Shown: one piece after another, positions 1-10,544 of the stretch | Layout: each line of letters begins with the position of its first letter | Position numbering within the stretch: the first letter of the stretch is position 1 | Origin: a virus | Taxonomy: Duplodnaviria; Heunggongvirae; Uroviricota; Caudoviricetes | Strand: one strand, 5' to 3' | Virus record (IMG/VR): IMGVR_UViG_2579778804_000012 | Coordinates: 1-10,544 of that record | Length of the DNA: 10,544 nucleotides | Position numbers and translations under genes: made by a program | Notes under the pieces: model-generated | Databases searched by the model: none | Told to the model about the DNA's origin: nothing | Seen by the model: the letters and a program-made list of their open reading frames with translations, nothing else

Positions 1-1218
1 ATGAACAAACTGAGCGATACCTTGCTAAGGAAACTTCATGGTAAGCCAGCGGAGAAAAACACGTTTTATAGCGATGGCGGAAATCTGAGCGTGAAATATT
101 TAACATCAGGGAAATTAACCTGGTATTTCACTTACAGGGCAGGAACGGGAAGAGAGACACGACCGGAACGTATTAAGCTGGGAAATTATCCTGATCTGAG
201 CCTGAAAGCAGCCAGGGAAAAAGCCGCCCAGTGTCGCGCATGGCTGGCGGAGGGGAAAAATCCACGCCATGAGATGAATTACGCCGTACAGGAAGCGTTA
301 AAGCCGGTAACGGTTGGCGATGCGCTCACCTACTGGCTTGAGTCGTACGTAAAGGAAAACCGCGTGGATTATATCGCCCTGAAAAGGCGACTTAATAATC
401 ACGTAATACAGTACATTGGCGCTATGCCGCTGGATAAATGCGAGCTACGGCACTGGCTGGCCTGTTTTGACCAGGTGGCAAAGCGAACACCTGTTACTGC
501 CGGATTCGTGCTACAGACATGCAAGCAGGCGCTTAAGTTCTGCCGGAGGCGGCGCTTTGCAATCAGCAACGTTCTCGATGATCTGAACGTGGCGGACGTT
601 GGGAAAAAACCGGATATAAGCGAACGTGTCTTAAGCACCAAAGAACTGGGCGAGTTATTGCAGGCGCTGGATAAAAAAATATTTTCTCCTTACTACGTCG
701 CGTTAATCCGCCTCCTGATTGTCTTCGGAGCCAGGACGGTAGAACTGAGGTTATCGGAGATCAGCGAGTGGGATTTTACCGAAATGCTATGGACCGTTCC
801 GAAGGAGCACAGCAAAACGAAGGTTGCAATATTCCGGCCCATACCGGAAGCGATCCTGCCGTTCGTCACGCGGCTGGTGGACCAGAACAGGCACACGGGC
901 TTATTACTGGGGGAAGTGAAACAGGAGGCTAGCGTATCGCAGTACGGCAGATTAGCGCACAGGAGGCTAAAACACCCTCAATGGTCATTGCATGACATCC
1001 GGCGCACCTTTACAACCATGCTGAACGATTTAGGCGTTGATCCTCACGTCGTGGAGCAGCTTACAGGCCACCAGATGCCAGGAATGCAACGCGTGTACAA
1101 CCATTCCCGCTATATTGATGCGAAACGCAATGCGCTTGATATGTGGGTGGAGCGGTTGGAGATACTGGCGGGAACACATGAAAACGTAACCACGCTACCA
1201 GTAACCAGAATAAAATAA
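1..1218 (+). CDS. int: tyrosine integrase, P4-type (N-terminal arm-binding-like domain plus catalytic domain)
   Basis: 405-aa ORF. N-terminus LSDTLLRKL..GKPAEK..YSDGGNLSVKY..W.F.YR...LGNYPDLSLKAAREKA matches the P4-family integrase N-terminal pattern; C-terminus HDIRRTF....GHQMPGMQRVYNHSRY fits the H-x-x-R and catalytic Tyr region. Window begins exactly at its ATG. Confidence 0.9.
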   Translation: MNKLSDTLLRKLHGKPAEKNTFYSDGGNLSVKYLTSGKLTWYFTYRAGTGRETRPERIKLGNYPDLSLKAAREKAAQCRAWLAEGKNPRHEMNYAVQEALKPVTVGDALTYWLESYVKENRVDYIALKRRLNNHVIQYIGAMPLDKCELRHWLACFDQVAKRTPVTAGFVLQTCKQALKFCRRRRFAISNVLDDLNVADVGKKPDISERVLSTKELGELLQALDKKIFSPYYVALIRLLIVFGARTVELRLSEISEWDFTEMLWTVPKEHSKTKVAIFRPIPEAILPFVTRLVDQNRHTGLLLGEVKQEASVSQYGRLAHRRLKHPQWSLHDIRRTFTTMLNDLGVDPHVVEQLTGHQMPGMQRVYNHSRYIDAKRNALDMWVERLEILAGTHENVTTLPVTRIK

Positions 1219-1235
1219 TTTTTTTCGTGTTTTTT

Positions 1236-1251
1236 CAGTATGCGCATACTG
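1236..1251. promoter_or_regulatory. perfect 16-bp palindrome CAGTATGCGCATACTG just after the int stop; candidate protein-binding site or hairpin
   Basis: Self-complementary 16-mer read directly; preceded by a T-run (1221-1235). Confidence 0.4.
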
Positions 1252-1260
1252 GATAAGTGC

Positions 1261-1310
1261 ACAGATACAACGTGAAACAATGTGCAACAACGTGACACAA
1301 TCACGAACAA
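1261..1310. repeat. five tandem 10-bp phased units (acagatACAA cgtgaaACAA tgtgcaACAA cgtgacACAA tcacgaACAA); candidate DNA-binding array
   Basis: Exact 10-bp periodicity with invariant ACAA ends and GTGA/GTGC cores, read directly. Confidence 0.6.
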
Positions 1311-1401
1311 GAGGCCAAAAAGAATACAGATTTGTAAGCTACTGATTTTTAATGCTCAGCTGGTTTTTTATACATTAGTGAATTACGCGTTAAAGTGTGC
1401 G

Positions 1402-1438
1402 AAAAAAGGCATAAAACAAGATTTTATGCCTTTGTATT
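1402..1438. terminator. hairpin terminator candidate between int and alpA (stem GGCATAAAA/TTTTATGCC, A-run before, T-rich after)
   Basis: 9-bp perfect inverted repeat 1408-1416/1422-1430, loop caaga, followed by tttgtatt. Confidence 0.5.
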
Positions 1439-1592
1439 AACATGAATTTAAATGATTTTATCCTGATTATTCCTCTTTCTGTAAACCATGCGACACCAAC
1501 ATTTGCCAACTCTGAATCATCCTGACACAATCAGACACATCCCAACGCAATAGAACACGAAATAACTCTTTAAGAAACGAAAGGGGGCAATA

Positions 1593-1781
1593 GTGTTAAG
1601 CACTGATCGGTTTATACGTGAAAAAGAATGCGAAAAGCTAACAGGCCTTAGCCGCTCATGCCGCTACCGCCTGGAAAAGGCCGGACAATTCCCATCACGT
1701 CGTAAACTTGGTGGGCGTTCTGTTGGCTGGTCTTTATCTGAGGTTTTGGCCTGGAAGGATAGCTGCAAGGCAGTTCACTAA
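1593..1781 (+). CDS. alpA: AlpA-family transcriptional regulator / possible excisionase (GTG start)
   Basis: 62-aa ORF; LTGLSRSCRYRLEKAGQFPSRRKLGGRSVGWSLSEVLAWK matches the AlpA signature (TG.SR...Y......FP..RKLG.RSVGW...E...W). RBS AAGGGGG at 1581-1587. Confidence 0.8.
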   Translation: MLSTDRFIREKECEKLTGLSRSCRYRLEKAGQFPSRRKLGGRSVGWSLSEVLAWKDSCKAVH

Positions 1782-1920
1782 AAAGACTGGCGGCACACAG
1801 TCGCCACACATCCACTAATACAGAGATATAACTATGAAGATTGAATATGCGCCCGAACGTGGGCGGGGATTCGTTCGCCCTGGTGAAACTGAAAAACAAC
1901 AAAATTGGGGTTTTTCAGGC

Positions 1921-1950
1921 ATAAAAAAAGCGGCCCCGATATGGAGCCGC
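1921..1950 (-). terminator. candidate intrinsic terminator for the minus-strand small-gene operon (stem GCGGC/GCCGC, U-run on minus strand)
   Basis: Stem 1930-1934/1946-1950 with 11-nt loop; on the minus strand it is followed by the complement of the A-run at 1922-1929. About 75 nt below the stop of the 2025..2228 gene. Confidence 0.4.
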
Positions 1951-2024
1951 CTTTCTGAACAATTAACCTGCTGCGCCTTATGTGTATGTGATCCCAAACA
2001 TAAGCACGGGAATGATAGCCGCTA

Positions 2025-2228
2025 TCAGGCTGGTGGGCAATTACCTTGCTTGTTGGGGCCGTATTGTGCTGCCATTTTCATCCGTTCAGAACGTGAATAT
2101 TTTTTTAGAAACTCATCAAGGACAAAAGCGCATGGAGCGAATCTTTCTGATTCATGCTCGAGCGCCATATTTTCGTGCTCTCTGTTCGTTTTTTGCGATG
2201 GTGTATTGGTTGATTCTTTGTTGGTCAT
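2025..2228 (-). CDS. small acidic protein of unknown function (67 aa), paralog of the 2686..2913 gene
   Basis: Starts MTN.., shares FVLDEFLKKY with FALEDFVDKY in the paralog; identical 43-bp upstream element; RBS AGGT 8 nt upstream. Confidence 0.5.
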   Translation of the reverse strand: MTNKESTNTPSQKTNREHENMALEHESERFAPCAFVLDEFLKKYSRSERMKMAAQYGPNKQGNCPPA

Positions 2229-2237
2229 TGTGTGTAC

Positions 2238-2280
2238 CTGTAAAGCAATGCGCCGGAGTTCCTCACGCCACGGCGCTGAT
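2238..2280. repeat. 43-bp element, copy a (100% identical to 2923-2965), intergenic upstream of the MTN-type gene
   Basis: ctgtaaagcaatgcgccggagttcctcacgccacggcgctgat read identically at both sites; contains inverted repeat GCGCCG..CGGCGC. Confidence 0.9.
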
Positions 2281-2285
2281 GTTTT

Positions 2286-2465
2286 TTATTCTTTGGGTTC
2301 AATACCGCGTTGCTGTAATTCTTTTCGGATTATTCGTTTTATCCAAGCTGCTAAAGAGTCATCACCGTCTTGTTGTTGTGCTTTTTCCATCTTTTCCCGT
2401 AAGTCAGGATCTAAACGGAACTGGAAAGGAGGATTACCACGCCTTTCATTTTTGTGTGTTGACAC
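2286..2465 (-). CDS. Arc/MetJ-type ribbon-helix-helix DNA-binding protein candidate (59 aa from GTG; 34 aa if ATG at 2390)
   Basis: Minus-strand translation ..RRGNPPFQFRLDPDLREKMEKAQQQDGDDSLAAWIKRIIRKELQQRGIEPKE fits the Arc-like strand-helix-helix pattern; RBS GGGGTG 8 nt upstream of the GTG. Absent from the supplied ORF track (non-ATG start, under 60 aa). Confidence 0.45.
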   Translation of the reverse strand: MSTHKNERRGNPPFQFRLDPDLREKMEKAQQQDGDDSLAAWIKRIIRKELQQRGIEPKE

Positions 2466-2486
2466 GTCAATTACACCCCATATAAT
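2459..2486 (+). promoter_or_regulatory. consensus sigma70-type promoter: TTGACA (2459-2464), 16-bp spacer, TATAAT (2481-2486)
   Basis: Both hexamers are perfect consensus with near-optimal spacing; it overlaps the start region of the minus-strand Arc-like gene. Confidence 0.55.
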
Positions 2487-2492
2487 GTGTTT

Positions 2493-2508
2493 ATGTGTAT
2501 ATACACAT
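2493..2508. promoter_or_regulatory. perfect 16-bp palindrome ATGTGTATATACACAT immediately downstream of the -10; candidate operator
   Basis: Self-complementary 16-mer read directly, at about +1 to +20 of the promoter above. Confidence 0.5.
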
Positions 2509-2530
2509 TACACACAACTAGCACAAAAAA

Positions 2531-2599
2531 CAACGCCCCGCAGTGATGGGAACACATACGGGGCGTCTAACCAAACCATTAATTGAGGTAACGATTATG
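2531..2599. ncRNA. structured element copy 1: 7-bp GC stem CGCCCCG/CGGGGCG with 18-nt loop, conserved tail TCTAACCAAACC, RBS and ATG GCT; leader RNA on plus strand and/or terminator on minus strand
   Basis: Stem 2534-2540/2559-2565. On the minus strand it is followed by TTGTTTTTTGTG (terminator-like). On the plus strand it precedes GAGG, then ATG at 2597. Homologous to 3398-3466. Confidence 0.4.
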
Positions 2600-2685
2600 G
2601 CTATAAAAGAGCATAGCTTACTCTTTATACACACACAAACGCCCCGGAAACGGAATAATCCGTTTCATAGTTCGGTTTTGTGCAC

Positions 2686-2913
2686 TCATCCTGGCGGTCG
2701 GTTTTTGCCGGATTTAAGCCGCCGTGGGTATTTATCGACAAAATCTTCAAGGGCAAATTTTTCTGGTGGCACTAAGCGCGGCGCTGGTGGTGGTATTTTT
2801 GTTCTGGTTAGTTCTTCCTCAAGTCTGGCGCAGGCTTCTGACTGCCTTTGCCGGATGATTTCATCATCTTGCGTTTGCGTGTCTTGTATTGGTGATAGTG
2901 TGTTGTTGGTCAT
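2686..2913 (-). CDS. small acidic/proline-rich protein of unknown function (75 aa), paralog of the 2025..2228 gene
   Basis: Starts MTNN.., contains FALEDFVDKY; preceded by the 43-bp element copy b. Confidence 0.55.
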   Translation of the reverse strand: MTNNTLSPIQDTQTQDDEIIRQRQSEACARLEEELTRTKIPPPAPRLVPPEKFALEDFVDKYPRRLKSGKNRPPG

Positions 2914-2922
2914 GTTACTGCC

Positions 2923-2965
2923 CTGTAAAGCAATGCGCCGGAGTTCCTCACGCCACGGCGCTGAT
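2923..2965. repeat. 43-bp element, copy b (100% identical to 2238-2280)
   Basis: Identical 43-mer between the RHH gene stop (2971) and the downstream gene start (2913). Confidence 0.9.
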
Positions 2966-2970
2966 AGTGA

Positions 2971-3277
2971 TTATTCTGATTCTTTGGCCTTGCGGCGCTG
3001 GAGTTCTTCGCGTGCGATGGCGATAAGTTGCCCGAGTTCTTCCGTAGCTTTAATACCAATTTTTTCCACTTGCGCCAATGCATCGAGAGAAGAAATCAGA
3101 GGATTTTCACTGCTTCCTTCTGCCTGGCGGCGGGCGATCTCCCCGCGCATGGCGGTTACTATGAATCCGGCGTTGCTTTCGCCGTCCAGTTTTACGGATT
3201 CCATGCCATCAAAAGCATCATGTGGGATACGAATTGAAATCTGTTTTGATTTGTCGTTGATAGTGTTTTTTGCCATG
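2971..3277 (-). CDS. ribbon-helix-helix (Arc/CopG-like) DNA-binding protein candidate, 101 aa from the MAKNT start
   Basis: KQISIRIPHDAFDGMESVKLDGESNAGFIVTAMRGEIARRQ fits the RHH pattern. Start moved from the track ATG at 3315 to the ATG at 3277, which sits 6 nt after RBS AGGAGA. C-terminus resembles the Arc-like paralog (IAREELQRRKAKESE vs IRKELQQRGIEPKE). Confidence 0.6.
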
Positions 3278-3298
3278 TGCATTCTCCTAAACAAAAGA

Positions 3299-3376
3299 TG
3301 TGATTCAGTATACACAAAAAAGAATCACAAAAAACACTTGACCTGTGATTCAGTTGAATTTAATTTAAATCACACC
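3299..3376. promoter_or_regulatory. operator-like cluster: TGTGATTCAGT direct repeats (3299-3309, 3344-3354) plus inverted half-sites GAATCACA (3322-3329) and AATCACAC (3368-3375); weak candidate promoter TTGACC at 3338-3343
   Basis: Repeated motif in both orientations in the divergent region between the RHH gene and the Icd-like gene. Confidence 0.4.
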
Positions 3377-3397
3377 TCAGTAAGAGGATGTAAACGA

Positions 3398-3463
3398 CAA
3401 CGCCCCGAACTGTTTGCGGCAGTAGCGGGGCGTCTAACCAAACCGTTAACAGGAGTAACGATT
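3398..3463 (+). ncRNA. structured leader copy 2: stem CGCCCCG/CGGGGCG (3401-3407/3426-3432), 18-nt loop, tail TCTAACCAAACC, RBS AGGAG, then ATG GCT; candidate c4/CI-like regulatory RNA or 5'-UTR element
   Basis: Same stem, tail and RBS/start block as copy 1 but a different loop; no U-run on the minus strand, so a plus-strand role is favoured here. Confidence 0.4.
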
Positions 3464-3664
3464 ATGGCTGGAACACAGCATACCCCACGTCTGGCGCACA
3501 CACAAACTGCCTTTGTGTGGCGTTTTCTGGCCCTGAGTGCCGGAGAATCTCAAATCATCCACGTAACCGCCTGGACGGAACGCGAAGCGCGTAACCGTTG
3601 CCCGTCCGGTTGTGTTGCTGTATTCGCTGCCCGTATTCGCCAGGGGGAAACCTATGCACAATAA
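3464..3664 (+). CDS. small protein (66 aa) in the position of Icd-like (host cell division inhibitor-like) proteins of P4-type elements; identity tentative
   Basis: MAGTQHTPRLAHTQTAFVWRFLALSAGESQ...; good RBS; follows the structured leader. The first 15 aa are homologous to the truncated start at 2597 (MAIKEHSLLFIHTQT). Confidence 0.5.
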   Translation: MAGTQHTPRLAHTQTAFVWRFLALSAGESQIIHVTAWTEREARNRCPSGCVAVFAARIRQGETYAQ

Positions 3665-3884
3665 AACCACACCGGACGCAGCAGAAGAAGCAATGCAAAT
3701 ACTGATACGTGCGCTCGTTGATGTTACCCACATGGTGGAGAGCATGGAGAGAAAATCACAGTCGGAGCACGACAAAAGAAAACTTAAAACAATAAAAATA
3801 ATTGCCAAAAACTCGCTGATAAAAGTTACAGACATCCTTAATGAGGACATTAAAAGAATAAGGGAGAAAATTTGTGATGCATAA
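3654..3884 (+). CDS. hypothetical small protein (76 aa), AT-rich gene
   Basis: ATG at 3654 with RBS AGGGGG 6 nt upstream; overlaps the Icd-like stop; lysine-rich, low GC. Confidence 0.5.
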   Translation: MHNKTTPDAAEEAMQILIRALVDVTHMVESMERKSQSEHDKRKLKTIKIIAKNSLIKVTDILNEDIKRIREKICDA

Positions 3885-4104
3885 AATCCCTTTTGAAGTA
3901 TTAATCCACTCTGAAAACGCATTAATTAAAGCACGCGAAATGAATGCGTTGTTAATTAAATTAATTGAAGTGCCGGAAGGTGGTGAAGAATCAGGTGTAT
4001 TAATGTTTGCAGCCATTCAGACATTACTATCGCCTGTTATTGATGAACTGGATAAGGCAATGGCAATTCACGAGAATAATAACTCGCCCCACACCGGAGA
4101 ATAA
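3874..4104 (+). CDS. hypothetical small protein (about 75 aa), AT-rich gene
   Basis: GTG 3874 / ATG 3877 after RBS AAGGGAG; start overlaps the stop of the previous gene. Confidence 0.5.
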   Translation: MMHKIPFEVLIHSENALIKAREMNALLIKLIEVPEGGEESGVLMFAAIQTLLSPVIDELDKAMAIHENNNSPHTGE

Positions 4105-4109
4105 AAATA

Positions 4110-4409
4110 ATGAAACTTAAATATTCTGGCTTAACTGCCAGTGGCAACACTCACCCTAAATTTACGCGCGGTGATATTTACCGCGACCAGTACGGCGGCA
4201 CGGTAATGATTAAGGGCGTGGCGGGACGGTGCGTAACTTACCGCCGTGAAGGTTACGAATATGATTGCGTGATGCCTGTTTATCAGTTCCGGCGTGATTT
4301 TTCTCTGGTACAGACCGCGCCGCATAACGTGCCCACCAGCAACGCCAGGGCACGGGCAAACATCCAGAAGCTGAAAACCATGATTAACGGATTCAGGGGT
4401 AAAAAATGA
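4110..4409 (+). CDS. hypothetical protein (99 aa), translationally coupled to the helicase gene
   Basis: RBS GGAGA 9 nt upstream; its stop overlaps the helicase ATG (ATGA). Confidence 0.6.
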   Translation: MKLKYSGLTASGNTHPKFTRGDIYRDQYGGTVMIKGVAGRCVTYRREGYEYDCVMPVYQFRRDFSLVQTAPHNVPTSNARARANIQKLKTMINGFRGKK

Positions 4410-5815
4410 AACTGGCACCGAACGTAAAACTATTACCGAAAGACAAATACACCGATGCGATTATTTTTGCGGGTATTGATGCTCACTCATTCGCAGAGCA
4501 TTACATCATTGCACAGGCCAAAAAAGCAGGCGATCCAGTCCCTCCCGTTTATCTGGGGCGTTATCAGTTAAGCGAACTGGATAACCTCCAGATTGTTGAT
4601 GATGGGCGATACAGGGCGACGGTGATACGCGCCGGAAATATTGAAGAGCCGCAGCTGTTAACCATCGCCACGAAACTGGCGATCGCCGGAGTCCAGGAGG
4701 CGCGGCTACTTTCTGAAAATTTCGAATTGCTGGAGGAATGGAGCGACCAGCTTCCACGGCTTAGGGAGGCATGGGAACGCGGGGAAAGCCTGGTCATGAA
4801 AAAAATCCCCCAGCGAAAAACCACGCTACCGATGAGCGTTGGATCTACCGGATACGACACACAGCTTGATTACGTGGTAAAGGGGATTATTCCGGCATCG
4901 TCGCTTTGCAGCATATACGGGGCGAGCGGTTCCTATAAATCATTCCTTGCCGGATCGTGGGCGTGTCACGTTTCCACGGGCCGCCAGTGGGGAGGCCGCA
5001 GGGTGGCGCATGGCGCTGTTCTCTATGTGGTTGGTGAAGGCGGTATCGGCGTTCCGCGTCGTGTAAAAGCCTGGGAGGTTGTGCACGGTGAGCAGGTGAA
5101 AAATCTGTATCTGGTAAACCGTCCCATCTTTCCGGCGGTCCCGCTTGATGTTGATGAAATGGTTATCGCTGCCCGTCAGGTGGAGCGGGAAACGGGTAAA
5201 CCTGTACGCATGATTATTCTGGATACGCTGGCGCGTTGCTTTGGTGGGAATGATGAAAATGATTCCCGTGATATGGGGGCGTTTATCCGTGGTTGTGACG
5301 AACTGAAACGACGCACAGGGGCCACGGTGCTGGTGGTTCACCATTCCGGCAAGGATGAGACGAAAGGCGCGCGCGGTTCCAGTGCATTTCGTGCATCACT
5401 GGATGCTGAATACCGGATACGCAGGGAGGACGCAGGAAGCGAAGCGCTGGTTATCTCATGCACCAAAATGAAGGACGCGGAGGAACTCAAAGAAGCCGCA
5501 TATGACTTACGCGTGGTGGAGCTGTTTACCGACGCTGACGGGGAGTTAATCACGTCGCTGGTGGTGGTGGATAAGCCGCGCCCTCCCGTTGAACTGGAAC
5601 GCATCGAGGAGGCAGGCAACAAGACGGAAAACCATACCGCACTATGGGGGTGCATCCGTTCACGCACACAGAACGGCGACAAGTGCACGATCCCGCTGTT
5701 ACGTGATGACATGAAACGGCTTGGGTATGACGTGAAAAATATGCGGCGATGGTTAGCCAAACTGGAAAAAGACGCCGTGATTTACATTGATGGTGATGAT
5801 GTAGGACCACTGTAA
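4406..5815 (+). CDS. RepA-like replicative helicase / RecA-fold AAA ATPase with C-terminal DNA-binding region
   Basis: 469 aa; Walker A GASGSYKS, Walker B-like VRMIILDTLAR, then VLVVHHSGKD; an iteron array lies immediately downstream. Confidence 0.85.
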   Translation: MKLAPNVKLLPKDKYTDAIIFAGIDAHSFAEHYIIAQAKKAGDPVPPVYLGRYQLSELDNLQIVDDGRYRATVIRAGNIEEPQLLTIATKLAIAGVQEARLLSENFELLEEWSDQLPRLREAWERGESLVMKKIPQRKTTLPMSVGSTGYDTQLDYVVKGIIPASSLCSIYGASGSYKSFLAGSWACHVSTGRQWGGRRVAHGAVLYVVGEGGIGVPRRVKAWEVVHGEQVKNLYLVNRPIFPAVPLDVDEMVIAARQVERETGKPVRMIILDTLARCFGGNDENDSRDMGAFIRGCDELKRRTGATVLVVHHSGKDETKGARGSSAFRASLDAEYRIRREDAGSEALVISCTKMKDAEELKEAAYDLRVVELFTDADGELITSLVVVDKPRPPVELERIEEAGNKTENHTALWGCIRSRTQNGDKCTIPLLRDDMKRLGYDVKNMRRWLAKLEKDAVIYIDGDDVGPL

Positions 5816-6015
5816 AAAGTGAGTAGCAAAAGTGAGTAATGGTGAGGTTTTTACAAAATATTAACACGATTACTCACTTTCTCACCTGTATACATGCTCA
5901 AAAGTGAGGAGTAAAAAAATCCTTATGAAACACACACATAAAGCATCAAAAAATATCAAGTGAGACGAAGCGAGACGCTTTAAAAAGTGAGGTGTAAAAG
6001 TGAGCATGAGTGAGG
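5816..6015. repeat. iteron array, putative replication origin: at least 9 copies of (A)AGTGAG in both orientations with AT-rich spacers
   Basis: GTGAG at 5819, 5832, 5842, 5904, 5960, 5987, 6000, 6010; inverted CTCAC at 5874 and 5881; AT-rich stretches 5850-5870 and 5911-5957. Confidence 0.6.
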
Positions 6016-6269
6016 AGATAACCAAAATGCGCAGAGACAGAACAGAGCCGAAATATAAAGCGTTAGACATGACAGAGCACGCCTTAAAGGTGGCAATCAG
6101 GGTAATAGACCGCCACGCGGGGGAAGGATACGCGAAGGAGCATCCCGAACTGATAAGCGCATTCATGACCACAGCGGCGGCAAACTTTGCCACGCTGACA
6201 GAGCGGGAGATTGCGGAAGCTGAACAGGTGACAACCATCAACGTTAAAAACGTAGAGGTGGAATCATGA
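6000..6269 (+). CDS. hypothetical protein (about 87-89 aa)
   Basis: GTG 6000 or ATG 6006 after GAGG; its stop overlaps the ssb-like start. Confidence 0.55.
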   Translation: MSMSEEITKMRRDRTEPKYKALDMTEHALKVAIRVIDRHAGEGYAKEHPELISAFMTTAAANFATLTEREIAEAEQVTTINVKNVEVES

Positions 6270-6688
6270 CAGCACAGATAGCGGCTTACGGGCGGCTGGT
6301 GGCTGACCCACAGTTAAAGACCACCAGCAAGGGCACACAAATGACGATGGCGAGTATGGCTGTCCCCCTGCCGTGCAGCCAGGCAGATGACGGAACGGCT
6401 ACGATGTGGTTATCCGTCCTGGCGTTTGGCAGACAGGCCGACGCACTGGCAAAACACCGCAAAGGCGAGCTGGTGAGCGTGGCGGGTAACATGCAGGTAA
6501 GCCAGTGGACAGGCCAGAACGGCGAAACGCGGCAGGGCTGGCAGGTTATCGCAGACAGCGTAATCAGTGCGAGAACGGCGCGACCGGGCGGCAAAAAAGG
6601 CCAGCAGGGGCAGGCTACTGACGCACTGAACAGGGCAAAACAACAGGCGGGGAATGATGATCCGTACGGGGATAACATACCGTTTTAA
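6266..6688 (+). CDS. ssb: single-stranded DNA-binding protein (SSB-like, short form)
   Basis: 140 aa; N-terminal OB-fold-like region, Gly/Gln-rich linker, and C-terminal acidic tip DDPYGDNIPF resembling the SSB D-I-P-F tail. Confidence 0.7.
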   Translation: MTAQIAAYGRLVADPQLKTTSKGTQMTMASMAVPLPCSQADDGTATMWLSVLAFGRQADALAKHRKGELVSVAGNMQVSQWTGQNGETRQGWQVIADSVISARTARPGGKKGQQGQATDALNRAKQQAGNDDPYGDNIPF

Positions 6689-6702
6689 GCAACGAGTGAC
6701 AG

Positions 6703-6727
6703 AAGCCGGAGAAATCCGGCTTTTTTG
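6703..6727 (+). terminator. rho-independent terminator after ssb (GCCGGA gaaa TCCGGC + TTTTTT)
   Basis: 6-bp GC stem, 4-nt loop, 6-T run, read directly. Confidence 0.7.
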
Positions 6728-6732
6728 TAGGT

Positions 6733-6880
6733 ACTCCTGGTGGGGGTGCCTGTCCACGGGGCGGCGGGGCGCGGAAAAAGGCGCATTTTTTGATTTTTAT
6801 GGCACCATCACCACCACTATAAGTTATTGATATATTGAGGAATAAAAATTTTTAGTGTCGAATCAGGTTGTTTTTTGTTC
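6733..6880. repeat. ~150-bp element, copy A: GC-rich core CTCCTGGTGGGGGTGCCTGTCCACGGGGCGGCGGGGCGCGGAAAAAGGCGCATTTTTT, His-codon-like CATCACCACCAC tract, ending GGTTGTTTTTTGTTC
   Basis: Aligns block by block with 9270-9420; both copies sit immediately after an intrinsic terminator. Confidence 0.7.
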
Positions 6881-7154
6881 ATCACTGGAGCGTTCCCGAA
6901 AGCATTTACAAAAAAACAGGCGCAAAAAAAGCGCCCCCGATTGCTGTTACCGGAGGCGCTTTTACACGACAAAGGAGTTTTTATCGCCAGGATGACGAGT
7001 CTTAATATTGCTTCAATAGCAAAAATGCGTCAATGGCTTTGCCTCTCTGAGAATAATCAGAAAAATCATAATCTGATTTTATGGTAGAAAATGATTTATC
7101 TATTACTTTTGTCGATCAATAATGATGCCCGTTAATCAAAACGGAGGCGGATTT

Positions 7155-7349
7155 ATGCCAGAGAACAACACCAGAAAGCCGGATAAAAGTGCCACGGTAC
7201 ACATAGACGCCGGAACTATGGAGAAGATCGAACGCTATCAGCAGTTCATCAAAGATAATCACCCGGGTATGCCAGTGCCCACGAAAGGACAAATCACACG
7301 CAGCGCGGTTGAATACTGGTACAGGGCAACGTTAGGAGCCTGGCTATGA
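7155..7349 (+). CDS. small protein (64 aa), possible RHH-type regulator, translationally coupled to the capsid gene
   Basis: ATG 7155 is 7 nt after RBS GGAGG (the track ORF starts earlier at 7122); its stop overlaps the ATG at 7346. Confidence 0.5.
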   Translation: MPENNTRKPDKSATVHIDAGTMEKIERYQQFIKDNHPGMPVPTKGQITRSAVEYWYRATLGAWL

Positions 7350-9235
7350 AAACATGGTTTTCCATTAAGGCTATGGCAGATGTTGTACATGTGCGCATTT
7401 ATGACGAGATCGGCGGGTACGGTGTAAAGGCATCGGCACTTACTGACGAGATCAACGCGTGCGGTAATGTGTCTGAAATCCATCTGAGCATTCATTCACC
7501 TGGTGGCGACATCTTTGAAGGGCTGGCTATCTATAACGCTCTGAAAAATCATCCGGCAAAAAAAATCGTACACATTGAAGGCATGGCGGCTTCTATGGCG
7601 TCGTTTATTGCCATGTGTGGAGATCACATCGTTATGCCTGAAAACGCGATGATGATGATACATGCCCCCCGTGGTGTTACTGCCGGAGTGTCGGGCGACG
7701 TTCGCCGCTTTGCTGATCTGATGGACAAGCTGGGCGACACGATGGCAGAAACCTATGCCGGAAGAACGGGCAGGAGCAAACAGGAGATCACCTCCATGAT
7801 GGAGGCGGAAACCTGGATGGATGGCAATGAGTGTAAGGCTAACGGCTTCGCAGATGAGGTTATACCCGCGATTACAGCAATGGCCCGAATTGAATCAAAA
7901 CGAATCGGAGATTTTTCAAATATGCCGGAAAAAATTAAAAGCATGATCAGCCAGAAAACTGGCAGTGGCGAACAGGAACGACTTAACGGAATCCGTGAAT
8001 TGTTTGGCACCTTCAACGGAAGATATAACGACCTGGCTATAAGTTGTCTTGCGGATTCAGAATGTAGCGTTGAGAATGCACGCGAACGCCTTTTACTCGC
8101 TATGGGTAAAGAATCAACGCCAACAAACAAAACCACCCCCGCAAATCTTTACTACGCGTACACGGATAACGGCAATATAACCGGCGATGCCATGCGTCAG
8201 GGGCTTAATGCGCGTCTTGGTCACGAACGGGCCGAACGCGGTAATCCTTACGCCATGATGAGCCTTTTCGATATGGCACAGGCATCATTAACCCATCGTG
8301 GTATAAGCACGGGCAGCTACAGCACACGCTCGCAGATAGTAAACGCGGCATTCACCCACAGCAGCAGCGATTTTACCGATATCCTTGCTGGTGGCGCTGA
8401 AAAATCAGTGCTTGCAGGCTGGGAGCACAGCGGCGAAACATTCCGCCAGTGGACGAAAAAAGGTTCCCTTTCAAACTTCCGGGAAGCCCGCCGCGTTGGT
8501 ATGAATGGCTTCTCAACGTTAAACAAAGTGCCGGAAGGGGCAGAATATAAATACATCACCACCAGCGATCGCGGTGAACCCATCGCGCTGGCTACTTACG
8601 GGAATATTTTCAGCATTACCCGCCAGGCGATAATCAATGATGACCTTGATCAGTTATCAACGGTGCCAATGGCTATGGGCCGTGCAGCATCAAGAACGGT
8701 GGGAAATCTGGTTAATCTGGTGCTTACAGGCAACGTAAAACTTTCTGACGGAATAGCGCTGTTTGACAAAAAACACAGCAACCTGATTGAAGCAGGACTG
8801 ACAACACCGGGACTTAGTGCAGCACGTCACCTGATGCGCACACAGAAGGACAAAAATGGCGAAGTGCTGAATATTGCGCCTAAATTCCTTTTAGTTCCGG
8901 CAGCACTGGAAGATCGCGCGTTGCAGATGATTAACTCAACCGCACCTTTCGGGGCTGATAAAAACAGCGGGATCTTTAACCCGTATCACAAGCTACTTGA
9001 TATCATCGTCGATCCCCGCCTTGATGATATCAGCGAAAAACAATGGTACATGCTTTCCGCACAGGGAACGGACACAATCGAGGTGGCTTATCTTGATGGC
9101 AATGACGAACCTTACCTTGAACAGCAGGAAGGCTTTATCGTTGACGGCGTGGCCTGGAAAGTCCGTATTGATGCAGGTGTGGCAGCTCTGGATTATCGCG
9201 GTATGGTCAAATCAGGCGGTACCGATTCACTATGA
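7346..9235 (+). CDS. prohead protease (ClpP/S14-like) fused to a probable major capsid protein, with a scaffold-like linker
   Basis: 629 aa; N-terminal 170 aa IHSPGGDIFEGLAIYNALKNH...HIEGMAASMASFIAMCGDHIVMPENAMMMIHAP matches the phage ClpP-like head-maturation protease pattern; the C-terminal ~400 aa is inferred to be capsid from size and context, not from a recognised motif. Confidence 0.75.
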   Translation: MKTWFSIKAMADVVHVRIYDEIGGYGVKASALTDEINACGNVSEIHLSIHSPGGDIFEGLAIYNALKNHPAKKIVHIEGMAASMASFIAMCGDHIVMPENAMMMIHAPRGVTAGVSGDVRRFADLMDKLGDTMAETYAGRTGRSKQEITSMMEAETWMDGNECKANGFADEVIPAITAMARIESKRIGDFSNMPEKIKSMISQKTGSGEQERLNGIRELFGTFNGRYNDLAISCLADSECSVENARERLLLAMGKESTPTNKTTPANLYYAYTDNGNITGDAMRQGLNARLGHERAERGNPYAMMSLFDMAQASLTHRGISTGSYSTRSQIVNAAFTHSSSDFTDILAGGAEKSVLAGWEHSGETFRQWTKKGSLSNFREARRVGMNGFSTLNKVPEGAEYKYITTSDRGEPIALATYGNIFSITRQAIINDDLDQLSTVPMAMGRAASRTVGNLVNLVLTGNVKLSDGIALFDKKHSNLIEAGLTTPGLSAARHLMRTQKDKNGEVLNIAPKFLLVPAALEDRALQMINSTAPFGADKNSGIFNPYHKLLDIIVDPRLDDISEKQWYMLSAQGTDTIEVAYLDGNDEPYLEQQEGFIVDGVAWKVRIDAGVAALDYRGMVKSGGTDSL

Positions 9236-9240
9236 CAACA

Positions 9241-9264
9241 AGGCGGCACCAGCCGCCTTTTTTG
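9241..9264 (+). terminator. rho-independent terminator after the capsid gene (GGCGGC acca GCCGCC + TTTTTT)
   Basis: 6-bp GC stem, 4-nt loop, 6-T run. Confidence 0.7.
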
Positions 9265-9269
9265 CGGGT

Positions 9270-9420
9270 CCTCCTGGTGGGGTGGGCCTGAACACGGGGC
9301 GGGCGGCGCGGAAAAAAGCGCATTTTTGTGATTTTATCGTCATCATCATCATGTGTGTAACCTATTGTTTTTAATGTGGTTGATGCAAAAAAGATGATGA
9401 AGAAGGTTATTTTTTGTTCG
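9270..9420. repeat. ~150-bp element, copy B (homolog of 6733-6880)
   Basis: CTCCTGGTGGGGTGGGCCTGAACACGGGGCGGGCGGCGCGGAAAAAAGCGCATTTTTG, then CATCATCATCAT, then GGTTATTTTTTGTTCG. Confidence 0.7.
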
Positions 9421-9492
9421 ACATCTTTTAGCGTGACAGATTCTTTACAAAAAATCTGAGCTTGTTTTCTTCACCAGCGCGATGGGGGCACA

Positions 9493-9774
9493 ATGACAGA
9501 AGCCGAAATACTGGGATTAATCCGCCGCGTCGCCGGAATCAGCCAGCAGGTTGACGAACAGGCCACGCAGCCGGACAGCATGACCGCAGATAATTATGTG
9601 CGTGTAGTGGTGGAGGTGATGCGCGGTGATGGTATCCAGCTTAATGATGTGGATATGCGCAACATACGAACCAGAGTCCTTGAGTTGCTGGCATACCGTC
9701 GCCGCGTGGAGATGTATCGGGAGAAGGAGAAAATCACGTACCACTGGAAGAAGCCGGAGCGGTTACGGCGGTAA
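9493..9774 (+). CDS. hypothetical protein (93 aa), downstream of the capsid gene
   Basis: ATG with GGGGG 4 nt upstream; charged, arginine-rich C-terminus; function not recognisable. Confidence 0.55.
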   Translation: MTEAEILGLIRRVAGISQQVDEQATQPDSMTADNYVRVVVEVMRGDGIQLNDVDMRNIRTRVLELLAYRRRVEMYREKEKITYHWKKPERLRR

Positions 9775-9888
9775 CTTGTTGATTAAAAGGCGGCTCAATT
9801 CTGAGCTGGGTAGCTGACGGCGGTAACTGTTTTATATTCCCGATAGCGCAAAAATGCGCGGTCGGGCAGAATGACCACCACCTCAATC

Positions 9889-9930
9889 GTGACGGAGAGT
9901 GACAACCAGTGACACACCGTGACAAAAAGA
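9889..9930. repeat. four tandem 10-bp phased GTGAC units (GTGACggaga GTGACaacca GTGACacacc GTGACaaaaa)
   Basis: Exact 10-bp phasing read directly; same motif family as the 1261-1310 array. Confidence 0.6.
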
Positions 9931-9975
9931 CGGTTTAACCGTTCATTAAAAATCGACGTGATTTTGTGCTATCAG

Positions 9976-10000
9976 GATGACGTGGCCAACGTCATTTTTT
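9976..10000 (+). terminator. intrinsic terminator candidate (GATGACGT ggcca ACGTCAT + T-run)
   Basis: 7-8-bp stem followed by TTTTTT at 9995-10000. Confidence 0.5.
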
Positions 10001-10391
10001 AGCGAAAAATTCTGATTAAGGTCACTGGCTGAATGGTCATAATGACCACGCAGACCATCGAGGCAACCATAGCGATCATCGTTACGGTTGGAGCTTTTCC
10101 GCCATTGGTGGAAAAGGTGCACATCTGGATCATCATTACGGTGATCAAGGGTATGTAAAACCCACCAGCCTGATTAAATGTTAACCGGAAAAAAAATCCG
10201 GTAGCCCCGTTATGGGAATCCCCATATCGACAGCAACGCCCCCTTAAAATTACCCGCCTTTATATTTCTTGTGCCTATTTGTTCCACGTTGTTTCATACA
10301 GTGCGCCGAACGGTGTAGTCACTGGTGTAGTTATTTTGAGTTTTTTTGCACTTCGGGCTTAATTGAAAATATAATTAAATCAATATGTTAT

Positions 10392-10544
10392 TCAAAATAG
10401 GTTATATATAACAGCAATAAATAATGCGAGAATAAACGGCACGATGATCTCGGCGGCAAAACGGATACCGCAGAGAATAATGACCAGCATTCCCAACATA
10501 ATGACGATTTTTAGGCCATTGAGCGTGATGATCGGCTTTGCCAT
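10392..10544 (-). pseudogene. 5' fragment of a membrane transporter gene (51 codons, 46-aa hydrophobic N-terminus); TqsA/PerM-like from memory, unverified
   Basis: Minus-strand ATG at the window edge encodes [46 protein letters not shown], then YNLF and a stop at 10392-10394; far shorter than a full transporter. Confidence 0.45.

What the first reader, a model, noticed from the sequence alone, without database searches (positions are those of the whole stretch)
1..10406. Compact satellite-like island with an unusual gene set: int, alpA, helicase, SSB and a lone protease-capsid fusion
The order int, alpA, regulatory region, replication module, capsid gene follows phage-inducible chromosomal island logic. 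But the only virion gene is a ClpP-like protease fused to a capsid-like domain, with no terminase, portal or connector in about 10 kb, and replication uses a RepA-like helicase plus its own SSB rather than a P4 alpha-type primase. This does not fit P4-like, classical PICI (terS only) or capsid-forming PICI (full head module) cleanly. It may be an undescribed satellite type that supplies one capsid subunit to remodel helper capsids, or a decayed capsid-forming island.
Basis: partly seen in the sequence, partly recalled or inferred. Interest (0 to 1): 0.75.

Follow-up and report, generated by a model that had tools for sequence, protein, structure and literature searches.

The report
E. coli PICI with fused capsid gene
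This is a 10.6-kb phage satellite of an already described E. coli family (a PICI inserted in the tqsA gene), and only its capsid module is unusual: a fused protease-capsid gene flanked by copies of the DNA-packaging signal of Shiga-toxin-type lambdoid phages.

Summary
The claim that it fits no known satellite type does not hold.

**Identity.** The island is 10,603 bp, bounded by ATAACAGCA repeats inside tqsA. This is the same att site as the published reference PICIs EcCI042 and EcCIK1516. It shares with EcCI042 the integrase, AlpA, DUF4222 protein, RepA-type helicase, SSB and terminal 93-aa gene (71-98% aa identity).

**What differs.** Only the late module differs. EcCI042 has lambda E-like capsid, D-like decoration and Rpp/Nu1-like genes. 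This island has orf75 plus a ClpP-scaffold-capsid fusion (NCBIfam NF045540).

**The cassette.**
- It also sits on PICIs with other integrases and replicases, and is found in at least 143 of 5,426 complete E. coli genomes.
- PICI fusions form their own clade, at most 52% identical to any sequenced phage.
- They are under purifying selection.
- Their linker is about 30 aa shorter than in phage fusions.

**New here.** Two cos-like sites flank the cassette. They match the cos regions of two groups of lambdoid Stx-type phages (86-90% identity), all of which build heads from the same kind of fusion protein.

**Verdict.** A new variant of a known kind. What the capsid homologue does is untested.

The parts
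1..1218 (+). Tyrosine integrase. The RefSeq start is 12 nt left of the window. It is a P4-type Arm-DNA-bind_3 integrase.
   Evidence: Pfam. It is 95% aa identical to the EcCI042 integrase and 100% to that of the sibling island in strain 2011C-3911.
1593..1781 (+). AlpA-family regulator/excisionase.
   Evidence: Pfam Phage_AlpA 5e-18. 98% aa identical to EcCI042 AlpA.
2025..3276 (-). Leftward regulatory genes in two tandem, diverged cassettes. Cassette 1 is 2025-2228 plus 2286-2465 (Arc/YlcI-like). Cassette 2 is 2686-2913 plus 2971-3276 (YlcI/YnfO family).
   Evidence: PHROG Arc-like repressor. NCBIfam YlcI_YnfO_N 4e-18 and 5e-4. Direct repeats D1 and D2. RefSeq CDS table.
3464..3664 (+). Icd-like host cell-division inhibitor, the first gene of the rightward operon.
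   Evidence: NCBIfam phage_ICD_like 5e-18.
3654..4409 (+). Three small genes: 3654-3884, 3877-4104, and the DUF4222 gene at 4110-4409.
   Evidence: PHROGs of unknown function. Pfam DUF4222 2e-23. Conserved in EcCI042 and other PICIs.
4406..5815 (+). RepA-family (AAA_25) replicative helicase/initiator.
   Evidence: Pfam AAA_25 1e-43. phrog_2850 5e-223. 80% aa identical to the EcCI042 RepA-family protein.
5816..6004 (.). Putative replication origin: six exact AAAGTGAG iterons in two sets flanking an A/T-rich stretch, immediately 3' of repA.
   Evidence: 6 matches against 0.37 expected; 0 of 200 shuffles reach 6. Sequence. The layout matches the Gram-negative PICI ori described in PMC6092414.
6018..6688 (+). 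83-aa protein (phrog_1231) and single-stranded DNA-binding protein (6266-6688).
   Evidence: Pfam SSB 3.7e-16. The same gene pair follows the replicase in EcCI042 and in PICIs at other sites.
6703..6888 (+). An intrinsic terminator hairpin (6703-6726), then cos-like site A (6722-6888). The G/C-rich cosN-like core is at 6758-6774.
   Evidence: Hairpin -15.8 kcal/mol, z = -4.2. 90.5% identical over 167 nt (E = 2e-56) to the region just upstream of terS in phages 1720a-02 and CP-1639.
7122..7349 (+). orf75, a small gene translationally coupled to the fusion gene. It travels with the fusion cassette. Function unknown.
   Evidence: phrog_4934 1.8e-51. 99% aa identical in L017 and 37% in the clade-2 PICIs. 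Absent from the helper-type phage late regions examined.
7346..9235 (+). ClpP-like prohead protease, scaffold-like linker and HK97-type major capsid protein fused in one 629-aa protein.
   Evidence: Pfam. NCBIfam NF045540 888.8 bits. PDB profile hits to Mu-GpT capsid proteins. The Ser (GMAASMAS) and His (MMIHAP) motifs are conserved. dN/dS 0.08-0.17. PICI-specific clade.
9240..9460 (+). An intrinsic terminator hairpin (9240-9263), then cos-like site B (9259-9460). The cosN-like core is at 9296-9311.
   Evidence: Hairpin -15.3 kcal/mol. 86-87% identical over about 200 nt (E = 2e-59) to the region upstream of terS in Stx2_95, VT1-Sakai and other Stx phages. The cosN core is identical to Stx2_95 and 1720a-02.
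9493..9774 (+). orf93, the terminal gene conserved in all E. coli PICIs examined. It starts where terS starts in the helper phage relative to cos. Function unknown.
   Evidence: phrog_1561 2.9e-56. 74-95% aa identical in L002, L004, L007, L010 and L017. No similarity to helper TerS or to any PDB chain.
10301..10416 (.). Right end of the island: GGTGTAGT repeats (10311-10335; a matching copy lies upstream of int) and the attR core ATAACAGCA (10408-10416).
   Evidence: The att core is identical to that listed for EcCI042 and EcCIK1516.
10401..10544 (-). 5' fragment of the host gene tqsA (AI-2 transporter), split by the island.
   Evidence: RefSeq annotation. Joining the two flanks gives an intact 344-aa TqsA.

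Best explanation
The element is a classical (not capsid-forming) Gram-negative phage-inducible chromosomal island of the EcCI042/EcCICFT073 family. It is integrated by a P4-type tyrosine integrase into the ATAACAGCA site inside tqsA.

**Life cycle, inferred from the family.** A helper phage triggers alpA. AlpA drives excision and the rightward operon. The island replicates from the iteron origin using its RepA-type helicase and its own SSB. The concatemers are cut and packaged by the helper's terminase.

**Shown here at sequence level.** The late module is a mobile cassette: terminator-cos A, orf75, ClpP-scaffold-capsid fusion, terminator-cos B. It replaces the lambda-type module (E-like capsid, D-like decoration, Nu1/Rpp-like protein) of its siblings. 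The two cos sites copy the cosQ-cosN-cosB regions of two groups of lambdoid Stx-type phages. Those phages have a DUF1441-type TerS and build their heads from the same kind of fusion protein.

**Inferred from that.** Those phages are the helpers. No Rpp or TerS of the island's own is needed, because the helper TerS should bind the island's cosB directly.

**Inferred and untested.** The fusion protein is a long-resident, PICI-specific paralogue of the helper's head protein. It most likely enters or perturbs helper procapsid assembly, with its shortened scaffold-like linker favouring smaller shells and/or poisoning helper heads. This would parallel Ccm of SaPIbov5.
For: **Identity.**
- Same att core and target gene as EcCI042 and EcCIK1516.
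- Protein identity to EcCI042: int 95%, AlpA 98%, DUF4222 95%, RepA 80%, SSB 71%, orf93 85%.
- A sibling island at the same site is 99.7% identical over 1-3001 and 92% over 3653-6829. Homology breaks at 6829, inside cos A, and resumes at 9480, just after cos B.
- Iteron origin 3' of repA.

**Cassette mobility.** The same orf75-fusion-cos-orf93 module occurs with other integrases and replicases: at cspD-clpS with RepA and at tRNA-Ile with DUF927 and no alpA. A second PICI clade of fusions (62% aa identity) sits on D5_N or RepA backbones. Prevalence is 143 and 184 of 5,426 complete genomes.

**Helper match.**
- cos B matches Stx2_95/VT1-Sakai at 86-87% over about 200 nt.
- cos A matches 1720a-02/CP-1639 at 90.5% over 167 nt.
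- Both matches lie immediately upstream of the phage terS.
- Those phages have terS (DUF1441)-terL-portal-fusion head modules.
- Helper-type fusion genes are present in 2,070 of 5,426 E. coli genomes.

**The fusion is functional and PICI-specific.**
- dN/dS is 0.08-0.17, against 0.16 between two phage copies.
- Catalytic motifs are kept.
- No phage in 50,697 records exceeds 52% identity to it, or 57% for clade 2.
- The PICI fusions are monophyletic in 200 of 200 NJ bootstraps.
- The linker is 119-122 aa in 8 of 8 PICI copies and 148-161 aa in 6 of 6 phage copies.
- In SaPIbov5, the scaffold-like domain of Ccm is 44 aa shorter than that of the helper capsid protein, and Ccm makes small capsids (PMC5052747).
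Against: - No experiment. Induction, helper identity, packaging and any capsid effect are all inferred.
[quoted passage not shown] PICI capsid genes are said not to be needed for transfer. The fusion may therefore have no role in size redirection.
- The cosN-like core of site A differs from every phage compared, being one base longer. Site A may not be cleavable.
- Siblings with the E/D/Nu1-type module carry a cos very like site B (87%). cos type and capsid type are therefore not strictly linked.
- I could not show a matching helper prophage in the source genome.
- At 52% identity, co-assembly with the helper protein is not assured.
Confidence: 0.75

Rival explanations
1. Half capsid-forming satellite. 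The single polyprotein gene supplies protease, scaffold and coat. The island would then build its own small shells on the helper's portal and borrow only portal, terminase, connectors and tails. This would be an intermediate between classical PICIs and cf-PICIs.
For: - One gene carries all three shell-building functions.
- It belongs to a PICI-only clade under purifying selection.
- The PICI copies have a consistently shorter linker.
- The 10.6-kb genome is about 23% of a 46-kb helper.
Against: - No portal or connector of its own, so it would need compatibility with the helper portal at only 52% coat identity.
- SaPIbov5 Ccm cannot form capsids alone.
- E. coli classical PICIs studied so far use full-size heads.
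- Four island copies (42.4 kb) would fill a helper-size head equally well.
Confidence: 0.2
2. The fusion protein serves only to interfere with phages, or has no role in the island's own transfer. It could be a dominant-negative or decoy head protein that damages helper or competitor capsid assembly. It could be dispensable, like c1499 of EcCICFT073.
For: - Capsid and decoration homologues of EcCICFT073 were dispensable for the phenotypes tested.
- PICI capsid genes are reported as not required for transfer.
- Strong divergence from helper proteins.
Against: - Purifying selection acts over the whole length, including the protease motifs.
- The gene is retained across many backbones.

Both points argue for a selected function, though neither says which one.
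Confidence: 0.3
3. A previously undescribed satellite family, distinct from P4-like, PICI and cf-PICI.
For: No TerS or Rpp, and the capsid gene is fused to a protease.
Against: - The backbone, att site and gene order are those of reference PICI EcCI042.
- Four of the five SatelliteFinder PICI core components are present.
- PICIs with a CLP_protease late gene are already in the literature.
Confidence: 0.04
4. A decayed capsid-forming PICI or a defective prophage remnant that has lost its terminase, portal and connectors.
For: It carries only two of the head functions that a cf-PICI has.
Against: - Precise att repeats and an exactly restorable target gene.
- No pseudogenes or unassigned coding space.
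- An identical compact cassette in at least 143 genomes and on several backbones.
- dN/dS of 0.08-0.17.
- cf-PICIs have separate protease and capsid genes together with HNH-terS-terL.
- PICI and cf-PICI capsid genes separate in phylogeny.
Confidence: 0.03

Closest known systems
EcCI042 and EcCIK1516, reference Gram-negative PICIs in tqsA (Fillol-Salom et al. 2018, PMC6092414)
   Same: - Same att core ATAACAGCA and same target gene.
- Same order: int, alpA, YlcI-like regulator, icd-like gene, DUF4222, RepA-family helicase, 83-aa gene, SSB, late module, orf93.
- 71-98% protein identity for the shared genes.
   Different: The late module. EcCI042 has a 68-aa gene, a lambda E-like capsid (351 aa), a D-like decoration protein, a 137-aa protein, a 144-aa Rpp-position protein and perC. 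The window has orf75 plus the ClpP-capsid fusion, and no Rpp/Nu1-like gene.
EcCICFT073, the prototype E. coli PICI (PMC6092414, PMC6739421)
   Same: - Gene order.
- alpA-controlled rightward operon.
- Iteron origin after the replicase.
- A capsid homologue.
- Two cos sites.
- Dependence on a cos-type lambdoid helper.
   Different: EcCICFT073 uses Rpp to retarget lambda TerS to a PICI-specific cosB. The window island has no Rpp, and its cosB regions are near-copies of those of candidate helpers. It also differs in att site (ycfD-phoQ) and in capsid family (Phage_cap_E).
SaPIbov5 and its Ccm protein (Carpena et al. 2016, PMC5052747)
   Same: - A satellite that carries the helper's cos site.
- It has no terminase gene.
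- It carries a single diverged HK97-fold homologue of the helper coat protein, with a shorter scaffold-like domain.
   Different: - Gram-positive, with an unrelated backbone.
- Ccm is not fused to a protease.
- Small-capsid formation is shown for Ccm and only conjectured here.
PICIs 'bearing a CLP_protease gene' at tRNA-Ile2 (HE-PICI study, PMC10111431)
   Same: The locus L017 type carries the same orf75-fusion-cos-orf93 cassette, with the fusion 98% aa identical.
   Different: Different integrase and att site, no alpA, and a DUF927 replicase. The paper reports the genotype only as a target for another satellite, not its function.
Capsid-forming PICIs such as EcCIEDL933 (bioRxiv 10.1101/2022.09.08.507074)
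   Same: int-alpA-replication front half, and they encode both a head protease and a major capsid protein.
   Different: cf-PICIs are about 15 kb. They also encode portal, head-tail connectors, HNH, TerS and TerL, and their protease and capsid are separate genes. None of these extra genes is present here.
Satellite phage P4
   Same: P4-type integrase, a Vis/AlpA-like regulator, an icd-like gene, the helper's cos, and an 11-kb size class.
   Different: No alpha primase-helicase, Sid, Psu, delta or epsilon. No CI/C4 RNA was detected by Rfam. The helper is lambdoid, not P2-like.

Membership tests
Gram-negative PICI (criteria of Fillol-Salom 2018; SatelliteFinder PICI model) | Integrase at the left end, with a specific att site of the kind used by PICIs | tested here: met
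   9-bp ATAACAGCA repeats in tqsA, identical to the att core of EcCI042 and EcCIK1516. Excision restores tqsA.
Gram-negative PICI (criteria of Fillol-Salom 2018; SatelliteFinder PICI model) | AlpA-family regulator next to int | tested here: met
   Pfam Phage_AlpA 5e-18.
Gram-negative PICI (criteria of Fillol-Salom 2018; SatelliteFinder PICI model) | Own replication initiator, with an iteron origin immediately 3' of it | tested here: met
   RepA/AAA_25 helicase, 80% identical to that of EcCI042. Six AAAGTGAG iterons at 5816-6004. Function not tested.
Gram-negative PICI (criteria of Fillol-Salom 2018; SatelliteFinder PICI model) | Capsid-morphogenesis homologue | tested here: met
   Fusion protein with Phage_capsid_4 7.8e-55 and NF045540 888.8 bits.
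Gram-negative PICI (criteria of Fillol-Salom 2018; SatelliteFinder PICI model) | Small-terminase homologue or Rpp | tested here: not met
   No Nu1, DUF1441 or Rpp-like ORF. This corresponds to a 4-of-5 'Type B' element in the SatelliteFinder scheme. SatelliteFinder itself was not run.
Gram-negative PICI (criteria of Fillol-Salom 2018; SatelliteFinder PICI model) | No tail, lysis, portal, connector or large-terminase genes; size about 1/4 to 1/3 of the helper | tested here: met
   16 genes in 10.6 kb, none with such domains. Candidate helpers are 45-47 kb.
Gram-negative PICI (criteria of Fillol-Salom 2018; SatelliteFinder PICI model) | Carries the helper's cos (or pac) signal | tested here: met
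   Two cos-like sites, 86-90% identical to the cos regions of Stx-type lambdoid phages. This is sequence-level evidence only.
Gram-negative PICI (criteria of Fillol-Salom 2018; SatelliteFinder PICI model) | Induction, replication and high-frequency transfer by a helper phage, with interference against it | not testable with these tools
   Requires induction and transduction experiments.
Capsid-forming PICI | Portal, head-tail adaptor/connector, HNH, TerS and TerL in addition to protease and capsid | tested here: not met
   None of these is present in the island or its flanks.
P4-like satellite | Alpha primase-helicase, Sid/Psu, delta/epsilon, CI RNA | tested here: not met
   No matching domains. 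No C4/isrK-type RNA in the Rfam scan.
NCBIfam NF045540, ClpP-like prohead protease/major capsid protein fusion | Whole-protein score above the curated cut-off of 475 bits | tested here: met
   888.8 bits.
Ccm-type capsid size redirection (SaPIbov5) | A satellite coat-protein homologue causes small capsids and blocks the helper | not testable with these tools
   Only the parallels were seen: a diverged coat homologue, a linker about 30 aa shorter, and carriage of the helper cos.

The most novel reading that the evidence does not exclude
The fused protease-scaffold-coat gene lets a classical PICI build satellite-only small procapsids from a single gene on the helper's portal. That would make these islands a missing intermediate between PICIs that only steal capsids and cf-PICIs that make their own. 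The two different cos sites would then let one island exploit two terminase specificity groups of Stx-type phages.
Probability: 0.2. Interest if true: 0.7.

Novelty: new variant of a known kind. Interest (0 to 1): 0.35.

Why it matters
**The open question.** What the capsid-protein homologues carried by most Gram-negative PICIs do is unresolved. In the prototype EcCICFT073 they had no phenotype with lambda.

**What this variant offers.**
- A cleaner test case: one gene encodes protease, scaffold-like linker and coat.
- The gene belongs to a satellite-only clade with a consistently shortened linker.
- The cos sites point to concrete candidate helpers, which are Shiga-toxin-converting and related lambdoid phages.

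**If the inference holds.**
- These islands would affect the production and spread of Stx phages in pathogenic E. coli.
- They would show that PICIs switch helper groups by swapping a small late cassette through recombination at cos.

**If it does not hold.** The element is simply one more member of a well-populated PICI family.

Tried and rejected
- **Exact lambda cosN.** GGGCGGCGACCT with up to 3 mismatches gave only chance-level hits: 6 found against 7.7 expected. The cos sites were found by their repeat structure and by comparison with phage DNA instead.
- **AlphaFold2 of the fusion.** With a 12-sequence alignment the model was unusable for the capsid domain (mean pLDDT 43, below 50 for residues 326-629), so no fold search was run. 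Capsid homology rests on Pfam, NCBIfam and a PDB profile hit.
- **Rfam scan.** No P4-type CI/C4/isrK RNA. The only hit was a sub-threshold BSnc120 match at 1369-1447, which I treat as chance.
- **orf93.** No similarity to helper TerS, to any PDB chain, or to Pfam or NCBIfam families. orf75 also has no Pfam or NCBIfam hit.
- **A helper prophage in the source genome.** The search tool shows one place per record. I could only see that NZ_CP027366.1 holds a second place matching the 7100-9480 query. At least some of the other genomes' partial matches lie over cos B. Its position and nature remain unknown.
- **Rejected readings.** Decayed cf-PICI, prophage remnant and P4-like element, for the reasons given under rival explanations.

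Full report
**1. What is in the window**

The window is identical, apart from one base at 10324, to E. coli 89-3156, NZ_CP027366.1 1825723-1836266 on the minus strand.

- a P4-type tyrosine integrase at 1-1218;
- AlpA at 1593-1781;
- a RepA-family AAA_25 helicase at 4406-5815;
- an SSB at 6266-6688;
- a 629-aa protein at 7346-9235.

The N-terminus of the 629-aa protein is a ClpP-like protease (Pfam CLP_protease 4.7e-33). Its C-terminus is a major capsid protein (Phage_capsid_4 7.8e-55, Mu-like_gpT 9e-9). It scores 888.8 bits against NCBIfam NF045540, 'ClpP-like prohead protease/major capsid protein fusion protein', whose cut-off is 475. A profile of the C-terminal 330 residues finds solved Mu-GpT-type capsid proteins in the PDB at E = 2.6e-8.

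Other genes:
- four small leftward genes (Arc/YlcI-like), arranged as a duplicated cassette;
- an icd-like gene;
- a DUF4222 gene;
- several small ORFs with PHROG families of unknown function.

No tRNA gene is present.

**2. Boundaries**

The island splits tqsA. ATAACAGCA occurs 187-195 nt left of the window and at 10408-10416. Deleting the 10,603 bp between the two copies restores an uninterrupted 344-aa TqsA.

The 8-kb flanks hold ordinary chromosomal genes (pntAB and ydgH on one side, mdtJI and ydgD on the other). No terminase or portal is there.

**3. It is a member of a described family**

Table S1 of Fillol-Salom et al. 2018 (PMC6092414) lists two reference PICIs, EcCI042 and EcCIK1516, in tqsA with the att core ATAACAGCA.

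The annotated EcCI042 region has this order: int, alpA, a YlcI/YnfO gene, an icd-like gene, small ORFs, DUF4222, a 'helicase RepA family protein', an 83-aa gene, SSB, a late module, and a final 93-aa gene.

Protein identities to the window are:

| Protein | Identity to EcCI042 |
|---|---|
| int | 95% |
| AlpA | 98% |
| DUF4222 | 95% |
| RepA | 80% |
| SSB | 71% |
| orf93 | 85% |

Six exact AAAGTGAG iterons lie directly after repA, at 5816-6004, in two sets around an A/T-rich stretch. The chance expectation is 0.37. This is the origin layout described for these elements.

A lone capsid homologue is also normal for the family:
- it is present in 21 of 29 reference Gram-negative PICIs;
- it is one of the five core components of the SatelliteFinder PICI model.

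**4. What differs: a swapped late cassette**

An island at the same site in strain 2011C-3911 is 99.7% identical over 1-3001 and 92% over 3653-6829. Homology then stops at 6829 and resumes at 9480.

In between, that sibling and EcCI042 carry four kinds of gene. They are a lambda E-like capsid (Phage_cap_E), a D-like decoration protein (HDPD), a hypothetical gene, and a Nu1-like 'terminase small subunit' or Rpp-position protein. The window has only orf75 and the fusion gene.

The same cassette recurs on other backbones:
- At cspD-clpS with a RepA replicase.
- At tRNA-Ile with a DUF927 replicase and no alpA. Here orf75 is 99% aa identical, the fusion 98% and orf93 95%. [quoted passage not shown]
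- A second clade of fusions (62-63% aa identity, 637-638 aa) is also always found in PICIs. These sit at cspD-clpS, yejM and tRNA-Ile sites, on either D5_N/DUF5906 or RepA replicases. The fusion is often followed by a DUF1441 TerS-like gene.

Among 5,426 complete E. coli genomes, 143 carry the window-type cassette and 184 the second type at 80% coverage or more.

**5.

The cassette is flanked by two copies of an element of about 170-200 nt. Each copy begins with an intrinsic-terminator hairpin.

- **Site B (9259-9460)** is 86-87% identical over about 200 nt (E = 2e-59) to the segment immediately upstream of terS in Stx2a, Stx2d and Stx1 phages such as Stx2_95 and VT1-Sakai. This covers the cosN-like core and about 125 nt beyond it.
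- **Site A (6722-6888)** is 90.5% identical (E = 2e-56) to the same position in phages 1720a-02 and CP-1639. Those two phages share cosN with Stx2_95 but differ in the downstream, TerS-binding part. Their TerS proteins are 77% identical to that of Stx2_95.

All these phages have the head module terS (DUF1441), terL, a small gene, portal, ClpP-capsid fusion. Helper-type fusion genes occur in 2,070 of 5,426 E. coli genomes.

From this I infer three things:
- the helpers are lambdoid phages with this head type;
- the island is packaged by direct cos mimicry and needs no Rpp;
- the two sites serve two terminase specificities.

Three caveats apply:
- the cosN-like core of site A is one base longer than in any phage compared;
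- siblings with the E/D-type module also carry a site-B-like cos;
- no experiment supports any of this.

**6. The fusion protein**

- **Distance from phages.** No phage in the INPHARED set is more than 52% identical to it, or more than 57% to the second PICI clade. The phage fusions are 65-79% identical to each other.
- **Own clade.** In a neighbour-joining tree the eight PICI sequences form one clade in 200 of 200 bootstraps. This was not a recent capture from a helper.
- **Selection.** dN/dS is 0.08-0.17 within the PICI clade and 0.16 between two phage copies. The ClpP serine and histidine motifs are conserved. The gene is functional, not decaying.
- **Shorter linker.** The region between the protease and coat domains is 119-122 aa in all eight PICI proteins and 148-161 aa in all six phage proteins. 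The PICI proteins lack a Pro/Ala/Thr-rich stretch.

The closest functional precedent is Ccm of SaPIbov5. It is a diverged HK97-fold coat homologue in a cos-carrying satellite. Its scaffold-like domain is 44 aa shorter than the helper's, and it produces small capsids (PMC5052747).

Against a simple transfer of that model, two results stand for EcCICFT073. Its capsid and decoration homologues had no detected role in interference with lambda, and that island is packaged in full-size heads. Size does not discriminate either. Four island copies (42.4 kb) are 92% of a 46.3-kb helper genome, and one copy would suit a much smaller shell.

**7. Verdict**

This is a classical Gram-negative PICI of the EcCI042 lineage, not a new satellite type and not a decayed capsid-forming island.

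Three things are not described in the papers I could search:
- the helper-matched late cassette bounded by two cos sites of different specificity;
- the existence of a PICI-only lineage of protease-coat fusions;
- the shortened linker of that lineage.

The role of the fusion protein is inferred, not shown.

**8. What failed**

An AlphaFold2 model from a shallow alignment was unusable for the coat domain. An Rfam scan found no P4-like immunity RNA. I could not locate a helper prophage in the source genome with the tools available.

Noticed in passing
window 2025-3507: The leftward regulatory unit is tandemly duplicated and has diverged. It consists of a small gene, an Arc/YlcI-like gene and the divergent promoter region. 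Repeats 2218-2292 / 2903-2977 are 85% identical and 2525-2640 / 3392-3507 are 72% identical. The second pair includes a degenerate extra copy of the icd 5' end near 2590-2640. EcCI042 has a single copy.
   Followed up: partly
L002 12785-12974; L015 8988-9176; L013 8305-8493: PICIs with the lambda-type late module (E-like capsid, D-like decoration, Nu1/Rpp-like protein) carry, just after ssb, a cos whose downstream (cosB) part is 86-87% identical to window site B. It therefore resembles the cos of DUF1441-TerS phages rather than lambda cosB. This might explain why the EcCICFT073 cosB looked unlike that of its laboratory helpers. It also hints that such islands could use two helper classes, one directly and one via Rpp.
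   Followed up: partly
window 9428-9495; L007 12030-12660: orf93 begins where terS begins in the helper phage relative to cos. In clade-2 PICIs a DUF1441 TerS-like gene (45-51% identical to helper TerS) sits between cos and orf93. The window type looks like a clean loss of that gene. L010 and L012 lack it too.
   Followed up: partly
window 10311-10335 and 30-69 nt left of the window (L001 7931-7970): Paired GGTGTAGT(C/T)A repeats lie near both ends of the island. They are possibly arm-type integrase binding sites. The same motif forms the att core reported for EcCIDI14.
   Followed up: no
L016 9310-9638; L017 8464-8550: In two other islands that carry the same fusion cassette, the ssb gene is truncated or annotated as a pseudogene while the fusion gene is intact. 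SSB is therefore less strictly kept than the capsid gene.
   Followed up: no
L006 13560-16828 (phage VT1-Sakai): The helper-type fusion gene of the Stx1 prophage VT1-Sakai is split by an IS629 insertion. That prophage could not make its own heads, yet it keeps a cos like window site B.
   Followed up: no
window 9171-9374: RefSeq annotates a 67-aa 'hypothetical protein' that overlaps the 3' end of the fusion gene, the terminator and cos site B. It is probably a spurious call.
   Followed up: no
window 10324: A single-base difference (G in the window, A in the RefSeq record) lies inside the right-end GGTGTAGT repeat.
   Followed up: no

Follow-up and report, generated by a model that had tools for sequence, protein, structure and literature searches.

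The window, i.e., the whole 10,544-nt stretch of viral DNA analysed here, is a Gram-negative phage-inducible chromosomal island (PICI) of the EcCICFT073 family, ∼10.6-11.1 kb in length and inserted within E. coli tqsA. It shows the marks of its class: int, alpA and a replication gene that read rightward, a length in the range of ∼10-15 kb, its own att site, and phage late genes at the right end. Pfam and RefSeq matches indicated a P4-type integrase, AlpA, an Icd-like protein, a DUF4222 protein, a RepA-type helicase, SSB, and a ClpP-protease/capsid fusion. The iterons of the RepA helicase, AAAGTGAG-type repeats 83-85 bp apart, are found at positions 5810-6030 just downstream of the helicase gene, the place equivalent to that of PICI origins. 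E. coli 89-3156 carries the window sequence except for a single mismatch at position 10324. Its tqsA gene is split, with the C-terminal part to the left of int and the first 48 codons at positions 10401-10544; the block common to attL and attR is ATAACAGC, located at positions 10408-10415 in attR. The prototype EcCICFT073, inserted at roxA/phoQ of CFT073, has the same layout as the window island, and its AlpA differs from the window AlpA by a few residues. The features of the int-alpA region are as follows:

1 to 1218, plus strand: int, P4-type tyrosine integrase (Pfam Arm-DNA-bind_3, Phage_int_M, and Phage_integrase; the RefSeq start is 12 nt upstream of the window)
1236 to 1251, no strand: perfect 16-bp palindrome CAGTATGCGCATACTG, seen in the sequence and lineage-specific
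1261 to 1310, plus strand: Array 1, five head-to-tail 10-bp units with the consensus c-g-w-G-R-A-ACAA, proposed AlpA operators (from statistics and conservation)
1402 to 1438, plus strand: intrinsic-terminator-like hairpin AAAAAAGGCATAAAA-caaga-TTTTATGCCTTTGTATT (fold -13.9 kcal/mol; conserved in all relatives)
1503 to 1531, plus strand: predicted alpA promoter, TTGCCA-17 bp-CACAAT with a TG upstream of the -10 (consensus scan)
1521 to 1560, plus strand: Array 2, made up of CCTGACACAA, TCAGACACAT, CCCAACGCAA, and TAGAACACGA, four units in 10-bp register that overlap the predicted -10/start region
1593 to 1781, plus strand: alpA, encoding a 62-aa winged-helix regulator/excisionase-type protein, the proposed binder (Pfam Phage_AlpA, PF05930, E = 5e-18)

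A first-pass annotation of this DNA had described a 16-bp perfect palindrome between int and alpA followed by five 10-bp units ending in ACAA, and both are present. The Array 1 units, in order ACAGATACAA, CGTGAAACAA, TGTGCAACAA, CGTGACACAA, and TCACGAACAA, are contiguous at exact 10-bp spacing and each of them ends in ACAA. The GTGA/GTGC cores also attributed to the units occur in three of the five, but they do not form the consensus; what the relatives conserve is G-R-A-ACAA, not GTG. The array is far from what chance would give. The pattern ACAA-N6-ACAA-N6-ACAA, with at most one mismatch allowed, has 7 matches in the window (0.12 expected), and none of 200 shuffles had as many. Across the whole island, an identical 4-mer recurs four or more times in a row at 10-11 bp intervals at only three places, one directly upstream of int, one spanning 1267-1307, and one spanning 9889-9920; the expected number is 0.015.

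The spacer between int and alpA is present in 878 of 5426 complete E. coli genomes with an identity of 70-100%. We compared 14 distinct versions from 19 loci and four integration sites, including Shigella, IMG/VR contigs, and EcCICFT073. The motif and its phasing are kept in perfect register: the spacing is exactly 10 bp in all 14 versions, while the intergenic DNA around the array falls to ∼70% identity. Full-length versions have five or six units, with the exception of one three-unit version. Of the 71 units, all have A at position 7, C at position 8, and A at position 10, and 69 have A at position 9. Position 4 takes G or C, a purine stands at position 5 in 58/71 and A at position 6 in 54/71, and positions 1-3 vary freely. 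An invariant ACAA beside free spacer bases over ∼30% divergence argues for selection rather than decay, and a conserved ACAA, biased positions 4-6, and free positions 1-3 are together what a protein-binding site under selection should show. We concluded that Array 1 is a real, conserved, helically phased array. A minus-strand ORF (1110-1310) and a plus-strand ORF (1282-1440) that run over the array were discounted on account of the indels that the relatives carry inside their span.

The palindrome fared differently as a part of the same apparatus. Taken alone it is weakly significant (two perfect 16-bp palindromes in the window vs. 0.16 expected), and it is confined to the five-unit versions of the array, which form one sub-lineage. 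In the six-unit versions, those of EcCICFT073-type islands included, a further ACAA unit occupies its place. The palindrome is lineage-specific, not conserved, and probably dispensable. Its predicted hairpin has a free energy of -9.7 kcal/mol. A role as the int terminator was rejected, there being no T-tract on either strand.

To look for further copies of the motif, a position matrix was trained on the Array 1 units only, and sites were scored as the sum of three consecutive units at 10-bp spacing. The best scores in shuffles of the island served as the null (95th percentile, 15.3; maximum, 18.8). Array 1 itself scored 35, a circular value as the matrix was trained on it. Two more copies lie in the att arms, next to a tandem doublet of 12-bp repeats:

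62 to 101 bp before the first base of the window, minus strand: attL-arm array copy, located between int and the attL core (three-unit score 28.6)
10269 to 10298, minus strand: attR-arm array copy with three units, TATGAAACAA, CGTGGAACAA, and ATAGGCACAA (three-unit score 33.0), which forms an inverted repeat with Array 1
10312 to 10335, plus strand: tandem doublet GGTGTAGTCACT/GGTGTAGTTATT, ∼88 bp from the crossover, proposed Int arm-type sites (from position and format, and from co-variation with Int)
10400 to 10415, no strand: attR core inside tqsA (split tqsA annotation and junction comparison)

The inverted copy at 10269-10298 in the attR arm and the copy just upstream of int had both been overlooked in the first-pass annotation. 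The attR-arm array is kept in all relatives compared, whatever their integration site, and each close relative examined that reaches both island ends has the Array 1, attL-arm, and attR-arm sites. Two capsid-forming islands (cf-PICIs; L006 and L008) carry an extra array ∼210 bp upstream of the capsid gene (score 28-33), and in a more distant island (L031) phased units are also present just upstream and just downstream of alpA. Host flanks (>10 kb per locus, >100 kb in all) contain no matrix site, and the matrix picks out no sites in P4. The arm array of locus L017 was ranked low by the matrix. Array-type units are unchanged across three replicase types, i.e., RepA helicase, D5/DUF5906 primase, and DUF927. 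The distant loci came from several searches. A genome-collection scan with AlpA gave 3 loci, two of which were too distant for use; a word-indexed protein search gave 19 AlpA relatives, three of which (P0014, P0015, and P0018) led to loci L013-L018. A 16-mer scan of IMG/VR returned 91 stretches, most of them chance matches by estimate, and ∼36 of the 80 examined had an array or an AlpA/Int match.

Each att arm has three or four phased 10-bp units, a 4-bp spacer, and a 12-bp doublet (GGTGTAGTCACT twice). The order in the attL arm is core, four TTGT units, GATC, doublet, and int, so that the units lie between the core and the doublet; in the attR arm three phased units stand beside a doublet. 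The doublets are ∼145 and ∼88 bp from the core in the window island. Comparable distances are on record for two other groups of elements: in P4, 12-bp tandem doublets annotated as 'attP arm sequence repeat' lie at ∼134 bp from the core center on the side of int and at ∼75 bp on the other side, and in the helper-embedded PICIs (HE-PICIs) a doubled motif is found at 132 and 81 bp (Williams laboratory 2023).

The doublets and the ACAA units behave differently when the integrase changes. Islands with the tqsA-type N-terminal domain of Int (N-domain) have the doublet GGTGTAGTCACT in the arms examined, and islands with the other Int N-domain have GGTGTAGTTAAT. The doublets thus switch between CACT and TAAT forms with the Int N-domain, while the ACAA units are the same in both groups. 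One such pair is L002 and L008, which have an identical AlpA (WP_000953272) and the same ACAA arrays but different Int N-domains and different doublets, a contrast seen in the attL arm. For the attR arm, the same split of doublets is found between L001 and L002. Three more distant islands, listed with the identity of their AlpA to the window AlpA, have doublets of their own:

L013 (fis site), AlpA 66% identical: doublet TGGTGTAGTCAT, with adjoining phased units of the CGAACAA type
L031, AlpA 64% identical: doublet TGTGTGGTCAGT, with adjoining phased units of the TTGTTCG type
L015 (68% GC), AlpA 64% identical: doublet TGGTCCAAA, with two CTGTTTC units that are the top matrix match in 20 kb

The N-terminus of the L015 Int is very divergent, and units of the GAAC/GAAACA type are still kept there. 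By their position and format the 12-bp doublets look like Int arm sites. Since the doublet follows the Int N-domain and the ACAA units do not, Int is disfavored as the binder of the ACAA units.

Between Array 1 and alpA lie a hairpin and a predicted promoter. The hairpin at 1402-1438, in which some relatives have a G-U change, probably ends int transcription and insulates alpA. Among the relatives the distance from the last array unit to the hairpin is 111-114 bp and that to the predicted -35 is 192-196 bp. TTGCCA-CACAAT is the sole promoter predicted by the consensus scan in the int-alpA region; its hexamers and 17-bp spacer are kept in 10 of 10 loci, despite a 10-bp indel downstream in some of them. 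A GACACA repeat at 1524-1539 had been assigned to the same family as the Array 1 units. The repeat exists, and the first unit of Array 2 (1521-1530), which overlaps the predicted alpA -10, matches the motif, but the other units are poor: the four scores are 10.1, 3.5, -2.9, and -2.9, and the only good match is CCTGACACAA. The three-unit score of Array 2 beats the null in three relatives (18-22 in L003, L007, and L021). A sigma-70 promoter just downstream of Array 1 was considered and rejected, as the conserved block there, CTGGTTTTTTATACA, has poor hexamers and is uncalled by the scan. Inspection by eye from Array 1 to alpA gave no convincing match to a sigma-54 promoter or an IHF site. Rfam gave nothing credible on the region, its one match to a Brucella sRNA having 28 bits against a cut-off of 114.

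A GTGAC array near the right end had likewise been placed in the family. This array, four strictly phased GTGAC units at 9889-9926, exists, but it does not belong with the others: its best matrix sum is -3 vs. 28-38 for true copies. A similar array of four TGTCAC units is present in L007, ∼600 bp from a small-terminase pseudogene. Among six islands whose right ends were compared, the GTGAC array is found only in L001 and L004, the two that have the protease-capsid fusion module. It is more likely tied to the late/packaging module than to AlpA.

Published work on AlpA can be set beside these sites. The window AlpA is 47% identical to P4 Vis (ORF88), and among PDB entries it matches 8c3t, which is of the AlpA family. 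In EcCICFT073, PalpA-lacZ responds to AlpA in trans by activation; judged from its primers the PalpA fragment runs from ∼30 bp before the int stop to about codon 20 of alpA, roughly 430 bp, and contains Array 1, the hairpin, and Array 2. Pint-lacZ is unchanged by AlpA. Over-expression of AlpA leads to excision and replication of EcCICFT073, for which int and pri are required. An alpA fragment of EcCIMP1 (-449 to +50) is boosted by AlpA, and in the Vibrio PICMIs alpA in trans is sufficient for excision without an effect on transcription. Transcription of alpA is turned on by helper phages. The PICI papers on EcCICFT073, EcCIMP1, and the PICMIs name no AlpA binding motif. P4 Vis is an excisionase and a late-promoter regulator, which binds the attP region (EMSA and DNase I footprint) and bends att DNA.

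Recombination directionality factors (RDFs) are described as binding direct repeats spaced by one helical turn. In the window island there are direct repeats one turn apart, att-arm copies by the doublet, and a gene for a small winged-helix RDF. The reading we prefer, with a probability of about 0.55, is that the ACAA units are head-to-tail, one-turn operators for the Vis/Xis-like AlpA and the doublets Int arm sites. We infer AlpA as the putative binder from position, co-variation, and analogy. The first-pass annotation had left the choice between a recombinase arm domain, a directionality factor, and a regulator. That the array is conserved, phased, and recurrent at the att arms supports its proposal of binding in kind; a directionality factor or regulator is favored, and an arm domain is disfavored by the doublets, which track the Int N-domain. 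A site upstream of the capsid operon or downstream of alpA is likewise expected of a regulator and not of an integrase arm site.

Under the AlpA reading, one AlpA monomer would occupy each 10-bp unit, head to tail and on one face of the helix, and binding would be cooperative and DNA-bending, as described for Xis, Cox, and Apl. AlpA at both att arms, beside Int on the doublets, would shape the excisive complex and drive excision. AlpA at Array 1 and at the unit over the alpA -10 would give the positive autoregulation reported for alpA, and in capsid-forming relatives AlpA may also act at the head of the late operon. As a guess, Array 1 might raise alpA transcription from ∼200-250 bp upstream by architectural bending or looping; such a role is weakly favored by a distance too great for RNA polymerase contact at the predicted promoter. 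Several points speak against AlpA. Pint-lacZ is unaffected in EcCICFT073, although the fragment should hold the attL-arm array, and Array 1 is ∼192 bp upstream of the predicted -35, too far for ordinary contact activation, with no convincing promoter right after the array. Arrays in both arms also depart from the one-arm sites of lambda-type Xis, and the matrix misses P4 and gives the L017 arm array a low rank. AlpA is also nearly invariant in the close family, so that co-variation there can exclude Int and cannot prove AlpA.

The array could be bound by some other protein, e.g., a helper-phage inducer, a host response regulator of the OmpR/PhoB type, or an island protein such as DUF4222, which we consider unlikely. 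The switching-on of alpA by helper phages is in its favor, and the three 10-bp TGnCTTTAA repeats that P4 has upstream of vis keep the idea of a helper factor alive. We take these repeats to be P2 Cox boxes; a helper-phage inducer would be analogous to P2 Cox, which activates P4 PLL through such 10-bp boxes. Tandem 10-bp half-sites of the GAAACA type also resemble the sites of OmpR. DUF4222 occurs in all close relatives, and small conserved island proteins (DUF4222 and Icd-like) remain candidate binders, but DUF4222 has no tie to DNA binding. Against a foreign binder, the arrays adjoin Int sites in both att arms, where the element's own directionality factor acts, and the motif and an AlpA homologue are kept together in a 68% GC organism. 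The helpers are diverse (lambda and phi80), which makes one shared phage-encoded binder less likely. An obligatory second factor is disfavored by the EcCICFT073 PalpA reporter, reported to respond to AlpA without helper phage or any other island gene.

We doubt even more that the ACAA units are arm-type sites of the N-terminal domain of the island Int, like lambda P'1-P'3, with Array 1 serving Int in the regulation of its neighbors. Copies do stand on both sides of the core in the same orientation, and the lambda P' arm sites are three tandem repeats of ∼10 bp. The N-terminus of P4 Int is said to repress Pint, so that an integrase can regulate. On the other side, the position of the annotated P4 arm repeats is taken here by the 12-bp doublets, and the HE-PICIs have their doubled motif equivalently placed. 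A change of Int N-domain goes with a change of doublet but not of the ACAA arrays, which are identical with two Int N-domains; units of the GAAACA type are kept in islands with a very different Int. Arrays are also found far from the core: Array 1 is separated from the attL core by ∼1.45 kb that include int, the cf-PICIs have an array before their capsid operon, and L031 has phased units downstream of alpA.

A bolder version of the AlpA reading, which we regard as improbable, takes the ACAA units as a satellite-wide AlpA regulon (excision, a self-amplifying alpA switch, and late genes). Array 1 would then be a loading platform whereby AlpA, or a cross-recognizing Xis/Cox-like inducer of the helper, lets int transcription pass the terminator into alpA. 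If true, this read-through would be the step by which helper phages switch on Gram-negative PICIs.

It is very unlikely that the array acts as RNA in the int 3' UTR, as a platform for AlpA or another RNA-binding protein that affects int mRNA stability or read-through into alpA. The array does lie between the int stop codon and a conserved terminator, and P4 Vis also binds RNA transcripts, according to the Gifsy-1 Xis paper. In the att arms and upstream of the late operons, however, the motif is inverted and the ACAA strand would not be the one transcribed with the neighbors, and a strict 10-bp period belongs to double-stranded DNA rather than to RNA. Least probable of all is that the repeats serve as iterons of a replication origin, or that they are left over from a duplicated att arm and have no function. 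Origins do typically have short tandem repeats, and Array 1 looks like the arm array inverted, but the island has its separate iteron set downstream of the helicase gene, the arrays stay the same whichever of the three replicases is present, and the invariant ACAA beside free bases over ∼30% divergence does not look like a relic.

Gram-negative phage satellites, which carry virulence and defense genes between bacteria, have AlpA as their master switch. The candidate AlpA operator is G-R-A-ACAA repeated every 10 bp, and its copies map to the two att arms, to alpA, and to late operons. A concrete target opens the questions of whether AlpA is excisionase and activator in one, how it cooperates with Int, and where the helper signal enters. 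The motif could also aid the annotation of PICI boundaries. Arrays of this kind are already known for directionality factors; the new part is best read as a specific candidate target for AlpA.

The closest precedents for the layout are phage 186 Apl, P2 Cox, and lambda Xis, which bind direct repeats one turn apart cooperatively and head to tail, a repeat layout that Array 1 shares. Apl has five repeats at att and seven at pR-pL, and both Apl and Cox have arrays at att as well as at promoters. There are three differences. At the promoter arrays Apl and Cox act as repressors, and AlpA is reported to activate; Array 1 is ∼200 bp upstream of the predicted promoter rather than over it; and lambda-type Xis sites are found on one arm only, whereas the window island has arrays in both arms. 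The P. aeruginosa AlpA antiterminator belongs to the same Pfam family and likewise works with a promoter-linked element and an intrinsic terminator in the operon leader. Its element, however, is a single GGGACG-N5-GGTA located between the -35 and the -10 of a promoter that precedes the terminator. The window island and its relatives have an array of five to six units and a terminator between the array and the predicted alpA promoter, which is not the P. aeruginosa arrangement.

P4 is the nearest match in the att region. Its attP has 12-bp tandem doublets annotated on both sides of the core, at distances almost as in the window island. The int side of P4 shows, in order, about four units with a TCC set 10-11 bp apart, a 4-bp spacer, and a doublet, to be compared with four TTGT units, GATC, and a doublet in the attL arm of the window island. 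The motifs differ (GGGGGCAYA and TCC units in P4 vs. TGTAGTCACT and GRAACAA in the window), and the phased P4 units are a putative Vis site. The comparison suggests that AlpA-type sites can be separated from Int arm sites in P4-type attP regions. P4 is without an array after int, where the window island has Array 1. Vis reportedly acts as a repressor of PLL and Pint. PICI AlpA differs in that it activates the promoter of its own gene and leaves Pint unaffected.

The HE-PICIs have a doubled attP motif, tgTGTATTGCantgTGTATTGCa, which has a period of 12 bp and stands once on either side of the core in the same orientation, like the GGTGTAGTCACT doublets of the window island. The HE-PICI paper (Williams laboratory 2023), which is without a description of adjacent 10-bp phased units, called this motif unique to the HE-PICIs and gave the Int arm domain and AlpA as alternative candidates for its binder. 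The doublets described here extend the 'doubled motif' to ordinary PICIs.

The island interrupts tqsA, an AI-2 transporter gene, which is split between positions 10392-10544 of the window and 7907-8812 of L001, the locus that includes the window. The N-terminal 48 codons of tqsA read into island DNA and meet a stop after VIYNLF. Since the reading frame ends in island DNA, the insertion inactivates the host gene and does not restore it.

Within the window, the following elements were located:

1384-1400 (within 1369-1447): small hairpin or palindrome, immediately ahead of the conserved terminator-like hairpin near alpA
2493-2508: second perfect 16-bp palindrome, ATGTGTATATACACAT, between the small genes read leftward and the operon read rightward
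5810-6030: AAAAGTGAG(G/T)AG-type repeats, 83-85 bp apart, directly downstream of the RepA helicase gene
6860-6880 and 9399-9419: further parts of a duplicated late-region module
9889-9926: GTGAC array, CGTGACGGAGAGTGACAACCAGTGACACACCGTGACAA, four units with 10-bp start-to-start spacing

The hairpin ahead of this terminator varies by paired changes across relatives, reading CACGCTTTAAAGCGTG in the PICI locus L006 and CTCTTTAAAGAG in L008; its region may be a short leader or an sRNA. A weak Rfam match to a Brucella sRNA in 1369-1447 was sub-threshold (28 bits vs. a cut-off of 114). The second palindrome may serve another regulator as its operator. In the variable zone after alpA, two paralogous small genes that run leftward share a 75-nt direct repeat at their 5′ ends (2218-2292 and 2903-2977, 85% identical). 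The RepA-adjacent repeat region, which also holds a 49-nt repeat pair 168 bp apart, is likely the replication origin.

In the late region, a module of ∼100 bp occurs in two copies (6703-6800 and 9240-9337; 77-79% identity), each with a terminator hairpin followed by a G-rich stretch and then GGAAAAAGGCGCATTTTTTGATTTTTAT. One copy precedes the capsid operon and the other the last gene (93 aa), and the two may be duplicated late promoters or control regions. The GTGAC array is limited to L001 and L004, the two islands that carry the ClpP-protease/capsid fusion module. In a third island, L007, TGTCAC occurs four times at 19999-20036, and a pseudogene for the small subunit of terminase lies ∼600 bp away. 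The GTGAC array may be a packaging or late-module site and not a site for the regulator AlpA.

Capsid-forming PICIs carry an additional TTGT array of five units, which directly follows a terminator and precedes the capsid gene by ∼210 bp:

L008, 19197-19247
L006, 20208-20237
L070, 7711-7740 (IMG/VR contig, one example of many)

GATCGG follows the units both there and in the att arms, whereas the 12-bp doublet of the arms is absent at the capsid array. The doublets flank the core:

Window 10312-10335: 12-bp tandem doublet, GGTGTAGTCACT twice, one side of the core
L001 8942-8965 (35-58 bp before the window begins): 12-bp tandem doublet, GGTGTAGTCACT twice, other side of the core

The final four bases of the doublet are CACT or TAAT, switching with the Int N-terminal domain, and the sole difference between the window and strain 89-3156, G/A at 10324, falls within a doublet.

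Phage P4 (L012, 3966-4010) has, beside its int-side arm doublet, approximately four units that contain TCC and recur every 10-11 bp, with a spacer of 4 bp after them. These units may be where Vis, the AlpA relative, binds, and their layout is the same as that of the TTGT units here. The annotated 'attP arm sequence repeats' of P4 and the doubled motif of helper-embedded PICIs (HE-PICIs) are the positional equivalents of the 12-bp doublets described here.

Follow-up and report, generated by a model that had tools for sequence, protein, structure and literature searches.

A probable pair of stacked immunity cassettes with ribbon-helix-helix repressors, predicted antisense RNAs and overprinted stop-free frames in a P4-related phage satellite of E. 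coli

The stretch of DNA analysed here (10,544 nt, IMG/VR record IMGVR_UViG_2579778804_000012; hereafter the window) is a P4-related, AlpA-type phage satellite (Gram-negative PICI) within tqsA of E. coli, and the region studied, which holds two stacked cassettes, is the immunity or early-control (on/off) zone of this small phage-parasite island. The reading that we favour, and consider probable, is that these are two stacked immunity cassettes which combine repression by ribbon-helix-helix (RHH) proteins and an antisense RNA with stop-free frames overprinted on them. Satellites of this kind are common, being found in a large share of E. coli genomes (the region was matched in 1,548 of 5,426 complete ones), and the silence and induction of Gram-negative islands are poorly understood apart from the role of AlpA. 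No description of such cassettes was found in the literature on YlcI/YnfO, DUF4222 and Icd-like satellites.

The island and its two leftward cassettes

The island, inserted in tqsA, encodes an integrase, AlpA, an Icd-like protein, DUF4222, a RepA helicase, Ssb and a protease-capsid fusion, and by its annotation and ORFs it has the PICI-type layout: about 10 kb, at a fixed site in the chromosome, with an integrase, alpA, a replication module and a few late genes. The order of the zone agrees with that described in PMC10111431. Its cassettes contain the following features, with alpA directly upstream of them:

1593 to 1781, plus strand: alpA, an AlpA/Vis-family regulator (Pfam Phage_AlpA, E=5e-18; RefSeq)
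1922 to 1957, unstranded: terminator-like hairpin GCGGC/GCCGC with A-run and T-run, read from the sequence, for the leftward cassette-1 operon
2025 to 2228, minus strand: small ORF of cassette 1 (67 aa, MTNKES..., motif ERFAPCAFVLDEFLKKY; RefSeq WP_000182306.1; phrog_21027, E=2e-12)
2237 to 2280, minus strand: conserved 44-nt element, copy 1, an attenuator-like hairpin in the RHH-to-small-ORF mRNA
2286 to 2465, minus strand: RHH repressor of cassette 1 (59 aa, Arc-like, GTG start; phrog_228 Arc-like repressor, E=1.5e-6; RefSeq WP_000103621.1)
2459 to 2486, plus strand: promoter P_R1 (TTGACA, 16-nt spacer, TATAAT; 12/12 in the promoter scan)
2459 to 2508, plus strand: operator-like repeats ATGTGT/ACACAT with P_R1, including a palindrome at 2493-2508
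2647 to 2666, unstranded: junction hairpin GAAACGGA-ATAA-TCCGTTTC between the icd-like start and the stop of small ORF 2, terminator-like on both strands
2686 to 2913, minus strand: small ORF of cassette 2 (75 aa, MTNNTL..., motif KFALEDFVDKYPRRLKSGKNRPPG; RefSeq WP_012601535.1)
2922 to 2965, minus strand: conserved 44-nt element, copy 2, an exact repeat of copy 1
2971 to 3276, minus strand: RHH repressor of cassette 2 (101 aa, YlcI/YnfO family, long C-terminal helix)
3299 to 3374, unstranded: divergent promoter/operator region of cassette 2, with TGTGATTC at 3299 and 3344, GAATCACA at 3322 and AATCACA at 3368
3307 to 3312, minus strand: leftward -10 of cassette 2 (TATACT, the reverse complement of these positions)
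3338 to 3343 and 3361 to 3366, plus strand: rightward promoter P_R2 (TTGACC and TAATTT)

A sequence-only reading of this DNA had proposed two tandem units whose proteins have diverged strongly, and both points were borne out. A repeat search found a 75-nt repeat (2218-2292 and 2903-2977, 85% identical), at the core of which lies the exact 44-nt element (2237-2280 and 2922-2965), as well as a 116-nt leader repeat (2525-2640 and 3392-3507, 72% identical); an exact 44-mer present twice in 10.5 kb is not chance. All four minus-strand ORFs lie where that reading had placed them and are annotated by RefSeq in the identical record NZ_CP027366.1, and the paired proteins are barely alike by BLASTP (a match of only 9 residues between the two RHH proteins, and 25% identity with E=0.012 between the two small proteins). 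Each unit, as judged from its sequence, appears to be a leftward cassette in which an RHH repressor gene is followed by the 44-nt element, as an mRNA hairpin, and by a small ORF, together with a divergent promoter/operator. The hairpin block at 1922-1957 is also found downstream of the small ORF in four related loci (L002, L003, L005 and L010), and the junction hairpin is near-identical, with one to four substitutions, in every multi-cassette locus examined.

The suggestion that the RHH proteins are repressor-like is supported by the match of RHH 1 to the Arc-like repressors of phrog_228 (against YlcI_YnfO_N it scored 20 bits, under the cut-off) and by the YlcI/YnfO family of RHH 2. Their beta-alpha-alpha fold and family HMMs are those of ribbon-helix-helix (Arc/MetJ/CopG) repressors, and their most variable residues sit in the beta-strand; PDB sequence searches with both proteins gave no significant match. 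Putative cognate operator sites overlap the promoters that the RHH proteins would regulate, each RHH variant being accompanied, at the level of sequence, by its own inverted or direct repeats at fixed positions around the -35 and -10. The arrangement of P_R1 with operator-like repeats recurs in L003, and in cassette 2 the inverted repeat pairs flank the -10 of each divergent promoter. The units are supported as the regulatory, immunity-like cassettes that had been proposed.

The order of an RHH gene followed by a small ORF, and an RHH fold that is nearest to antitoxin DNA-binding domains, resemble type II toxin-antitoxin systems with RHH antitoxins, and the small proteins had been suggested to form toxin-antitoxin or repressor/antirepressor pairs with the RHH proteins. 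However, neither small ORF matched a toxin or defence family in Pfam, NCBIfam or PADLOC, the small ORF is missing in many related islands, and the 75-aa type occurs with at least 9 RHH types, so that membership of the type II systems was rejected. Because RHH and small-ORF types are freely reshuffled at the hairpin, pairs of toxin and antitoxin, or of repressor and cognate antirepressor, now seem unlikely. Small ORF 1 belongs to a family of 36 unique ORFs placed after the 44-nt hairpin. The 75-aa small ORF has 17 homologues, all of them E. coli hypothetical proteins; its AF2 model is one long helix with a short helix at the motif, too simple for a structure search, and no protein-level constraint was visible in the substitution patterns of its central part. 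For the 44-nt element itself no Rfam family reached threshold. The variants in relatives fold at -17 to -19 kcal/mol in the minus sense versus -12 to -14 in the plus sense, and it is on account of these that the element is read as a hairpin, the window's own variant being the weakest fold (stability no better than shuffled, z -1.06, neither strand significant).

Stop-free frames opposite the cassettes

On the plus strand, the cassettes are overlain by two long open frames, the second of which ends in the icd-like gene:

1834 to 2586, plus strand: stop-free frame A (250 codons), running antisense to cassette 1 and closed by a TGA (2584-2586) that overlaps the SD of ATG 2597
2597 to 3664, plus strand: stop-free frame B (355 codons), with 15 Icd-like codons at its start, a stretch antisense to cassette 2 and Icd at its end
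3464 to 3664, plus strand: icd-like gene (66 aa; NF033153, E=5e-18; same HMM family as P4 kil)
3499 to 3519: terminator-like hairpin inside the icd-like gene

It was confirmed that, as had been noticed earlier, the first 15 or so codons of the ORF at ATG 2597 are shared with icd (ATG 3464) and that the ORF then crosses the second unit in antisense; the point that was missed is that no stop interrupts it before that of icd at 3664, with which it is in frame. The supposed truncated copy is therefore the beginning of a 355-codon frame, the 15 codons forming its N-terminus and an intact Icd its end, and the body of icd has not been replaced by the second copy. Frame A does not overlap alpA but begins 53 nt beyond it. 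Outside the minus-strand genes, the 125 codons of frame A and the 134 codons of frame B are stop-free, and only 8 and 2 of 5000 shuffles, respectively, stay open. Relatives have open frames of 255-607 codons that extend from alpA to the icd stop, those which cover the distance as one single frame measuring 359-607 codons, and in one relative (L007) the long rightward frame is antisense to as many as four genes (two cassettes).

It is known that antisense frames tend to be long where third codon positions are shared, and the window's own long frame is interrupted once, being split in two, which would suit a reading in which the minus-strand genes alone matter and the plus frames are a codon-usage by-product of the third-position-aligned antisense frame with no role. 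We regard this as unlikely, since the plus frame of 25 unique minus-strand genes contains 0 stops whereas synonymous resampling gave 20.3±4.0 (minimum 9 in 500 trials), the frames having been identified as open before the stop statistics were run on them. The promoters, leaders and spacers that lie outside the genes likewise lack stops in that frame (P of no stop from 1e-3 to 2e-8 per locus for the intergenic codons), and in many loci alpA and icd are linked by it in phase. The same design exists in P4, where its function has been tested according to the summary in PMC10111431.

Could the plus strand, instead, be the only coding one, with long "Icd-like"/Bro-network proteins bearing N-terminal extensions and with the minus-strand ORFs as mere shadow ORFs? 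RefSeq annotates such extended proteins in some relatives, with a 418-aa Icd-like protein in L011, the satellite literature regards the zone as Bro-network or Ash genes, and a long Icd-like ORF was implicated by a transposon screen. Nevertheless we consider this highly improbable, because the RHH genes are backed in the minus frame by HMM, fold and substitution pattern: their substitutions are conservative in the minus frame only (summed BLOSUM +3 to +21 versus -3 to -44 in the plus frame) and codon position 2 changes least. The minus-strand ORFs are open beyond expectation in the reverse test (0 stops versus 14.0±2.8 expected). The plus-frame peptide, on the other hand, is junk-like (S 17.6%, C 6.1%), being rich in Ser, Cys and Phe, changes non-conservatively and has no Pfam match in the window, with the polypeptide of frame A itself also junk-like in composition; and the Phage_ASH matches coincide with C4 and isrK RNA genes.

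Related loci carry one, two or three cassettes, and an island at the same site (L002), whose left small ORF and right RHH gene are identical to those of the window, is set apart from it by 685 bp, the crossover falling within the 75-nt repeat. This comparison supports the proposal that recombination at conserved sequence brought in the second cassette. A reading in which mosaic recombination put the second cassette into icd and left a dead 15-codon stub and an accidental plus-strand ORF beside toxin-antitoxin or repressor/antirepressor modules, we judge unlikely: over 355 codons the stub reads in the same frame as icd, and frames of this kind stay open far beyond chance, and the free reassortment of RHH and small-ORF types, the many islands with no small ORF and the lack of a toxin or defence HMM match speak against such modules. 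Nor is the junction a one-off scar, since the same junction is conserved in 111 of the 5,426 complete E. coli genomes, where the islands occupy several integration sites, and a three-cassette array uses it again.

A predicted antisense RNA at the icd start

The leader block, which had been taken for a plus-strand hairpin leader, behaves as the gene for a predicted cis-antisense RNA of ~78 nt on the minus strand, one copy in each unit:

2523 to 2638, minus strand: predicted antisense RNA gene 1 (-35 at 2633-2638, -10 at 2610-2615, transcript ~2603 to ~2526), coinciding with the leader repeat at 2525-2640
2533 to 2566 and a following U-run, minus strand: predicted terminator hairpin of antisense RNA 1
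3390 to 3505, minus strand: predicted antisense RNA gene 2 (-35 at 3500-3505, -10 at 3477-3482, transcript ~3470 to ~3393), coinciding with the leader repeat at 3392-3507
3400 to 3433, minus strand: predicted terminator hairpin of antisense RNA 2

The predicted RNA spans the icd ribosome-binding site and start codon, and has the sequence features of a cis-antisense RNA, namely a structured RNA opposite a translation start with an intrinsic terminator at its end. The pairs of the 18-pair leader structure are formed to 96.0% on the minus sense, where there are 99 G.U cells and 0 A.C cells, and to 83.5% on the plus sense. Covariation was 0.244 versus 0.155 in shuffles (0 of 500 shuffles reached 0.244, which also exceeds all slid controls) among loci that were fetched by a pattern fixing part of the helix and many of which are related.

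Plus-sense leaders also fold well (z -3.3 and -2.9), and P4 and P1 have sense-encoded C4/CI RNAs at the same position, so the hairpin might be thought to work in the plus-sense mRNA, for instance by stabilising the 5'-UTR, as a site of processing or as an immunity RNA of the CI/C4 kind. This seems quite unlikely to us, as the 99 minus-sense G.U cells become A.C mismatches on the plus sense with none in the reverse direction, the T-rich tail after the hairpin is present on the minus strand only, and no match to C4, isrK or c4-a1b1 was found in the window at E<=1, nor at E<=10 on positions 2200-3600. The minus-strand antisense RNA gene is the better fit.

A -10-like TAnnnT stands at a fixed distance in 29 of the 30 distinct ORF-start sequences listed (L078 being without it), including that of a non-Icd ORF, and some variants of the antisense promoter have TGGTATGAT or TGGTATAAT; that of the window is weak (TTGTGT, 17-nt spacer, TATGCT, 7/12 matches) and falls under the promoter-scan threshold. 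The same two-stem fold is predicted across ORF-start classes, except in the divergent L078. The duplication of exactly 15 icd codons would be explained by the predicted antisense RNA promoter, which lies in codons 5-15 of the rightward ORF. No complementarity between the leader loops and the 44-nt element was seen by eye.

Neither C4, isrK nor any other Rfam family reached threshold on the leader. The R1162/RSF1010 countertranscript RNA (RF00043) has a similar arrangement, in which a region of ~75 nt where the first gene of a replication operon starts comprises a GC-rich hairpin, CUAACCA, the SD and AUGGCU, and a RepA-family helicase lies downstream in both; membership of RF00043 was rejected (18.1 bits, the best Rfam score, versus a gathering threshold of 55; E=3.3; not reproduced on another leader type) and the likeness is a lead only. 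Overall, the sequence-only reading was sound as regards regulatory cassettes and gain by recombination, but its replaced icd, plus-strand leader and toxin-antitoxin or antirepressor pairs were not supported.

Known systems and the proposed mode of control

In P4, translation of the eta/kil nested frame bypasses downstream immunity (Forti et al. 1999, as summarised in PMC10111431). The P4 ORF of 214 codons overlaps the vis stop, ends in the 65-aa Kil and has the C4 and isrK RNAs inside it. The window resembles P4 in having an AlpA/Vis-family gene, a long ORF at or near its stop, a terminal Icd/Kil-like protein of 65-66 aa from the same HMM family and an internal promoter upstream of kil/icd, and the relatives L003, L008 and L010 carry C4 and isrK RNAs inside the long ORF, as P4 does. 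As the window's frames 1834-2586 and 2597-3664 are joined by the stop/SD overlap, the P4-type long ORF is present in split form. The relationship of Icd to Kil is drawn from the shared HMM NF033153 (which P4 Kil matches at E=1.6e-21) rather than from pairwise similarity, since a BLASTP comparison of Icd with P4 Kil gave no match; when phage genomes were searched with Icd by tblastn, a single satellite-like record turned up. Unlike P4, the window is without the C4/CI RNA that defines P4 immunity, its frame is overprinted on leftward RHH/small-ORF cassettes and it has a predicted cis-antisense RNA at the icd start, while P4 has no RHH-like ORF antisense to eta (ORF list judged by eye).

The immI region of P1 (c4 RNA, icd, ant) also has an Icd-like first gene whose translation is a regulatory checkpoint, and the window matches the Icd-like HMM, but the window is without C4 RNA and ant and control would be exerted by RHH proteins and the predicted cis-antisense RNA. 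The immI region of P22, with the RHH repressors arc and mnt, the antisense RNA sar and ant, shares with the island small RHH repressors at divergent promoters and a short cis-antisense RNA, predicted in the island, over the ribosome-binding site of the controlled gene. This is a likeness of layout; the island would control icd/kil and replication genes instead of an antirepressor and its cassettes are stacked under an antisense stop-free frame.

From these features we infer a regulatory mechanism of repression, antisense control and translation-coupled read-through. In the quiescent state each RHH protein would shut its own rightward promoter and the antisense RNA would stop icd translation, and because of this block transcripts that escape would end early. 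When transcription enters from the alpA side or from a derepressed cassette 1, ribosomes would translate the stop-free frame across the antisense cassettes, frames 1834-2586 and 2597-3664 being coupled by the stop/SD overlap, and this translation would abolish polarity and bypass the downstream immunity, like eta in P4. That translation of the long frame would prevent premature (Rho-dependent) termination is supported indirectly, by the selection for stop-free frames and the junk-like peptide. The second cassette would have been acquired through recombination inside the conserved repeats, and arrays of one to three cassettes would place several repressor specificities in series.

More tentatively, it is possible that the rightward frames, up to ~600 codons long, act as translated "ribosome conveyor" ORFs that are selected only to be stop-free and let transcription arriving from upstream override the stacked immunities, and that the arrays, with their RHH proteins and an undescribed antisense RNA family, are combinatorial multi-immunity loci that choose which helper phages or rival satellites are answered or excluded.

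In public records the same DNA is called alternatively as long "Icd-like" or "Ash" ORFs or as small leftward genes, which is a warning for annotation. If the model holds, these satellites would possess a layer of repressors with swappable specificities and a widespread antisense RNA that is absent from Rfam, and they would offer a clear natural example, backed by statistics, of overprinting over a long range, with proteins encoded on one strand and the other kept merely translatable.

Tandem cassettes in the island control region

An identical sequence is present in E. coli 89-3156 (NZ_CP027366.1), and the island, of about 10 kb, is inserted in tqsA. Its gene order agrees with the four-zone layout of Gram-negative phage-inducible chromosomal islands (PICIs; PMC10111431):

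1-1218: integrase gene
1593-1781, plus strand: alpA (Pfam Phage_AlpA, E=5e-18)
2025-2228, minus strand: small ORF of cassette 1 (67 aa)
2286-2465, minus strand: ribbon-helix-helix (RHH) gene of cassette 1 (59 aa)
2686-2913, minus strand: small ORF of cassette 2 (75 aa)
2971-3276, minus strand: RHH gene of cassette 2 (101 aa)
3464-3664, plus strand: Icd-like gene (NF033153, E=5e-18)
Downstream of the Icd-like gene, in order: small ORFs and a DUF4222 gene; RepA-family helicase gene and ssb; protease-capsid fusion gene

Related islands, inserted in tqsA, tRNA-Pro, yljB or roxA, have the canonical order alpA (rightward), small ORF (leftward), hairpin element, RHH gene (leftward), divergent promoter region, leader and icd (rightward). 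The sequence-only reading had described two tandem units here, with strongly diverged proteins but a conserved intergenic element and leader block, and this was borne out: a 75-nt repeat (2218-2292 and 2903-2977) is 85% identical with an exact 44-nt core (2237-2280 and 2922-2965), a 116-nt repeat (2525-2640 and 3392-3507) is 72% identical, the RHH proteins barely align with each other and the same holds for the small proteins, and all four minus-strand ORFs lie where that reading had put them and are annotated in RefSeq.

Among roughly 120 classified loci about ten have two cassettes (including L007 and L009, two of the related loci fetched for comparison) and one, L010 (strain 07-4299), has three. 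All multi-cassette loci have an internal junction in common, in which the leader is followed by 15 Icd-like codons (MAIKEHSLLFIHTQT), the hairpin GAAACGGA-ATAA-TCCGTTTC and the stop of the next small ORF, and of 5,426 complete E. coli genomes, 111 covered at least 80% of a query spanning this junction (identity 83-100%). At the same integration site as the window, L002 (strain 2015C-3905) has one cassette, made up of the window's left small ORF and right RHH gene with both proteins identical. The two sequences align over 1560-2292 and 2885-3647 of the window, blocks which overlap inside the 75-nt repeat, and therefore the two differ by one 685-bp unit, the crossover having fallen within the repeat; cassette copy number varies by crossover there.

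Elsewhere in the island, short GTGACA/ACAAT-type repeats between the integrase gene and alpA (1263-1303 and 1513-1533), found again at about 9888-9928 near the right end, could be integrase arm-type or AlpA binding sites. The same interval holds a sub-threshold Rfam match to BSnc120 (1369-1447; 27.9 bits against 114) with a perfect 12-bp inverted repeat beneath it (1405-1433), and this is probably just a terminator. Directly 3' of the RepA helicase gene, the stretch 5810-6026 contains AAGTGAG seven times, where 0.8 copies would be expected by chance, as well as a 49-nt direct repeat; these look like iterons of the island's replication origin. The single 629-aa ORF at 7346-9235 is an apparent fusion of a ClpP/S49-like prohead protease N-terminus to a major-capsid-like C-terminus (motifs read by eye). 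A block of about 180 nt is present twice, with identical spacing (2,537 nt), at 6703-6880 after ssb and at 9240-9419 after the capsid gene. It comprises a hairpin resembling a terminator, a GC-rich stretch, GCGCATTTTT..GATTTTAT and GGTT.TTTTTTGTTC, and as a late ORF comes after each copy, the block may serve as a late regulatory element common to both.

Leftward genes, predicted operators and the slot past the hairpin

The leftward RHH genes encode proteins of the RHH fold. The 101-aa protein of cassette 2 matched the YlcI/YnfO HMM above cut-off; its family is spread across Enterobacterales, with members called CopG or Arc-like by some sources, and in a 27-member alignment residues 2-6 and 11-15 (the predicted DNA-reading strand) hold nearly all of the variation. 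The 59-aa protein of cassette 1 is Arc-like by PHROG only (E=1.5e-6). Between the diverged YlcI genes compared, codon position 2 of the minus frame was the least changed, and the amino-acid substitutions were conservative when read in the minus frame (BLOSUM sums of +3 to +21) and strongly non-conservative when read in the plus frame (-3 to -44). The leftward ORFs are real genes; the small ORFs have weaker evidence than the RHH genes.

Each RHH variant has its own repeats beside it at equivalent positions: ATGTGT/ACACAT, including a 16-bp palindrome, in cassette 1 of the window, TGTGATTC/GAATCACA in cassette 2, and GGTAATTACC, TGTAAG(A/C)C, CTGGAATCCAG, GTGTTCAACAC, GTGAATACC or GTGGGCCAC at other loci. 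As judged from sequence, these operator-like repeats co-vary with the RHH variant. In cassette 2, two inverted repeat pairs flank the -10 elements of the leftward and rightward promoters. The promoter elements of both cassettes are:

2459-2486: cassette 1 promoter, perfect TTGACA, 16-nt spacer, TATAAT
3307-3312, minus strand: cassette 2 leftward -10, TATACT (reverse complement of these positions)
3338-3343, plus strand: -35 (TTGACC) of the cassette 2 rightward promoter, then 17 nt and TAATTT

In relatives, the 44-nt element forms an 11-bp hairpin on the minus sense (GCGCCGUGGUG/UAUUACGGCGC, loop UGAGG; -17 to -19 kcal/mol), followed by AUUGCUUU, and because of G.U pairs reaches only -12 to -14 kcal/mol on the plus sense. 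The window's own variant is the weakest, its stability not being distinguishable from that of shuffles. The element is kept where the downstream ORF differs and is missing where the small ORF is missing, and in our reading it is a hairpin or attenuator between the cistrons of the RHH mRNA and is also a homology patch for cassette recombination.

The 36 unique ORFs of the small-ORF family (48-75 aa) all start just past this hairpin, and most have the motif (R/K)FA(PCx)F(A/V)L(E/D)xF(L/V). Their homologues are hypothetical proteins only, and no match to known families was found except that of the 67-aa ORF to phrog_21027, a PHROG of unknown function; in the central part of the 75-aa type, substitution patterns gave no frame-specific constraint. 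Cognate pairing of RHH and small proteins, as toxin-antitoxin or repressor/antirepressor modules, had been suggested, but this is argued against by the many combinations in which RHH types and small-ORF types are joined at the hairpin, and by the complete lack of the small ORF in some islands. At one related locus, L104, a hydrophobic peptide ORF (MLKLKKHVPMMVALIITI...) stands after the RHH gene and hairpin element in place of the usual small ORF, and therefore the slot past the hairpin can carry different cargo. Two others, L011 (2390-3646) and L012 (2142-3728), have two tandem small ORFs with a FALE(D/A)F motif and no RHH gene.

Stop-free frames opposite the leftward genes

In almost every locus a rightward frame that spans the antisense genes, promoters and leaders has no stop between those of alpA and icd (385 codons in L002, 514 in L004, 359 in L005, 607 in the two-cassette L007, 474 in L008, 534 in L009, 445 in L011 and 536 in L012; 255 plus 380 in the window), and it has its third codon positions in common with the leftward genes. 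Over 25 unique leftward genes (1,848 codons) this frame, which was noticed before being tested and in loci that are mutually related, had 0 stops, compared to 20.3±4.0 expected from synonymous resampling of the same 25 proteins (minimum 9, 500 trials) and 31±4.4 when E. coli codon usage was applied. Outside the leftward genes the frame was likewise stop-free (P of no stop 1e-3 to 2e-8 per locus; 0 to 8 of 5,000 shuffles staying open), and the reverse test on the leftward ORFs gave 0 stops against 14.0±2.8 expected. The plus-frame peptide is rich in Ser, Cys and Phe and poor in Glu and Lys, with no Pfam domain found in that of the window, and from this and the stop-free tests we conclude that selection is on the absence of stops and not on the peptide. 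Stop-free frames and constrained genes lie on opposite strands. For L011 (2390-3646) and L012 (2142-3728), RefSeq lists no leftward genes and calls the long rightward frame an Icd-like or Ash protein of 418-528 aa.

The first open frame of the window begins at ATG 1834, and its TGA stop (2584-2586) is within the SD of ATG 2597, where the second frame (2597-3664) opens with 15 Icd-like codons. As this frame is in phase with icd, what had been taken for a truncated Icd is the N-terminus of a 355-codon read-through frame.

Phage P4 has a 214-codon ORF which overlaps the stop codon of the AlpA-family gene vis and which contains the CI (C4) and isrK/seqA RNAs; its last 65 residues are Kil, matched by the same Icd-like HMM as the window's Icd (E=1.6e-21). 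Where PMC10111431 cites Forti et al. 1999 (J Bacteriol 181:5225), kil is given as the end of eta, which is translated from an upstream late promoter. Genuine C4 and isrK RNAs are placed as in P4 (8420-8705), between the leader and a second icd-like gene, in the related loci L003 (1760-1964), L008 (3896-4081) and L010 (4592-4777); Rfam scans of the window for C4 and isrK found none. Matches to the Pfam 'protein' family Phage_ASH coincide with the C4/isrK RNA genes in L008 and probably, judging from their position, in L011 and L012, which suggests that this family is largely translation of RNA-coding DNA.

The leader block and a proposed control mechanism

A pattern scan of viral contigs gave at least 120 stretches and these, with the earlier loci, yielded 66 unique leaders among the matches listed. 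In an alignment of 44 leaders, from related loci and with part of one helix fixed by the fetching pattern, an 18-pair structure was 96.0% paired on the minus sense (35-51% in slid controls), with a covariation of 0.244 compared to 0.155 in shuffles (reached by 0 of 500) and compensatory pairs at 52-85 (AU 24, CG 19) and 62-75 (CG 21, GC 16, AU 3). On the plus sense the same helices were only 83.5% paired because the minus sense has 99 G.U cells and 0 A.C cells, and a T-rich tail follows the GC-rich hairpin on the minus strand only. The block had been described as a plus-strand hairpin leader, but these results give it the signature of a minus-strand RNA structure.

An invariant TCTAACCA is the 3' half of the basal stem, its partner being the complement of AUGGCU, and an anti-SD lies in or beside the loop in the predicted folds of every ORF-start class, the one divergent sequence L078 being an exception. 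Of the 30 distinct ORF-start sequences listed, 29, that of an unrelated ORF among them, have a -10-like TAnnnT within the ORF at a constant distance (L078 is without it); some variants have TGGTATGAT or TGGTATAAT. The predicted antisense promoter is weak in the window, where the elements are:

2638-2610, minus strand: predicted antisense promoter, TTGTGT, 17-nt spacer, TATGCT
3505-3477, minus strand: predicted antisense promoter, TTGTGT, 17-nt spacer, TATGCT

The leader block is best read as a predicted antisense RNA gene, which from its -35 to its U-run would be coextensive with the 116-nt repeat, and this coincidence would explain why exactly 15 icd codons are conserved.

In the proposed mechanism, the rightward promoter of each cassette would be shut by its own RHH protein. 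Each predicted antisense RNA would prevent translation from the start codon beside it, and the transcripts, being untranslated, would end early; terminator-like hairpins lie at 2647-2666 and 3499-3519. Transcription would enter from the alpA side or, after derepression, start at the consensus promoter of cassette 1, and ribosomes on the 2597-3664 frame may then carry it through cassette 2, by which the second immunity would be bypassed. Added cassettes would give the island more repressor specificities in series.

What the first reader, a model, noticed from the sequence alone, without database searches (positions are those of the whole stretch)
2459..2508. Consensus promoter with a perfect palindromic operator, overlapping a divergent gene start
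TTGACA-16-TATAAT is a full consensus match, unlikely by chance, followed directly by ATGTGTATATACACAT. It fires rightward into the leader and the antisense of the minus-strand genes, while the Arc-like gene's GTG start and RBS overlap the -35 and spacer. This looks like a face-to-face switch region analogous to phage immunity switches.
Basis: seen in the sequence. Interest (0 to 1): 0.55.

Follow-up and report, generated by a model that had tools for sequence, protein, structure and literature searches.

The report
Repressor-controlled promoter of a phage satellite
The perfect promoter and its palindrome are real and are the rightward promoter and operator of an Arc-like repressor cassette in an E. 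coli phage-inducible chromosomal island, an element type whose repressor had not been identified; comparison with relatives also predicts a small antisense RNA and a translated frame running backwards through the repressor genes.

Summary
TTGACA-16-TATAAT (2459-2486) is the only exact consensus promoter in the window (0.01 expected). The 16-bp palindrome lies 6 bp after it. The GTG start of a 59-aa gene on the other strand overlaps the -35.

The window is an EcCICFT073-type Gram-negative PICI inserted in tqsA of E. coli 89-3156.

The promoter belongs to a swappable cassette: small gene, RHH repressor, operators and promoter, then a conserved leader and an icd-like gene. The repressor is Arc-like. 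Two GTGT-N4-ACAC sites are the only ones in 10.5 kb; one covers the -35 and one covers +1. Across relatives the operator sequence tracks the repressor's beta-strand (11/11 and 6/6).

- The leader hairpin is an intrinsic terminator on the minus strand, for a predicted ~80-nt antisense RNA that covers the icd ribosome site. It has 105 G·U pairs on the minus strand and none on the plus strand.
- This cassette is the upstream one of two stacked cassettes, and its icd is cut after 15 codons.
- A stop-free plus-strand frame runs antisense through the repressor genes in nearly all relatives.

The promoter-operator is a known kind of element. The whole switch is undescribed. No transcription or binding was measured.

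The parts
2459..2464 (+). -35 hexamer TTGACA of the rightward promoter P_R(A)
   Evidence: TTGACA is kept in all relatives of this cassette type.
2481..2486 (+). -10 hexamer TATAAT of P_R(A), 16-nt spacer. The start is predicted at about 2493-2494 and has not been mapped.
   Evidence: Relatives mostly have TGTAAT at this place.
2454..2465 (.). Operator O1, GTGTGTTGACAC (GTGT-N4-ACAC). It overlaps the -35 and the repressor gene's start codon.
   Evidence: one of only two such sites in the window, even with one mismatch allowed. Conserved in relatives.
2493..2508 (.). Operator O2, the perfect palindrome ATGTGTATATACACAT (core GTGTATATACAC, 2495-2506). It covers the predicted +1 of P_R(A). Its centre is 41 bp from the centre of O1.
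   Evidence: The half-sites ATGTGT/ACACAT are kept in relatives while the central 4 nt vary. 10 of 11 cassettes with this repressor type have two sites.
2286..2465 (-). RHH-A: a 59-aa Arc-like ribbon-helix-helix repressor with beta-strand PPFQFRL
   Evidence: - PHROG 228 'Arc-like repressor', E 1.5e-6.
- AlphaFold2 model with two helices at pLDDT above 90.
- Foldseek hits are almost all RHH proteins: NikR, Arc, CopG, ParD.
- 117 homologues across Enterobacterales.
- The operator sequence covaries with the beta-strand.
2025..2228 (-). 67-aa gene downstream of RHH-A in the leftward operon. Function unknown. It is a paralogue of the 75-aa gene of cassette B.
   Evidence: PHROG 21027, unknown function.
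1923..1957 (-). Intrinsic terminator of the leftward operon of cassette A: a 14-bp stem followed by U7 on the minus strand
   Evidence: -21.7 kcal/mol, z -3.6; sequence.
2505..2533 (-). Candidate leftward promoter P_L(A): -35 TTGTTT (2533-2528), 17 nt, -10 TAATGT (2510-2505). It is weak and is inferred only.
   Evidence: Read from the sequence. A TTG lies 17 nt upstream of a conserved TAATGT in four variants of this cassette. There is no scan or experimental support.
2493..2596 (+). Leader of the P_R(A) transcript: A-rich run, hairpin 2533-2566, invariant TCTAACCA, SD GAGG
   Evidence: a conserved cassette boundary in more than 50 loci; fold.
2523..2602 (-). Predicted ~80-nt antisense RNA of cassette A. 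The 5' stem-loop has the anti-SD CCUC in its loop. The terminator hairpin (2568-2532) is followed by a U-run.
   Evidence: - Fold: -32.1 kcal/mol, z -5.7.
- Strand asymmetry of pairing and the U-run.
- Covariation.
2610..2638 (-). Predicted promoter of antisense RNA A: -35 TTGTGT (2638-2633), 17 nt, -10 TATGCT (2615-2610), inside the icd' codons
   Evidence: the -10 is TATGMT in 54 of 55 sequences, with TAnnnT invariant. Alignment.
2597..2641 (+). icd': the first 15 codons of an icd-like gene (MAIKEHSLLFIHTQT), cut off at the junction with cassette B
   Evidence: The same junction is present in 9 loci.
2686..3276 (-). Leftward operon of cassette B: YlcI/YnfO-type RHH (2971-3276) and a 75-aa gene (2686-2913)
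   Evidence: NCBIfam NF041551, E 4e-18; RefSeq annotation.
3338..3366 (+). P_R(B): TTGACC-17-TAATTT, with TGTGATTCAG / AATCACA repeats around it
3390..3469 (-). Predicted antisense RNA of cassette B (promoter TTGTGT 3505-3500 / TATGCT 3482-3477)
3464..3664 (+). Intact icd-like gene (66 aa), the first gene of the rightward replication operon
   Evidence: NCBIfam NF033153, E 5e-18; RefSeq annotation.
1834..2586 (+). Stop-free plus-strand ORF (250 aa). It starts 53 nt after alpA, runs antisense through cassette A and through P_R(A), and ends 11 nt before the icd' ATG.
   Evidence: Its N-terminus Y.PE.GRGFVRP is kept in O157 and CFT073.
2597..3664 (+). Stop-free plus-strand ORF (355 aa): icd', then antisense of cassette B, then in frame into Icd-like
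1593..1781 (+). alpA (AlpA-family regulator), co-oriented with int (1-1218)
   Evidence: Pfam PF05930, E 5e-18.

Best explanation
**What it is.** The site is P_R, the rightward sigma-70 promoter of a self-contained repressor cassette in an EcCICFT073-type phage-inducible chromosomal island.

**Repression (inferred).** The divergently encoded 59-aa Arc-like RHH protein binds two GTGT-N4-ACAC operators four helical turns apart. One lies over the -35 and over the protein's own start codon. The other is the palindrome at +1. Binding shuts off P_R, and probably also the protein's own weak facing promoter.

**The transcript (shown from sequence).** P_R transcribes a conserved leader that normally precedes an icd-like gene and the island's replication operon.

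**Second lock (predicted).** The leader's ribosome site and start codon are covered by a constitutive ~80-nt cis-antisense RNA. This RNA starts inside the first codons of icd and ends at the leader hairpin, which is a terminator only on the minus strand.

**Layout in this window (shown).** This cassette is the upstream one of two stacked cassettes. Its icd is reduced to 15 codons. A P_R(A) transcript must therefore run about 870 nt antisense through the second cassette's repressor genes before it reaches the intact icd and the replication genes.

**Likely consequences (inferred).** That transcript should interfere with synthesis of the second repressor. A stop-free, translationally coupled plus-strand frame probably keeps it from Rho termination.

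Shown here: the sequence features, their conservation, the operator-repressor covariation, the RNA covariation and the synteny. Inferred: binding, transcription starts, the existence of the antisense RNA, and readthrough.
For: **Promoter**
- Unique exact consensus in the window.
- A promoter at the same offset from the leader in more than 50 distinct cassettes.

**Operators**
- Only two GTGT-N4-ACAC sites in 10.5 kb, 41 bp apart.
- The half-sites are conserved while the centre varies.

**Repressor**
- PHROG 'Arc-like repressor', E 1.5e-6.
- Model and fold matches to Arc, CopG and NikR.
- In the protein alignment the helices are invariant and the beta-strand varies.
- The beta-strand type predicts the operator type: PPFQFRL with GTGT-N4-ACAC in 11/11, PPYQMRL with ATGGTAATTACC in 6/6. 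A third type, KQIALRV, goes with GGTTGACA repeats.

**Context**
- The window is identical to E. coli 89-3156, where the island splits tqsA.
- The same gene order, int-alpA-(small gene, RHH on the other strand)-icd-DUF4222-primase-SSB-capsid, is found in EcCICFT073 itself.

**Antisense RNA**
- Pairs are 99.4% canonical on the minus strand and 84.7% on the plus strand. There are 105 G·U cells on the minus strand and 0 on the plus strand.
- There are 4-7 U in the 10 nt after the stem on the minus strand, against 1 on the plus strand.
- The -10 TATGMT is present in 54/55 sequences (all).
- Five pairs have compensatory changes, and 0 of 500 shuffles reach the observed scores.
- The fold is -32.1 kcal/mol, z -5.7, with the anti-SD in a loop.

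**Stacking**
- Repeats D1 and D2.
- The same icd' junction occurs in 9 loci with different cassettes on either side.
- No plus-strand terminator-like site lies between 2486 and 3464.
Against: - No transcription start, RNA or protein-DNA binding has been measured.
- The perfect -10 is not conserved. Most relatives have TGTAAT, which lacks the key A at position 2, so promoter strength varies.
- The leftward promoter of the repressor gene is only a weak match.
- For the antisense promoter, the -35 is clear in most icd N-terminal types but not in all (type MRNHT...). The conserved bases also lie in codons, and in intact icd genes they form part of a plus-strand hairpin (3499-3519).
- Readthrough across 870 nt of antisense sequence is untested.
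- The sequences used are related and partly mosaic: only 7 single-linkage clusters. Counts of loci therefore overstate the number of independent events.
Confidence: 0.72

Rival explanations
1. The cassette is a type II toxin-antitoxin pair: an RHH antitoxin, a small toxin downstream, and a palindromic operator for autoregulation. On this reading the rightward consensus promoter is incidental.
For: - The layout is RHH first, then a small second gene, with a palindrome at the promoter.
- Several Foldseek hits are RHH antitoxins: ParD, CopA_SO, MazE9, AtaR.
Against: - The 67-aa and 75-aa partners match no toxin family in Pfam, NCBIfam or PHROGs.
- A conserved 57-nt spacer separates the two genes, rather than the overlap typical of TA pairs.
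- In every cassette type the operators bracket the rightward promoter, which points at icd and the replication genes.
- Some cassettes have the RHH alone (L004, L005).
Confidence: 0.07
2. Cassette A is a decaying duplicate. Its icd is truncated, so the promoter, however perfect, is a relic with no present role.
For: - icd' is cut after 15 codons.
- The intact icd has its own promoter, P_R(B).
Against: - Both cassette A genes are intact.
- The truncation point falls exactly after the predicted antisense-RNA promoter, so the whole regulatory unit is retained.
- The same junction persists in 9 loci with different cassettes on either side.
- 52 E. coli records carry cassette A at 99% identity or more.
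- The RHH-A family is 80-98% conserved across many genera.
- The plus-strand frame stays open across both cassettes.
Confidence: 0.12
3. The plus-strand ORF is the real gene here: a long-N-terminus Icd-like protein, as PGAP calls it in O157 and other genomes. On this reading the promoter-like and palindromic sequences are just coding sequence.
For: - The stop-free plus frame is present in 59 of 70 regions.
- PGAP annotates it as Icd-like in L006 and L093.
Against: - The translated product is Cys/Ser-rich and is unrelated between cassette types.
- The minus-strand proteins have family matches and a confident fold.
- The repeats and promoter hexamers keep fixed positions while everything between them changes.
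- The two readings are not exclusive. An open frame can be kept for translation without its product mattering.
Confidence: 0.06

Closest known systems
Phage P22 immI region (Mnt and Arc RHH repressors, Pant/Pmnt, sar antisense RNA)
   Same: - Small RHH repressors bind symmetric operators that overlap a strong promoter and a facing or divergent weaker one.
- A short cis-antisense RNA, made from a promoter inside the operon, is complementary to the ribosome site of the first effector gene.
- The description of P22 rests on my own knowledge; the features on the island's side come.
   Different: - There is no ant gene and no second repressor (arc) downstream of the promoter.
- The effector is icd-like, followed by replication genes.
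- The host element is a satellite with AlpA.
- The operators are a pair 41 bp apart.
- Cassettes are swapped and stacked.
- There is no sequence similarity to sar, and no Rfam family matches.
Phage P1/P7 immI operon (c4 RNA - icd - ant)
   Same: An icd-like gene is the first gene behind a regulated promoter, and an RNA regulator targets its ribosome site. The icd-like match is NF033153, E 5e-18. The P1 organisation is from my own knowledge.
   Different: - In P1 the c4 RNA is encoded on the sense strand upstream and is processed from the same transcript. Here the RNA is a true cis-antisense transcript.
- The Rfam C4 model does not match, even at E below 1.
- There is no ant gene.
Face-to-face pR/pL lysogeny switches of coliphages 186 and P2
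   Same: Two promoters fire towards each other over a short distance, with the repressor gene on the weaker arm, so transcription from one arm interferes with the other (my own knowledge). Here the repressor's start codon lies under the -35 of P_R.
   Different: - The repressor here is an RHH protein rather than an HTH CI protein.
- The predicted starts overlap by only a few nt.
- The leftward promoter is not established.
EcCICFT073 and other Gram-negative PICIs (AlpA-activated satellites)
   Same: - The gene order is the same and the AlpA, Icd-like, DUF4222 and SSB proteins are homologous.
- CFT073 carries its own version of the cassette, TTGACG with 2 x GTGGGCCACACC.
- AlpA was shown to activate island genes and its own promoter (PMC6092414).
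   Different: [quoted passage not shown]
- The RHH cassette, the antisense RNA and the open antisense frame are not described in the papers I could search.
- This island has a ClpP-protease/capsid fusion and two cassettes.
SaPI Stl / Gram-positive PICI Rpr master repressors
   Same: A divergent repressor and promoter pair holds a satellite's replication operon silent until a helper phage acts (PMC6092414).
   Different: - Stl/Rpr are not small Arc-like RHH proteins (my own knowledge; not tested here).
- They are inactivated by helper proteins, and no inducer is known here.
- No antisense RNA layer is described for them.

Membership tests
Sigma-70 promoter | -35 and -10 hexamers near consensus with a 16-18 nt spacer | tested here: met
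   12/12 match with a 16-nt spacer; unique in the window.
Sigma-70 promoter | A transcript starts 6-9 nt after the -10 | not testable with these tools
   No transcriptome data were available. The predicted +1 is at about 2493-2494.
Ribbon-helix-helix (Arc/MetJ/CopG) repressors | Short N-terminal strand followed by two helices | tested here: met
   - The AlphaFold2 model has helices at residues 20-33 and 38-52 with pLDDT above 90. The strand is not called in a monomer model.
- Foldseek matches Arc 1par (TM 0.73 on the target, rmsd 0.7), NikR, CopG and ParD. These E-values are weak, 1 to 10.
- PHROG 228 'Arc-like repressor', E 1.5e-6.
Ribbon-helix-helix (Arc/MetJ/CopG) repressors | Sequence membership in a curated family | tested here: inconclusive
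   - No Pfam hit.
- NCBIfam YlcI_YnfO_N scores 20 bits, below the 30-bit cut-off.
- PDB profile search gives E of about 1.
Ribbon-helix-helix (Arc/MetJ/CopG) repressors | Binds repeated or symmetric operator half-sites through the beta-strand | tested here: inconclusive
   This is indirect evidence only: the operator type tracks the beta-strand type (11/11 and 6/6; a third type). There is no binding assay.
P22 immI-type region | ant gene, arc downstream of the promoter, mnt divergent | tested here: not met
   Only one divergent RHH gene is present. The genes downstream are icd-like and hypothetical.
P22 immI-type region | cis-antisense RNA over the effector's ribosome site | tested here: inconclusive
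   Predicted from the terminator's strand asymmetry, covariation and a conserved -10. The RNA has not been observed.
P1 immI (c4-icd-ant) | C4-family RNA (Rfam RF01695) upstream of icd | tested here: not met
   No Rfam hit at E of 1 or below in the window or in a related phage locus.
P1 immI (c4-icd-ant) | icd-like gene first in the operon | tested here: met
   NF033153 at 64.9 bits (cut-off 25) for 3464-3661. Only a 15-codon stump lies behind P_R(A).
Gram-negative PICI (EcCICFT073 type) | int and alpA co-oriented at one end, a primase/replication module, about 10 kb, inserted at a specific chromosomal site | tested here: met
   The island splits tqsA. It carries int, AlpA, RepA helicase, SSB and a capsid homologue. 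Synteny with EcCICFT073.
Gram-negative PICI (EcCICFT073 type) | Induction and transfer by a helper phage | not testable with these tools
   Shown for EcCICFT073 in PMC6092414, not for this island.
Type II toxin-antitoxin module | A recognisable toxin partner, with genes overlapping or tightly coupled | tested here: not met
   The partners match no toxin family. A conserved 57-nt spacer separates the genes.

The most novel reading that the evidence does not exclude
Gram-negative PICIs are held silent by an undescribed three-layer switch.

1. Swappable Arc-like repressor cassettes act on P_R.
2. A sar-like cis-antisense RNA acts on the icd ribosome site.
3. A translated 'corridor' runs through the repressor genes. 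This is a stop-free plus-strand frame, antisense to them and sharing their third-codon positions. It starts just after alpA and is coupled or fused to icd.

On induction, AlpA-driven transcription would be translated through the corridor, which would spare it from Rho termination. It would silence the repressor operon by collision and antisense pairing, and it would deliver ribosomes to icd and the replication genes.

Stacked cassettes such as the two here would add a second, independently keyed lock. The upstream leader might also titrate the antisense RNA.
Probability: 0.3. Interest if true: 0.8.

Novelty: new variant of a known kind. Interest (0 to 1): 0.6.

Why it matters
PICIs are abundant in E. 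coli: the cassette or its leader matches in 1025 of 5426 complete genomes. They move virulence and defence genes.

For the Gram-negative ones, the founding paper states that a repressor is 'unclear' and that only the activator AlpA is known (PMC6092414). This site gives a concrete, testable candidate for what keeps the replication and icd operon off. It names a protein, two operators and a predicted RNA, and all of these are also present in the experimental model EcCICFT073.

A preprint also points to a 'long N-terminal extension' Icd-like gene of a primase-carrying prophage element as the likely effector of phage-triggered growth arrest. That ties this region to anti-phage defence.

The cassette swapping provides a natural set of orthogonal repressor/operator pairs.

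Tried and rejected
- **Rfam** at E of 1 or below, on the window and on a related phage locus: no C4, sar or other family. The only hits were weak matches elsewhere, BSnc120 and ctRNA_p42d.
- **Scan of one genome per species** with the Icd alignment: only 3 loci. The IMG/VR scan gave the 80 loci that I used.
- **PDB sequence searches** with RHH-A, RHH-B and the RHH-A profile: nothing significant.
- **Folding the conserved D2 spacer** between the repressor and the small gene: no better than shuffles, z -0.6 to -1.2. It remains unexplained.
- **Synonymous-codon permutation** of the four minus-strand genes: the open plus frame inside the genes is not by itself improbable (P = 0.53, 0.67, 1.0 and 0.26). 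The signal lies in the 702 nt of intergenic sequence (P about 2e-6 from composition) and in the recurrence across loci.
- **Literature searches** for Icd-like with satellite, YlcI/YnfO, PICI with repressor, and EcCICFT073: no description of this cassette.
- **Rejected readings**: a toxin-antitoxin module, a decayed relic, and pure coding sequence (see the rival explanations).
Full report
**1. Observation**

The sequence read shows TTGACA at 2459-2464, a 16-nt spacer and TATAAT at 2481-2486. This is the only 12/12 site in the promoter scan of the whole window. An exact search gives one match against 0.01 expected, and 1 of 200 shuffles has any match.

The palindrome ATGTGTATATACACAT is perfect over 16 nt at 2493-2508, six bases after the -10. 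The window holds two perfect 16-mers, at 1236 and 2493. Shuffles average 0.22, and 59 of 300 have at least one.

The minus-strand ORF 2286..2465 starts with GTG at 2465. Its start codon therefore overlaps the -35, and its GGGGTG ribosome site lies in the spacer. Relatives encode the same M-S-T N-terminus from ATG on the same TTGACAT, which supports that start.

**2. Where the window comes from**

Positions 1900-3700 of the window are 100% identical to the E. coli 89-3156 chromosome. The RefSeq annotation shows a ~10.4-kb island that splits tqsA. It carries, in order:
- an integrase and an AlpA-type regulator;
- four small minus-strand genes;
- an Icd-like protein and a DUF4222 protein;
- a RepA helicase and an SSB;
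- a ClpP-protease/major-capsid fusion.

Family scans agree: AlpA scores E 5e-18. Icd-like NF033153 scores E 5e-18, and YlcI/YnfO scores E 4e-18 for the second repressor.

The prototype Gram-negative PICI, EcCICFT073, has the same order: int, alpA, a small gene and a YlcI/YnfO RHH on the other strand, then icd-like, DUF4222, primase, SSB, PerC and capsid. The window is therefore an EcCICFT073-type satellite.

**3. The cassette**

Two long repeats show that the region holds two copies of one unit. D2 is 2218-2292 versus 2903-2977 (85% identity). D1 is 2525-2640 versus 3392-3507 (72%). Each unit consists of:
- an RHH gene and a small gene on the minus strand, separated by D2;
- an intergenic promoter region;
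- a conserved leader, D1.

Behind leader B lies an intact icd-like gene (3464-3664). Behind leader A only the first 15 codons remain.

I collected 80 related loci from IMG/VR and a dozen from E. coli genomes. The leader is a fixed cassette boundary: an A-rich run, a hairpin, the invariant TCTAACCA, an SD and the ATG. Everything to its left is swapped. I read off at least 12 different repeat types, and each is present as two copies that bracket a promoter.

The best sigma-70 match lies 62-81 nt upstream of TCTAACCA in nearly all of 57 distinct regions, usually as TTGAC(A/G) or TTGAA(A/G). The promoter in this finding is thus one instance of a family-wide layout.

The perfect -10 is not conserved. 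TATAAT occurs in 4 of 11 distinct sequences of this cassette type, and TGTAAT occurs in most of the others.

**4. Operators and repressor**

GTGT-N4-ACAC occurs exactly twice in the window, at 2454-2465 (over the -35) and at 2495-2506 (inside the palindrome). Only 0.16 sites are expected, and no further site appears even when one mismatch is allowed. The two centres are 41 bp apart, about four helical turns. Relatives keep ATGTGT/ACACAT and vary the four central bases.

The evidence that the 59-aa protein is Arc-like:
- It matches PHROG 228 'Arc-like repressor' at E 1.5e-6.
- Its AlphaFold2 model has two helices with pLDDT above 90.
- Its structural neighbours are almost all RHH proteins: NikR, Arc, CopG, ParD, PutA and AtaR. 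The E-values are weak, as is usual for a 40-residue domain.
- It has 117 homologues across Enterobacterales, mostly 80-98% identical.

In the protein alignment the helices are nearly invariant. The N-terminal strand falls into discrete types: PPFQFRL, PPYQMRL and KQIALRV. In RHH proteins this strand reads the DNA; that point is established knowledge of Arc, MetJ and CopG.

The strand type predicts the repeat:
- All 11 distinct PPFQFRL cassettes carry GTGT-N4-ACAC, ten of them twice.
- All 6 PPYQMRL cassettes carry ATGGTAATTACC twice.
- A KQIALRV cassette carries GGTTGACA repeats.

This covariation is the main reason to call the palindrome an operator for this protein. Binding itself was not tested.

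**5. The facing promoter**

The repressor's start codon lies under the -35 of P_R, so its mRNA must begin to the right of about 2480 and run leftward. The only candidate I can name is TTGTTT (2533-2528), 17 nt, TAATGT (2510-2505). The TAATGT, and a TTG 17 nt upstream of it, recur in four variants of this cassette. This candidate is weak, and I give it low confidence.

The leftward operon (RHH-A, the D2 spacer, the 67-aa gene) ends at a strong minus-strand terminator at 1957-1923.

**6. The leader hairpin belongs to the other strand**

On the plus strand the hairpin at 2533-2566 is followed by CTAACCAAACC, with no U-run. On the minus strand it is followed by UGUUUUUUG.

I aligned 55 distinct leaders. 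In that alignment:
- The 13 pairs of the hairpin are canonical in 99.4% of cells on the minus strand and in 84.7% on the plus strand.
- There are 105 G·U cells on the minus strand and none on the plus strand.
- There are 4-7 U in the ten bases after the stem on the minus strand, against one on the plus strand (all).
- Five pairs show compensatory changes, and none of 500 column shuffles reaches the observed scores.

About 85 nt upstream on the minus strand, inside icd codons 5-7, lies TATGMT. It is present in 54 of 55 sequences, with TAnnnT invariant. In most icd N-terminal types TTGTGT lies 17 nt further up.

An RNA from about 2602 to about 2523 folds at -32.1 kcal/mol (z -5.7) into two stem-loops. 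The first presents the anti-SD CCUC in a 7-nt loop, and the second is the terminator.

I conclude that a cis-antisense RNA over the icd ribosome site is likely. The RNA has not been observed, no Rfam family matches it, and in one icd type the -35 is not evident.

**7. The stacked arrangement**

The icd' stump ends immediately after the predicted antisense promoter. Cassette A therefore keeps its whole regulatory unit and nothing more.

The same junction (MAIKEHSLLFIHTQTPRKRNN...) occurs in nine loci with different cassettes on either side. The stacking is thus old and is itself recombining. Fifty-two E. coli records carry cassette A at 99% identity or more.

No plus-strand terminator-like site lies between 2486 and 3464. 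A P_R(A) transcript could therefore run antisense through the cassette B genes and reach the intact icd.

Antisense RNA A shares 19-nt and 15-nt identical blocks with leader B, including the SD-ATG region. Cross-talk between the two cassettes is possible.

**8. An unexpected open frame**

On the plus strand a stop-free frame starts 53 nt after alpA (ATG 1834). It runs antisense through cassette A and through P_R itself, and it stops 11 nt before the icd' ATG. A second frame runs from that ATG through cassette B, in frame into Icd.

In 59 of 70 distinct related regions, at least 600 of the 750 nt upstream of icd are open on the plus strand. Only 0.6% of dinucleotide shuffles reach that. The minus strand, which holds the annotated genes, has a median of 318 nt. 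The frame usually ends in frame with icd or within 30 nt before its ATG.

All four minus-strand genes of the window lie in the phase where the third codon positions of the two strands coincide; I worked this out from the coordinates.

Inside the genes the openness is not improbable, given the amino acids. The 702 intergenic nt, and the recurrence across loci, carry the signal.

CFT073 has a single 428-aa ORF of this kind, and O157:H7 has a 314-aa one. PGAP calls them Icd-like in O157:H7 and in L006. The N-terminus Y.PE.GRGFVRP is kept between them, with synonymous differences.

The 2018 PICI paper fused a reporter to 'ORF3' of EcCICFT073 and found it AlpA-activated (PMC6092414). [quoted passage not shown]

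My reading is an inference: the frame is kept so that transcripts coming from the alpA side are translated, and so escape Rho termination, and are then coupled into icd.

**9. Comparison with known systems**

The closest analogue in mechanism is P22 immI, with its RHH repressors on a strong promoter and its sar antisense RNA. It lacks icd, AlpA and cassette stacking, and this region lacks ant and arc.

P1 immI shares icd behind an RNA-controlled ribosome site. Its c4 RNA, however, is sense-encoded, and the Rfam C4 model does not match here.

Within PICIs, the Gram-positive Stl/Rpr logic is similar but uses different proteins. For Gram-negative PICIs the literature I could search describes only AlpA, and it says the repressor is unclear. 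I found nothing on this cassette.

**10. Verdict**

As a promoter-operator pair for an Arc-like repressor it is a known kind of element. As part of the PICI switch (swappable and stackable cassettes, a predicted antisense RNA, a translated antisense frame) it is an undescribed variant. It gives a direct experimental handle on how Gram-negative PICIs stay silent.

Everything about activity is inferred: transcription starts, binding, the RNA and readthrough.

Noticed in passing
window 1834-2586 and 2597-3664 (+); L095 9767-11053; L093 2558-3502: A stop-free plus-strand frame runs antisense through the repressor cassettes, from just after alpA to icd.

- It is open over at least 600 of 750 nt in 59 of 70 distinct related regions, against 0.6% of shuffles.
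- It ends in frame with the icd ATG or within 30 nt before it.
- Its third codon positions coincide with those of the minus-strand genes.
- PGAP annotates it as 'Icd-like' in some genomes.
   Followed up: partly
window 2523-2602 (-) and about 3390-3469 (-): A predicted ~80-nt cis-antisense RNA lies over the icd ribosome site in both cassettes. It has a minus-strand-only terminator and a conserved TATGMT -10. It is absent from Rfam.
   Followed up: yes
window 2218-2292 and 2903-2977: This is the 75-nt repeat D2, between each repressor gene and its small partner gene. A 43-nt core is identical in the two otherwise diverged cassettes. Its fold is no better than shuffles on either strand, and its role is unknown.
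   Followed up: partly
window 3499-3519 (+): A terminator-like hairpin lies inside the intact icd coding region: CACACAAA..TTTGTGTG followed by GCGTTTTCTG. It is formed by the HTQT and FVW codons and is conserved in most icd types. Its 5' arm is the complement of the antisense promoter's -35. It may be an attenuator.
   Followed up: no
window 1236-1251: A second perfect 16-nt palindrome, CAGTATGCGCATACTG, lies between int and alpA. The half-site resembles the CAGTATAC motif next to the YlcI-type repressor genes (for example 3306-3313). It may be a regulator site in the alpA promoter region.
   Followed up: no
window 1263-1303 and 1513-1533: Three copies of a 21-nt direct repeat (..ACAACGTGA.ACAAT..) lie upstream of alpA. 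They are candidate binding sites for AlpA, which is autoregulated in EcCICFT073.
   Followed up: no
window 1405-1433: A perfect 12-bp inverted repeat, AAAGGCATAAAA / TTTTATGCCTTT, lies between int and alpA. It looks like a two-way terminator. It underlies the weak, sub-threshold Rfam BSnc120 match.
   Followed up: no
window 2645-2664: An 8-bp hairpin, GAAACGGA-ATAA-TCCGTTTC, lies just after the stop of the 75-aa gene at the junction between the two cassettes. It is a weak terminator candidate for the leftward operon of cassette B.
   Followed up: partly
window 7346-9235 (+): A single 629-aa ClpP-like prohead protease / major capsid fusion protein is encoded in a 10-kb island. No portal or terminase gene is annotated. 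EcCICFT073 instead has separate capsid and decoration genes.
   Followed up: no
L096 2420-2840 (Klebsiella phage P12620-1, PQ569648.1): The same cassette is present in a 106-kb record deposited as a phage genome: TTGACA, inverted GTGCGTACCTAT/ATAGGTACACAC repeats, the leader hairpin and an icd-like gene. It is annotated there as one long plus-strand hypothetical CDS.
   Followed up: partly

Follow-up and report, generated by a model that had tools for sequence, protein, structure and literature searches.

Paired GC hairpins at Icd-like translation starts are most likely parts of two minus-strand small RNA genes antisense to the icd start

The window analyzed here is the whole stretch of 10,544 nucleotides. 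The genomic context is a PICI-like phage satellite, in which int, alpA, a divergent Arc-like gene, a predicted RNA lying over icd, DUF4222, and a RepA-family helicase follow one another in this order (cf. Table 1). The Icd-like ORF at 3464-3664 scored 64.9 bits with the NCBIfam phage_ICD_like model, in agreement with the RefSeq annotation, and the operon that it opens contains overlapping stop and start codons at 3654/3664, 3877/3884, and 4406/4409. Seven of eight diverse downstream ORFs that we sampled reached the cut-off of the same model (25 bits), the eighth (L052) scoring 20 bits, while the conserved N-terminal 12 codons fall outside the phage_ICD_like domain. In 83 of 106 related loci, the same strand carries the helicase further downstream, the median distance being +1.1 kb. 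Upstream, the gene at 2286..2465 also scored 20 bits with NCBIfam YlcI_YnfO_N, which is under the cut-off, and the promoter and palindrome between 2459 and 2510 are the probable operator and source of a sense leader-1 transcript. At copy 1, icd homology stops after 2641, the frame, of 355 codons, staying open as far as 3664, and no family match was found for its extension past the icd homology; a 24-codon stub was considered for this ORF and ruled out, the TAG being out of frame. The long plus-strand ORFs 1834-2586 and 2597-3463 had no family match either, and both are probably shadow ORFs.

A repeat finder run on the whole window returned a 116-nt repeat (2525-2640 versus 3392-3507, 72% identity, spacing 867 nt), and the likeness of its two copies is far beyond chance. 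An earlier note on this DNA had described in both copies a GC stem, a conserved tail, a ribosome-binding site, and an ATGGCT block, and all of them were found where it had placed them. It had regarded the 18 nt between the stem arms as a free loop of different sequence, but an inner helix, GTG/CAC in copy 1 and ACTG/CAGT in copy 2, lies within this stretch and shows covariation throughout the family. A second helix is built from the tail, the ribosome-binding site, and ATGGCT, and only on the minus strand does it close properly.

Table 1. Features of the locus, with positions given in the window.
Feature	Position	Strand	Details
Arc-like/YlcI-YnfO-type small gene, module 1	2286..2465	minus, divergent	PHROG 228 Arc-like repressor, E = 1.5e-6
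Sigma-70 promoter	2459-2486	plus	TTGACA-16-TATAAT; 12/12 consensus positions
28-bp palindrome (inverted repeat)	2483-2510		follows the sigma-70 promoter
Predicted antisense RNA, copy 1	2524..2603	minus	~80 nt; model R1 92.9 bits; ends inferred
Copy 1 SL1	2602->2568	minus	anti-SD CCUC in loop; pairs over AUG 2597-2599
Copy 1 linker between SL1 and SL2			GGUUAGA
Copy 1 SL2	2567->2532	minus	GC hairpin of the earlier note
Copy 1 U-tract	2530->2525	minus	
Predicted antisense RNA, copy 2	3391..3470	minus	~80 nt; model R1 93.6 bits; ends inferred
Copy 2 SL1	3469->3435	minus	anti-SD CUCC in loop; pairs over AUG 3464-3466
Copy 2 SL2	3434->3399	minus	tail UUGUCGUUUA
Stem arm CGCCCCG	2534-2540 (copy 1); 3401-3407 (copy 2)		
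18-nt intervening stretch	2541-2558 (copy 1); 3408-3425 (copy 2)		
Stem arm CGGGGCG	2559-2565 (copy 1); 3426-3432 (copy 2)		
Tail	2566-2577 (copy 1); 3433-3444 (copy 2)		TCTAACCAAACC
Ribosome-binding site	2585-2588 (copy 1); 3452-3455 (copy 2)		GAGG (copy 1); GGAG (copy 2)
ATGGCT, first base	2597 (copy 1); 3464 (copy 2)		
Copy-1 target	2585..2671	plus	SD GAGG 2585-2588, AUG 2597, icd-like 5' end (MAIKEHSLLFIHTQT)
Candidate promoter, antisense RNA 1	2610..2638	minus	-10 TATGCT (complement of 2610-2615), 17-nt spacer
-35 of candidate promoter 1	complement of 2633-2638	minus	TTGTGT; weak
75-aa hypothetical, module 2	2686-2913	minus	
YlcI/YnfO family protein, module 2	2971-3276	minus	NCBIfam YlcI_YnfO_N 65.7 bits; PHROG 6522 192 bits
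Icd-like ORF, copy-2 target	3464-3664	plus	SD GGAG 3452-3455, AUG 3464; opens tightly packed operon
Candidate promoter, antisense RNA 2	3477..3505	minus	-10 TATGCT (complement of 3477-3482), 17-nt spacer
-35 of candidate promoter 2	complement of 3500-3505	minus	TTGTGT; weak
Remainder of controlled operon	3654..5815	plus	two small ORFs, DUF4222 4110-4409, RepA-family helicase 4406-5815

Both hairpins are most likely parts of minus-strand small RNA genes that lie antisense to the icd start. The minus strand folds into two stem-loops in either copy (-33.5 kcal/mol, z = -5.2, in copy 1 and -32.3 kcal/mol in copy 2), and the predicted RNA is complementary to the Shine-Dalgarno (SD) sequence and AUG of the Icd-like ORF in both. 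Outside the two copies, the best score in the window with model R1, a covariance model built from relatives, did not exceed 11.7 bits with filters off. On the minus strand, a T-rich tract comes directly behind SL2, which would therefore serve as the terminator of the antisense RNA, though the U-tract is interrupted in many family members, including copy 2 (UUGUCGUUU). From these features we infer transcription of the RNA and the positions of its ends, and each copy is probably the gene for a cis-encoded antisense RNA (countertranscript) of about 75 to 80 nt on the minus strand.

More than 100 distinct relatives were collected by two pattern scans of viral contigs, the patterns fixing part of the conserved sequence (the tail in the first scan, the ORF start in the second), and 102 of them were aligned. 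In the minus orientation, RNAalifold gave a two-helix consensus of 25 pairs, with compensatory changes in 13 of them, and 97.3% of the alignment cells were paired in this structure. None of 500 shuffles matched the observed value on any of five measures, and when the 3' partner was slid along the alignment, at most 50.5% of cells were paired and the covariation score stayed at or below 0.071 (versus 0.266 observed). Behind SL2, TTT at columns 92-94 is conserved in 85 to 90% of the sequences, the flanks further out being unrelated, and, within the 10 nt past the hairpin, T occurs on average 5.2 times on the minus strand as against 1.1 times on the plus strand. A search of genome contigs for related loci with a single Icd protein query yielded 2 loci, and a search of a phage collection gave 4 short matches, P1 and P4 not being among them. 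Of 5426 complete E. coli genomes, 1012 had matches to the 141-nt region, which in some genomes is annotated with nothing but questionable CDS calls. No Rfam family matched anywhere in the window at gathering thresholds, and at E ≤ 10 over 2400-3700 there were chance-level matches only, except for a lead to R1162; Rfam 15 does not contain the family, which current genome annotation therefore misses.

The hexamer TATGCT sits where the -10 box of the antisense RNA would be expected, which points to a promoter inside the Icd-like ORF. It occupies ORF positions +14..+19 in 44 of 45 distinct relatives that had been collected without regard to it; at this site CAA and CAC, though synonymous, do not occur, while codons 3-4 and Pro11 are free to vary; TATGAT stands at the same position in O157 and TAGGCT in IncQ. 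The candidate -35 elements (TGTAAA, TATAAA, and TTGTGT) share just 3 of their 6 positions with the consensus. A simple promoter and terminator scan called neither the antisense promoters nor the hairpins, the latter because the loop limit of the scan is 8 nt.

We consider it unlikely that the hairpins are intrinsic terminators only, with the rest of the element conserved as the icd translation-initiation region and no regulatory RNA involved. The GC stem with its T-rich tract on the minus strand makes copy 1 a good terminator, as the earlier note had correctly seen (hairpin then UUGUUUUUUG), and this copy lies downstream of the convergent YlcI/YnfO operon, so placed that a transcript of the minus-strand genes of module 2 (2686..3276) would enter the copy-1 hairpin and end there. 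However, an upstream minus-strand gene is present at copy 1 only; copy 2 and most relatives lack one, and all their genes further downstream are read from the plus strand. In addition, SL1 over the SD and AUG covaries too and keeps G·U pairs that are workable on the minus strand only, and the TATGCT box is conserved at the nucleotide level. The dual use of the terminators suggested earlier was thus half right, in that the hairpin would end the antisense RNA itself and, in copy 1, probably also terminates the convergent YlcI/YnfO operon.

The structure might instead work in the sense mRNA, as a stabilizing 5'-UTR hairpin or as a protein or RNase III operator for icd translation; both copies lie within predicted 5' leaders, and the core GC stem is Watson-Crick on either strand, so that the mRNA can form it. 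We regard this as quite unlikely in view of the strand asymmetry of the alignment. Read on the minus strand, the 102 sequences contain 383 G·U cells versus 2 A·C cells, counts that overstate the number of independent events because many of the aligned sequences are closely related (distinct G·U pair types numbered 22 versus 2), and each minus-strand G·U change is an A·C mismatch on the plus strand. The minus strand folded better in all 102 sequences (mean -33.3 versus -24.0 kcal/mol on the plus strand), and the consensus energy was -30.9 kcal/mol on the minus strand but near zero (-3.5 kcal/mol, with 9 pairs and 37 A·C cells) on the plus strand. The conserved two-stem-loop RNA folds on the minus strand only.

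The earlier note had likened the element to the c4 RNA of P1 and P7 and the CI RNA of P4, processed leader RNAs that act by base pairing; on such a reading, an RNA cut from the sense leader would pair through its loops with separate sites near the icd ribosome-binding site of the same transcript. This reading is largely refuted, and we hold it to be very improbable, despite several points of likeness. The RNA precedes an Icd-like gene, as c4 does in P1, and the P1 icd translation start (GTTAGTGAGGCCGTAACTATGG) is similar to the start found here, the target being therefore homologous. The same target family is shared with c4 of the P1/P7 immI operon (RF01695, in clan CL00128 with c4-a1b1) and CI of P4, P1 Icd matching phage_ICD_like as the ORF here does; the b' loop of P1 c4 (UCACUAAC) resembles the SL1 loop, with a similar translation start targeted; and the position over the SD and AUG of a phage_ICD_like ORF fits, by position only, the icd ribosome-binding site as the place of c4 action. 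The P1 record annotates occlusion of this site by c4, which is the same outcome as proposed here. However, a covariance scan with the Rfam models C4, c4-a1b1, and isrK found nothing in the window, even at E ≤ 10 over 2400-3700, a C4 match at the gathering score (45 bits) being likewise absent, yet the same models detected the c4 region of P1, the positive control, with 68.8, 51, and 35 bits, respectively. The window differs in this from P4 and from Gram-negative PICIs, in which CI/seqA relatives are detected by Rfam C4 and isrK (PMC10111431). Conversely, model R1 found nothing at the P1 icd region, its best score in the P1 locus (100 kb) being 14.9 bits with filters off, so neither the Rfam models nor model R1 reveal a similarity between c4/CI and the RNA described here. 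While c4 and CI are sense-strand RNAs, processed from a leader and directed at short separate sites, the conserved fold here is on the opposite strand, the plus-strand consensus barely folding. Downstream complements to the tail, which the earlier note had proposed to search for, were found nowhere in the window beyond the two copies themselves, and there are therefore no separate a2/b2-type target sites. What was upheld, by structure and position, is the broader idea of a regulatory RNA with a base-pairing logic at the icd start, whose effect would be that outlined below.

IncQ-type replicons use hairpin ssi signals, and G·T wobbles, being tolerated in DNA, would stabilize a minus-strand DNA hairpin as well. 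Nevertheless, a fold in minus-strand single-stranded DNA, for instance as a priming or initiation signal for RepA-type replication, is hardly credible, given the exact overlap with the SD and AUG, the anti-SD loop, the -10 box, and the T-tract, none of which serves an ssi site, and given that the corresponding element of IncQ plasmids is known to act as an RNA (PMC8136791).

For the antisense RNA, we propose the following mechanism. Transcription would start 6 to 8 nt inside the Icd-like ORF, directed by the TATGCT box in codons 5-7, read back over the AUG and then the SD, and end at the U-rich tract past SL2, giving an RNA with two stem-loops in which the loop of SL1 would display the anti-SD and SL2 would be the GC hairpin. 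Since this RNA is fully complementary to the leader, we infer that it pairs with the icd translation-initiation region, the first contact probably being one between loops, since mirror hairpins can form in the mRNA. The calculated duplex energies ranged from -157 to -166 kcal/mol for cognate pairs and were still strong (-94 to -100 kcal/mol) for non-cognate ones. Pairing would block 30S binding at icd and lower the expression of DUF4222 and the RepA-family helicase through the overlapping stop and start codons, possibly also by polarity, and the satellite would be kept quiet, or its copy number limited, until sense transcription outruns the antisense RNA. Copy 1 probably belongs to an upstream regulatory module that was left behind when a second module, comprising the 75-aa gene, the YlcI/YnfO gene, promoter, RNA, and icd 5' end, joined at the conserved leader.

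Among known RNAs, the predicted one comes closest to the IncQ plasmid countertranscript RepX of R1162/RSF1010 (Rfam RF00043, Plasmid_R1162), an experimentally characterized 75-nt antisense RNA with two stem-loops that represses repA-repC and sets plasmid copy number, and that has been described as FinP-like and as a FinO ligand (PMC8136791). On an IncQ1 plasmid, the IncQ plasmids having been located via the Rfam consensus sequence, model R1 gave a weak but full-length match (25.1 bits, E = 1.6e-6 over 847 nt, E-values being rough) lying exactly on the RepX/R1162 RNA over the repA SD and AUG, as against a background of at most 14.9 bits in 100 kb of P1. In the opposite direction, RF00043 scored 18.1 bits (E = 3.1) at 2531-2604 of the window, which is below its gathering score of 55 bits, as compared with 98.5 bits on a genuine IncQ plasmid. 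The two models thus match each other weakly, at exactly corresponding sites, but the two elements have a common arrangement.

In the current view, a helper phage induces Gram-negative PICIs by way of AlpA, and to our knowledge they have no described repressor that would correspond to Stl of the staphylococcal islands. The PICI literature examined does not mention antisense or small-RNA control, the titles and abstracts returned by a search on PICIs and antisense RNA contained nothing relevant, and neither did the literature found with the motif sequences or with Icd-like and antisense as terms. We tentatively suggest, as a possibility rather than an expectation, that the RNA is an undescribed RepX-like quiescence or copy-control repressor of many Gram-negative PICI and capsid-forming PICI satellites, inherited together with the RepA-type replication module. 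As such a repressor, it would sort satellites that share a host into immunity or incompatibility groups through its variable loops, namely the flanks of the SL1 loop and the apex of SL2, and it may depend on a ProQ/FinO-type chaperone. In tandem arrangements like the present one, the upstream copy would then provide a second repressor dose, or else its sense leader, with its strong promoter, might titrate the RNA as a decoy. More generally, a conserved antisense RNA on the first gene of the replication operon would give satellites a post-transcriptional brake of the plasmid type, link their replication modules to IncQ plasmids, and mean that the icd translation start has come under RNA control in two different ways, by c4 in P1 and by a cis countertranscript here.

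Among other known systems, FinP of F-like plasmids is likewise a two-stem-loop antisense RNA over a ribosome-binding site, though no Rfam FinP match was found over 2400-3700 at E ≤ 10. In the immI region of P22 (arc, ant, sar), a short cis-antisense RNA, sar, covers the site of ribosome binding in an early or anti-repressor gene, and Arc-type ribbon-helix-helix repressors are encoded there too; the target of sar is ant, however, and its host element a full temperate phage. RepX differs in that its direct target is repA, while the target here is an Icd-like ORF with the helicase 1.1 kb further on; in that it belongs to a plasmid and not to an integrated PICI-like phage satellite; and in that it largely lacks the U-rich tract that follows SL2 here, and the helicases of the two systems have only one motif region in common (37 bits). 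Nonetheless, RepX and the predicted RNA share the following features: (i) a cis-antisense position over the ribosome-binding site and start codon, in RepX those of the first replication gene; (ii) two stem-loops with a GGUUAG linker, loop 1 containing CCUCC as the anti-SD and AGCCAU lying across the AUG; (iii) a single-stranded 3' tail and a short GUUA-containing linker, both found here; (iv) a -10-like hexamer at positions +14..+19 of the target ORF (TAGGCT versus TATGCT here); and (v) a RepA-family helicase within the controlled operon.

Both repeat copies, with the GC hairpin, tail, ribosome-binding site and ATGGCT block listed in an earlier note on this DNA, were found where that note had placed them, and together they make up a direct repeat of 116 nt, with 72% identity and a spacing of 867 nt. 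The hairpin had been described there as having an 18-nt loop; an inner helix was found within this loop, so that the stem is in fact longer and imperfect (11-13 bp) and closes a loop of some 7 nt. To collect relatives, viral contigs were scanned for two exact patterns, taken from the tail and from the ORF start respectively, and more than 100 distinct members were obtained in total; the patterns themselves fixed part of the conserved sequence, and the members include many close relatives. They diverge widely in the promoter regions upstream and in the Icd-like sequences downstream; the conserved block begins with the hairpin and reaches about codon 10. Within it, the hairpin stem varies by paired substitution (CGCCCCG/CGGGGCG, CGCCTCG/CGAGGCG, GCCCGG/CCGGGC, GTCCCG/CGGGAC and GGCCTGA/TCAGGCC).

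RNAalifold analysis of 102 distinct sequences, aligned in minus orientation, revealed two helices, SL1 and SL2. In SL1, the complement of ATGGCT and of the sequence just 5' of the ATG is paired with that of the tail, which leaves an anti-Shine-Dalgarno CCUC or CUCC exposed in the loop; SL2 is the hairpin of the earlier note. Compensatory changes occurred in 13 of 25 pairs and 97.3% of cells were paired, values reached by none of 500 shuffles, and the signal collapsed when the 3' partners were slid. The alignment contained 383 G·U cells versus 2 A·C cells, the latter being those that would be G·U pairs on the plus strand. Furthermore, the minus-strand fold was more stable in all 102 sequences, with a consensus energy of -30.9 kcal/mol versus -3.5 kcal/mol for the plus strand. 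This asymmetry and the fold energies indicate that the selected structure is a minus-strand molecule, antisense to the icd leader. A covariance model built from the relatives (R1) matched the window at exactly the two copies. The fold, strand, position, conservation and context of the RNA are matters of observation.

We infer the transcription and ends of the RNA from the adjoining sequence. The minus strand 3' of SL2 reads G-Y-Y-N-UUU, the TTT being retained in 85-90% of members and the sequence beyond it being unrelated, and the plus strand has about one T in the 10 nt past the hairpin. A minus-strand TATGCT lies at ORF positions +14 to +19 in 44 of 45 members chosen without selection on that region. 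Gln5 is invariably CAG and His6 invariably CAT, with synonymous codons never used, and there is free variation at codons 3-4 and use of all four codons for Pro11. The codons of the box are outside the Icd domain model, and an O157 relative has TATGAT at the same position within a different peptide. Initiation 6-8 nt downstream of TATGCT would coincide with the base of SL1 and give an RNA of about 80 nt. The antisense promoter stays a prediction, since the -35 candidates are weak.

A stretch identical to the window is present in the chromosome of E. coli 89-3156 (NZ_CP027366.1), where it is a 10.5-kb island inserted in tqsA, with a pseudogene fragment on either side (L001, this locus, 4608-5513 and 16102-16245). 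With int and alpA at its left end, the layout is that of a Gram-negative phage satellite of the phage-inducible chromosomal island (PICI) type. Stop and start codons overlap between the genes of the plus-strand operon, and the gene divergent from each repeat copy belongs to the Arc-like/YlcI-YnfO type. An O157:H7 island has the same gene order plus PerC and capsid genes, as in capsid-forming PICIs. A ClpP-like prohead protease/major capsid fusion (NCBIfam, 889 bits) is encoded in the window, and no portal, terminase or head-completion genes are annotated inside the island, which may be a reduced relative of capsid-forming PICIs.

Features of the island and of related loci (window coordinates unless a locus is named)
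Feature	Position	Strand	Placement
Tyrosine integrase	1-1218		first gene in island order
AlpA	1593-1781		after integrase
250-codon ORF	1834-2586	plus	
Two small genes	2025-2228, 2286-2465	minus	after AlpA, before copy 1
Sigma-70 promoter and near-palindrome	2459-2510		facing copy 1
Repeat copy 1	2525-2640		
355-codon frame	2597-3664	plus	from copy-1 ATG
Two further genes	2686-2913, 2971-3276	minus	between copies 1 and 2
Direct repeats TGTGATTCAGT	3299-3309, 3344-3354		before copy 2
Repeat copy 2	3392-3507		
Icd-like	3464-3664	plus	first operon gene after copy 2
Two small ORFs, then DUF4222		plus	operon, between Icd-like and helicase
RepA-family helicase	4406-5815	plus	same operon
SSB			after plus-strand operon
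Prohead protease/major capsid fusion	7346-9235		after SSB
Variant ash or Icd-like ORF	L216 2676-3233		
Variant ash or Icd-like ORF	L213 5319-5912		
Variant ash or Icd-like ORF	L051 1604-2261		

Two RNA copies, 600-870 nt apart, were also found in eight other viral contigs, and in six of these the upstream copy is of the window's MAIKEHS type. The one examined in detail (L051) has the order of the window: Arc-like gene, RNA, 75-aa gene, YlcI-like gene, RNA, icd. Homology between the window's copies stops directly past CACACACAAAC, and two loci (L031 and L089) are chimeric: their upstream region and hairpin are those of copy 2, their SL1, ribosome-binding site and ORF those of copy 1, and the switch falls within the invariant GGGGCGTCTAACCAAACC. 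These observations point to the conserved RNA region as a recombination crossover point at which regulatory modules are exchanged or stacked. Copy 1 faces the oncoming minus-strand YlcI/YnfO operon, and its hairpin, which has the best U-tract, is probably the terminator of the operon transcript as well as of the antisense RNA. Since long identical stretches are kept, cross-pairing of the two RNAs is possible.

The promoter facing copy 1 is a perfect consensus (TTGACA-16 nt-TATAAT), directly followed by a 28-bp near-palindrome, TAATGTGTTTATGTGTATATACACATTA, that looks like a candidate operator for the divergent Arc-like protein. The stretch separating copy 2 from the YlcI/YnfO gene (3299-3379) contains the direct repeats and inverted AATCACA motifs, which are likely operator sites. 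The top candidate for a copy-2 plus-strand promoter, TTGACC at 3338-3343, has a poor -10 and is a low-confidence placement. The copy-1 frame continues in frame into the Icd-like ORF (867 = 3 x 289), overlaps two well-supported minus-strand genes in antisense and also passes across a promoter region. Its 187-nt intergenic part is stop-free in just 1.6% of shuffles, and a family search on the extension gave no match. The ORF starting at the corresponding ATG is open for 205-252 codons in six related tandem loci, through sequence which past about 405 nt cannot be aligned to the window. The 250-codon ORF shadows the two upstream minus-strand genes, and both long plus-strand ORFs are probably shadow ORFs. 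In some relatives an "ash family" ORF (Pfam Phage_ASH) takes the place of a short Icd at the RNA-overlapped ATG; PHROG 29966 combines Ash and Icd in a 188-aa protein. Some loci have two consecutive Icd-like ORFs, and in O157 a 594-nt "Icd-like pseudogene" is annotated by PGAP over a stretch resembling the window's minus-strand Arc-like genes.

As for function, we infer repression: the countertranscript would pair with the icd translation-initiation region and thereby block ribosome binding. Expression of the downstream replication genes should fall too, because the operon genes overlap stop to start. In the phage P1 record, icd is annotated as "apparently required for expression of ant".

The c4/CI-type RNA proposed in the earlier note was not borne out. 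No Rfam family matched the window at gathering thresholds, and no C4, c4-a1b1 or isrK match was found at E <= 10 over 2400-3700; the same search of the P1 immI region, as positive control, gave c4 at 68.8 bits, c4-a1b1 at 51 bits and isrK at 35 bits. The absence of C4 and isrK is informative, since these models detect P4 CI/seqA relatives in Gram-negative PICIs (PMC10111431). Complements of the conserved tail, suggested as target sites, were present at the two copies alone. R1 had no match at the icd region of P1, and its top score over 100 kb of P1 with filters off was 14.9 bits. Of the eight sampled target ORFs, seven reached the NCBIfam phage_ICD_like cut-off, as did P1 Icd, and the eighth (at L052) scored 20 bits versus a cut-off of 25. 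The icd translation start of P1 is similar to that of the window. At this start (P1 locus L212, 48440-48475), GTTAGTGA followed by GG, including the annotated c4 target b2, resembles the satellite leader CGTTAGTTGAGG...ATGG. The satellite RNA has its target in common with c4 and is a different regulator; the two RNAs appear to have converged on homologous target sequence.

The sole Rfam lead was RF00043, the R1162-like plasmid antisense RNA, at a sub-threshold 18.1 bits, which places the satellite RNA below the threshold for membership. RepX, the countertranscript of these IncQ plasmids, is a 75-nt antisense RNA of two stem-loops that spans the repA-repC start codon together with the ribosome-binding site, reduces plasmid copy number and is bound by FinO (PMC8136791). 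On an IncQ1 plasmid, R1 gave a full-length match (25.1 bits, E = 1.6e-6 in 847 nt, E-values being rough) on the strand opposite repA, over the repA Shine-Dalgarno sequence and AUG; RF00043 scores 98.5 bits at the same site. RF00043, although named an antisense RNA, matches the repA-encoding strand of IncQ1 plasmid pSTMDT12_S (L214 373-447), whereas published RepX is antisense to repA with a GUUA linker (PMC8136791), and this linker occurs at L214 only on the strand opposite the RF00043 match; this suggests that the Rfam model is kept in mRNA-sense orientation. RepX and the satellite RNA both place AGCCAU over the AUG and CCUCC in loop 1, and both have the GGUUAG linker and a GC hairpin; in each case a -10-like hexamer lies at +14 to +19. 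In 83 of 106 satellite loci, a RepA-family helicase gene lies downstream in the same orientation (median distance 1.1 kb), and the helicase has one motif region in common with IncQ RepA. The sequence-level link is weak; in our reading, the satellite RNA is distantly related to RepX or, at the least, closely analogous to it.

Follow-up and report, generated by a model that had tools for sequence, protein, structure and literature searches.

Four conserved repeats as the probable operator of a divergently transcribed YlcI/YnfO-family protein in a PICI-type phage satellite of Escherichia coli

Introduction

Which protein reads the four copies of a short word located between two divergent genes of an Escherichia coli phage satellite island, and what would be controlled by its binding? 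Gram-negative PICIs are induced via AlpA, and a global repressor is not known for them (PMC6092414). Among the regulators of these islands, AlpA as activator is the one that is established. An operator on the promoter of a replication operon would make this repressor question directly testable. The gene adjacent to the repeats codes for a protein of the YlcI/YnfO family, whose members are listed among the accessory genes of cf-PICIs without an assigned function (PMC13612085); a search of the literature on YlcI and YnfO retrieved no functional study and no operator for either protein. The first-pass annotation of this DNA had described four direct and inverted copies of TGTGATT(C) in the divergent region upstream of the gene for the 101-aa protein, and had proposed them to be the operator of that protein, in an arrangement typical of autoregulated RHH repressors and with a specificity distinct from that of the first regulatory module of the island.

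Gene organization of the island

The window (the whole stretch of 10,544 nucleotides that was analysed) showed a 100% match to the chromosome of E. coli 89-3156, in which tqsA (the AI-2 transporter gene) is split by a 10.5-kb PICI-like phage satellite island. Two small regulatory modules transcribed leftward (modules 1 and 2) are found in the island, together with the following genes:

1-1218: integrase gene (int)
1593-1781: gene for an AlpA-family regulator (PF05930, E=5e-18)
2686-2913, minus strand: ORF of 75 aa located 3' of ylcI (partner ORF; ORF list and annotation)
2971-3276, minus strand: ylcI, coding for the 101-aa YlcI/YnfO-family protein proposed as repressor (NF041551; PGAP WP_001107606.1)
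3464-3664, plus strand: Icd-like gene, first of the rightward operon (ATG at 3464; NCBIfam NF033153, E=5e-18)
After the Icd-like gene, in the same operon: two small ORFs, a DUF4222 gene (4110-4409) and a gene for a RepA/AAA_25 protein (4406-5815)
Beyond the RepA/AAA_25 gene: an SSB gene and then a ClpP-prohead protease/major capsid fusion (7346-9235)

Judged by its genes, the island is a PICI-type phage satellite and includes a portion of a capsid module. PICIs are islands of 10-17 kb that are located at a dedicated att site and carry no lysis or tail genes; in agreement with this, int, alpA and pri/rep follow one another in the expected order and tqsA is split by the island. Neither a portal nor a terminase gene was annotated, so the island is not a complete cf-PICI. 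In the ORF list, the reading frames of the stretch from the Icd-like to the RepA-like gene overlap or adjoin one another. Of two possible start codons of ylcI, the ATG at 3276 (complement of 3274-3276) is preferable, being located seven bases past AGGAGA, with the AGGAG Shine-Dalgarno sequence at the complement of 3284-3288; an alternative ATG at 3282 abuts this Shine-Dalgarno sequence. The 75-aa partner ORF is probably co-transcribed with ylcI.

Homologs of ylcI were present in 654 of 5,426 complete E. coli genomes (~12%), and no homolog of the 101-aa protein was found by tblastn among 50,697 deposited phage genomes. In related loci the slot of the ylcI module is constant, between the alpA/antirepressor genes and icd-pri, and BRO/AntA genes flank ylcI in several of them (L002, L004, L098-L104). 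The prototype EcCIEDL933 lacks the module, and alpA, an ORF and icd are co-directional there.

The four repeats and their arrangement

Inspection of the stretch between the start of ylcI (minus strand) and the ATG of the Icd-like gene (3464, plus strand) confirmed four copies of the word, with the position and description given to them in the first-pass annotation:

3299-3306, plus strand: site 1, TGTGATTC, exact; at offset 23 from the ylcI ATG in 15 of 15 distinct class-A upstream regions (classes are defined below)
3322-3329, minus strand: site 2, reading GAATCACA on the plus strand, exact; inverted partner of site 1, 15 nt apart
3344-3351, plus strand: site 3, TGTGATTC, exact; at offset 68 from the ylcI ATG in 15 of 15 distinct class-A regions
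3367-3374, minus strand: site 4, reading AAATCACA on the plus strand; 7/8 match with one mismatch

All four sites contain the 7-mer TGTGATT/AATCACA without mismatch. From centre to centre they are separated by 23, 22 and 23 bp, and their orientation alternates (right, left, right, left), so that a unit formed by a site, 15-16 nt and an inverted site recurs with a period of 45 bp (TGTGATTCAGT at 3299 and 3344, AATCACA at 3323 and 3368). Where dinucleotide shuffles of the window as a whole predict 0.40 +/- 0.69 exact copies of TGTGATTC, three were found, and the rest of the 10.5 kb has none; copies with one mismatch outside the 76-bp stretch were at chance level (13 versus ~9.5 expected). Taken alone, this clustering is suggestive. 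An origin by chance, or as functionless remnants of neutral duplications, could draw on the fact that two of the 200 shuffles also reached three exact copies somewhere in the window; what decides the matter is the conservation and concerted variation of the repeats in related loci described below.

The divergent promoters and the leader of the Icd-like operon

The repeats lie on two predicted divergent promoters, the rightward one being followed by a structured leader:

3338-3366, plus strand: predicted rightward promoter P_R, with -35 TTGACC at 3338-3343, a 17-bp spacer and -10 TAATTT at 3361-3366
3307-3312, minus strand: predicted -10 (TATACT) of the leftward ylcI promoter, a TAnnnT hexamer adjoining site 1
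3375-3463, plus strand: leader of the Icd-like operon (30 distinct leaders compared)
3400-3407 and 3426-3433, plus strand: leader hairpin 1 (ACGCCCCG and CGGGGCGT)
3434-3440, plus strand: invariant leader sequence CTAACCA
3444-3448 and 3456-3460, plus strand: leader hairpin 2 (CGTTA and TAACG), with the Shine-Dalgarno sequence AGGAG (3451-3455) in its loop

P_R has a consensus score of 8/12. Both promoters of module 2 fell below the threshold of a consensus promoter scan, which called neither of them, and were thus proposed on the basis of conservation: in the alignments TTGAC-17-TAAnnT is constant across all classes and genera, and the TAnnnT hexamer beside site 1 is kept in classes A, B, C, E and F. 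The leftward promoter has no good -35 (GTTTTT, complement of 3330-3335). P_R would drive expression of the leader and of the operon formed by the Icd-like, DUF4222 and RepA genes. RNAalifold analysis of the leaders gave 13 pairs, five of them with compensatory changes. No Rfam family was obtained for the leader or the operator, either at E<=1 over the window or at E<=10 over 3280-3480, and no Rfam covariance model of a C4/CI-type antisense RNA matched the window or this segment.

The repeats overlap core elements of both predicted promoters. Site 3 starts straight after the -35 of P_R, within its spacer, and site 4 begins at the base next to the -10 and spans the predicted start of transcription (~3372-3374), so that the two sites bracket the P_R -10. 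On the other side, site 1 adjoins the predicted leftward -10 and spans the putative start of the ylcI mRNA (~3300), and site 2 lies in the spacer of this promoter, with sites 1 and 2 bracketing its -10. Since the -10 elements of both promoters are sandwiched in this way, occupancy of the sites would be expected to occlude both.

A different role for the bound protein was also considered, namely that of a switch or activator, which would for instance activate its own promoter from site 2 and repress P_R (as lambda CI does at PRM and PR), or that of a roadblock or insulator against read-through from module 1. A good -10 (TATACT) with no -35 is typical of activator-dependent promoters, and weaker copies at specific sites are conserved in the related loci. 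Furthermore, module 1 has a perfect consensus promoter (TTGACA-16-TATAAT, 2459-2486) at the position homologous to P_R, within a promoter/leader scaffold that is homologous between the two modules, and this promoter points through module 2. Against activation speaks site 1, which abuts the leftward -10 and covers the predicted start, a position from which a bound protein normally represses. We consider this role unlikely, and repression of both promoters the better reading of the arrangement.

Site classes in related loci

Related loci were collected from complete E. coli genomes, from a scan of one genome per species (which gave five loci), from IMG/VR contigs and from contigs carrying chosen homologs, the sample amounting to ~145 related loci from eight genera. 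In four of the classes into which they fall (A, B, E and D) the four repeats were found at fixed offsets from the ylcI ATG (23 plus, 46 minus, 68 plus and 91 minus). In these and in class C the core is specific for the class and accompanied by a particular N-terminal sequence of the YlcI-like protein:

Class A (35 loci, 15 distinct regions): protein KSKQISIRIP; sites 1 to 4 TGTGATTC, RAATCACA, TGTGATTC and AAATCACA
Class B (E. coli, Xenorhabdus, Photorhabdus): protein KSQLTTVRVP; sites TGTGTTTC, GAAATACA, TGTGTTTC and GAAACACA
Class C: protein KSQMTTIRVP; copies of the TGTATATC type
Class D: protein KSQQLNARFP; site 1 degenerate, sites 2 to 4 GTGAATACCA, TGGTATTCAC and CTGAATACCA; core GGTATTCA
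Class E (E. coli, Enterobacter, Klebsiella): protein KSQSLTARIP; sites TGTAAGAC, GTCTTACA, TGTAAGCC and TACTTACA

When cores and regions were cross-tabulated, each region contained 3-4.4 near-matches to the core of its own class and ~0-1 to those of the other classes, except for A and B, which are one-base neighbours. The base that separates these two changes in all copies at once: at core position 5, the 15 class-A regions have A throughout their four sites (15/15), and the seven class-B regions have T throughout theirs (7/7). Without a single exception among the loci examined, the site core went together with one version of the N-terminal ~15 residues of the protein. The arrangement of the sites differs in some loci: in classes with K13-N14 (L004, L006, L096 and L097) the orientation of the sites is right, right, left, left, and class C carries extra direct copies.

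Departures from the core are themselves conserved at particular positions, as in site 4 of class A (whose 7/8 deviation is kept in nearly all class-A loci), site 2 of class B (GAAATACA) and sites 3 and 4 of class E, which is what graded affinities would be expected to produce. The N-terminal codons are located ~25-100 bp from the sites, so that physical linkage could account for part of the association; the concerted change at position 5 goes beyond what linkage alone explains. Fisher tests of whether between-class differences concentrate in the site columns over the 76 bp were not significant for A versus B and A versus E and gave p=0.02 for B versus E; divergence extends to the spacer that separates sites 3 and 4, and site 2 is shifted by one indel in an A-run. 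For these reasons the case rests on the concerted change and on the association instead.

The association was further challenged in both directions. In a forward test, the choice of proteins with a class-A strand (in Serratia, Edwardsiella, Yersinia and Klebsiella) preceded any look at their DNA. Every one of these loci turned out to have four TGTGATT(C) sites with unchanged offsets, despite unrelated 5' UTR and leader sequences, and in Edwardsiella the 45-bp period continues to a fifth copy. Class E likewise keeps its sites in Klebsiella and Enterobacter. In a reverse test, 2.9 million IMG/VR viral contigs were searched for the pattern TGTGATTC-N14-17-RAATCACA-N12-16-TGTGATTC. The search returned 39 stretches, and all 39 were directly upstream of a class-A gene (NDKS(K/R)QISIRIP), with the fourth site present. 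Among the related loci, the site-pair pattern was found in 35 of 107, all of them class A. Position, number and orientation of the repeats are thus conserved over eight genera with diverged flanks and change in a concerted, class-specific manner, which refutes chance or neutral duplication remnants; the probability left to that explanation is negligible.

These data also bear on the identity of the binding protein, for which AlpA, the Icd-like protein, a replication initiator (the repeats then being iterons of an origin) and the host factors CRP or IHF were considered. Some of them have something to recommend them: AlpA is needed for PICI induction (PMC6092414), Icd-like proteins belong to PHROG families labelled 'transcriptional repressor', and TGTGA and TCACA are CRP half-site words. 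A CRP site was discarded as a candidate, since it needs TGTGA-N6-TCACA and the two words are separated here by N21, and since the cores of other E. coli classes, TGTAAGAC for example, are unlike CRP words. Host factors in general cannot account for cores that differ by class inside a single species. Among the island proteins, an identical AlpA is found with different site classes (L003 and L005). The Icd types, like the C-terminal variants of YlcI, are shuffled among classes, one Icd type occurring with A, C and F and another with A, B, E and F. The replicases that accompany class A are of two unrelated types, RepA-type in this island and a DUF927 primase in the Serratia locus. In addition, exact copies of TGTGATTC are lacking in the rest of the island. 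These alternatives are largely ruled out by the association data, and we regard them as very improbable.

The exclusive link of the site core is with the N-terminus of the adjacent protein. Because the word changes in step with the proposed DNA-reading tip of this protein, the 8-base word is very probably its docking site. The proposal of the first-pass annotation that the repeats are the operator of the adjacent 101-aa protein thereby gains strong support from their co-variation. We estimate at roughly 0.8 the probability that the four repeats (TGTGATTC/AATCACA) serve as operator for the divergent 101-aa YlcI/YnfO-family protein of this PICI-type satellite, acting as detailed below.

The 101-aa protein

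Residues 9-50 of the protein matched model NF041551 over its whole length (model positions 1-42 of 42) with 65.7 bits, against a cut-off of 30, and E=2.8e-18. PHROG 949 covers residues 1-56, and the proteins of the satellites have an additional conserved C-terminal part of ~45 residues (PHROG 6522). The AF2 monomer model consists of an extended N-terminus (~7-17) followed by helices 19-28, 35-54 and 59-100, with a mean pLDDT of 77.5 for the full length, 85.2 for residues 1-56 and ~90 for residues 11-50. This order of elements would be that of a ribbon-helix-helix (RHH) monomer with a C-terminal extension, and the model is compatible with an RHH protein. The strand of RHH proteins forms only in the dimer.

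Foldseek searches with the full-length model against PDB and BFVD, and with the N-terminal 56-residue model against PDB, gave nothing significant, and no RHH protein was matched in a PDB profile search. The latter gave a borderline match of the helix-hairpin-helix motif of Hef to residues 46-86 (E=0.013), and a weak helix-hairpin-helix resemblance at residues 60-86 is an alternative reading of that region. Alignment by hhalign with Arc and Mnt sequences gave E=0.004 and a probability of 8.7% for Arc and a probability of 0.8% for Mnt, and placed R16-x-P18 on R13-x-P15 of Arc. As a recognised RHH family, Pfam PF07704 was matched with values that stayed below its cut-off (given with the toxin-antitoxin reading below). 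The RHH fold of the 101-aa protein is likely, and stands as a prediction since no RHH model or structure gave a significant match.

Alignment of the proteins showed a body that is conserved from residue 18 on, preceded by residues 2-17 in discrete versions. In most of the 654 E. coli homologs DNA similarity stops ~45-50 nt short of the start codon, at about nucleotides 255-262 of the 306 of the query. The segment concerned is:

3226-3276, minus strand: recognition cassette, codons 1-17 of ylcI (MAKNTINDKSKQISIRI), hypervariable and co-varying with the site core

The hypervariable residues 2-17 occupy the place at which the strand and N-terminal arm of an RHH protein would touch DNA.

Module 1 codes for a smaller protein (59 aa) that matches both 'Arc-like repressor' PHROG 228 (1.5e-6) and NF041551 (5e-4), an indirect link of the YlcI/YnfO family to RHH proteins. 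Its strand, PFQFRLD, differs from that of module 2, and so does the DNA element of its module:

2493-2508: palindrome ATGTGTATATACACAT of module 1

Since both strand and element differ, the distinct specificities that had been suggested for the two modules are a reasonable expectation.

That the protein binds the sites as part of a type II toxin-antitoxin or addiction cassette was also considered. The YlcI-like protein would then be the antitoxin, the downstream ORF the toxin, and the sites would serve the conditional autoregulation of that two-gene operon only. The gene order fits, an RHH-like gene being followed by a small ORF on the same strand. The VapB-type antitoxin model PF07704 gave values of E=0.001-0.017, below its cut-off, in 21 of 27 family members (0.017 for the 101-aa protein), and the module-1 protein gave a similarly sub-threshold match to NF050799 (E=0.012). 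A small ORF of the ERFAPCAF.LE.FLKEY type follows ylcI in 62 of the 96 evaluable loci; in the other 34 no partner ORF is found within 120 nt of ylcI. The 75-aa ORF itself had no family match in Pfam, NCBIfam or PHROGs, toxin families included. Moreover, two of the sites lie on the promoter of the opposite operon, where an autoregulator of this kind would not need them, and the module is always located in the same slot between alpA/antirepressor and icd-pri. A toxin-antitoxin role was accordingly judged quite unlikely, and an operator controlling both divergent transcripts is preferred.

Proposed mode of action

As an operator of the 101-aa protein, the repeats could work as follows. The N-terminus would most likely be an RHH domain (strand ~10-17, helices 19-28 and 35-54) prolonged by the long C-terminal helix 59-100. 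Each dimer would use its N-terminal strand and arm to recognise a single 8-bp site, and four dimers would sit on sites separated by about two helical turns; as the spacing suggests, the C-terminal helix 59-100 could join them. Occupation of sites 3 and 4 would shut the operon for replication and packaging of the satellite, and occupation of sites 1 and 2 would limit synthesis of the protein itself. The N-terminal ~15 codons and the four sites would form a single evolving unit of specificity with at least 5-8 alleles. In this way, independent control of different satellites, or of the two modules stacked in this island, would become possible.

A wider role in the life cycle of the satellite can be put forward tentatively, and we hold it to be somewhat doubtful. 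The YlcI-like protein would lock the Icd/replication/packaging operon until a helper-induced AlpA pathway frees it, perhaps via the BRO/AntA antirepressors located between alpA and ylcI. The swappable cassette of ~15 codons and four sites would then create 'heteroimmune' classes of satellites, and islands like this one would have two locks in series. If the protein merely autoregulates a small accessory operon, the repeats would be an ordinary operator. The specificity classes can be recognised from sequence, and the allelic series (the same scaffold with at least five strand/site pairs, some of them one base apart) is ready-made for reading out a recognition code and could supply orthogonal repressor/operator pairs.

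Comparison with known repressor systems

Cassettes of repressor and operator that sit on divergent promoters and occur in alleles of differing specificity are already familiar. Among RHH proteins, there are parallels with Arc and Mnt (immI of P22), small proteins with an N-terminal recognition strand, an R-x-P signature and a G-x-S-x-N loop, whose operators lie on back-to-back divergent promoters in the 'immunity' region of a mobile element beside antirepressor genes. Autoregulation is known for Arc/Mnt and is proposed here, and the C-terminal helical tetramerisation domain of Mnt might have a counterpart in helix 59-100. Their operators, in contrast, are single elements of 17-21 bp with two subsites about one turn apart, whereas four 8-bp sites 22-23 bp apart extend here over 76 bp, a spacing that is unusual in comparison with canonical RHH operators; nor does the 101-aa protein show a significant match to Arc/Mnt in sequence or structure.

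The Omega repressor of inc18 plasmids (pSM19035) binds as one RHH dimer per 7-bp heptad (WATCACW), the heptads forming direct or inverted arrays. It resembles the present case in having a non-palindromic unit of 7-8 bp in both orientations with several units per promoter, and it provides a precedent for the recognition of an asymmetric unit of this kind by a symmetric RHH dimer. The AATCACA of class A also fits WATCACW, which may be a coincidence since the other classes use different cores. The heptads of Omega are contiguous (7-bp register), whereas the units here are two turns apart, and Omega is not known to have the long C-terminal helix and shows no sign of homology.

Stl/Rpr, the master repressors of Gram-positive PICIs (SaPIs), are likewise transcribed away from the xis/pri-rep/packaging operon that they control, beside int, in helper-dependent satellites (PMC6092414); they differ in being large HTH proteins of unrelated sequence that are inactivated by helper-phage proteins. 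The heteroimmune sets of lambdoid CI/Cro with OR/OL share with the module the existence of specificity alleles in which recognition element and operator copies change together, the graded operator variants at particular positions and the mosaic exchange on a conserved scaffold. The DNA-binding fold of those proteins is another one, and the cassette described here is far smaller (~15 codons plus ~100 bp).

Finally, YlcI (DLP12) and YnfO (Qin) of E. coli K-12 have in common with the satellite proteins the N-terminal domain of 42 residues (NF041551), to which the latter add the conserved C-terminal ~45 residues of PHROG 6522. Two features of the locus stand out as observations in their own right, the wide and regular spacing of its four sites and the very compact size of its specificity cassette.

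Tandem regulatory modules

The window carries two regulatory modules in tandem (module 1 at 2025-2685 and module 2 at 2686-3463), each of which contains a small ORF, a minus-strand gene for a ribbon-helix-helix (RHH)-like protein, and a promoter directed rightward; the leader, which ends in ATGGCT, is the same in both. The following features were found in module 1:

2286-2465, minus strand: RHH-like gene (59-aa protein)
2459-2486, rightward: perfect promoter
2493-2508: palindrome ATGTGTATATACACAT
2533-2566: leader hairpin

The Icd-like start of module 1 (ATG at 2598) is followed by a few codons, and then module 2 begins. RNA started at the module-1 promoter would be antisense to ylcI, the RHH-like gene of module 2, and would extend into the proposed module-2 operator. 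The exact two-module stack occurs in only 4 of 5,426 E. coli genomes.

Downstream of each RHH-like gene lies a small partner ORF (2025-2228 in module 1; 2686-2913 in module 2), and both contain a common motif, which reads FALEDFVDKYPRR in module 2 and FVLDEFLKKYSRS in module 1. In most relatives the partner ORF codes for a basic stretch followed by ERFAPCAF.LE.FLKEY; the order ylcI then partner ORF was observed in 62 of the 96 evaluable loci, and the module-1 partner ORF matched PHROG 21027.

Two long plus-strand open frames (1834-2586, 250 aa, and 2543-3664, 373 aa) lie antisense to both RHH modules and continue in frame into the Icd-like gene. A similar stretch in the related locus L007 was annotated by PGAP as an Icd-like pseudogene overlapping ylcI. 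These frames are probably an annotation trap and not genes.

YlcI, its proposed sites and the predicted rightward promoter among relatives

Residues 60-86 of YlcI (window 3019-3099) form a conserved C-terminal segment, LDALAQVEKIGIKATEEL, in which I73 and G74 are invariant. This segment showed a weak likeness (E=0.013) to a helix-hairpin-helix motif in Hef (entry 1x2i); AF2 predicted instead a single continuous helix for residues 59-100.

In some relatives site 4 is followed downstream by a fifth, at these offsets from the ylcI ATG:

Edwardsiella L099/L100: TGTGATTC, offset 113, exactly one more 45-bp period
E. coli class B L002/L040: GAAATACA, offset about 113
Class C loci: TGTATCTCACA, offset 110

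The corresponding stretch of the window matches poorly (ATGTAAAC, 3388-3395). In the loci whose YlcI strand carries K13-N14 (L004, L006, L096, and L097; strands QMKNIRF, QLKNIRI, and QIKNVRV), the sites are of the GTGTGTA(T) type, some being fully palindromic (TGTGTACACA), and they keep the 23-bp register with the first two sites pointing rightward and the last two leftward. Their cores look like the module-1 palindrome of the window. In the class A IMG/VR loci L015 and L018, the four sites are intact and the rightward -35 element shows natural variants, TTTACC and TTTGCC, versus TTGACC; both may be promoter-down alleles.

Leader of the Icd-like gene

Two hairpins lie in this leader (3396-3463), supported by compensatory changes at 5 of 13 pairs among 30 distinct homologous leaders (L002-L092). 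Between the hairpins is an invariant CTAACCA (3434-3440), and the Shine-Dalgarno sequence is located in the loop of the second. An Rfam search of this leader matched no family. The leader may act as a post-transcriptional control element.

Capsid genes and the region upstream of alpA

A 629-aa fusion of ClpP-prohead protease and major capsid protein is encoded at 7346-9235, and neither there nor at 9236-10390 were portal, terminase, or head-tail genes annotated ahead of the tqsA remnant. The island has the look of a capsid-forming satellite in reduced form, or of one with another packaging strategy. Upstream of alpA, Rfam reported a sub-threshold match to the Brucella sRNA BSnc120 (1369-1447, plus strand; E=0.005; 27.9 bits, with the gathering score at 114), which is probably spurious; an AT-rich hairpin lies within it.

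Follow-up and report, generated by a model that had tools for sequence, protein, structure and literature searches.

The Gram-negative PICIs EcCICFT073, EcCIO42 and EcCIEDL933 (Fillol-Salom et al. 2018, PMC6092414) are among the described systems closest to the locus analysed here. They are ~10-15 kb long, carry int and alpA at the left end, followed by a rightward operon with rgdR, then pri/rep with an iteron origin and a capsid-protein homologue, and they lack tail and lysis genes. Iterons 3' of rep are a layout described for PICIs, and all E. coli PICIs analysed are said to encode RgdR (PMC6092414). RgdR itself (ECs1581, from O-island 51/CP-933C of O157:H7; Flockhart et al. 2012, PMC3378721) activates LEE1/type III secretion, and in experiments it repressed motility and bound DNA non-specifically. 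It alters virulence gene expression in EHEC, and the control of its operon is thus of some medical relevance.

The ECOR61 prophage-encoded superinfection exclusion unit consists of an Icd-like gene and five linked genes, including a primase; a phage protein reportedly sets off a growth arrest that requires every one of them (Silas et al., bioRxiv 10.1101/2023.04.06.535777). The left operon of phage P4 (orf88/vis, Ash-like region, epsilon, orf151, cnr, alpha) likewise brings together an AlpA-like regulator, an Ash/Icd-like region, small genes and a primase-helicase. P4 epsilon derepresses P2, and P4 cnr controls copy number.

The window (the whole stretch of DNA analysed here, 10,544 nt) is a complete phage satellite of ~10.5 kb, of Gram-negative PICI (EcCI) type, in E. 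coli tqsA. Fragments of tqsA flank it, and its identity follows from its content of int, alpA, icd-like, rep, SSB and protease-capsid fusion genes together with the iterons 3' of rep. Like the three islands above, it has int and alpA at one end, a rightward operon with rgdR, a replication gene of its own with an iteron origin behind it, a size within ~10-15 kb and no tail or lysis genes; it also has its own chromosomal att site. The earlier note on this DNA had taken the element for a satellite, and its gene content and origin bear this out. The insertion site lies between ydgD/mdtJI and pntAB, the same interval as that between ydgD and ydgG in which Flockhart et al. placed a related element of ED1a (PMC3378721).

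Unlike many of its PICI relatives, which have a D5-type primase, the island encodes a RepA/AAA_25 helicase. Four small leftward genes form a block between alpA and icd, where there is also a divergent control region; both are missing from EcCICFT073-type maps, and, unlike the Gram-negative PICIs compared, the island carries rare C1-E1 alleles of two small genes (ORF1 and ORF2). An Rfam search of the whole window gave a single match, below threshold and in the int-alpA spacer. It found no immunity RNA of C4/CI type, which is a further difference from P4.

Architecture of the rightward operon

The operon runs from an icd-like gene through ORF1, ORF2 and ORF3 (rgdR) to a RepA-type helicase. Its features are:

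3299-3463, + strand: divergent control region upstream of the operon, with several inverted repeats
3464-3664, + strand: icd-like gene, 66 aa, first of the operon (NCBIfam phage_ICD_like, E = 5e-18; RefSeq annotation)
3654-3884, + strand: ORF1, 76 aa, lysine-rich, pI 8.8, 38.5% GC, predicted two-helix hairpin
3877-4104, + strand: ORF2, 75 aa, acidic (pI 4.9), 37.7% GC, GC3 0.33, predicted two-helix hairpin with a disordered tail
4090-4109, + strand: nearly invariant junction CACACCGGAGAATAAAAATA, with the last ORF2 codons (HTGE and stop), the rgdR Shine-Dalgarno GGAG and a 5-nt spacer
4110-4409, + strand: ORF3 (rgdR), 99 aa, pI 10.17, DUF4222, its stop overlapping the helicase start (ATGA)
4406-5815, + strand: RepA-family (AAA_25) replicative helicase, the replication protein of the satellite
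5817-6004, no strand: replication origin, an AT-rich core immediately 3' of rep flanked by AAGTGAG iterons, of which the window has seven, all of them here

All five genes are translationally coupled: icd and ORF1 overlap by 11 nt and ORF1 and ORF2 by 8 nt, ORF2 and ORF3 are 5 nt apart, and ORF3 overlaps the helicase by 4 nt. The earlier note described three small genes at these positions, with the 99-aa product coupled to the helicase. Apart from the 8-nt extent of the ORF1/ORF2 overlap its description holds, and three real, coupled genes lie between the icd-like gene, here in its short form, and the helicase. The seven iterons compare with 0.81 copies expected, a count reached in 0 of 200 shuffles, and the origin that they define is outside the three-gene block.

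Within the control region, two exact copies of TGTGATTCAGT (3299-3309 and 3344-3354) surround TTGACC, a weak hexamer of -35 type. A search of the + strand gave no consensus sigma-70 promoter, which would fit activator-dependent transcription. On the + strand of the three-gene block no site resembles a promoter, and the one terminator-like hairpin is weak. A 373-aa ORF at 2543-3664, in frame with icd, is an artefact antisense to well-supported leftward genes. Antisense ORFs of 158, 86 and 95 aa occur in the block; over the ORF2 stretch, to which this check was confined, the minus-strand frames contain stops in 6 of 6 alleles checked, and the + frame alone stays open in all.

RgdR and the small genes upstream of it

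None of the three small genes had been thought recognisable by eye. This does not apply to ORF3, which matches Pfam DUF4222 (PF13973) over the whole 53-position model with 82.1 bits against a gathering cut-off of 27 (E = 2.1e-23). RgdR is described as a protein of 99 aa and pI ~10 with a core at 20-68, an RGD motif at 20-22 and >77% identity to ECs1581 (PMC3378721), and ORF3 has these properties. Its RGD motif is intact (R20-G21-D22), and it shares 96% identity with the OI-51 copy of O157:H7 (L002, the roxA-adjacent island) and is 100% identical to those of L003 and L004; the identity was taken against the L002 copy, itself not matched letter by letter to Sakai ECs1581. Judging by its sequence, ORF3 is the published regulator RgdR. 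As in O157:H7 (PMC3378721), the gene lies just upstream of and overlaps a replication gene. A scan for RgdR in one genome per species returned only 2 loci, with peptide patterns that are too specific and poor sampling outside Escherichia, Shigella and Yersinia.

ORF2 is allele E1 of a family whose members immediately precede rgdR in almost every related island: 71 of the 74 unique loci have this order, 69 of them with a gap of 5 nt. A minimal form of the operon, icd-ORF2-rgdR-primase, is found in IHE3034. The family has a conserved motif, TLLxPVIxEL, and a constant length. In 12 informative pairs with dS up to 0.97, its dN/dS is 0.15-0.30, which indicates purifying selection. The same RgdR allele pairs with both E1 and E2, so that there is no co-variation between the two proteins. 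Although E1 and E2 loci are otherwise only ~33% identical as proteins, they have the same ~23 nt at the ORF2-rgdR junction, and therefore the conservation of HTGE at the C-terminus is best accounted for on the DNA level.

ORF1, as C1, is a minority allele in a positional family to which 80-aa proteins also belong, as does a 154-aa protein of O157:H7 through its N-terminal half. ORF1 is 35-47% identical to the proteins in the same position of related loci, and the family is present in most of the 74 unique loci. Its length is constant and its dN/dS (0.45-0.64) also indicates purifying selection. On this evidence, both ORF1 and ORF2 are to be regarded as real genes. Homologues of ORF1 form 24 clusters, from Escherichia only, and there are weak matches to phrog_5146 and phrog_2512. 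Since ORF1 is missing from 5 of the 11 unique E1 loci, it cannot be essential.

Between icd and rgdR, islands differ in how many small genes they have and in which ones. In related loci these genes form a mosaic of at least six families in many combinations, and they sort into a few positional families, among which the ORF2 family is the nearly constant, always AT-rich neighbour of rgdR. ORF1 and ORF2 are minority alleles of families at fixed operon positions, with subfamilies only ~33-37% identical. The pair occurs in 43 of 5426 complete E. coli genomes, and the operon flanks in 1494 of 5426 (about a quarter). The ~33% identity between subfamilies would be no less compatible with an arms race than with a housekeeping role.

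Neither ORF1 nor ORF2 has a Pfam, NCBIfam or PADLOC family. The Pfam search extended to E up to 10 for ORF1 and seven same-interval proteins of related loci and to E up to 1 for ORF2, and PADLOC-DB v2 gave no family at E up to 0.1 for ten island proteins, including ORF1, ORF2, ORF3, icd-like and helicase. An exhaustive profile search of 1.84 billion representatives with the ORF2 family returned 20 matches, all tiny proteins, and no longer or annotated relative. A tblastn search of 50,697 phage records found no homologue of ORF1 or ORF2 and one weak RgdR match, and a literature search for the locus tags of neighbouring small genes gave nothing relevant.

Structure prediction, which the earlier note had suggested along with remote homology, gives a two-helix hairpin for both proteins: the AlphaFold2 model of ORF1 has pLDDT 87.8 with helices at 7-34 and 38-75, and the ORF2 model has pLDDT 78.8 with helices at 6-30 and 37-68. 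Foldseek matched these models to generic helical hairpins only in PDB and BFVD (best E-values 2.8 and 0.09). Several specific identities were not supported. A comparison of the two gives little reason to take them for diverged paralogues of each other (hhalign probability 0.45%). The pairing of a basic ORF1 with an acidic ORF2 recalls a type II toxin-antitoxin pair, for which there is no family match and in which ORF2 would not be expected alone, as it is in 5 of 11 E1 loci. The P4 epsilon 'Derepression protein family' (PF25738) has no Pfam match to either protein, and hhalign of the ORF1-family profile with epsilon gives 0.1%. Unlike the P4 genes, ORF1 and ORF2 have no detectable homology to epsilon, orf151 or cnr; homology of the block's proteins to epsilon and cnr was rejected, and orf151 is a weak lead only, through an unproven resemblance of its N-terminus to RgdR.

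Composition of the AT-rich stretch

The three-gene block had been described as AT-rich, and a windowed GC calculation found a real dip, which is confined to ORF1 and ORF2. Positions 3654-4104 have a GC content of 38.4%, whereas the window as a whole has 48.2%; relative to every 451-bp window this is z = -2.06, with lower values in the int-alpA intergenic region alone. ORF1 (38.5%) and ORF2 (37.7%) are the two lowest-GC coding sequences among the island's 15, while ORF3 is at 50.3%. Of the two proteins that had been called lysine-rich, only ORF1 is so (10 K in 76 residues, pI 8.8); ORF2 has 4 K in 75 and is acidic.

The dip is more than chance because it recurs in the ORF2-family genes of relatives. 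Their GC is 0.32-0.42 in 72 alleles (0.380 in E1, 0.398 in E2 and 0.320 in E3), compared with 0.50 in the adjoining rgdR and 0.54 in rep, and their GC3 is 0.33-0.36, compared with 0.56 in rgdR. Since low GC is common to alleles at dS up to ~0.9 and to subfamilies that are ~33% identical, it is ancestral and not a recent import. The ORF2 family and the present ORF1 allele have inherited their low GC, which is not the mark of foreign cargo and has its source partly in amino-acid composition and partly in AT-biased synonymous sites.

Roles of the small genes

We consider it reasonably probable that the block forms the promoter-proximal portion of the early/replication operon that runs rightward in an EcCI-type PICI in tqsA, and that its hairpin proteins are protein-binding early factors. 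A helper phage would cause AlpA to switch on the island, and the operon would be transcribed as one unit; we infer both co-transcription and AlpA control by analogy with EcCICFT073. The Icd-like protein would then arrest division, and the two hairpin proteins may bind other proteins of host, helper or satellite and so condition the cell for satellite replication. Binding to proteins is suggested because the predicted hairpins have no catalytic or DNA-binding fold. RgdR may be a general DNA-binding co-regulator as replication starts, and the adjacent iteron origin would be fired by Rep. For the present window this mostly clarifies that the genes belong to an ordinary PICI early operon, not to a new cargo cassette.

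Such a cassette, compositionally distinct and carrying helper-interference or anti-phage cargo, was what the earlier note had proposed; the distinct composition stands, and the imported cargo does not. It is possible, though unlikely, that ORF1 and/or ORF2 are stand-alone effectors or sensors that bind a protein of helper or competitor phages and either block the phage or trigger an Icd-mediated growth arrest, with their diversity reflecting an arms race. The mosaic of at least six families between icd and rgdR, the divergence of the subfamilies and the rarity of the pair relative to its flanks would fit this, and small hairpin proteins are typical protein binders. Facultative cargo, however, would not be expected to show the near-universal presence (71/74 synteny) and purifying selection of the ORF2 family, its low GC is ancestral, there is no PADLOC match, ORF3 is RgdR, and the position is outside the published PICI immune hotspots, which are at the 5' end, at the 3' end and downstream of pri, not upstream (PMC11364771). 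The ECOR61 unit bears on both sides. Like the present operon, it has an Icd-like gene, after which come overlapping small genes and a replication gene (a primase in ECOR61), and a T7-group accessory protein sets off its growth arrest. Its transposon-hit genes agree in size and overlap with the architecture icd-F-B-E3-rgdR-primase of locus L005, which contains an ORF2-family gene and a DUF4222 gene. The six-gene unit is thus probably homologous to the present operon type, as matched by coordinates only and not by sequence, and the operon unit is probably the reported phage-triggered growth-arrest system. Yet the likely effector in ECOR61 is the Icd-like protein, all six genes are needed, and the insertions fell in F and B, which are missing from the present window with its short Icd-like form. 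By analogy with this growth-arrest unit, the block may still have a role in phage conflict.

A direct role in replication is rather more doubtful. Here ORF2, with or without ORF1, would be a regulator or loader of the satellite initiator and a positional analogue of P4 epsilon, orf151 or cnr, with RgdR as a DNA-binding partner. The fixed order ORF2-rgdR-rep and its translational coupling are consistent with this, as is the location of cnr directly upstream of alpha in P4, and in lambdoid phages, too, short DUF4222 ORFs immediately precede unrelated replication initiators. The N-terminus of orf151 weakly resembles the DUF4222 core (pairwise E = 0.003), but hhalign gives a probability of 11% for orf151, and Pfam finds no DUF4222 in orf151 and no DUF5375 or Derepression family in the window proteins. 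A primase helicase-binding hairpin is among the top, non-significant fold matches (E = 3.3). ORF2 alleles pair with both RepA-helicase and D5-primase initiators and do not track Rep type, which argues against a specific Rep partnership; the lack of co-variation with RgdR likewise speaks against this replication role. It is very improbable that the stretch acts mainly as DNA, for example as an H-NS nucleation/silencing site or an internal rgdR-rep promoter, with incidental ORFs. LEE1 is silenced by H-NS. The LEE1 promoter activated by RgdR also responds to Ler, and the LEE effect requires rgdR expression in uninduced cells (PMC3378721). The low GC3 of all ORF2-family alleles despite saturating synonymous divergence would suggest a compositional constraint at the DNA level. 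However, the protein is under clear purifying selection at constant ORF length, the sequence at synonymous sites is not conserved (in the same pairs, dS is higher for ORF2 than for rgdR), and in the block there is no Rfam match and no promoter-like site beside the weak hairpin. At best, a DNA-level role would be additional to the coding role, not its replacement.

An early operon with protein-binding hairpin proteins is thus the reading that we prefer. A more elaborate version, modelled on the six-gene ECOR61 unit and in our view a long shot, would make the hairpin proteins the specificity subunits of a satellite-encoded abortive-infection switch. The ORF1 and ORF2 families would sense accessory or early proteins of phages and, with RgdR and Rep, release the Icd-like division inhibitor; the C1/C2 and E1/E2/E3 alleles would be the record of an arms race, and the AT-rich DNA would be H-NS-silenced until relieved by RgdR or AlpA. 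In the present host, the LEE1 activation published for O157:H7 RgdR may lack a target.

Island identity and layout

E. coli 89-3156 matches the 10,544-nt window at 100% identity (981 bases compared), and in that genome the island is inserted inside tqsA (ydgG), with pntAB on one side and mdtJI/ydgD on the other. The same ydgD-ydgG interval carries a related element in strain ED1a (Flockhart et al., PMC3378721). The left part of the island encodes, in order, an integrase, AlpA and four small proteins in leftward orientation, among them an Arc-like protein and a member of the YlcI/YnfO family, followed by a divergent control region. In EcCICFT073, an E. coli phage-inducible chromosomal island (PICI), AlpA is induced by the helper and activates the rightward island genes. 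Rightward genes 3' of the helicase encode a small protein, SSB, a protease/capsid fusion and one further small protein.

Main features of the window
3277-3463, divergent control region, flanked by the leftward YlcI/YnfO-family gene and by icd
3464-3664, rightward, icd-like gene
3654-3884, rightward, ORF1
3877-4104, rightward, ORF2
4110-4409, rightward, ORF3
4406-5815, rightward, RepA/AAA_25 helicase
7346-9235, rightward, ClpP-like prohead protease/major capsid fusion, 629 aa (NCBIfam scaf_prot_MCP1, E = 3e-267)

AAGTGAG occurs seven times in the window (0.81 expected), each time within 5817-6004, directly 3' of the helicase gene, and the copies are grouped about an AT-rich core. The satellite probably has its replication origin at this iteron cluster; an iteron origin 3' of the replication gene is a placement known from PICIs (PMC6092414). 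Based on gene content, iteron placement and the ydgD-ydgG location, the element is a Gram-negative PICI-type phage satellite. It carries the protease/capsid fusion without portal, terminase or tail genes, and capsid size redirection or interference are possible roles for this protein.

The control region contains TGTGATTCAGT twice, exactly and 45 nt apart (3299-3309 and 3344-3354), an 11-nt perfect inverted repeat (3262-3272/3328-3338) and only a weak -35/-10 pair; its make-up resembles that of an operator or activator site. PICIs of the EcCICFT073 type are described as transcribed one way only, thus the switch-like divergent layout may be a variant. A probably artefactual 373-aa open frame (2543-3664) continues in phase into the icd-like gene, antisense to two well-supported leftward genes. 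RefSeq nevertheless lists long or partial "Icd-like" pseudogenes 5' of the short gene at related loci, and a genuine long Icd-like form of 121-154 aa exists in some islands. The AT-rich int-alpA spacer (1369-1447) gives a sub-threshold Rfam match to BSnc120 (27.9 bits; gathering score 114), most likely a mere terminator-like hairpin.

ORF3 is RgdR

The earlier note found none of the three small genes recognisable by eye. Neither ORF1 nor ORF2 belongs to a family in Pfam, NCBIfam or PADLOC, but ORF3 is a known protein. It matches Pfam DUF4222 (E = 2e-23), shares 96% identity with the O157:H7 copy from the roxA-adjacent island, is 100% identical to copies in other islands, and has R20-G21-D22. 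The characterised member of this family, RgdR (ECs1581, O-island 51), is a 99-aa protein of pI ~10 with its RGD motif at positions 20-22, where residue 20 influences activity; RgdR is a non-specific DNA binder that switches on LEE1 and type III secretion and represses motility (PMC3378721; PMC10877973). ORF3 is RgdR.

Short DUF4222 ORFs also occur outside PICIs, in 114 lambdoid phage records, and we inspected their neighbourhood in three of these. In KpnBHU6 the DUF4222 ORF and the replication initiator gene share 4 nt; in Shigella phage SfIV the overlap is with a "primosomal protein" gene and measures 11 nt; and in mEp460 the ORF lies two genes 5' of the replication gene.

Unannotated DUF4222 ORFs in phages
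L097 (SfIV locus) 2459-2680
L098 (mEp460 locus) 2501-2680

Both of these ORFs lie under other annotated frames, "hypothetical protein gp40" and the N-terminal part of a 383-aa "Rha", which look mis-called. Since DUF4222 genes abut RepA-type helicases, D5-type primases and the phage replication proteins, at least three kinds of initiator, we infer that their role is general, in early regulation or DNA binding, and not a specific partnership with one initiator. The 469-aa RepA-type helicases and 584-aa D5-type primases share a Rep N-terminus, MKLAPNVK... or MKSAPNLK... (compared at window 4406-4440 and, in two related loci, L004 3870 and L002 5352). Replication modules may therefore be exchanged by recombination at the rgdR/rep junction.

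Composition and conservation of the block

The genes are as tightly packed as the earlier note had it: icd/ORF1 and ORF1/ORF2 overlap by 11 and 8 nt, ORF2 and ORF3 are separated by 5 nt, and ORF3 meets the helicase gene in an ATGA overlap. A purine-rich, Shine-Dalgarno-like stretch precedes each gene at plausible spacing, as read from the sequence. Other parts of that observation were only partly right. Windowed GC is not uniform, and ORF1 and ORF2 (3654-4104) have 38.4% GC against 48.2% overall (z = -2.06 relative to other 451-bp windows, with lower values confined to the int-alpA spacer) and are the two lowest-GC coding sequences in the island, but ORF3 has 50.3% GC and lies outside the dip, which thus spans two of the three genes. 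Similarly, ORF1 is lysine-rich (10/76 Lys, pI 8.8) but ORF2 is not (4/75 Lys, pI 4.9).

We fetched 80 IMG/VR loci with an RgdR query and added E. coli loci, giving 74 unique loci spanning icd to rgdR. An ORF2-family gene (allele E1, as in the window, E2 or E3) lies directly 5' of rgdR in 71 of these, with a 5-nt gap in 69. The almost invariant junction CACACCGGAGAATAAAAATAATG encodes the ORF2 C-terminal HTGE and holds the rgdR ribosome-binding site; this accounts for the conservation of a tail whose predicted state is disorder. Islands differ in what separates icd from the ORF2-family gene: nothing, or up to several additional small genes that belong to at least five families, and in some cases also a second Icd-like gene of the long type; IHE3034 has the minimal form, icd-ORF2-rgdR-primase. 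The window's ORF1 allele, C1, is paired with E1 in 6/6 cases and its relatives C2/CD with E2 in 58/58, and E1 occurs without any C gene in five loci. E alleles are not correlated with Rep type, and one RgdR allele is found with both E1 and E2.

All ORF2-family alleles are AT-rich (GC 0.380 for E1, 0.398 for E2, 0.320 for E3; GC3 0.33-0.36 vs 0.56 for rgdR), whereas the neighbours are not (icd 0.52, rgdR 0.50, rep 0.54). Thus, judged across alleles, the dip upstream of rgdR is an old, maintained operon trait and not a mark of recent import. Small-gene family D is likewise AT-rich (0.416); ORF1 allele C1 is AT-rich (0.375) but its homologue C2 is not (0.50). With this trait and the nearly constant place of the ORF2 family, the interpretation of the block as imported cargo is not supported.

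ORF1 aligns over its full length (35-47% identity) with same-position proteins of related islands, either 80-aa proteins or the N-terminal half of a 154-aa O157:H7 protein. ORF2 shares 31-36% identity with a 77-aa protein encoded directly 5' of rgdR in these islands, and its relationship to a 73-aa protein is weaker. Far from being unconserved, ORF2 has dN/dS of 0.15-0.30 (12 informative pairs, dS up to 0.97) and ORF1 0.45-0.64 (three pairs, few changes); lengths are constant, and the + frame is the sole open frame in the six ORF2 alleles checked. These results support coding; on sequence comparison both ORFs are real genes, each belonging to a positional family. Sequence searches gave 24 clusters for ORF1 (Escherichia only) and 95 for ORF2 (Escherichia and Shigella), only weak PHROG matches to families of unknown function, and no homologues of either in phage records. 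An ORF2-family profile found only 20 tiny proteins among 1.84 billion representatives, those named being from Escherichia and one Yersinia enterocolitica cluster. The two families have no detectable relationship to each other. Among 5426 complete E. coli genomes, 43 carry the ORF1+ORF2 pair and 1494 carry the flanks. The window's alleles are rare ones, and the block represents rare alleles within a known kind of element, with one gene of three already characterised.

Possible roles of ORF1 and ORF2

AlphaFold2 predicts a two-helix hairpin for both ORF1 (helices 7-34 and 38-75, pLDDT 87.8) and ORF2 (helices 6-30 and 37-68, floppy tail, pLDDT 78.8); Foldseek found nothing significant for either model in PDB or BFVD. 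The best supported reading is that the block would form the front of the satellite's early/replication operon, and that ORF1 and ORF2, as small hairpin proteins, most likely act by binding protein partners while the satellite is induced and replicates. A positional analogy to P4 epsilon, orf151 and cnr keeps ORF1 and ORF2 candidate replication accessory factors, although they lack homology to these and do not co-vary with Rep. The AT-rich stretch also remains a candidate for acting mainly as DNA, but clear selection on the proteins contradicts this as its sole role. Synonymous sites lack sequence conservation (ORF2 dS exceeds rgdR dS in the same pairs), so ORF2 shows no embedded sequence-specific element except the 3' junction; a purely compositional constraint, e.g. 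H-NS binding, is possible.

A role as phage-conflict effectors or sensors, close to the helper-interference or anti-phage function proposed earlier, remains a rival and draws on allelic diversity and on a growth-arrest result in ECOR61. The known immune hotspots of PICIs lie at the two ends of the island, 5' and 3', and downstream of pri; the stretch upstream of pri is not one of them (PMC11364771). Silas et al. (bioRxiv 10.1101/2023.04.06.535777) reported that expression of a T7-group accessory protein (orf24) stops ECOR61 growth, that insertions suppressing the arrest lay in an Icd-like gene or in one of two small genes, and that rebuilding the arrest required all six linked genes, primase included. 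Their supplement coordinates give genes of 366, 186 and 192 nt overlapping by 8 and 1 nt. These sizes and overlaps in the ECOR61 unit (contig QOYT01000045.1) fit icd-F-B-E3-rgdR-primase in the comparison locus L005 (2468-5324), where F and B are other small-gene families. Thus, identified by sizes only, the ECOR61 unit probably has both a member of the ORF2 family and a DUF4222 gene, and the "prophage superinfection-exclusion system" of Silas et al. is probably a PICI operon.

Follow-up and report, generated by a model that had tools for sequence, protein, structure and literature searches.

What kind of replicon is formed by a helicase-like gene that is followed at once by a dense cluster of short repeats, and which protein reads those repeats? 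The question is raised by a locus in the middle of a 10,544-nt stretch of viral DNA, the whole of which was analysed here and is called the window. We consider it probable, with good confidence, that the locus serves a Gram-negative PICI (phage-inducible chromosomal island) as its rep-ori replicon, with initiation by Rep at an iteron origin and priming by the host. This answer builds on four observations: the sequence features of the locus, a statistical excess of the repeats, the identity of the surrounding island, and the co-variation between iteron sequence and the C-terminus of Rep.

The locus lies in a phage-satellite island

An island with 100% identity to the window splits tqsA in E. 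coli 89-3156. Judged by its sequence, the window is a complete Gram-negative PICI (phage-satellite island) of ~10.5 kb in E. coli tqsA. The reference description of such elements is that of Fillol-Salom et al. 2018 (ISME J, PMC6092414), and the sequence-only reading had missed that the element type is already described. The genes of the island follow the order int, alpA, icd-like, DUF4222, rep, small ORF, ssb and capsid, starting with:

1-1218, left end of the island: tyrosine integrase (Pfam)
1593-1781: AlpA (Pfam)

The integrase at the left end is combined with a specific chromosomal attachment site (tqsA), and alpA with a mainly rightward, unidirectional gene order and a size in the ~8-12 kb class, as in PICIs; the annotated genes of the 10.5-kb island include no tail, lysis or terminase genes. 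EcCI042 and EcCIK1516 are published PICIs occupying tqsA, with the att core ATAACAGCA (PMC6092414), and the same core is found at window position 10408. Since a single att core is present in the window, which starts at the int ATG, the ends of the island were read from the matching genome record.

EcCI042 resembles the window in its tqsA site, RepA-type rep, 200-bp gap, small ORF, ssb and GTGAG iterons, and the published Gram-negative PICIs share the order int, alpA, DUF4222, rep, ori, small ORF, ssb and capsid. The capsid genes differ, since the window encodes a ClpP-protease/major-capsid fusion, whereas the published PICIs encode a Phage_cap_E capsid and a decoration protein. The same PICI type is found, whole or in part, in roughly one in three complete E. 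coli genomes (1776/5426). Separately, an element from Klebsiella that resembles cf-PICIs and encodes a Rep homologue has been deposited as a circular 17-kb 'plasmid', a circumstantial sign of autonomous replication.

Rep belongs to the RepA-type helicases

The gene preceding the repeats encodes a protein that matches phrog_2850 over its full length and is annotated as 'helicase RepA family protein' in a 100% identical E. coli record. Pfam AAA_25 covers residues 151-318 with an E value of 1e-43 and 149.7 bits against a cut-off of 27. The features are:

4406..5815, + strand: rep, encoding a predicted 469-aa RepA-family helicase/initiator (ORF, AAA_25, phrog_2850)
4856..5359, + strand: RecA-fold helicase core (AAA_25)
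4919-4942, + strand: Walker A, GASGSYKS, residues 172-179
5210-5230, + strand: Walker B, MIILDTL, residues 269-275

Both Walker motifs line up with the matching motifs of RSF1010 RepA (1g8y) and are invariant in Rep alignment A1. With a score above the cut-off and both motifs in place, Rep is classed as a member of the RepA/DnaB-like RecA-fold helicase family, which agrees with the earlier description of a RepA-like helicase with clear Walker motifs. An NCBIfam search with Rep gave sub-threshold RadA matches only. The AF2 model of whole Rep reached a mean pLDDT of 67.5, with the ATPase core below 50 over several segments; a Foldseek search of the PDB with this model was dropped, because the model was too poor for the result to have meaning.

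The repeats form a putative iteron origin directly downstream of rep

Exact AGTGAG occurs nine times in the window, eight of these copies falling inside 5818-6014; shuffled windows contained a mean of 2.45 copies, and nine were reached in 1/200 shuffles. The GTGAG core is present ten times within 196 bp (5819-6014), in eight direct and two inverted copies, while the remaining 10.3 kb holds just eight. Across 1000 sequences simulated with a first-order Markov model, the 200-bp stretch richest in GTGAG carried 2.2 copies on average and 6 at most. Additionally, a degenerate GCGAG at 5970 aligns with a perfect copy in EcCI042, and the triplets at 5810-5858 and 5978-6026 constitute a 49-nt direct repeat with identical 13/10-nt core spacing. 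Directly 3' of the rep stop codon, two sets of GTGAG iterons flank an AT-rich stretch:

5819, 5832, 5842, 5904, 5960, 5987, 6000 and 6010, + strand: direct GTGAG cores
5873 and 5881, - strand: inverted GTGAG cores
5817..5908: left iteron set (cores 5819, 5832, 5842 and 5904 on +, 5873 and 5881 on -)
5887-5894: invariant palindrome TGTATACA, within the left iteron set
5909..5958: AT-rich spacer, presumed unwinding site, 74% A+T against 52% in the whole window
5959..6017: right iteron set (cores 5960, 5987, 6000 and 6010 on +, degenerate GCGAG at 5970)

By the published definition (PMC6092414), a PICI origin adjoins the 3' end of rep and has an AT-rich region with a set of iterons on each side; the window presents this very succession of rep, iterons, AT-rich region and iterons. 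The counts and the layout support three proposals of the sequence-only reading, namely a cluster of iterons with inverted copies after the helicase gene, an AT-rich spacer at the iterons, and an iteron origin adjoining that gene. The result is a correct annotation of the PICI replication module and its origin, with exact origin coordinates for one Rep allele other than that of EcCICFT073.

A further proposal, that the iterons reach into the next gene, is true only with the longest possible start of that gene, GTG 6000, which lies inside the repeats. The start conserved in relatives is 6018 (ATG elsewhere, ATA here), and ATG 6027 lies 9 nt past the GAGGAG of the last repeat. Because of these positions, it is more likely that the repeats end at the ribosome-binding site of the next gene than inside the gene, and the GAGGAG of the last iteron is likely to be that site. 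Two genes follow:

6018..6269, + strand: small conserved gene downstream of the origin (phrog_1231, 80-83 aa)
6266..6688, + strand: ssb, 140-aa single-stranded DNA-binding protein (Pfam SSB, E 3.7e-16)

The ssb product also scores 61.5 bits with TIGR00621, above its cut-off, and the gene occupies the same position in EcCICFT073 and EcCI042; the island SSB is likely an accessory of the replicon.

The iteron sequence tracks the Rep C-terminal domain

A helicase-type initiator gene with an adjoining repeat-studded origin is an arrangement already published for PICIs; what is new here is the co-variation of the iterons with the Rep C-terminal domain across ~140 loci. The elements concerned are:

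5618..5812, + strand: Rep C-terminal domain, residues 405-469, predicted winged helix
5732-5770: motif VKNMRRWLAKLEK, containing the putative recognition helix MRRWLAKLEK (residues 446-455), which K444-N445 precede

In the AF2 model of Rep, this domain has the topology H-H-H-beta-beta (H408-422, H429-438, H446-455, E459-462, E465-468) with a pLDDT of 82-88, and it fits three helices plus a beta-hairpin wing, with a shallow alignment behind the model. Searches with the domain gave no significant Pfam match (best, HTH_36 at E 0.16), and nothing significant in the PDB either, where the best relevant hit of a profile search was a transcription regulator HTH at E 0.52.

The related loci, ~140 in number, include 55 from other genera and 80 from IMG/VR, and across them the iteron sequence tracks the C-terminal domain of Rep. 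Among the 55 loci of other genera, the core is GTGAG(GA), GTGGGGA, GTGGGGGA, GTGCGGC or GTGGGGGC according to the C-terminal cluster; L081 in this set shows no clear iterons. Specifically, where the predicted recognition helix is preceded by Lys-Asn the repeats read GTGAG, and where it is preceded by Lys-His they read GTGGG. The origins of close E. coli and Salmonella relatives are in register, and their AAAGTG part is invariant, while each copy, in either orientation, has exchanged GTGAG for GTGGG (A to G). At P0003, where Rep is 95% identical to that of the window, TKHLK replaces VKNMR and 11/11 repeats are GTGGG. The GTGGG core predicted for L089 and L090 from the protein sequence alone (KH) was borne out in both. 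Within the IMG/VR set, all 38 K-N proteins are accompanied by 4-10 GTGAG and 0-3 GTGGG copies; 41/42 K-H proteins are accompanied by 7-11 GTGGG, the exception having only 2, and 42/42 by 0-2 GTGAG. At residue 445, Asn accompanies GTGAG and His accompanies GTGGG, whereas other cores occur where this residue is Lys, Ser or Gly.

The codons of the recognition helix lie 50-250 bp from the iterons, so physical linkage contributes to the co-variation; it cannot, however, account for a concerted change at every iteron copy. The co-variation in 55 plus 80 loci supports the earlier proposal that the iterons are bound by the Rep C-terminal domain. The rule at residue 445 is simple and testable, and could serve for re-targeting or typing these replicons and for predicting incompatibility of co-resident satellites.

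Other candidate determinants were rejected. As many as ~50 loci retain iterons and lack DUF4222, the small ORF and ssb, and the small ORF is not considered the binder because it is missing from non-Escherichia loci that retain them. The N-terminal domain of Rep was discarded as the specificity determinant because EcCICFT073 shares it (45% identity) but has unrelated iterons, GGTAGAYA. The iteron type is also independent of the capsid module, as the window and EcCI042 both have GTGAG and differ in their capsid genes.

The Rep N-terminal domain carries no detectable primase

The N-terminal part of Rep and the gene in front of it are as follows:

4406..4795, + strand: Rep N-terminal domain, residues 1-130, alpha/beta
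4110..4409, + strand: DUF4222 gene, 99 aa, ATGA overlap with the rep start (Pfam DUF4222, E 2e-23)

Residues 1-130 contain no zinc ribbon and no conserved acidic triad, and the Zn-ribbon plus Toprim with conserved Glu and DxD that marks DnaG/T7 gp4-type primases is not found in the window Rep. The fold of the N-domain resembles DnaG-type primases weakly; Foldseek with the N-domain model against the PDB returned nothing below E 0.037, and sequence and profile searches of the PDB with the domain returned nothing significant. Rep is, by these searches, a protein without a detectable primase domain, as the sequence-only reading had stated. The domain search that it had suggested for the N-terminal region and the 99-aa upstream protein revealed no primase and identified the latter as DUF4222, for which a sequence search of the PDB found no relative. 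In the literature and databases, the label 'Pri-Rep' or 'DNA primase' is therefore attached in these islands to a protein without a recognisable catalytic primase domain.

Three leads were not retained. A Toprim ancestry read from sequence was dropped after hhalign of the N-domain family against the Zn-ribbon/Toprim of related Reps gave a probability of 0.2%, and the MAFFT pairing of AIIFAGID with IAGDNDV in alignment A1 was not counted as Toprim evidence. For L045, whose Rep is short (380 aa), a separate primase gene ahead of rep was also dismissed, the 292-aa ORF there being an integrase.

DUF4222 stands immediately upstream of rep in 11/11 loci with the window-type N-domain, compared with one weak match in ~50 loci with other Rep N-termini. 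The Rep of EcCICFT073 has the same N-domain and otherwise D5_N, DUF5906 and Pox_D5 only, with no recognised catalytic primase domain. A rep-ori fragment of EcCICFT073 maintained a plasmid in DH5alpha without helper phage, rep/ori mutations reduced maintenance, and over-expressing AlpA was followed by replication of the island in non-lysogenic cells (PMC6092414). Because the same N-domain heads this validated Rep, host priming would by analogy be the likeliest reading, with a primer source that we purely infer. The N-domain, which is always encoded together with the overlapping DUF4222 gene, might even be a portable non-catalytic module, maybe Toprim-descended, that recruits host DnaG or another part of the host replisome to the satellite origin and replaces the primase domain before four unrelated helicase families of enterobacterial satellites (RepA/AAA_25, D5-type, VapE-like and DUF927). 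We regard this idea as doubtful; if true, it would add a so far undescribed route by which phage satellites manage without a primase of their own.

Proposed mechanism and alternative readings

We propose that a helper phage would bring about AlpA-driven rightward transcription and excision of the island, upon which Rep would be made. Rep would be initiator and helicase in one protein. Its C-terminal winged helix would read the ~10 AAGTGAG iterons, which lie in two sets flanking the 50-bp AT-rich stretch. After binding, the RecA-fold (RepA/DnaB-like) ATPase cores of Rep may come together, melt the AT-rich DNA and be loaded on the single strands as the replicative helicase. The unwound DNA would be coated by the island's own SSB. 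The lack of a primase domain in Rep makes host DnaG and DNA polymerase III the most likely agents of priming and synthesis.

The repeats might instead be operators, at which Rep or another regulator mainly controls transcription or copy number of the small ORF and ssb, with the origin elsewhere in the island. The iterons of iteron plasmids also act in autoregulation and handcuffing, and the final copy here shares nucleotides with the likely ribosome-binding site of the gene behind it, both of which suit such a role. Nevertheless, prediction of sigma-70 promoters and terminators in 5650-6150 returned none, and no second repeat-plus-AT-rich region stood out (repeats scanned in 5700-6150, composition profiled over the whole window). 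Regulation and origin function can, moreover, coexist, and the same two-set/AT-rich layout is required for replication in EcCICFT073 (PMC6092414), so we judge operators without an origin to be quite improbable. Far more remote is a role of the cluster in packaging (as a pac/cos site) or in recombination. A satellite does require a packaging signal, and the analysis identified none in the window, but the type of repeat follows rep rather than the capsid module or the integrase/att type, the island encodes no terminase small subunit, and the same layout recurs beside rep in loci with quite different neighbour genes.

As to priming, a helper phage could supply it, an option named in the sequence-only reading, or even the whole replisome, such that the module would need helper infection. 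The window has no lambda-type cos site within 3 mismatches, unlike EcCICFT073, and a different kind of helper is for this reason possible; EcCICFT073, with the same N-domain and no recognised primase, nevertheless replicates without a helper, an analogy that involves a different allele. Dependence on a helper therefore seems unlikely to us. Rep might also prime for itself, the N-terminal 130 aa, perhaps with DUF4222, being a divergent Toprim-derived primase that makes a host or helper primase unnecessary; we hold this to be very unlikely and retain host priming.

Comparison with known replicons

The Reps of Xenorhabdus, Serratia and Pectobacterium islands are 52-72% identical to the window Rep over residues ~135-469, which comprise the helicase core and C-terminal domain, and their rep stop codons are likewise followed by iterons of the AAGTG-N type. 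Their N-termini carry Zn_Ribbon_Prim and Toprim_3 (~340 aa), giving a likeness to T7 gp4/Twinkle-type primase-helicases, whereas the window Rep has an unrelated-looking 130-aa N-domain without catalytic residues. The Pri/Rep-ori system of SaPIs (S. aureus) is similar in having a helicase initiator with origin-specific binding, the variable part of which matches the iterons; SaPIs differ in their primase gene, which is separate or fused, and in a regulatory layout with the Stl repressor and divergent transcription.

RSF1010 RepA (1g8y) shares AAA_25 and the RecA-fold core with the window Rep at marginal similarity (E 0.007). It is an ATPase core only (279 aa), whereas the window Rep has a predicted origin-binding domain fused to the helicase. 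In RSF1010, iteron binding and priming fall to two further proteins, the initiator RepC and the primase RepB', and no such IncQ genes beside a RepA were found in the island.

Phage P4 alpha is a satellite helicase with a C-terminal origin-binding domain for short repeats. It combines an SF3 D5-type helicase with an N-terminal primase, in contrast to the RecA-fold, primase-less Rep of the window. EcCICFT073, the sole experimentally tested replicon, has a D5-type SF3 helicase and GGTAGAYA iterons where the window has a RepA-type helicase and GTGAG; just the N-terminal 130 aa are common to the two Reps, the helicase and C-terminus being different. Four allelic variants of Pri-Rep have been reported in E. 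coli PICIs, and the PICI variants differ in sequence from P4 alpha, P4 being discussed in the same work (PMC6092414).

Rep helicase and the downstream repeat array

The helicase with Walker motifs proposed by the sequence-only reading was confirmed by domain searches. Specifically, the Pfam family AAA_25 covers residues 151–318 of Rep (149.7 bits, cut-off 27), phrog_2850 matches the protein end to end, and the Walker A (GASGSYKS, residues 172–179) and Walker B (MIILDTL, residues 269–275) motifs both align with those of RSF1010 RepA (PDB 1g8y).

Features of the rep gene and its downstream repeats
4406–5815, +, rep, ORF of 469 aa
5819, 5832, 5842, 5904, 5960, 5987, 6000, 6010, +, direct copies of GTGAG
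5873, 5881, −, inverted copies of GTGAG

The 200 bp after the rep stop contain 10 copies of the GTGAG core, and just 8 copies occur in the other 10.3 kb of the window; no 200-bp stretch held more than 6 in any of 1000 Markov simulations. The longer word AGTGAG occurs 9 times in the window, 8 of these within the repeat region. The leading and the final three copies make up a 49-nt direct repeat, spaced 13/10 nt in both, and the 50 bp between the two iteron sets (5909–5958) are 74% A+T. These data bear out the claim of iterons with inverted copies and an AT-rich spacer 3' of the helicase gene. No promoter or terminator was predicted in the repeat region. A perfect palindrome, TGTATACA, lies at 5887–5894 between the inverted iterons and the next direct one; it occurs once in the window, and the eight E. 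coli and Salmonella origins that were aligned all keep it unchanged, regardless of iteron type. A host factor may bind there, or the palindrome may serve the origin as a structural element.

The iterons had also been said to reach into the next gene, a point that needs correcting. The start of the small ORF kept in relatives, and used by the RefSeq annotation, is 6018, where relatives have ATG and the window has ATA. ATG 6027 is the better candidate start and lies past the last repeat. Since the GAGGAG of that repeat precedes ATG 6027 by 9 nt, the repeats most likely end at the ribosome-binding site of the next gene.

A helicase followed by an iteron origin is the published model for the PICI family, in which the origin sits directly 3' of the replication initiator gene (PMC6092414). 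For EcCICFT073, a cloned rep–ori fragment kept a thermosensitive plasmid in DH5α, rep or ori mutations lowered maintenance, and AlpA over-expression in a non-lysogen led to uncontrolled island replication (PMC6092414). The replicon tested by experiment is that of EcCICFT073, whereas the window carries the RepA-type allele, known here from sequence.

The iteron sequence follows the C-terminus of Rep

At 55 usable loci of helicase-core relatives from other genera, we searched the 330 bp that follow the stop codon for enriched short words. A distinct repeat goes with each C-terminal sequence cluster; all fit the pattern (A)AGTG-N, and these cluster-specific words are scarce or missing elsewhere in each 8-kb locus.

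Repeat core, residues ahead of the conserved RW of Rep, and source
GTGAG(GA); K-N-[FM]; Escherichia, Xenorhabdus
GTGGGGA; K-H-F; types of relatives L032 and L035
GTGGGGGA; K-K-F; Serratia, Pectobacterium, Morganella and others
GTGCGGC; K-S-F; Kosakonia, Enterobacter, Citrobacter
GTGGGGGC; R-K-H-F; Pantoea (locus L050)

These clusters led to the prediction that GTGGG would occur in close E. coli relatives whose residue 445 is His instead of Asn. Relative P0003 has a Rep 95% identical to that of the window, with six differences in the C-terminal 70 aa, including VKNMR to TKHLK. Its origin is in register with that of the window and has GTGGG for GTGAG at 11 of 11 positions, inverted copies included; relatives P0042 and P0061 show the same pattern. 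Among 80 further IMG/VR loci, 4–10 GTGAG and 0–3 GTGGG lie downstream of every K-N protein (38/38), while K-H proteins are followed by 7–11 GTGGG in 41 of 42 cases, the single outlier having two only, and by 0–2 GTGAG in all 42. In an eight-way origin alignment, the invariant columns cluster on AAAGTG-G of each repeat and the spacers diverge.

Physical linkage of the rep 3' end to the origin adds to this association, but it cannot account for a concerted base change in ten copies. The co-variation across both sets of loci, with the GTGGG prediction borne out in three relatives, suggests that the iterons are read by the C-terminal domain of Rep, as had been proposed. AlphaFold2 models residues 408–468 as three helices and a β-hairpin (pLDDT 82–88), with K444–N445 opening the third helix. 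This helix-helix-helix-hairpin order is the winged-helix pattern, which is the likely fold; sequence searches left the family unconfirmed (HTH_36, E 0.16; best relevant PDB profile match, the helix-turn-helix of a regulator, E 0.52). The validated origin of EcCICFT073 has GGTAGAYA repeats unrelated to those of the window, and since its Rep shares the N-domain, iteron specificity does not reside there. About 50 loci that keep iterons lack DUF4222, SSB and the small ORF downstream, so these were rejected as iteron binders, and iteron type follows neither the capsid module nor the att site.

The N-terminal domain and priming

No primase family was matched in Rep or any island gene with Pfam, PHROGs or NCBIfam, and the PHROG matches labelled primase/helicase span the ATPase core only. 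Relatives outside Escherichia mostly match from residue ~135 on, and their N-termini fall into three groups.

N-termini of Rep relatives outside Escherichia
~340 aa with Zn_Ribbon_Prim and Toprim_3; locus L005 and others, also protein P0119
a different 125-aa domain; L032 type
almost nothing; 380- and 361-aa forms

The 130-aa N-domain of the window forms a family of its own, with 68 cluster representatives; it is N-terminal in all of them and fused to RepA, D5-type, VapE-like or DUF927 cores; these four core types agree with the four Pri-Rep allelic variants reported among E. coli PICIs (PMC6092414). It has no cysteines, and D43 is the one nearly invariant acidic residue across the family alignment. 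The statement that no primase is visible therefore stands, and the N-domain is possibly an inactive Toprim derivative. The EcCICFT073 Rep, whose N-terminus is 45% identical to this N-domain, matches D5_N, DUF5906 and Pox_D5 only, with no recognised catalytic primase domain. Because EcCICFT073, with the same N-domain, replicates without a helper phage, priming in the window would, by analogy, most economically fall to host DnaG.

The DUF4222 gene (4110–4409) overlaps the rep start. DUF4222 and the N-domain (4406–4795) are found together in every one of 11 loci, with both RepA-type and D5-type Reps represented; DUF4222 is essentially absent beside other Rep types, and both are missing where the N-terminus is Toprim or other. 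The two may work together or be one recombination block inherited jointly.

Proposed replication mechanism

Every sequence-level defining feature of a PICI rep–ori replicon was found, and the module is best read as one. By analogy it resembles SaPI Rep–ori and P4 α–ori, in which one protein likewise joins a helicase to an origin-binding domain. It does not qualify as an IncQ replicon, since RepC and RepB' are lacking, nor a gp4-type primase-helicase, since testing found no zinc-ribbon/Toprim feature.

Beyond the observed architecture, conservation and Rep–iteron co-variation, we infer binding, melting, loading and priming as follows. AlpA-driven expression and excision would be followed by placement of the Rep C-terminal domain on both iteron sets. 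Rep would then oligomerise via its RecA-fold core, open the AT-rich DNA that separates the sets and load itself as the replicative helicase. The polarity of RSF1010 RepA is 5'–3', and that of Rep is presumed to be the same. The island SSB would coat single strands, with host DnaG and DNA polymerase III doing the remainder. The analysis adds precise coordinates for the origin of the RepA-type allele and a single residue that correlates with iteron specificity. It also finds that what are called Pri-Rep proteins in these islands have a non-primase N-domain in common, which is linked to DUF4222.

The island and its relatives

The region is 100% identical in E. coli strain 89-3156, where the whole window is a ~10.5-kb island splitting tqsA. 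The gene order (integrase, AlpA, small leftward genes, Icd-like, DUF4222, rep, repeats, small ORF, SSB, capsid fusion, 93-aa ORF) is the layout of Gram-negative PICIs (Fillol-Salom et al. 2018, PMC6092414). EcCI042 and EcCIK1516 are located in tqsA with the att core ATAACAGCA (PMC6092414, supplementary table), which occurs at 10408 in the window. EcCI042 has the same block of DUF4222, RepA helicase, 200-bp gap, small ORF and SSB. Of 5426 complete E. coli genomes, 1776 match the 4000–6700 stretch, and 474 of these cover at least 80% of it.

About 490 bp left of the att core, four GTGAC copies stand at exact 10-bp spacing (9889, 9899, 9909 and 9919; span 9889–9923). EcCI042, at the same tqsA site and with the same integrase type, shares this array, and EcCICFT073, at a different site, lacks it; the array may thus be an arm-type binding array for the integrase or an excision factor. 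In a single 629-aa protein (7346–9235), a ClpP-like prohead protease is joined to a major capsid protein of HK97 type (Phage_capsid_4), and portal, terminase and tail genes are absent from the island; EcCI042, with the same rep/ori, instead has a Phage_cap_E capsid and a decoration protein. No lambda-type cosN/cosB within 3 mismatches was found in the whole window, whereas EcCICFT073 has helper-like cos sites. Two long + strand ORFs (1834–2586 and 2543–3664) overlap annotated leftward YlcI/YnfO-family and hypothetical genes; AT skew is reversed across 1800–3700, and these ORFs look spurious.

A Rep homologue 60% identical over residues 138–469 is encoded by a circular 16,971-bp Klebsiella pneumoniae 'plasmid' (CP018459.1), a capsid-forming PICI-like element with integrase, capsid, head-tail adaptor, terminase and a tape-measure fragment, which may be an excised, replicating satellite assembled as a plasmid.

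Follow-up and report, generated by a model that had tools for sequence, protein, structure and literature searches.

Two predicted lambda-type cos sites of different cosB type flank the capsid gene of a PICI-type satellite in Escherichia coli 89-3156

The element repeated on either side of the capsid gene of the satellite described here very probably represents two complete lambda-type cos sites, copies A and B, each of them keyed to the TerS protein of a different class of helper phage. Cos sites have already been described in E. coli PICIs, and the element itself is thus unsurprising. The novelty lies in the arrangement, in which an island devoid of Rpp possesses two full phage-type cos sites whose cosB arrays match two natural TerS specificities, one of which is that of the Stx2a prophage located in the same chromosome. 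A literature search, whose coverage left out most subscription journals, returned no description of dual-specificity cos arrays.

Results

The island and its host

The window, which is the whole stretch of 10,544 nucleotides that was analysed, comprises an entire PICI-type satellite of ~10.4 kb inserted in tqsA of E. coli 89-3156, with flanking repeats 10,370 bp apart that define the length of the island unit. The island carries int, an alpA-like HTH gene (phrog_2790), a RepA helicase accompanied by iteron-like repeats, SSB and one capsid gene, and it has no terminase gene. This content is that of Gram-negative PICIs (~10-15 kb, int, an alpA-type regulator, an own replication module, few or no virion genes). 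The island is also syntenic with and related to EcCICFT073, an E. coli PICI with the two sites cos1 and cos2 (Fillol-Salom 2018, 2019); like other PICIs, it would be induced, packaged by a helper and transferred. When RppA, a Nu1-like protein and TerS proteins were used as tblastn queries against the window, no match was obtained. The capsid gene flanked by the two copies is a ClpP-MCP fusion with 51% amino acid identity to the capsid gene of the resident prophage, and among phages its best homologues come from those that also provide the cos matches of the two copies. The 93-aa ORF, which is placed just downstream of the last cos site across the PICI family, has 84% amino acid identity to the ORF lying just downstream of the inverted cos2 of EcCICFT073.

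Extent of the repeat

The preliminary description had reported a ~150-bp element in two copies, each preceded by an intrinsic terminator, and both observations proved real. The similarity is slightly longer, extending over 6703-6917 and 9240-9456, with a repeated element of ~190 bp and a common TTTACAAAAAA in which both copies finish. A repeat search yielded three co-linear blocks (D7, D8 and D9) at one offset of 2537-2539 nt, and the copies show 76% column identity after alignment with MAFFT, or 82% over 100 nt (E 5e-23) and 86% over 21 nt by BLASTN. The two GC-rich hairpins with their T-runs were confirmed by folding (Table 1), since the sigma-70 promoter/terminator scan did not list these two + strand terminators. 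The hairpin of copy A is also found ahead of EcCICFT073 cos1, with identical stretches of 22-24 nt at L011 13504-13525 and 11231-11254.

Table 1. Coordinates of the two repeat copies, their predicted cos elements and the neighbouring genes in the window.
Feature	Position	Strand	Remarks
Terminator hairpin and T-run upstream of copy A, 3' of SSB gene	6703..6726	+	-15.8 kcal/mol, z -4.2
cosQ position of copy A, AGGTACT, variant of GGGTCCT	6729..6735	+	aligned with cosQ of lambda and phages
Predicted cosN of copy A, CACG/GGGCGGCGGGG..CGCGG	6755..6774	+	aligned to lambda physical end ...TTACG/GGGCGGCGACCT/CGCGG
A-tract/T-tract spacer of copy A, cosN to R3	6775..6802	+	nearly invariant across both cos types and phages
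R3-like element, type A, CACCATCACCACCAC	6803..6817	+	predicted small-terminase binding; bp 45-59 from predicted left end
Predicted IHF site (I1 equivalent) of copy A, TATCAATAACTTA	6820..6832	-	perfect WATCAANNNNTTR; between R3 and R2, as in lambda cosB
R2-like element, type A, TAGTGTCGAA (+ strand), TTCGACACTA (- strand)	6853..6862	-	inverted relative to R3 and R1
R1-like element, type A, TTCATCACTGG	6878..6888	+	alignment with phages
TTTACAAAAAAAC, last block common to copies A and B	6905..6917	+	upstream of terS in VT1-Sakai-type phages
75-aa ORF, phrog_4934	7122..7349	+	PHROG match; overlaps capsid gene start; unannotated by PGAP
ClpP-like prohead protease/major capsid protein fusion gene	7346..9235	+	Pfam CLP_protease and Phage_capsid_4
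Terminator hairpin and T-run upstream of copy B, 3' of capsid gene	9240..9263	+	-15.1 kcal/mol, z -2.1
cosQ of copy B, GGGTCCT	9266..9272	+	identical to lambda cosQ; 21 nt before ACGGGGCGG
Predicted cosN of copy B, CACG/GGGCGGGCGGCG/CGG	9293..9311	+	12-nt end possible, CG flank on either side
A-tract/T-tract spacer of copy B, I2 position	9312..9339	+	conserved
R3-like element, type B, TCATCATCATCATG	9340..9353	+	bp 44-57 from predicted left end
IHF-like site of copy B, AAACAATAGGTTA	9358..9370	-	one mismatch to consensus; flanks conserved
R2-like element, type B, GATGATGA (+ strand), TCATCATC (- strand)	9391..9402	-	core conserved
R1-like element, type B, TTCGACATCTTT	9417..9428	+	conserved in 18 of 19 type-B sequences
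TTTACAAAAAATC, end of copy B	9444..9456	+	A/B alignment
93-aa ORF, phrog_1561	9493..9774	+	PHROG match

Homology to phage cos intervals

The cos identity of both copies, as judged from their sequence, is strongly supported. Phages 1720a-02 and CP-1639 share 90% identity with copy A over 167 nt (E 9e-57), and for copy B the identity amounts to 86-87% over ~200 nt, with VT1-Sakai and eight Stx2 phages. In the phages, the matching sequence occupies the interval between the lysis gene Rz and terS-terL-portal, a placement seen in 1720a-02, CP-1639, VT1-Sakai, Stx2_112808, phi458, Fels-1 and the resident prophage; the TerL of the matching phages contains the GpA ATPase and GpA nuclease domains, and their TerS belongs to DUF1441/phrog_141. 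The similarity of copy A to 1720a-02 stops at R1, ~25 nt before the terS start codon of that phage. Three options had been proposed beforehand for the repeat (packaging site, helper-activated late promoter or anti-termination site); the first gained from the 86-90% identity to phage cos and from the cosQ-cosN-cosB anatomy, whereas no signal in support of the two others was detected.

The resemblance to lambda noted in the preliminary description was confirmed for the core of copy A, where ACGGGGCGGCG (6756-6766) is identical at 11 of 11 bases across the lambda physical end, the lambda record ending with ...GGTTACG and starting with GGGCGGCGACCT. In the multiple alignment with lambda, cosQ GGGTCCT and the physical end share their columns with the island and phage sites. 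The fear that the cosN similarity would turn out to be chance on proper alignment was justified for the direct comparison, in which copy A was the best Smith-Waterman match of lambda cos in the window, but with a local score of 22 against 22.4 +/- 2.1 for shuffled queries; the lambda resemblance is consequently no independent statistical evidence. It did not hold for the combined cosQ-spacer-cosN pattern and the intermediate phage sequences, which stand above chance and from which the significance of the cos likeness derives: GGGTCCT-N21-ACGGGGCGG of copy B had 0 matches in 200 shuffles. The lambda 12-nt cohesive end was absent from both copies at <=3 mismatches, a number exceeded owing to an indel and a diverged right half.

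Anatomy of the two copies

A 7-bp cosQ lies ~20 nt upstream of cosN, exact in copy B and in a variant form in copy A, which is also that of Salmonella phage Fels-1. No variation occurs in the cosN motif CACG/GGGCGG, whether in the two copies or in any of the homologues from phages and islands, and its left half GGGCGG with the flanking CG is the same in 10/10 type-A sequences; this is consistent with the rules that the left half is conserved after CG while the right half may vary, and that the CG flanks of cosN are conserved (PMC4669245). The top-strand nick of copy A is predicted after 6758 (6758/6759), and the nick of copy B at 9296/9297. The centre of the copy A cosN has one base more than that of the closest phage. 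A 12-nt end of copy A would be without a conserved CG flank, and the right-hand CG flank is ambiguous. From the T-run through cosN, copy B is identical to phage 1720a-02 and to the resident Stx2a prophage of the host. A break in the record of phage mEp460_4F5 lies 5 nt ahead of the predicted nick, which is a weak hint, and we rejected its start as a marker of the physical end because of this offset.

Downstream of cosN, and beyond spacers that can be equated with lambda I2 by position only, both copies present R3, an IHF site, an inverted R2 and R1, with type-specific cores in +/-/+ orientation. This is the R3-I1-R2(inverted)-R1 layout of a lambda-like cosB (PMC9026076, PMC4669245), in which R3 occupies bp 50-65 in lambda and bp 48-60 in N15 (PMC9026076). 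When 10 type-A and 19 type-B sequences are compared, it is precisely R3, the IHF site, R2 and R1 that are conserved, and the spacers vary. The type-A R3 CACCATCACCACCAC is invariant, TCATCATCATCAT taking its place in type B, where R3 is conserved in the 19 unique sequences with two exceptions, a 3-nt deletion at the 5' edge in L039 and a change of the last base in one Stx2 phage. Across type-B sequences, the TAA and TTG flanks of the IHF-like site are invariant and its four central bases are variable, which is the pattern expected of an IHF site. The type-A R2 is nearly invariant in the 10 sequences (one substitution, in the resident prophage), and the type-B R2 core AAAAAGATGATG is invariant in all 19. 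The only exception to the type-B R1 is a G-to-A change in L066, and homology decays directly past R1.

Correspondence between cosB types and TerS classes

The type of cosB is matched by the type of TerS. Between the two phage classes, the N-terminal 66 aa of TerS are 52% identical and the C-terminal part 96%, and the type of the DNA-binding domain follows the cosB type also where the phage backbones diverge (A in mEp460 and phi458, B in Fels-1). This A/B covariation comes down to no more than two or three independent lineages. R2 and R1 change together between types, with compensatory changes at 5 column pairs, and R3, outside the R2:R1 stem, also differs by type. The island shares its chromosome with a matching phage: the resident Stx2a prophage has the same head genes and a type-A cosB and type-A TerS, 99.7% identical to 1720a-02. 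The type-B TerS class is widespread, being found in 402 of 5426 E. coli genomes.

Discussion

Proposed packaging of the island

We propose that, upon induction of a lambdoid helper, the island would excise and replicate into concatemers, on which a DUF1441-family TerS of the helper, together with IHF, would bind the R3-I1-R2-R1 array of cosB and position the GpA-family TerL to nick cosN. Packaging would then proceed rightward (+ in the window) and end, once the head is full, with the cutting of a cosQ-cosN farther downstream. The cosB of copy A would fit the TerS of the 1720a-02/CP-1639 class, including the resident Stx2a prophage of the strain, and that of copy B the TerS of the VT1-Sakai/Stx2-phage class, with TerL, cosN and cosQ common to both. 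Cleavage, packaging and the use of two helpers are deduced here from the sequence, and it is most likely that a different helper class starts packaging at each copy. As two cosB types are keyed to two TerS classes, the island could start packaging with either of them; a specificity switch of the Rpp type would not be needed, and none is encoded. The ends made at A would not have the same sequence, and perhaps not the same length, as those made at B, so that the two ends of a molecule begun at one copy and completed at the other would match imperfectly.

Alternative interpretations

That two copies 2.5 kb apart are odd for a cos site, and favour regulation, was the preliminary view. It is contradicted by EcCICFT073, whose cos1 and cos2 are both experimentally functional (PMC6092414, PMC6739421), and by the finding of two or three cos sites in 45 of the scanned set of 85 related islands and the window (of the islands collected with the 93-aa ORF, 80 came from the viral-contig scan and only one locus from species-representative genomes). 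In these relatives, cos sites occupy fixed slots beside alternative capsid modules (the ClpP-MCP fusion or gpE/gpD homologues), which is also what would be expected if cos sites border the exchange of capsid modules and only one copy is a working cos, the other being a relic of modular recombination. The mosaic nature of copy A, with a Fels-1-like cosQ and left cosN, a 1720a-like cosB and the VT1-like TTTACAAAAAAAC at its end, is consistent with this interpretation, as is the deletion of EcCICFT073 cos2, which did not lower lambda/phi80 transfer, although both EcCICFT073 sites were functional when cloned (PMC6092414). We nevertheless consider a single working site unlikely. CosQ, the left half of cosN, R3, I1, R2 and R1 are all intact in both copies, and in the eight islands with both A and B (8/8 with the ClpP-MCP fusion and without Rpp/Nu1-like genes) the functional blocks are invariant or nearly so, in contrast to the drifting spacers, which suggests that both copies are under selection.

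It could also be envisaged that both copies serve a single helper, copy A starting packaging and copy B either finishing it or acting as a decoy that interferes with the helper. The resident Stx2a prophage combines a cosB of the copy A type with the exact cosQ-cosN of copy B, and lambda-like termination, which requires cosQ and cosN, is blind to the cosB type (PMC4669245). Such a division of labour is nonetheless improbable: GGGTCCT, the canonical cosQ, is present at the copy A position in relatives L014, L019, L032 and L039, molecules running from A to B would have ends that do not match and a length that is no integer multiple of the island, and the cosB of copy B is fully conserved and matches the widespread TerS class mentioned above.

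A regulatory function of the repeats, as helper-activated late promoter or anti-termination DNA or RNA that would turn on the genes beyond the terminators (the capsid gene and the 93-aa ORF), is very improbable. It is true that both copies are placed after a terminator and ahead of genes, and that RNAalifold gives a weak R2:R1 stem (-9.1 kcal/mol) in which compensatory changes distinguish the types. In phages, however, the corresponding sequence is a cos interval within an already anti-terminated late operon, and the EcCICFT073 cos beside the 93-aa ORF homologue has the opposite orientation, an inversion which a strand-specific transcription signal should not tolerate. No sigma-70-like promoter (-35/-10) was found on the + strand in 6700-6920 and 9240-9460, no P2/P4-type TGT-N12-ACA activator dyad in either copy, and no match to the Rfam 15 covariance models at or near either copy at E <= 1; over the whole window, the Rfam scan gave only a sub-threshold match to BSnc120 (1369-1447) and a match to ctRNA (6922-6963, -). 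We likewise rejected an RNA structure as the explanation of cosB, since the stem is weak, the R2:R1 covariation is equally expected of inverted protein-binding repeats, and R3 changes outside the stem.

Relation to known systems and significance

The two predicted cos sites can be placed between those of phages and those of other satellites. EcCICFT073 resembles the island in int, the alpA-like gene, DUF4222, SSB and the 93-aa ORF (81-91% DNA identity in common segments), in the multiplicity of its cos sites, in the fusion of a terminator hairpin to cosQ and in the capsid-gene homologue adjoining the cos sites, and in that cosQ and cosN resemble those of the helper. Its cos2 is a 93% copy of a phage cos, cosB included. 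However, EcCICFT073 has a lambda-type cosN (GGGCGGCGACCT) and a cos1 with a private cosB served by the adjacent rpp, and its two sites are inverted and ~750 bp apart around rpp, whereas those of the island are repeated directly, at a distance of 2.5 kb and with the capsid gene between them. In Rpp-dependent PICI cos sites, the cosB is private, lacks the R/I1 elements of phages and precedes an rpp gene; both copies of the island have a full phage-type cosB of the cos family of DUF1441-TerS phages, and rpp is absent. In comparison with the lambda-like cos sites of lambda, 21, phi80, N15 and Gifsy-1 (Feiss laboratory), the R-element sequences differ, TerS is DUF1441 and not Nu1, the length of the cosN centre varies by 1-2 nt among members, and the island sites lie in a satellite without terminase genes downstream. 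P4 (helper P2) and SaPIbov5 (helper phi12) similarly mimic the packaging signal of the helper and encode no TerS, and SaPIbov5, like the island, carries a diverged homologue (Ccm in SaPIbov5) of the helper capsid protein (PMC6092414, PMC5052747, PMC8569155); the island differs from both in its two tandem cos sites of different cosB specificity and in its helper lineage.

If each site serves its own helper class, the reason why several cos sites occur in one PICI would be explained, and Shiga-toxin-converting phages would be identified as helpers that mobilise PICI islands. The pairing of cosB type with the type of the TerS DNA-binding domain would also provide a sequence rule by which satellite-helper pairs could be recognised from genomes. 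It can further be hypothesised, with the balance about even, that the cos sites of the PICI family act together as specificity cassettes, each of them imitating the cosB that belongs to a different TerS class of lambdoid phages, in which case one satellite could be packaged by several unrelated helper classes. Among the relatives, type-B sites occur together with an Rpp-type and a native lambda-type site, with up to three sites per island.

Two predicted cos sites in a complete satellite island

From their sequence, copies A and B are best identified as satellite cos sites, a known kind of feature. They lie in a complete satellite island, 100% identical to E. coli 89-3156 (NZ_CP027366.1), where tqsA is interrupted, with 76-nt flanking repeats 10,370 bp apart and a backbone that shares synteny with the E. 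coli PICI prototype EcCICFT073 (81-91% DNA identity, shared segments). The island encodes an integrase, an alpA-like HTH/excisionase-type regulator, an Icd-like protein, DUF4222, a RepA-family helicase, whose gene is followed by iteron-like repeats, and SSB, past which come copy A, a 75-aa ORF, a ClpP-protease/major-capsid fusion gene, copy B and a 93-aa ORF. The relatedness of the copies, already claimed in the preliminary description, was recovered by BLASTN (82% over 100 nt, E 5e-23, plus a second 21-nt block), by MAFFT (76% column identity across the aligned stretch) and by a repeat search of the window (three co-linear blocks, common offset 2537-2539 nt), and extends slightly further than first described, to 6703-6917 and 9240-9456, with the common end TTTACAAAAAA. 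Folding likewise bore out the terminator placed ahead of each copy, a GC-rich hairpin with a T-run (-15.8 kcal/mol, z -4.2 before A; -15.1 kcal/mol, z -2.1 before B). A hairpin and T-run also immediately precede cosQ in phage cos, as in lambda (48450-48470, GATGATAATCATTATCAC) and 1720a-02 (L004 3482-3505, ATGATAACCATTATCATTTTT, -8.5 kcal/mol); in the islands the GC-rich terminator hairpin (window 6703-6726 and 9240-9263) replaces the phage hairpin at the same distance, fused to cosQ.

Among the roles first suggested, the cos option proved correct, on homology with the phage Rz-terS interval and on the cosQ/cosN/cosB layout. In a search against phage genomes, copy A matched 1720a-02 and CP-1639 at 90% over 167 nt (E 9e-57), and Stx2 phages and VT1-Sakai over its first half only; copy B matched VT1-Sakai and eight Stx2 phages at 86-87% over ~200 nt, its match to 1720a-02 being confined to the first half. 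In each of these phages the matched sequence is non-coding: it separates Rz, the last lysis gene, from the terminase genes (small subunit, then large), after which comes portal; this Rz-to-terminase interval is where lambdoid phages keep cos. The TerL of these phages has GpA ATPase and GpA nuclease domains, as lambda gpA does, and their TerS is the DUF1441/phrog_141 "terminase small subunit".

Anatomy of the two copies

Both copies are laid out as described for lambda-like cosB, "R3-I1-R2-R1, where R2 is oriented opposite to R3 and R1" (PMC9026076; also PMC4669245). The distance between the predicted left end and the start of R3 is 44-45 bp; R3 occupies bp 50-65 in lambda and bp 48-60 in N15 (PMC9026076).

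Predicted cos elements and neighbouring genes of the island (window coordinates unless stated)
Feature	Position	Strand	Remark
cosQ	A 6729-6735; B 9266-9272		
cosN	A 6755-6774; B 9293-9311		
A/T-tract spacer	A 6775-6802; B 9312-9339		
R3-like	A 6803-6817; B 9340-9353	+	A CACCATCACCACCAC; B TCATCATCATCATG
IHF site	A 6820-6832; B 9358-9370	-	A TATCAATAACTTA, perfect consensus; B one mismatch
R2-like	A 6853-6862; B 9391-9402		inverted
R1-like	A 6878-6888; B 9417-9428	+	
75-aa ORF	7122-7349		phrog_4934, unannotated, ahead of capsid fusion
Protease-capsid fusion	7346-9235		sole virion gene of island
93-aa ORF	9493-9774; EcCICFT073 counterpart L011 14374-14655		phrog_1561

In 10 type-A and 19 unique type-B sequences, drawn from both phages and islands, the cos blocks are invariant or carry isolated single changes only, the variable parts are the cosN centre, the four central IHF-site bases and the inter-R spacers, and homology stops just past R1. 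R3, R2 and R1 switch jointly between the types (core ..CAC(T) in A, ..CATC(T) in B), a change scored by RNAalifold as compensatory between R2 and R1. The cosQ of copy A is the variant AGGTACT, also present in Fels-1, and some relatives have GGGTCCT. The cosN centre of copy A is one base longer than in its closest phage. The ACG-to-CGCGG distance is 10, 11 or 12 nt, a variation of 1-2 nt (window 6759-6774 and 9297-9311; L004; further phage and island loci L006 and L013-L016). Since the length of the cosN centre varies, cohesive-end length or right nick position cannot be uniform across members. Ends cut at A and at B would match imperfectly; in lambda/N15 hybrids, two-base end mismatches cost only about four-fold, a figure that concerns base mismatches and not length differences (PMC4669245).

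The lambda end sequence quoted in the preliminary description agrees with the lambda record, which ends ...GGTTACG and starts GGGCGGCGACCT, so that ACGGGGCGGCG of copy A exactly spans lambda's physical end. Taken alone, this direct match scores no better than shuffled queries do (local score 22; shuffles 22.4 +/- 2.1), and the lambda 12-mer was found at neither copy allowing three mismatches. In the joint alignment, the cosQ heptamer GGGTCCT and the end-junction ACG|GGGCGG of lambda occupy the same columns as in the phages and the copies. The window has a single instance of the combined pattern GGGTCCT-N19-22-ACGGGGCGG, located in copy B; 200 shuffles gave none.

Two TerS specificities

Between the two phage groups, TerS differs in its DNA-binding part: identity is 96% over the C-terminal ~92 residues, a part that holds TerL in lambda, and only 52% over the N-terminal 66, which form the winged-helix DNA-binding domain. 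The cosB type tracks the type of this domain, not the remainder of TerS: mEp460 and phi458 combine a ...GGHESNLKLYR... domain with a type-A cosB, as does 1720a-02, to which their C-terminal part is only 54% identical, and Fels-1 combines an ...APGSNEKxKLYLL... domain with a type-B cosB, as does VT1-Sakai, with a C-terminal part only 51% identical. The situation is that of lambda versus 21, in another phage lineage, and the window island holds one cos of each kind. We propose, on these comparisons, that this pair is a variant form of satellite cos, independent of Rpp and made up of two full phage-type sites, each keyed to a different TerS specificity. No description of such a dual-key arrangement was found in the searchable literature, which leaves most subscription journals outside.

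Cos sites of related islands

In EcCICFT073, cos1 (+ strand) is preceded by the terminator hairpin that also precedes copy A, and is followed by rppA, whose identity was confirmed by a match to RppC structure 6HLK, then by an inverted cos2 and, at once, by the homologue of the 93-aa ORF. Both sites carry lambda's own GGGCGGCGACCT. Both are functional, and cos1 needs Rpp, which retargets helper TerS to a private cosB without I1, R2 and R1 (PMC6092414, PMC6739421, PMC9026076). In agreement with this, phage matches to cos1 cover cosQ-cosN only; cos2, with its cosB, copies a phage cos at 93% over 179 nt. The window island contains no homologue of Rpp, Nu1 or TerS, and both its cos mimic phage sites. 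At the place of the 75-aa ORF, EcCICFT073 has a 68-aa ORF unrelated to it, before a gpE-like capsid gene. The 93-aa ORF lies directly downstream of the last cos in both islands, regardless of cos orientation or type.

A survey of 86 loci (80 viral-contig relatives gathered via the 93-aa ORF, one genome-contig locus, four E. coli loci and the window) found at least one cos of the surveyed types in 60. Two or three cos were present in 45 of the 85 relatives, which, together with the mixed types, indicates that several cos of different types are the rule in this PICI family; the earlier view that two copies would be odd for cos is overturned by this count and by the two functional sites of EcCICFT073. 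In the A+B islands the ClpP-MCP fusion is always present (8/8) and an Rpp/Nu1-like gene always absent. With a single exception, the lambda-type-cos islands have gpE/gpD-type capsid genes, most of these with an Rpp or Nu1-like gene, and 12 lambda-type islands bear an extra type-B cos in the post-SSB slot. The sister island L012 (NZ_CP015240.1), at the same tqsA site, has three cos: type B after SSB (8339), lambda-type before a Nu1-like 180-aa gene (10780), and an inverted lambda-type with a lambda-like R3 (CCGTTCTTCTTC; 11664, minus strand).

Candidate helpers and proposed mechanism

Probes made of type-A or type-B cosB plus the terS 5' end matched 226 and 402, respectively, of 5426 complete E. 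coli genomes. The host 89-3156 is among the best type-A matches, through a Stx2a prophage (L099, NZ_CP027366.1 2916150-2928490) with an Rz-like lysis gene, cos, DUF1441 terS, GpA terL, portal and a ClpP/MCP fusion 51% identical to that of the island. Its TerS protein is identical to that of 1720a-02, its cosB is of the copy-A type (90% over 168 nt) and its cosQ-cosN is that of copy B, base for base. This prophage is a candidate resident helper. Strain 2012C-4431 has a 95%-identical island, also alongside such a prophage. The best phage homologues of the island capsid gene (51-52% aa, 99% coverage) are precisely the phages whose cos the island carries, a pairing reminiscent of SaPIbov5, where the helper's cos likewise accompanies a capsid homologue. 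Shiga-toxin phages are likely helpers of the window island.

We hypothesise that, upon induction of a helper of the Stx/VT1/mEp460 lineage, the island would be excised and replicated as concatemers, TerS and IHF would bind the cognate cosB, and TerL would nick cosN. DNA would enter the head in the + direction and stop at a later cosQ-cosN, and either helper class could start packaging from its cognate copy. Four units of the island amount to 41.5 kb, ~90% of a 46-kb helper genome. One copy could instead be left over from the exchange of modules at cos borders, with which the mosaic copies and fixed "slots" agree; however, all functional blocks are conserved in both, which argues for selection on both copies. 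Labour could also be split with a single helper, A initiating and B terminating or acting as a decoy, as the divided likeness of the resident prophage (cosB to A, cosQ-cosN to B) suggests, but nothing requires such a division. The regulatory role formerly favoured is poorly supported: the copies have no coding-strand promoter-like site in a scan, no P2/P4-type dyad and no Rfam family, and the EcCICFT073 cos adjoining the 93-aa ORF has the opposite orientation.

Other repeats and structures

Window 6917-6965, between copy A and the capsid operon, contains a hairpin (GGCGCAAAAAAAGCGCC) that the scan called as a terminator on the minus strand, together with a longer stem-loop with the end GGCGCTTTT; a ctRNA_p42d (Rfam) match there is weak (E 0.29) and probably due to chance. 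Directly 3' of the RepA-helicase gene are AAAGTGAG-type units (5810-5858 and 5978-6026) and an inverted repeat (5829-5844/5865-5880). The units look like iterons of the island replication origin; PICI origins are described as located 3' of the replication-helicase gene. Three tandem 10-bp units between int and the alpA-like gene (1267-1306; ACAACGTGAA, ACAATGTGCA, ACAACGTGAC) may serve as binding sites, either for Int arms or for the regulator. Two pairs of direct repeats (2218-2292 and 2903-2977, 75 nt, 85%; 2525-2640 and 3392-3507, 116 nt, 72%) sit amid small minus-strand YlcI/YnfO-like genes, suggesting a duplicated gene-plus-leader unit.

Follow-up and report, generated by a model that had tools for sequence, protein, structure and literature searches.

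The 10,544-nt window (the whole stretch of DNA analysed here) ends on its right side in a minus-strand ORF of 50 codons (10392-10544, ATG to TGA), and the question that this locus raises is whether the ORF is a small gene in its own right or what is left of a host gene, and, in the latter case, what interrupted that gene. The first-pass annotation had taken the first 46 residues for the N-terminus of a TqsA/PerM-family transporter, cut about 138 nt into its coding region by an island or another insertion. The right end of the window contains the following features.

10312..10334, plus strand: two tandem repeats, GGTGTAGTCAC and GGTGTAGTTAT, of putative arm type; motif starts at 10312 and 10324
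10354..10407: core-proximal attP arm, from attR alignments; putative core-type Int binding site
10392..10544, minus strand: truncated tqsA' ORF, 46 TqsA codons followed by four island codons (YNLF) and TGA
10400..10416: extended 17-bp imperfect repeat, attR GGTTATATATAACAGCA versus attB/attL GGTTAAGAATAACAGCA, 14/17 match
10408..10416: attR copy of the perfect 9-bp att core ATAACAGCA, corresponding to tqsA nt 129-137, with the crossover placed inside the core
10417..10544, minus strand: host tqsA nt 1-128, right of the att core, from alignment with the intact tqsA of BLR(DE3)

When the right end of the window was used as a megablast query, matches were obtained in 5,424 of 5,426 complete E. 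coli genomes. Positions 10408-10544 (137 nt) are 100% identical (E = 5e-64) to the 5' end of a gene annotated as 'tqsA: AI-2 transporter TqsA', an identity seen in more than 5,400 genomes; TqsA is an AI-2 exporter according to the passage of PMC7918475 that cites Herzberg et al. 2006. At the protein level all 46 of the first 46 residues are identical to the N-terminus of intact TqsA, residue 46 being preserved because ATA in place of ATT is a synonymous change, and the transporter assignment thus stands. Beyond this point the sequences part: intact TqsA reads ...AVILNPLV, whereas the window ORF reads ...AVIYNLF and stops. The four non-TqsA codons occupy 10395-10406 and the TGA 10392-10394, next to AT-rich sequence that adjoins the break, just as the first-pass annotation had read this stretch. 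The ORF encodes one hydrophobic helix and has no Pfam match, the complete AI-2E domain (~327 positions) being absent from its single frame, and in E. coli 89-3156 (NZ_CP027366.1) PGAP labels the same fragment 'pheromone autoinducer 2 transporter, incomplete, missing C-terminus'. Judged by its sequence, the 50-codon ORF is a gene fragment and not a functional member of the AI-2E (PF01594) family, and the appropriate annotation is a tqsA pseudogene fragment rather than a gene.

The remainder of the gene lies on the other side of the island. Strain 89-3156 differs from the window by a single base, at 10324 (G in the window, A there), and attL, which falls outside the window, was read from this genome. 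The gene order there is pntB, tqsA 3' part, int and the rest of the island, tqsA 5' part, ydgV and mdtJI. The 3' part, labelled 'missing N-terminus', comprises 906 nt directly to the left of int, again outside the window; island-free genomes have an uninterrupted 1,035-nt tqsA between pntB and ydgV. A three-way junction alignment gave attB as ...GGGTTAAGAATAACAGCAATAAATAATG..., attL as ...GGGTTAAGAATAACAGCA followed across the junction by TTTTATCAATTAG..., and attR as ...AAAATAGGTTATATATAACAGCA followed across the junction by ATAAATAATG.... The first-pass annotation had proposed that alignment with an uninterrupted allele would reveal any direct repeat upstream of int, and such a repeat is indeed present: the attL copy of the core ATAACAGCA precedes window position 1 by 187-195 nt, which leaves only attR inside the window. 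Within the 28.6 kb of the 89-3156 locus the core sequence occurs at the two junctions only, and the island between the cores is 10,603 bp long. The 3' half aligns with the intact allele over 906 nt without indels, and rejoining the halves in silico at the core restores an uninterrupted tqsA of 344 codons (1,035 nt, core counted once), whose product matches PF01594 (AI-2E transporter) at residues 14-328; the break at residue 46 is therefore inside the domain. The core, tqsA nt 129-137, agrees with the cut suggested earlier at about nt 138. No tRNA genes were found in the locus or within 13 kb. Although the repeat was derived independently here, it is identical to the published core of the phage-inducible chromosomal islands (PICIs) EcCI042 and EcCIK1516.

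The genes and other features of the inserted DNA are listed below.

1..1218, plus strand: tyrosine integrase (Pfam Arm-DNA-bind_3, Phage_int_M and Phage_integrase; PGAP start 12 nt upstream of the window)
1593..1781, plus strand: AlpA-type excisionase/transcriptional regulator (phrog_2790, E = 1.7e-17; HTH regulator in PGAP)
3464..3664, plus strand: Icd-like cell-division inhibitor (PGAP; PHROG matches only in the last 65 aa of a long ORF)
4110-4409, plus strand: DUF4222 protein (Pfam DUF4222; PGAP), part of a replication module at 4110..5815
4406-5815, plus strand: RepA-family helicase (Pfam AAA_25; PGAP), part of the same replication module (4110..5815)
5810-5858 and 5978-6026: two clusters of AAAGTGAG iterons (repeat search, families D1 and D3), 3' of repA
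6266..6688, plus strand: single-strand DNA-binding protein (Pfam SSB)
7346..9235, plus strand: ClpP-like prohead protease/HK97-type major capsid fusion, 629 aa (Pfam CLP_protease and Phage_capsid_4; phrog_133)

By its gene set and size the island is classed as a Gram-negative PICI. Its length of 10,603 bp is within the ~8-15 kb of these elements, it is flanked by att direct repeats at a specific site (the published tqsA core), the integrase at one end is followed by an alpA-type regulator/excisionase, and phage lysis genes, tail genes and a full structural module are missing. In particular, neither the PGAP annotation nor the Pfam and PHROG scans yielded lysis, tail, portal, terminase or connector genes in the island, and the protease-capsid fusion is the sole structural gene annotated or detected. 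Along its whole length this fusion shares ~51% identity with the head protease/scaffold-capsid proteins of lambdoid Stx phages (VT1-Sakai, CP-1639 and mEp460), a likeness that hints at the type of helper. The iteron region (5810..6026) is a candidate replication origin; PICI origins have been reported 3' of the initiator gene (PMC6092414). PGAP annotates no IS elements in the island of 89-3156, known RNA families are absent from the window at gathering score, and a search for the lambda-type cosN (GGGCGGCGACCT, up to 2 mismatches) gave no hit.

Two other satellite classes were considered and rejected. Capsid-forming PICIs, as reportedly defined by Alqurainy and colleagues in 2023, carry a complete capsid and packaging module (portal, TerL/TerS terminase, HNH and head-tail connectors) in addition to protease and capsid, and the portal, terminase and connector genes are absent here according to PGAP, Pfam and PHROG. 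The island is not a P4-like satellite either, as there is no tRNA within 13 kb and no sid, psu, delta or alpha primase was annotated or detected. Two long plus-strand ORFs, 1834-2586 (250 aa) and 2543-3664 (373 aa), have no family matches other than the Icd-like last 65 aa of the second. At 1834-3664 PGAP places four small minus-strand genes, including one for a YlcI/YnfO-family protein with a strong PHROG match, and the two long ORFs are probably not genes.

Occupancy of the site was assessed in 5,426 complete E. coli genomes. The tqsA site is uninterrupted in 5,170 of them, the attR junction is present in 246 (at least 80% of a 255-nt junction query) and the attL junction in 247; these counts imply that ~4.5% have an entire island at precisely this position, and almost every interruption of the tqsA site belongs to this island type. 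The islands are not uniform. The tqsA island of 2011C-3911 encodes an identical Int together with a separate capsid protein, a decoration protein and a small terminase, and that of strain 042 (NC_017626.1) encodes a capsid protein, a decoration protein and PerC. Packaging modules at the tqsA site thus differ between the fusion (window 7346-9235) and separate capsid and decoration genes accompanied by TerS or PerC (9394-11970 of locus L004 and 3049-5680 of locus L006). The right arm, too, exists among the carriers in at least two sequence variants, ~99% and ~92% identical to the window, and the varied cargo together with these variants points to several independent acquisitions.

The same backbone is also found at other sites, namely between roxA (ycfD) and phoQ, with an Int 90% identical to that of the window, and between cspD and clpS, with an Int 76% identical. 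The cspD-clpS island is that of NZ_CP042934.2 ('E. coli 042'), a genome different from NC_017626.1, the published source of EcCI042. The three tqsA-site integrases are 95-100% identical to one another and 90% identical to the roxA-phoQ type. Outside E. coli, the integrase search of genome contigs recovered one locus, in Shigella flexneri, where the element occupies the roxA-phoQ site rather than tqsA and has a stop codon within int.

Comparison of the islands at tqsA and roxA-phoQ reveals where their attachment sequences diverge. The attP arms are nearly identical up to the crossover, as expected for site-specific recombination, and the divergence is confined to ~45 bp beside the core and to the core itself. 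On the right side the match of the arm to the roxA-phoQ islands ends at window position 10353, and 10354-10407 is the sole stretch of the right arm that differs between the two island types. Such a pattern is, by sequence comparison, the signature of site-specific recombination by close-kin integrases with shifted specificity. The tandem GGTGTAGT repeats at 10312..10334 are putative arm-type binding sites of Int. The attL arm carries the same repeat pair (positions 4043 and 4055 of locus L001, span 4043-4066), and the pair is kept in EcCI042. Base 10324 of the window sits in the second copy, and the G found there makes both copies GGTGTAGT. The repeats differ by site: tqsA-type islands have GGTGTAGTCAC, and roxA-phoQ-type islands, the one in Shigella flexneri among them, have GGTGTAGTTAA. 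The two types of integrase are separated by 40 amino-acid differences, mostly at residues 1-60 (the arm-binding domain) and 120-200, and together with their repeats they constitute a natural pair for mapping specificity determinants.

Several observations concern the non-coding DNA around the junctions. The right arm at 10029-10353 has ~80% matches in unannotated DNA, as many as 3 in one O157:H7 genome; it therefore appears that a conserved non-coding right end is common to related satellites at other sites. Between the last island gene and attR, non-coding positions 9889-9925 contain GTGACA-bearing direct repeats, GTGACGGAGAGTGACAA and GTGACACACCGTGACAA, possibly a packaging or regulatory site. 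A promoter and terminator scan of 9700-10544 gave counts at the level of shuffled controls. Just left of the window, PGAP annotates as a hypothetical protein a 60-aa ORF (L001 3920-4102, minus strand) that extends across the attL arm and overlaps both the arm repeats and the beginning of int. It was considered as a source of a replacement TqsA N-terminus and rejected: it is not hydrophobic, and TGA TAA closes it, in the frame of the tqsA 3' part, immediately ahead of that part, so the island supplies neither a fusion nor a replacement N-terminus. This ORF is probably an annotation artefact.

Taken together, these results indicate that the ORF at the right edge is almost certainly the 5' remnant of tqsA at attR, left by attP x attB recombination that the Int of a PICI carried out at a dedicated site in tqsA. 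In this reading, Int recombined the attP of the island with attB inside tqsA, crossing over within the 9-bp core at codons 43-46, so that the whole island came to lie between nt 137 and nt 129 of tqsA and the core was duplicated. On the promoter-proximal side the tqsA frame runs four codons into island DNA before stopping, and the other 298 codons, on the far side of the island, are left without promoter, start codon and first transmembrane helix; judging from this anatomy, TqsA should be inactive as long as the island stays integrated. An internal start at Val51 or Met54 may nevertheless produce a TqsA lacking TM1. Upon induction of a helper phage, Int and AlpA would presumably excise the island and regenerate intact tqsA, the expected products being a circular attP (...GGTTATATATAACAGCATTTTATCAATTAG...) and a restored attB (...GGTTAAGAATAACAGCAATAAATAATG...). 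Loss of TqsA would be expected to alter AI-2 export. Both junctions, the repeat, the exact restoration in silico, the use of one and the same base across hundreds of genomes and the set of PICI genes were observed directly, and no evidence contradicting the junction assignment was encountered.

Other readings of the locus fare much worse. As a clean ATG-to-stop frame with one hydrophobic helix, the ORF might be a normal small membrane-protein gene, a case that the first-pass annotation had itself named as fatal to its proposal, or it might have been truncated by a deletion or an IS event that has no connection with the island. However, tqsA is uninterrupted across this point in the 5,170 genomes mentioned above, the missing 3' part directly adjoins the island on its opposite side, the lengths of the two parts add up to 1,035 nt when the duplicated core is counted a single time, and no IS element is annotated in the island; junction alignment, site occupancy and in-silico rejoining refute this reading, the probability of which we regard as negligible. 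The possibility of another insertion likewise falls away, because the island itself is the insert. It is also very improbable that tqsA is an off-target (secondary) site of an integrase with its primary site elsewhere, e.g. at roxA-phoQ. Such an origin could be argued from the 90%-identical integrase that uses the roxA-phoQ intergenic site with near-identical attP arms, and from the view of Bobay et al. that sparsely populated gene-disrupting sites are possible secondary sites (PMC3603311). Yet the attP core region of the island fits tqsA (9/9 in the perfect core, 14/17 in the extended one) and not the roxA-phoQ core GGACATA, Int and arm repeats differ in step between the tqsA and roxA-phoQ types, and the tqsA site is common to ~247 genomes with at least two right-arm variants and several types of cargo.

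A different kind of proposal accepts the integration but assigns it a function, the island being a reversible switch on AI-2 export that integration turns off and regulated excision turns on in surviving cells, with gains for host or island. Its appeal comes from the listing of tqsA by Mageeney et al. 2020, where a tight integrase clade targets the same Pfam domain at one position, and from the state of the gene halves, which in 89-3156 contain no indels or stops and rejoin to an intact ORF, and in 2011C-3911 and 042 are free of frameshifts according to PGAP. A recent insertion, though, predicts intact halves equally well, and three genomes were inspected. Moreover, the life cycle described for PICIs has them excise when a helper phage is induced and leave the cell through phage lysis, so that no surviving cell would benefit from the switch. 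We therefore find a switch unlikely, and slightly less likely still that the targeting of tqsA is adaptive, as quorum-sensing-linked regulated gene integrity, and not merely tolerated; tqsA being dispensable, simple tolerance of the insertion is a sufficient explanation. If the switch were real, reversible shut-off of the AI-2 exporter would change signalling in the host population, with possible effects on biofilm and motility or on helper-prophage induction and satellite spread.

Integration of a PICI by its own integrase, the reading preferred here, settles the right edge of the window as attR. It also means that about 1 in 22 complete E. coli genomes lacks an intact AI-2 exporter because of such islands, and island carriage is relevant to any comparison of strains for AI-2, biofilm or motility phenotypes. 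In addition, integrases that are 76-95% identical and combine near-identical attP arms with different cores may offer a natural series for studying specificity shifts of tyrosine integrases.

The site has precedents in the literature. Bobay et al. 2013 name tqsA among the conserved genes disrupted by integrated elements (PMC3603311), and Mageeney et al. 2020 (PMC7192596) mapped with TIGER three integrative elements of 11-16 kb with a tight integrase clade, Eco33.11.tqsA, Eco282.16.tqsA and Eco557.15.tqsA. By their description these resemble the window island in disrupting the AI-2E (UPF0118) domain of E. coli tqsA, and the authors place the tqsA class among 19 new candidate cases of 'regulated gene integrity' (PMC7192596). 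The pattern on which that proposal is based, in which members of a tight integrase clade have independently broken a protein domain several times at a single position, is found here as well. A link between tqsA and PICIs does not appear in the main text of any paper in the literature searched, and is confined to the supplementary Table S1 that accompanies Fillol-Salom et al. 2018 (PMC6092414), which gives tqsA as the att gene and ATAACAGCA as the core of EcCI042 and EcCIK1516. The same study recognises eight E. coli attachment sites for PICIs that differ from those of prophages, and those given in Table S1 are all non-tRNA (PMC6092414).

The integrase provides a further point of comparison. 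Its N-terminal Arm-DNA-bind_3 and catalytic Phage_integrase domains (Pfam) reproduce the architecture of the P4 integrase, so that its description in the first-pass annotation as P4-type was apt. P4 itself targets the 3' end of a tRNA-Leu gene, which it restores, whereas the window island has no tRNA target and does not restore its target gene. The related remark that such a site is unusual for P4-type integrases accordingly holds against textbook P4 and does not hold for this integrase group, which routinely uses non-tRNA sites (Table S1, PMC6092414); PICI integrases have been reported to group with P4 Int (PMC10111431).

The islands closest in anatomy are those of the PICI collection. EcCICFT073 is listed in Table S1 at ycfD-phoQ with core GGACATATTT (PMC6092414), which matches the roxA-phoQ junction found here, and PICIs of this type have been mobilised experimentally by lambdoid helper phages (PMC6092414). 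They share with the window island the overall architecture, near-identical attP arms and an Int of 90% identity, and the roxA-phoQ island of JNE082640 even has the same protease-capsid fusion. They differ in the core (GGACATATTT) and in the arm repeats (GGTGTAGTTAA versus GGTGTAGTCAC), and their target is intergenic, so no gene is broken, whereas the window island breaks tqsA. EcCI042 is closer still. Like EcCIK1516 it shares the target gene and the 9-bp core ATAACAGCA with the window island, and in addition it has the same orientation, the same tqsA fragments of 144 and 906 nt, an Int 95% identical, an attL 98% identical and identical core junctions. Its attR arm is ~91% identical to that of the window, with a divergent stretch of ~45 bp. 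The backbone of EcCI042 (~11 kb) is also that of the window, consisting of int, an alpA-type HTH gene, an Icd-like gene, DUF4222, RepA helicase and SSB. The difference lies in the cargo: the window island has the 629-aa protease/capsid fusion and no PerC, whereas in EcCI042 the major capsid protein is encoded separately, alongside a head decoration protein and a regulator of the PerC family. Earlier publications already cover the phenomenon, the site and the core sequence, and the window is one more instance of them, with a capsid module that differs from that of the reference element.
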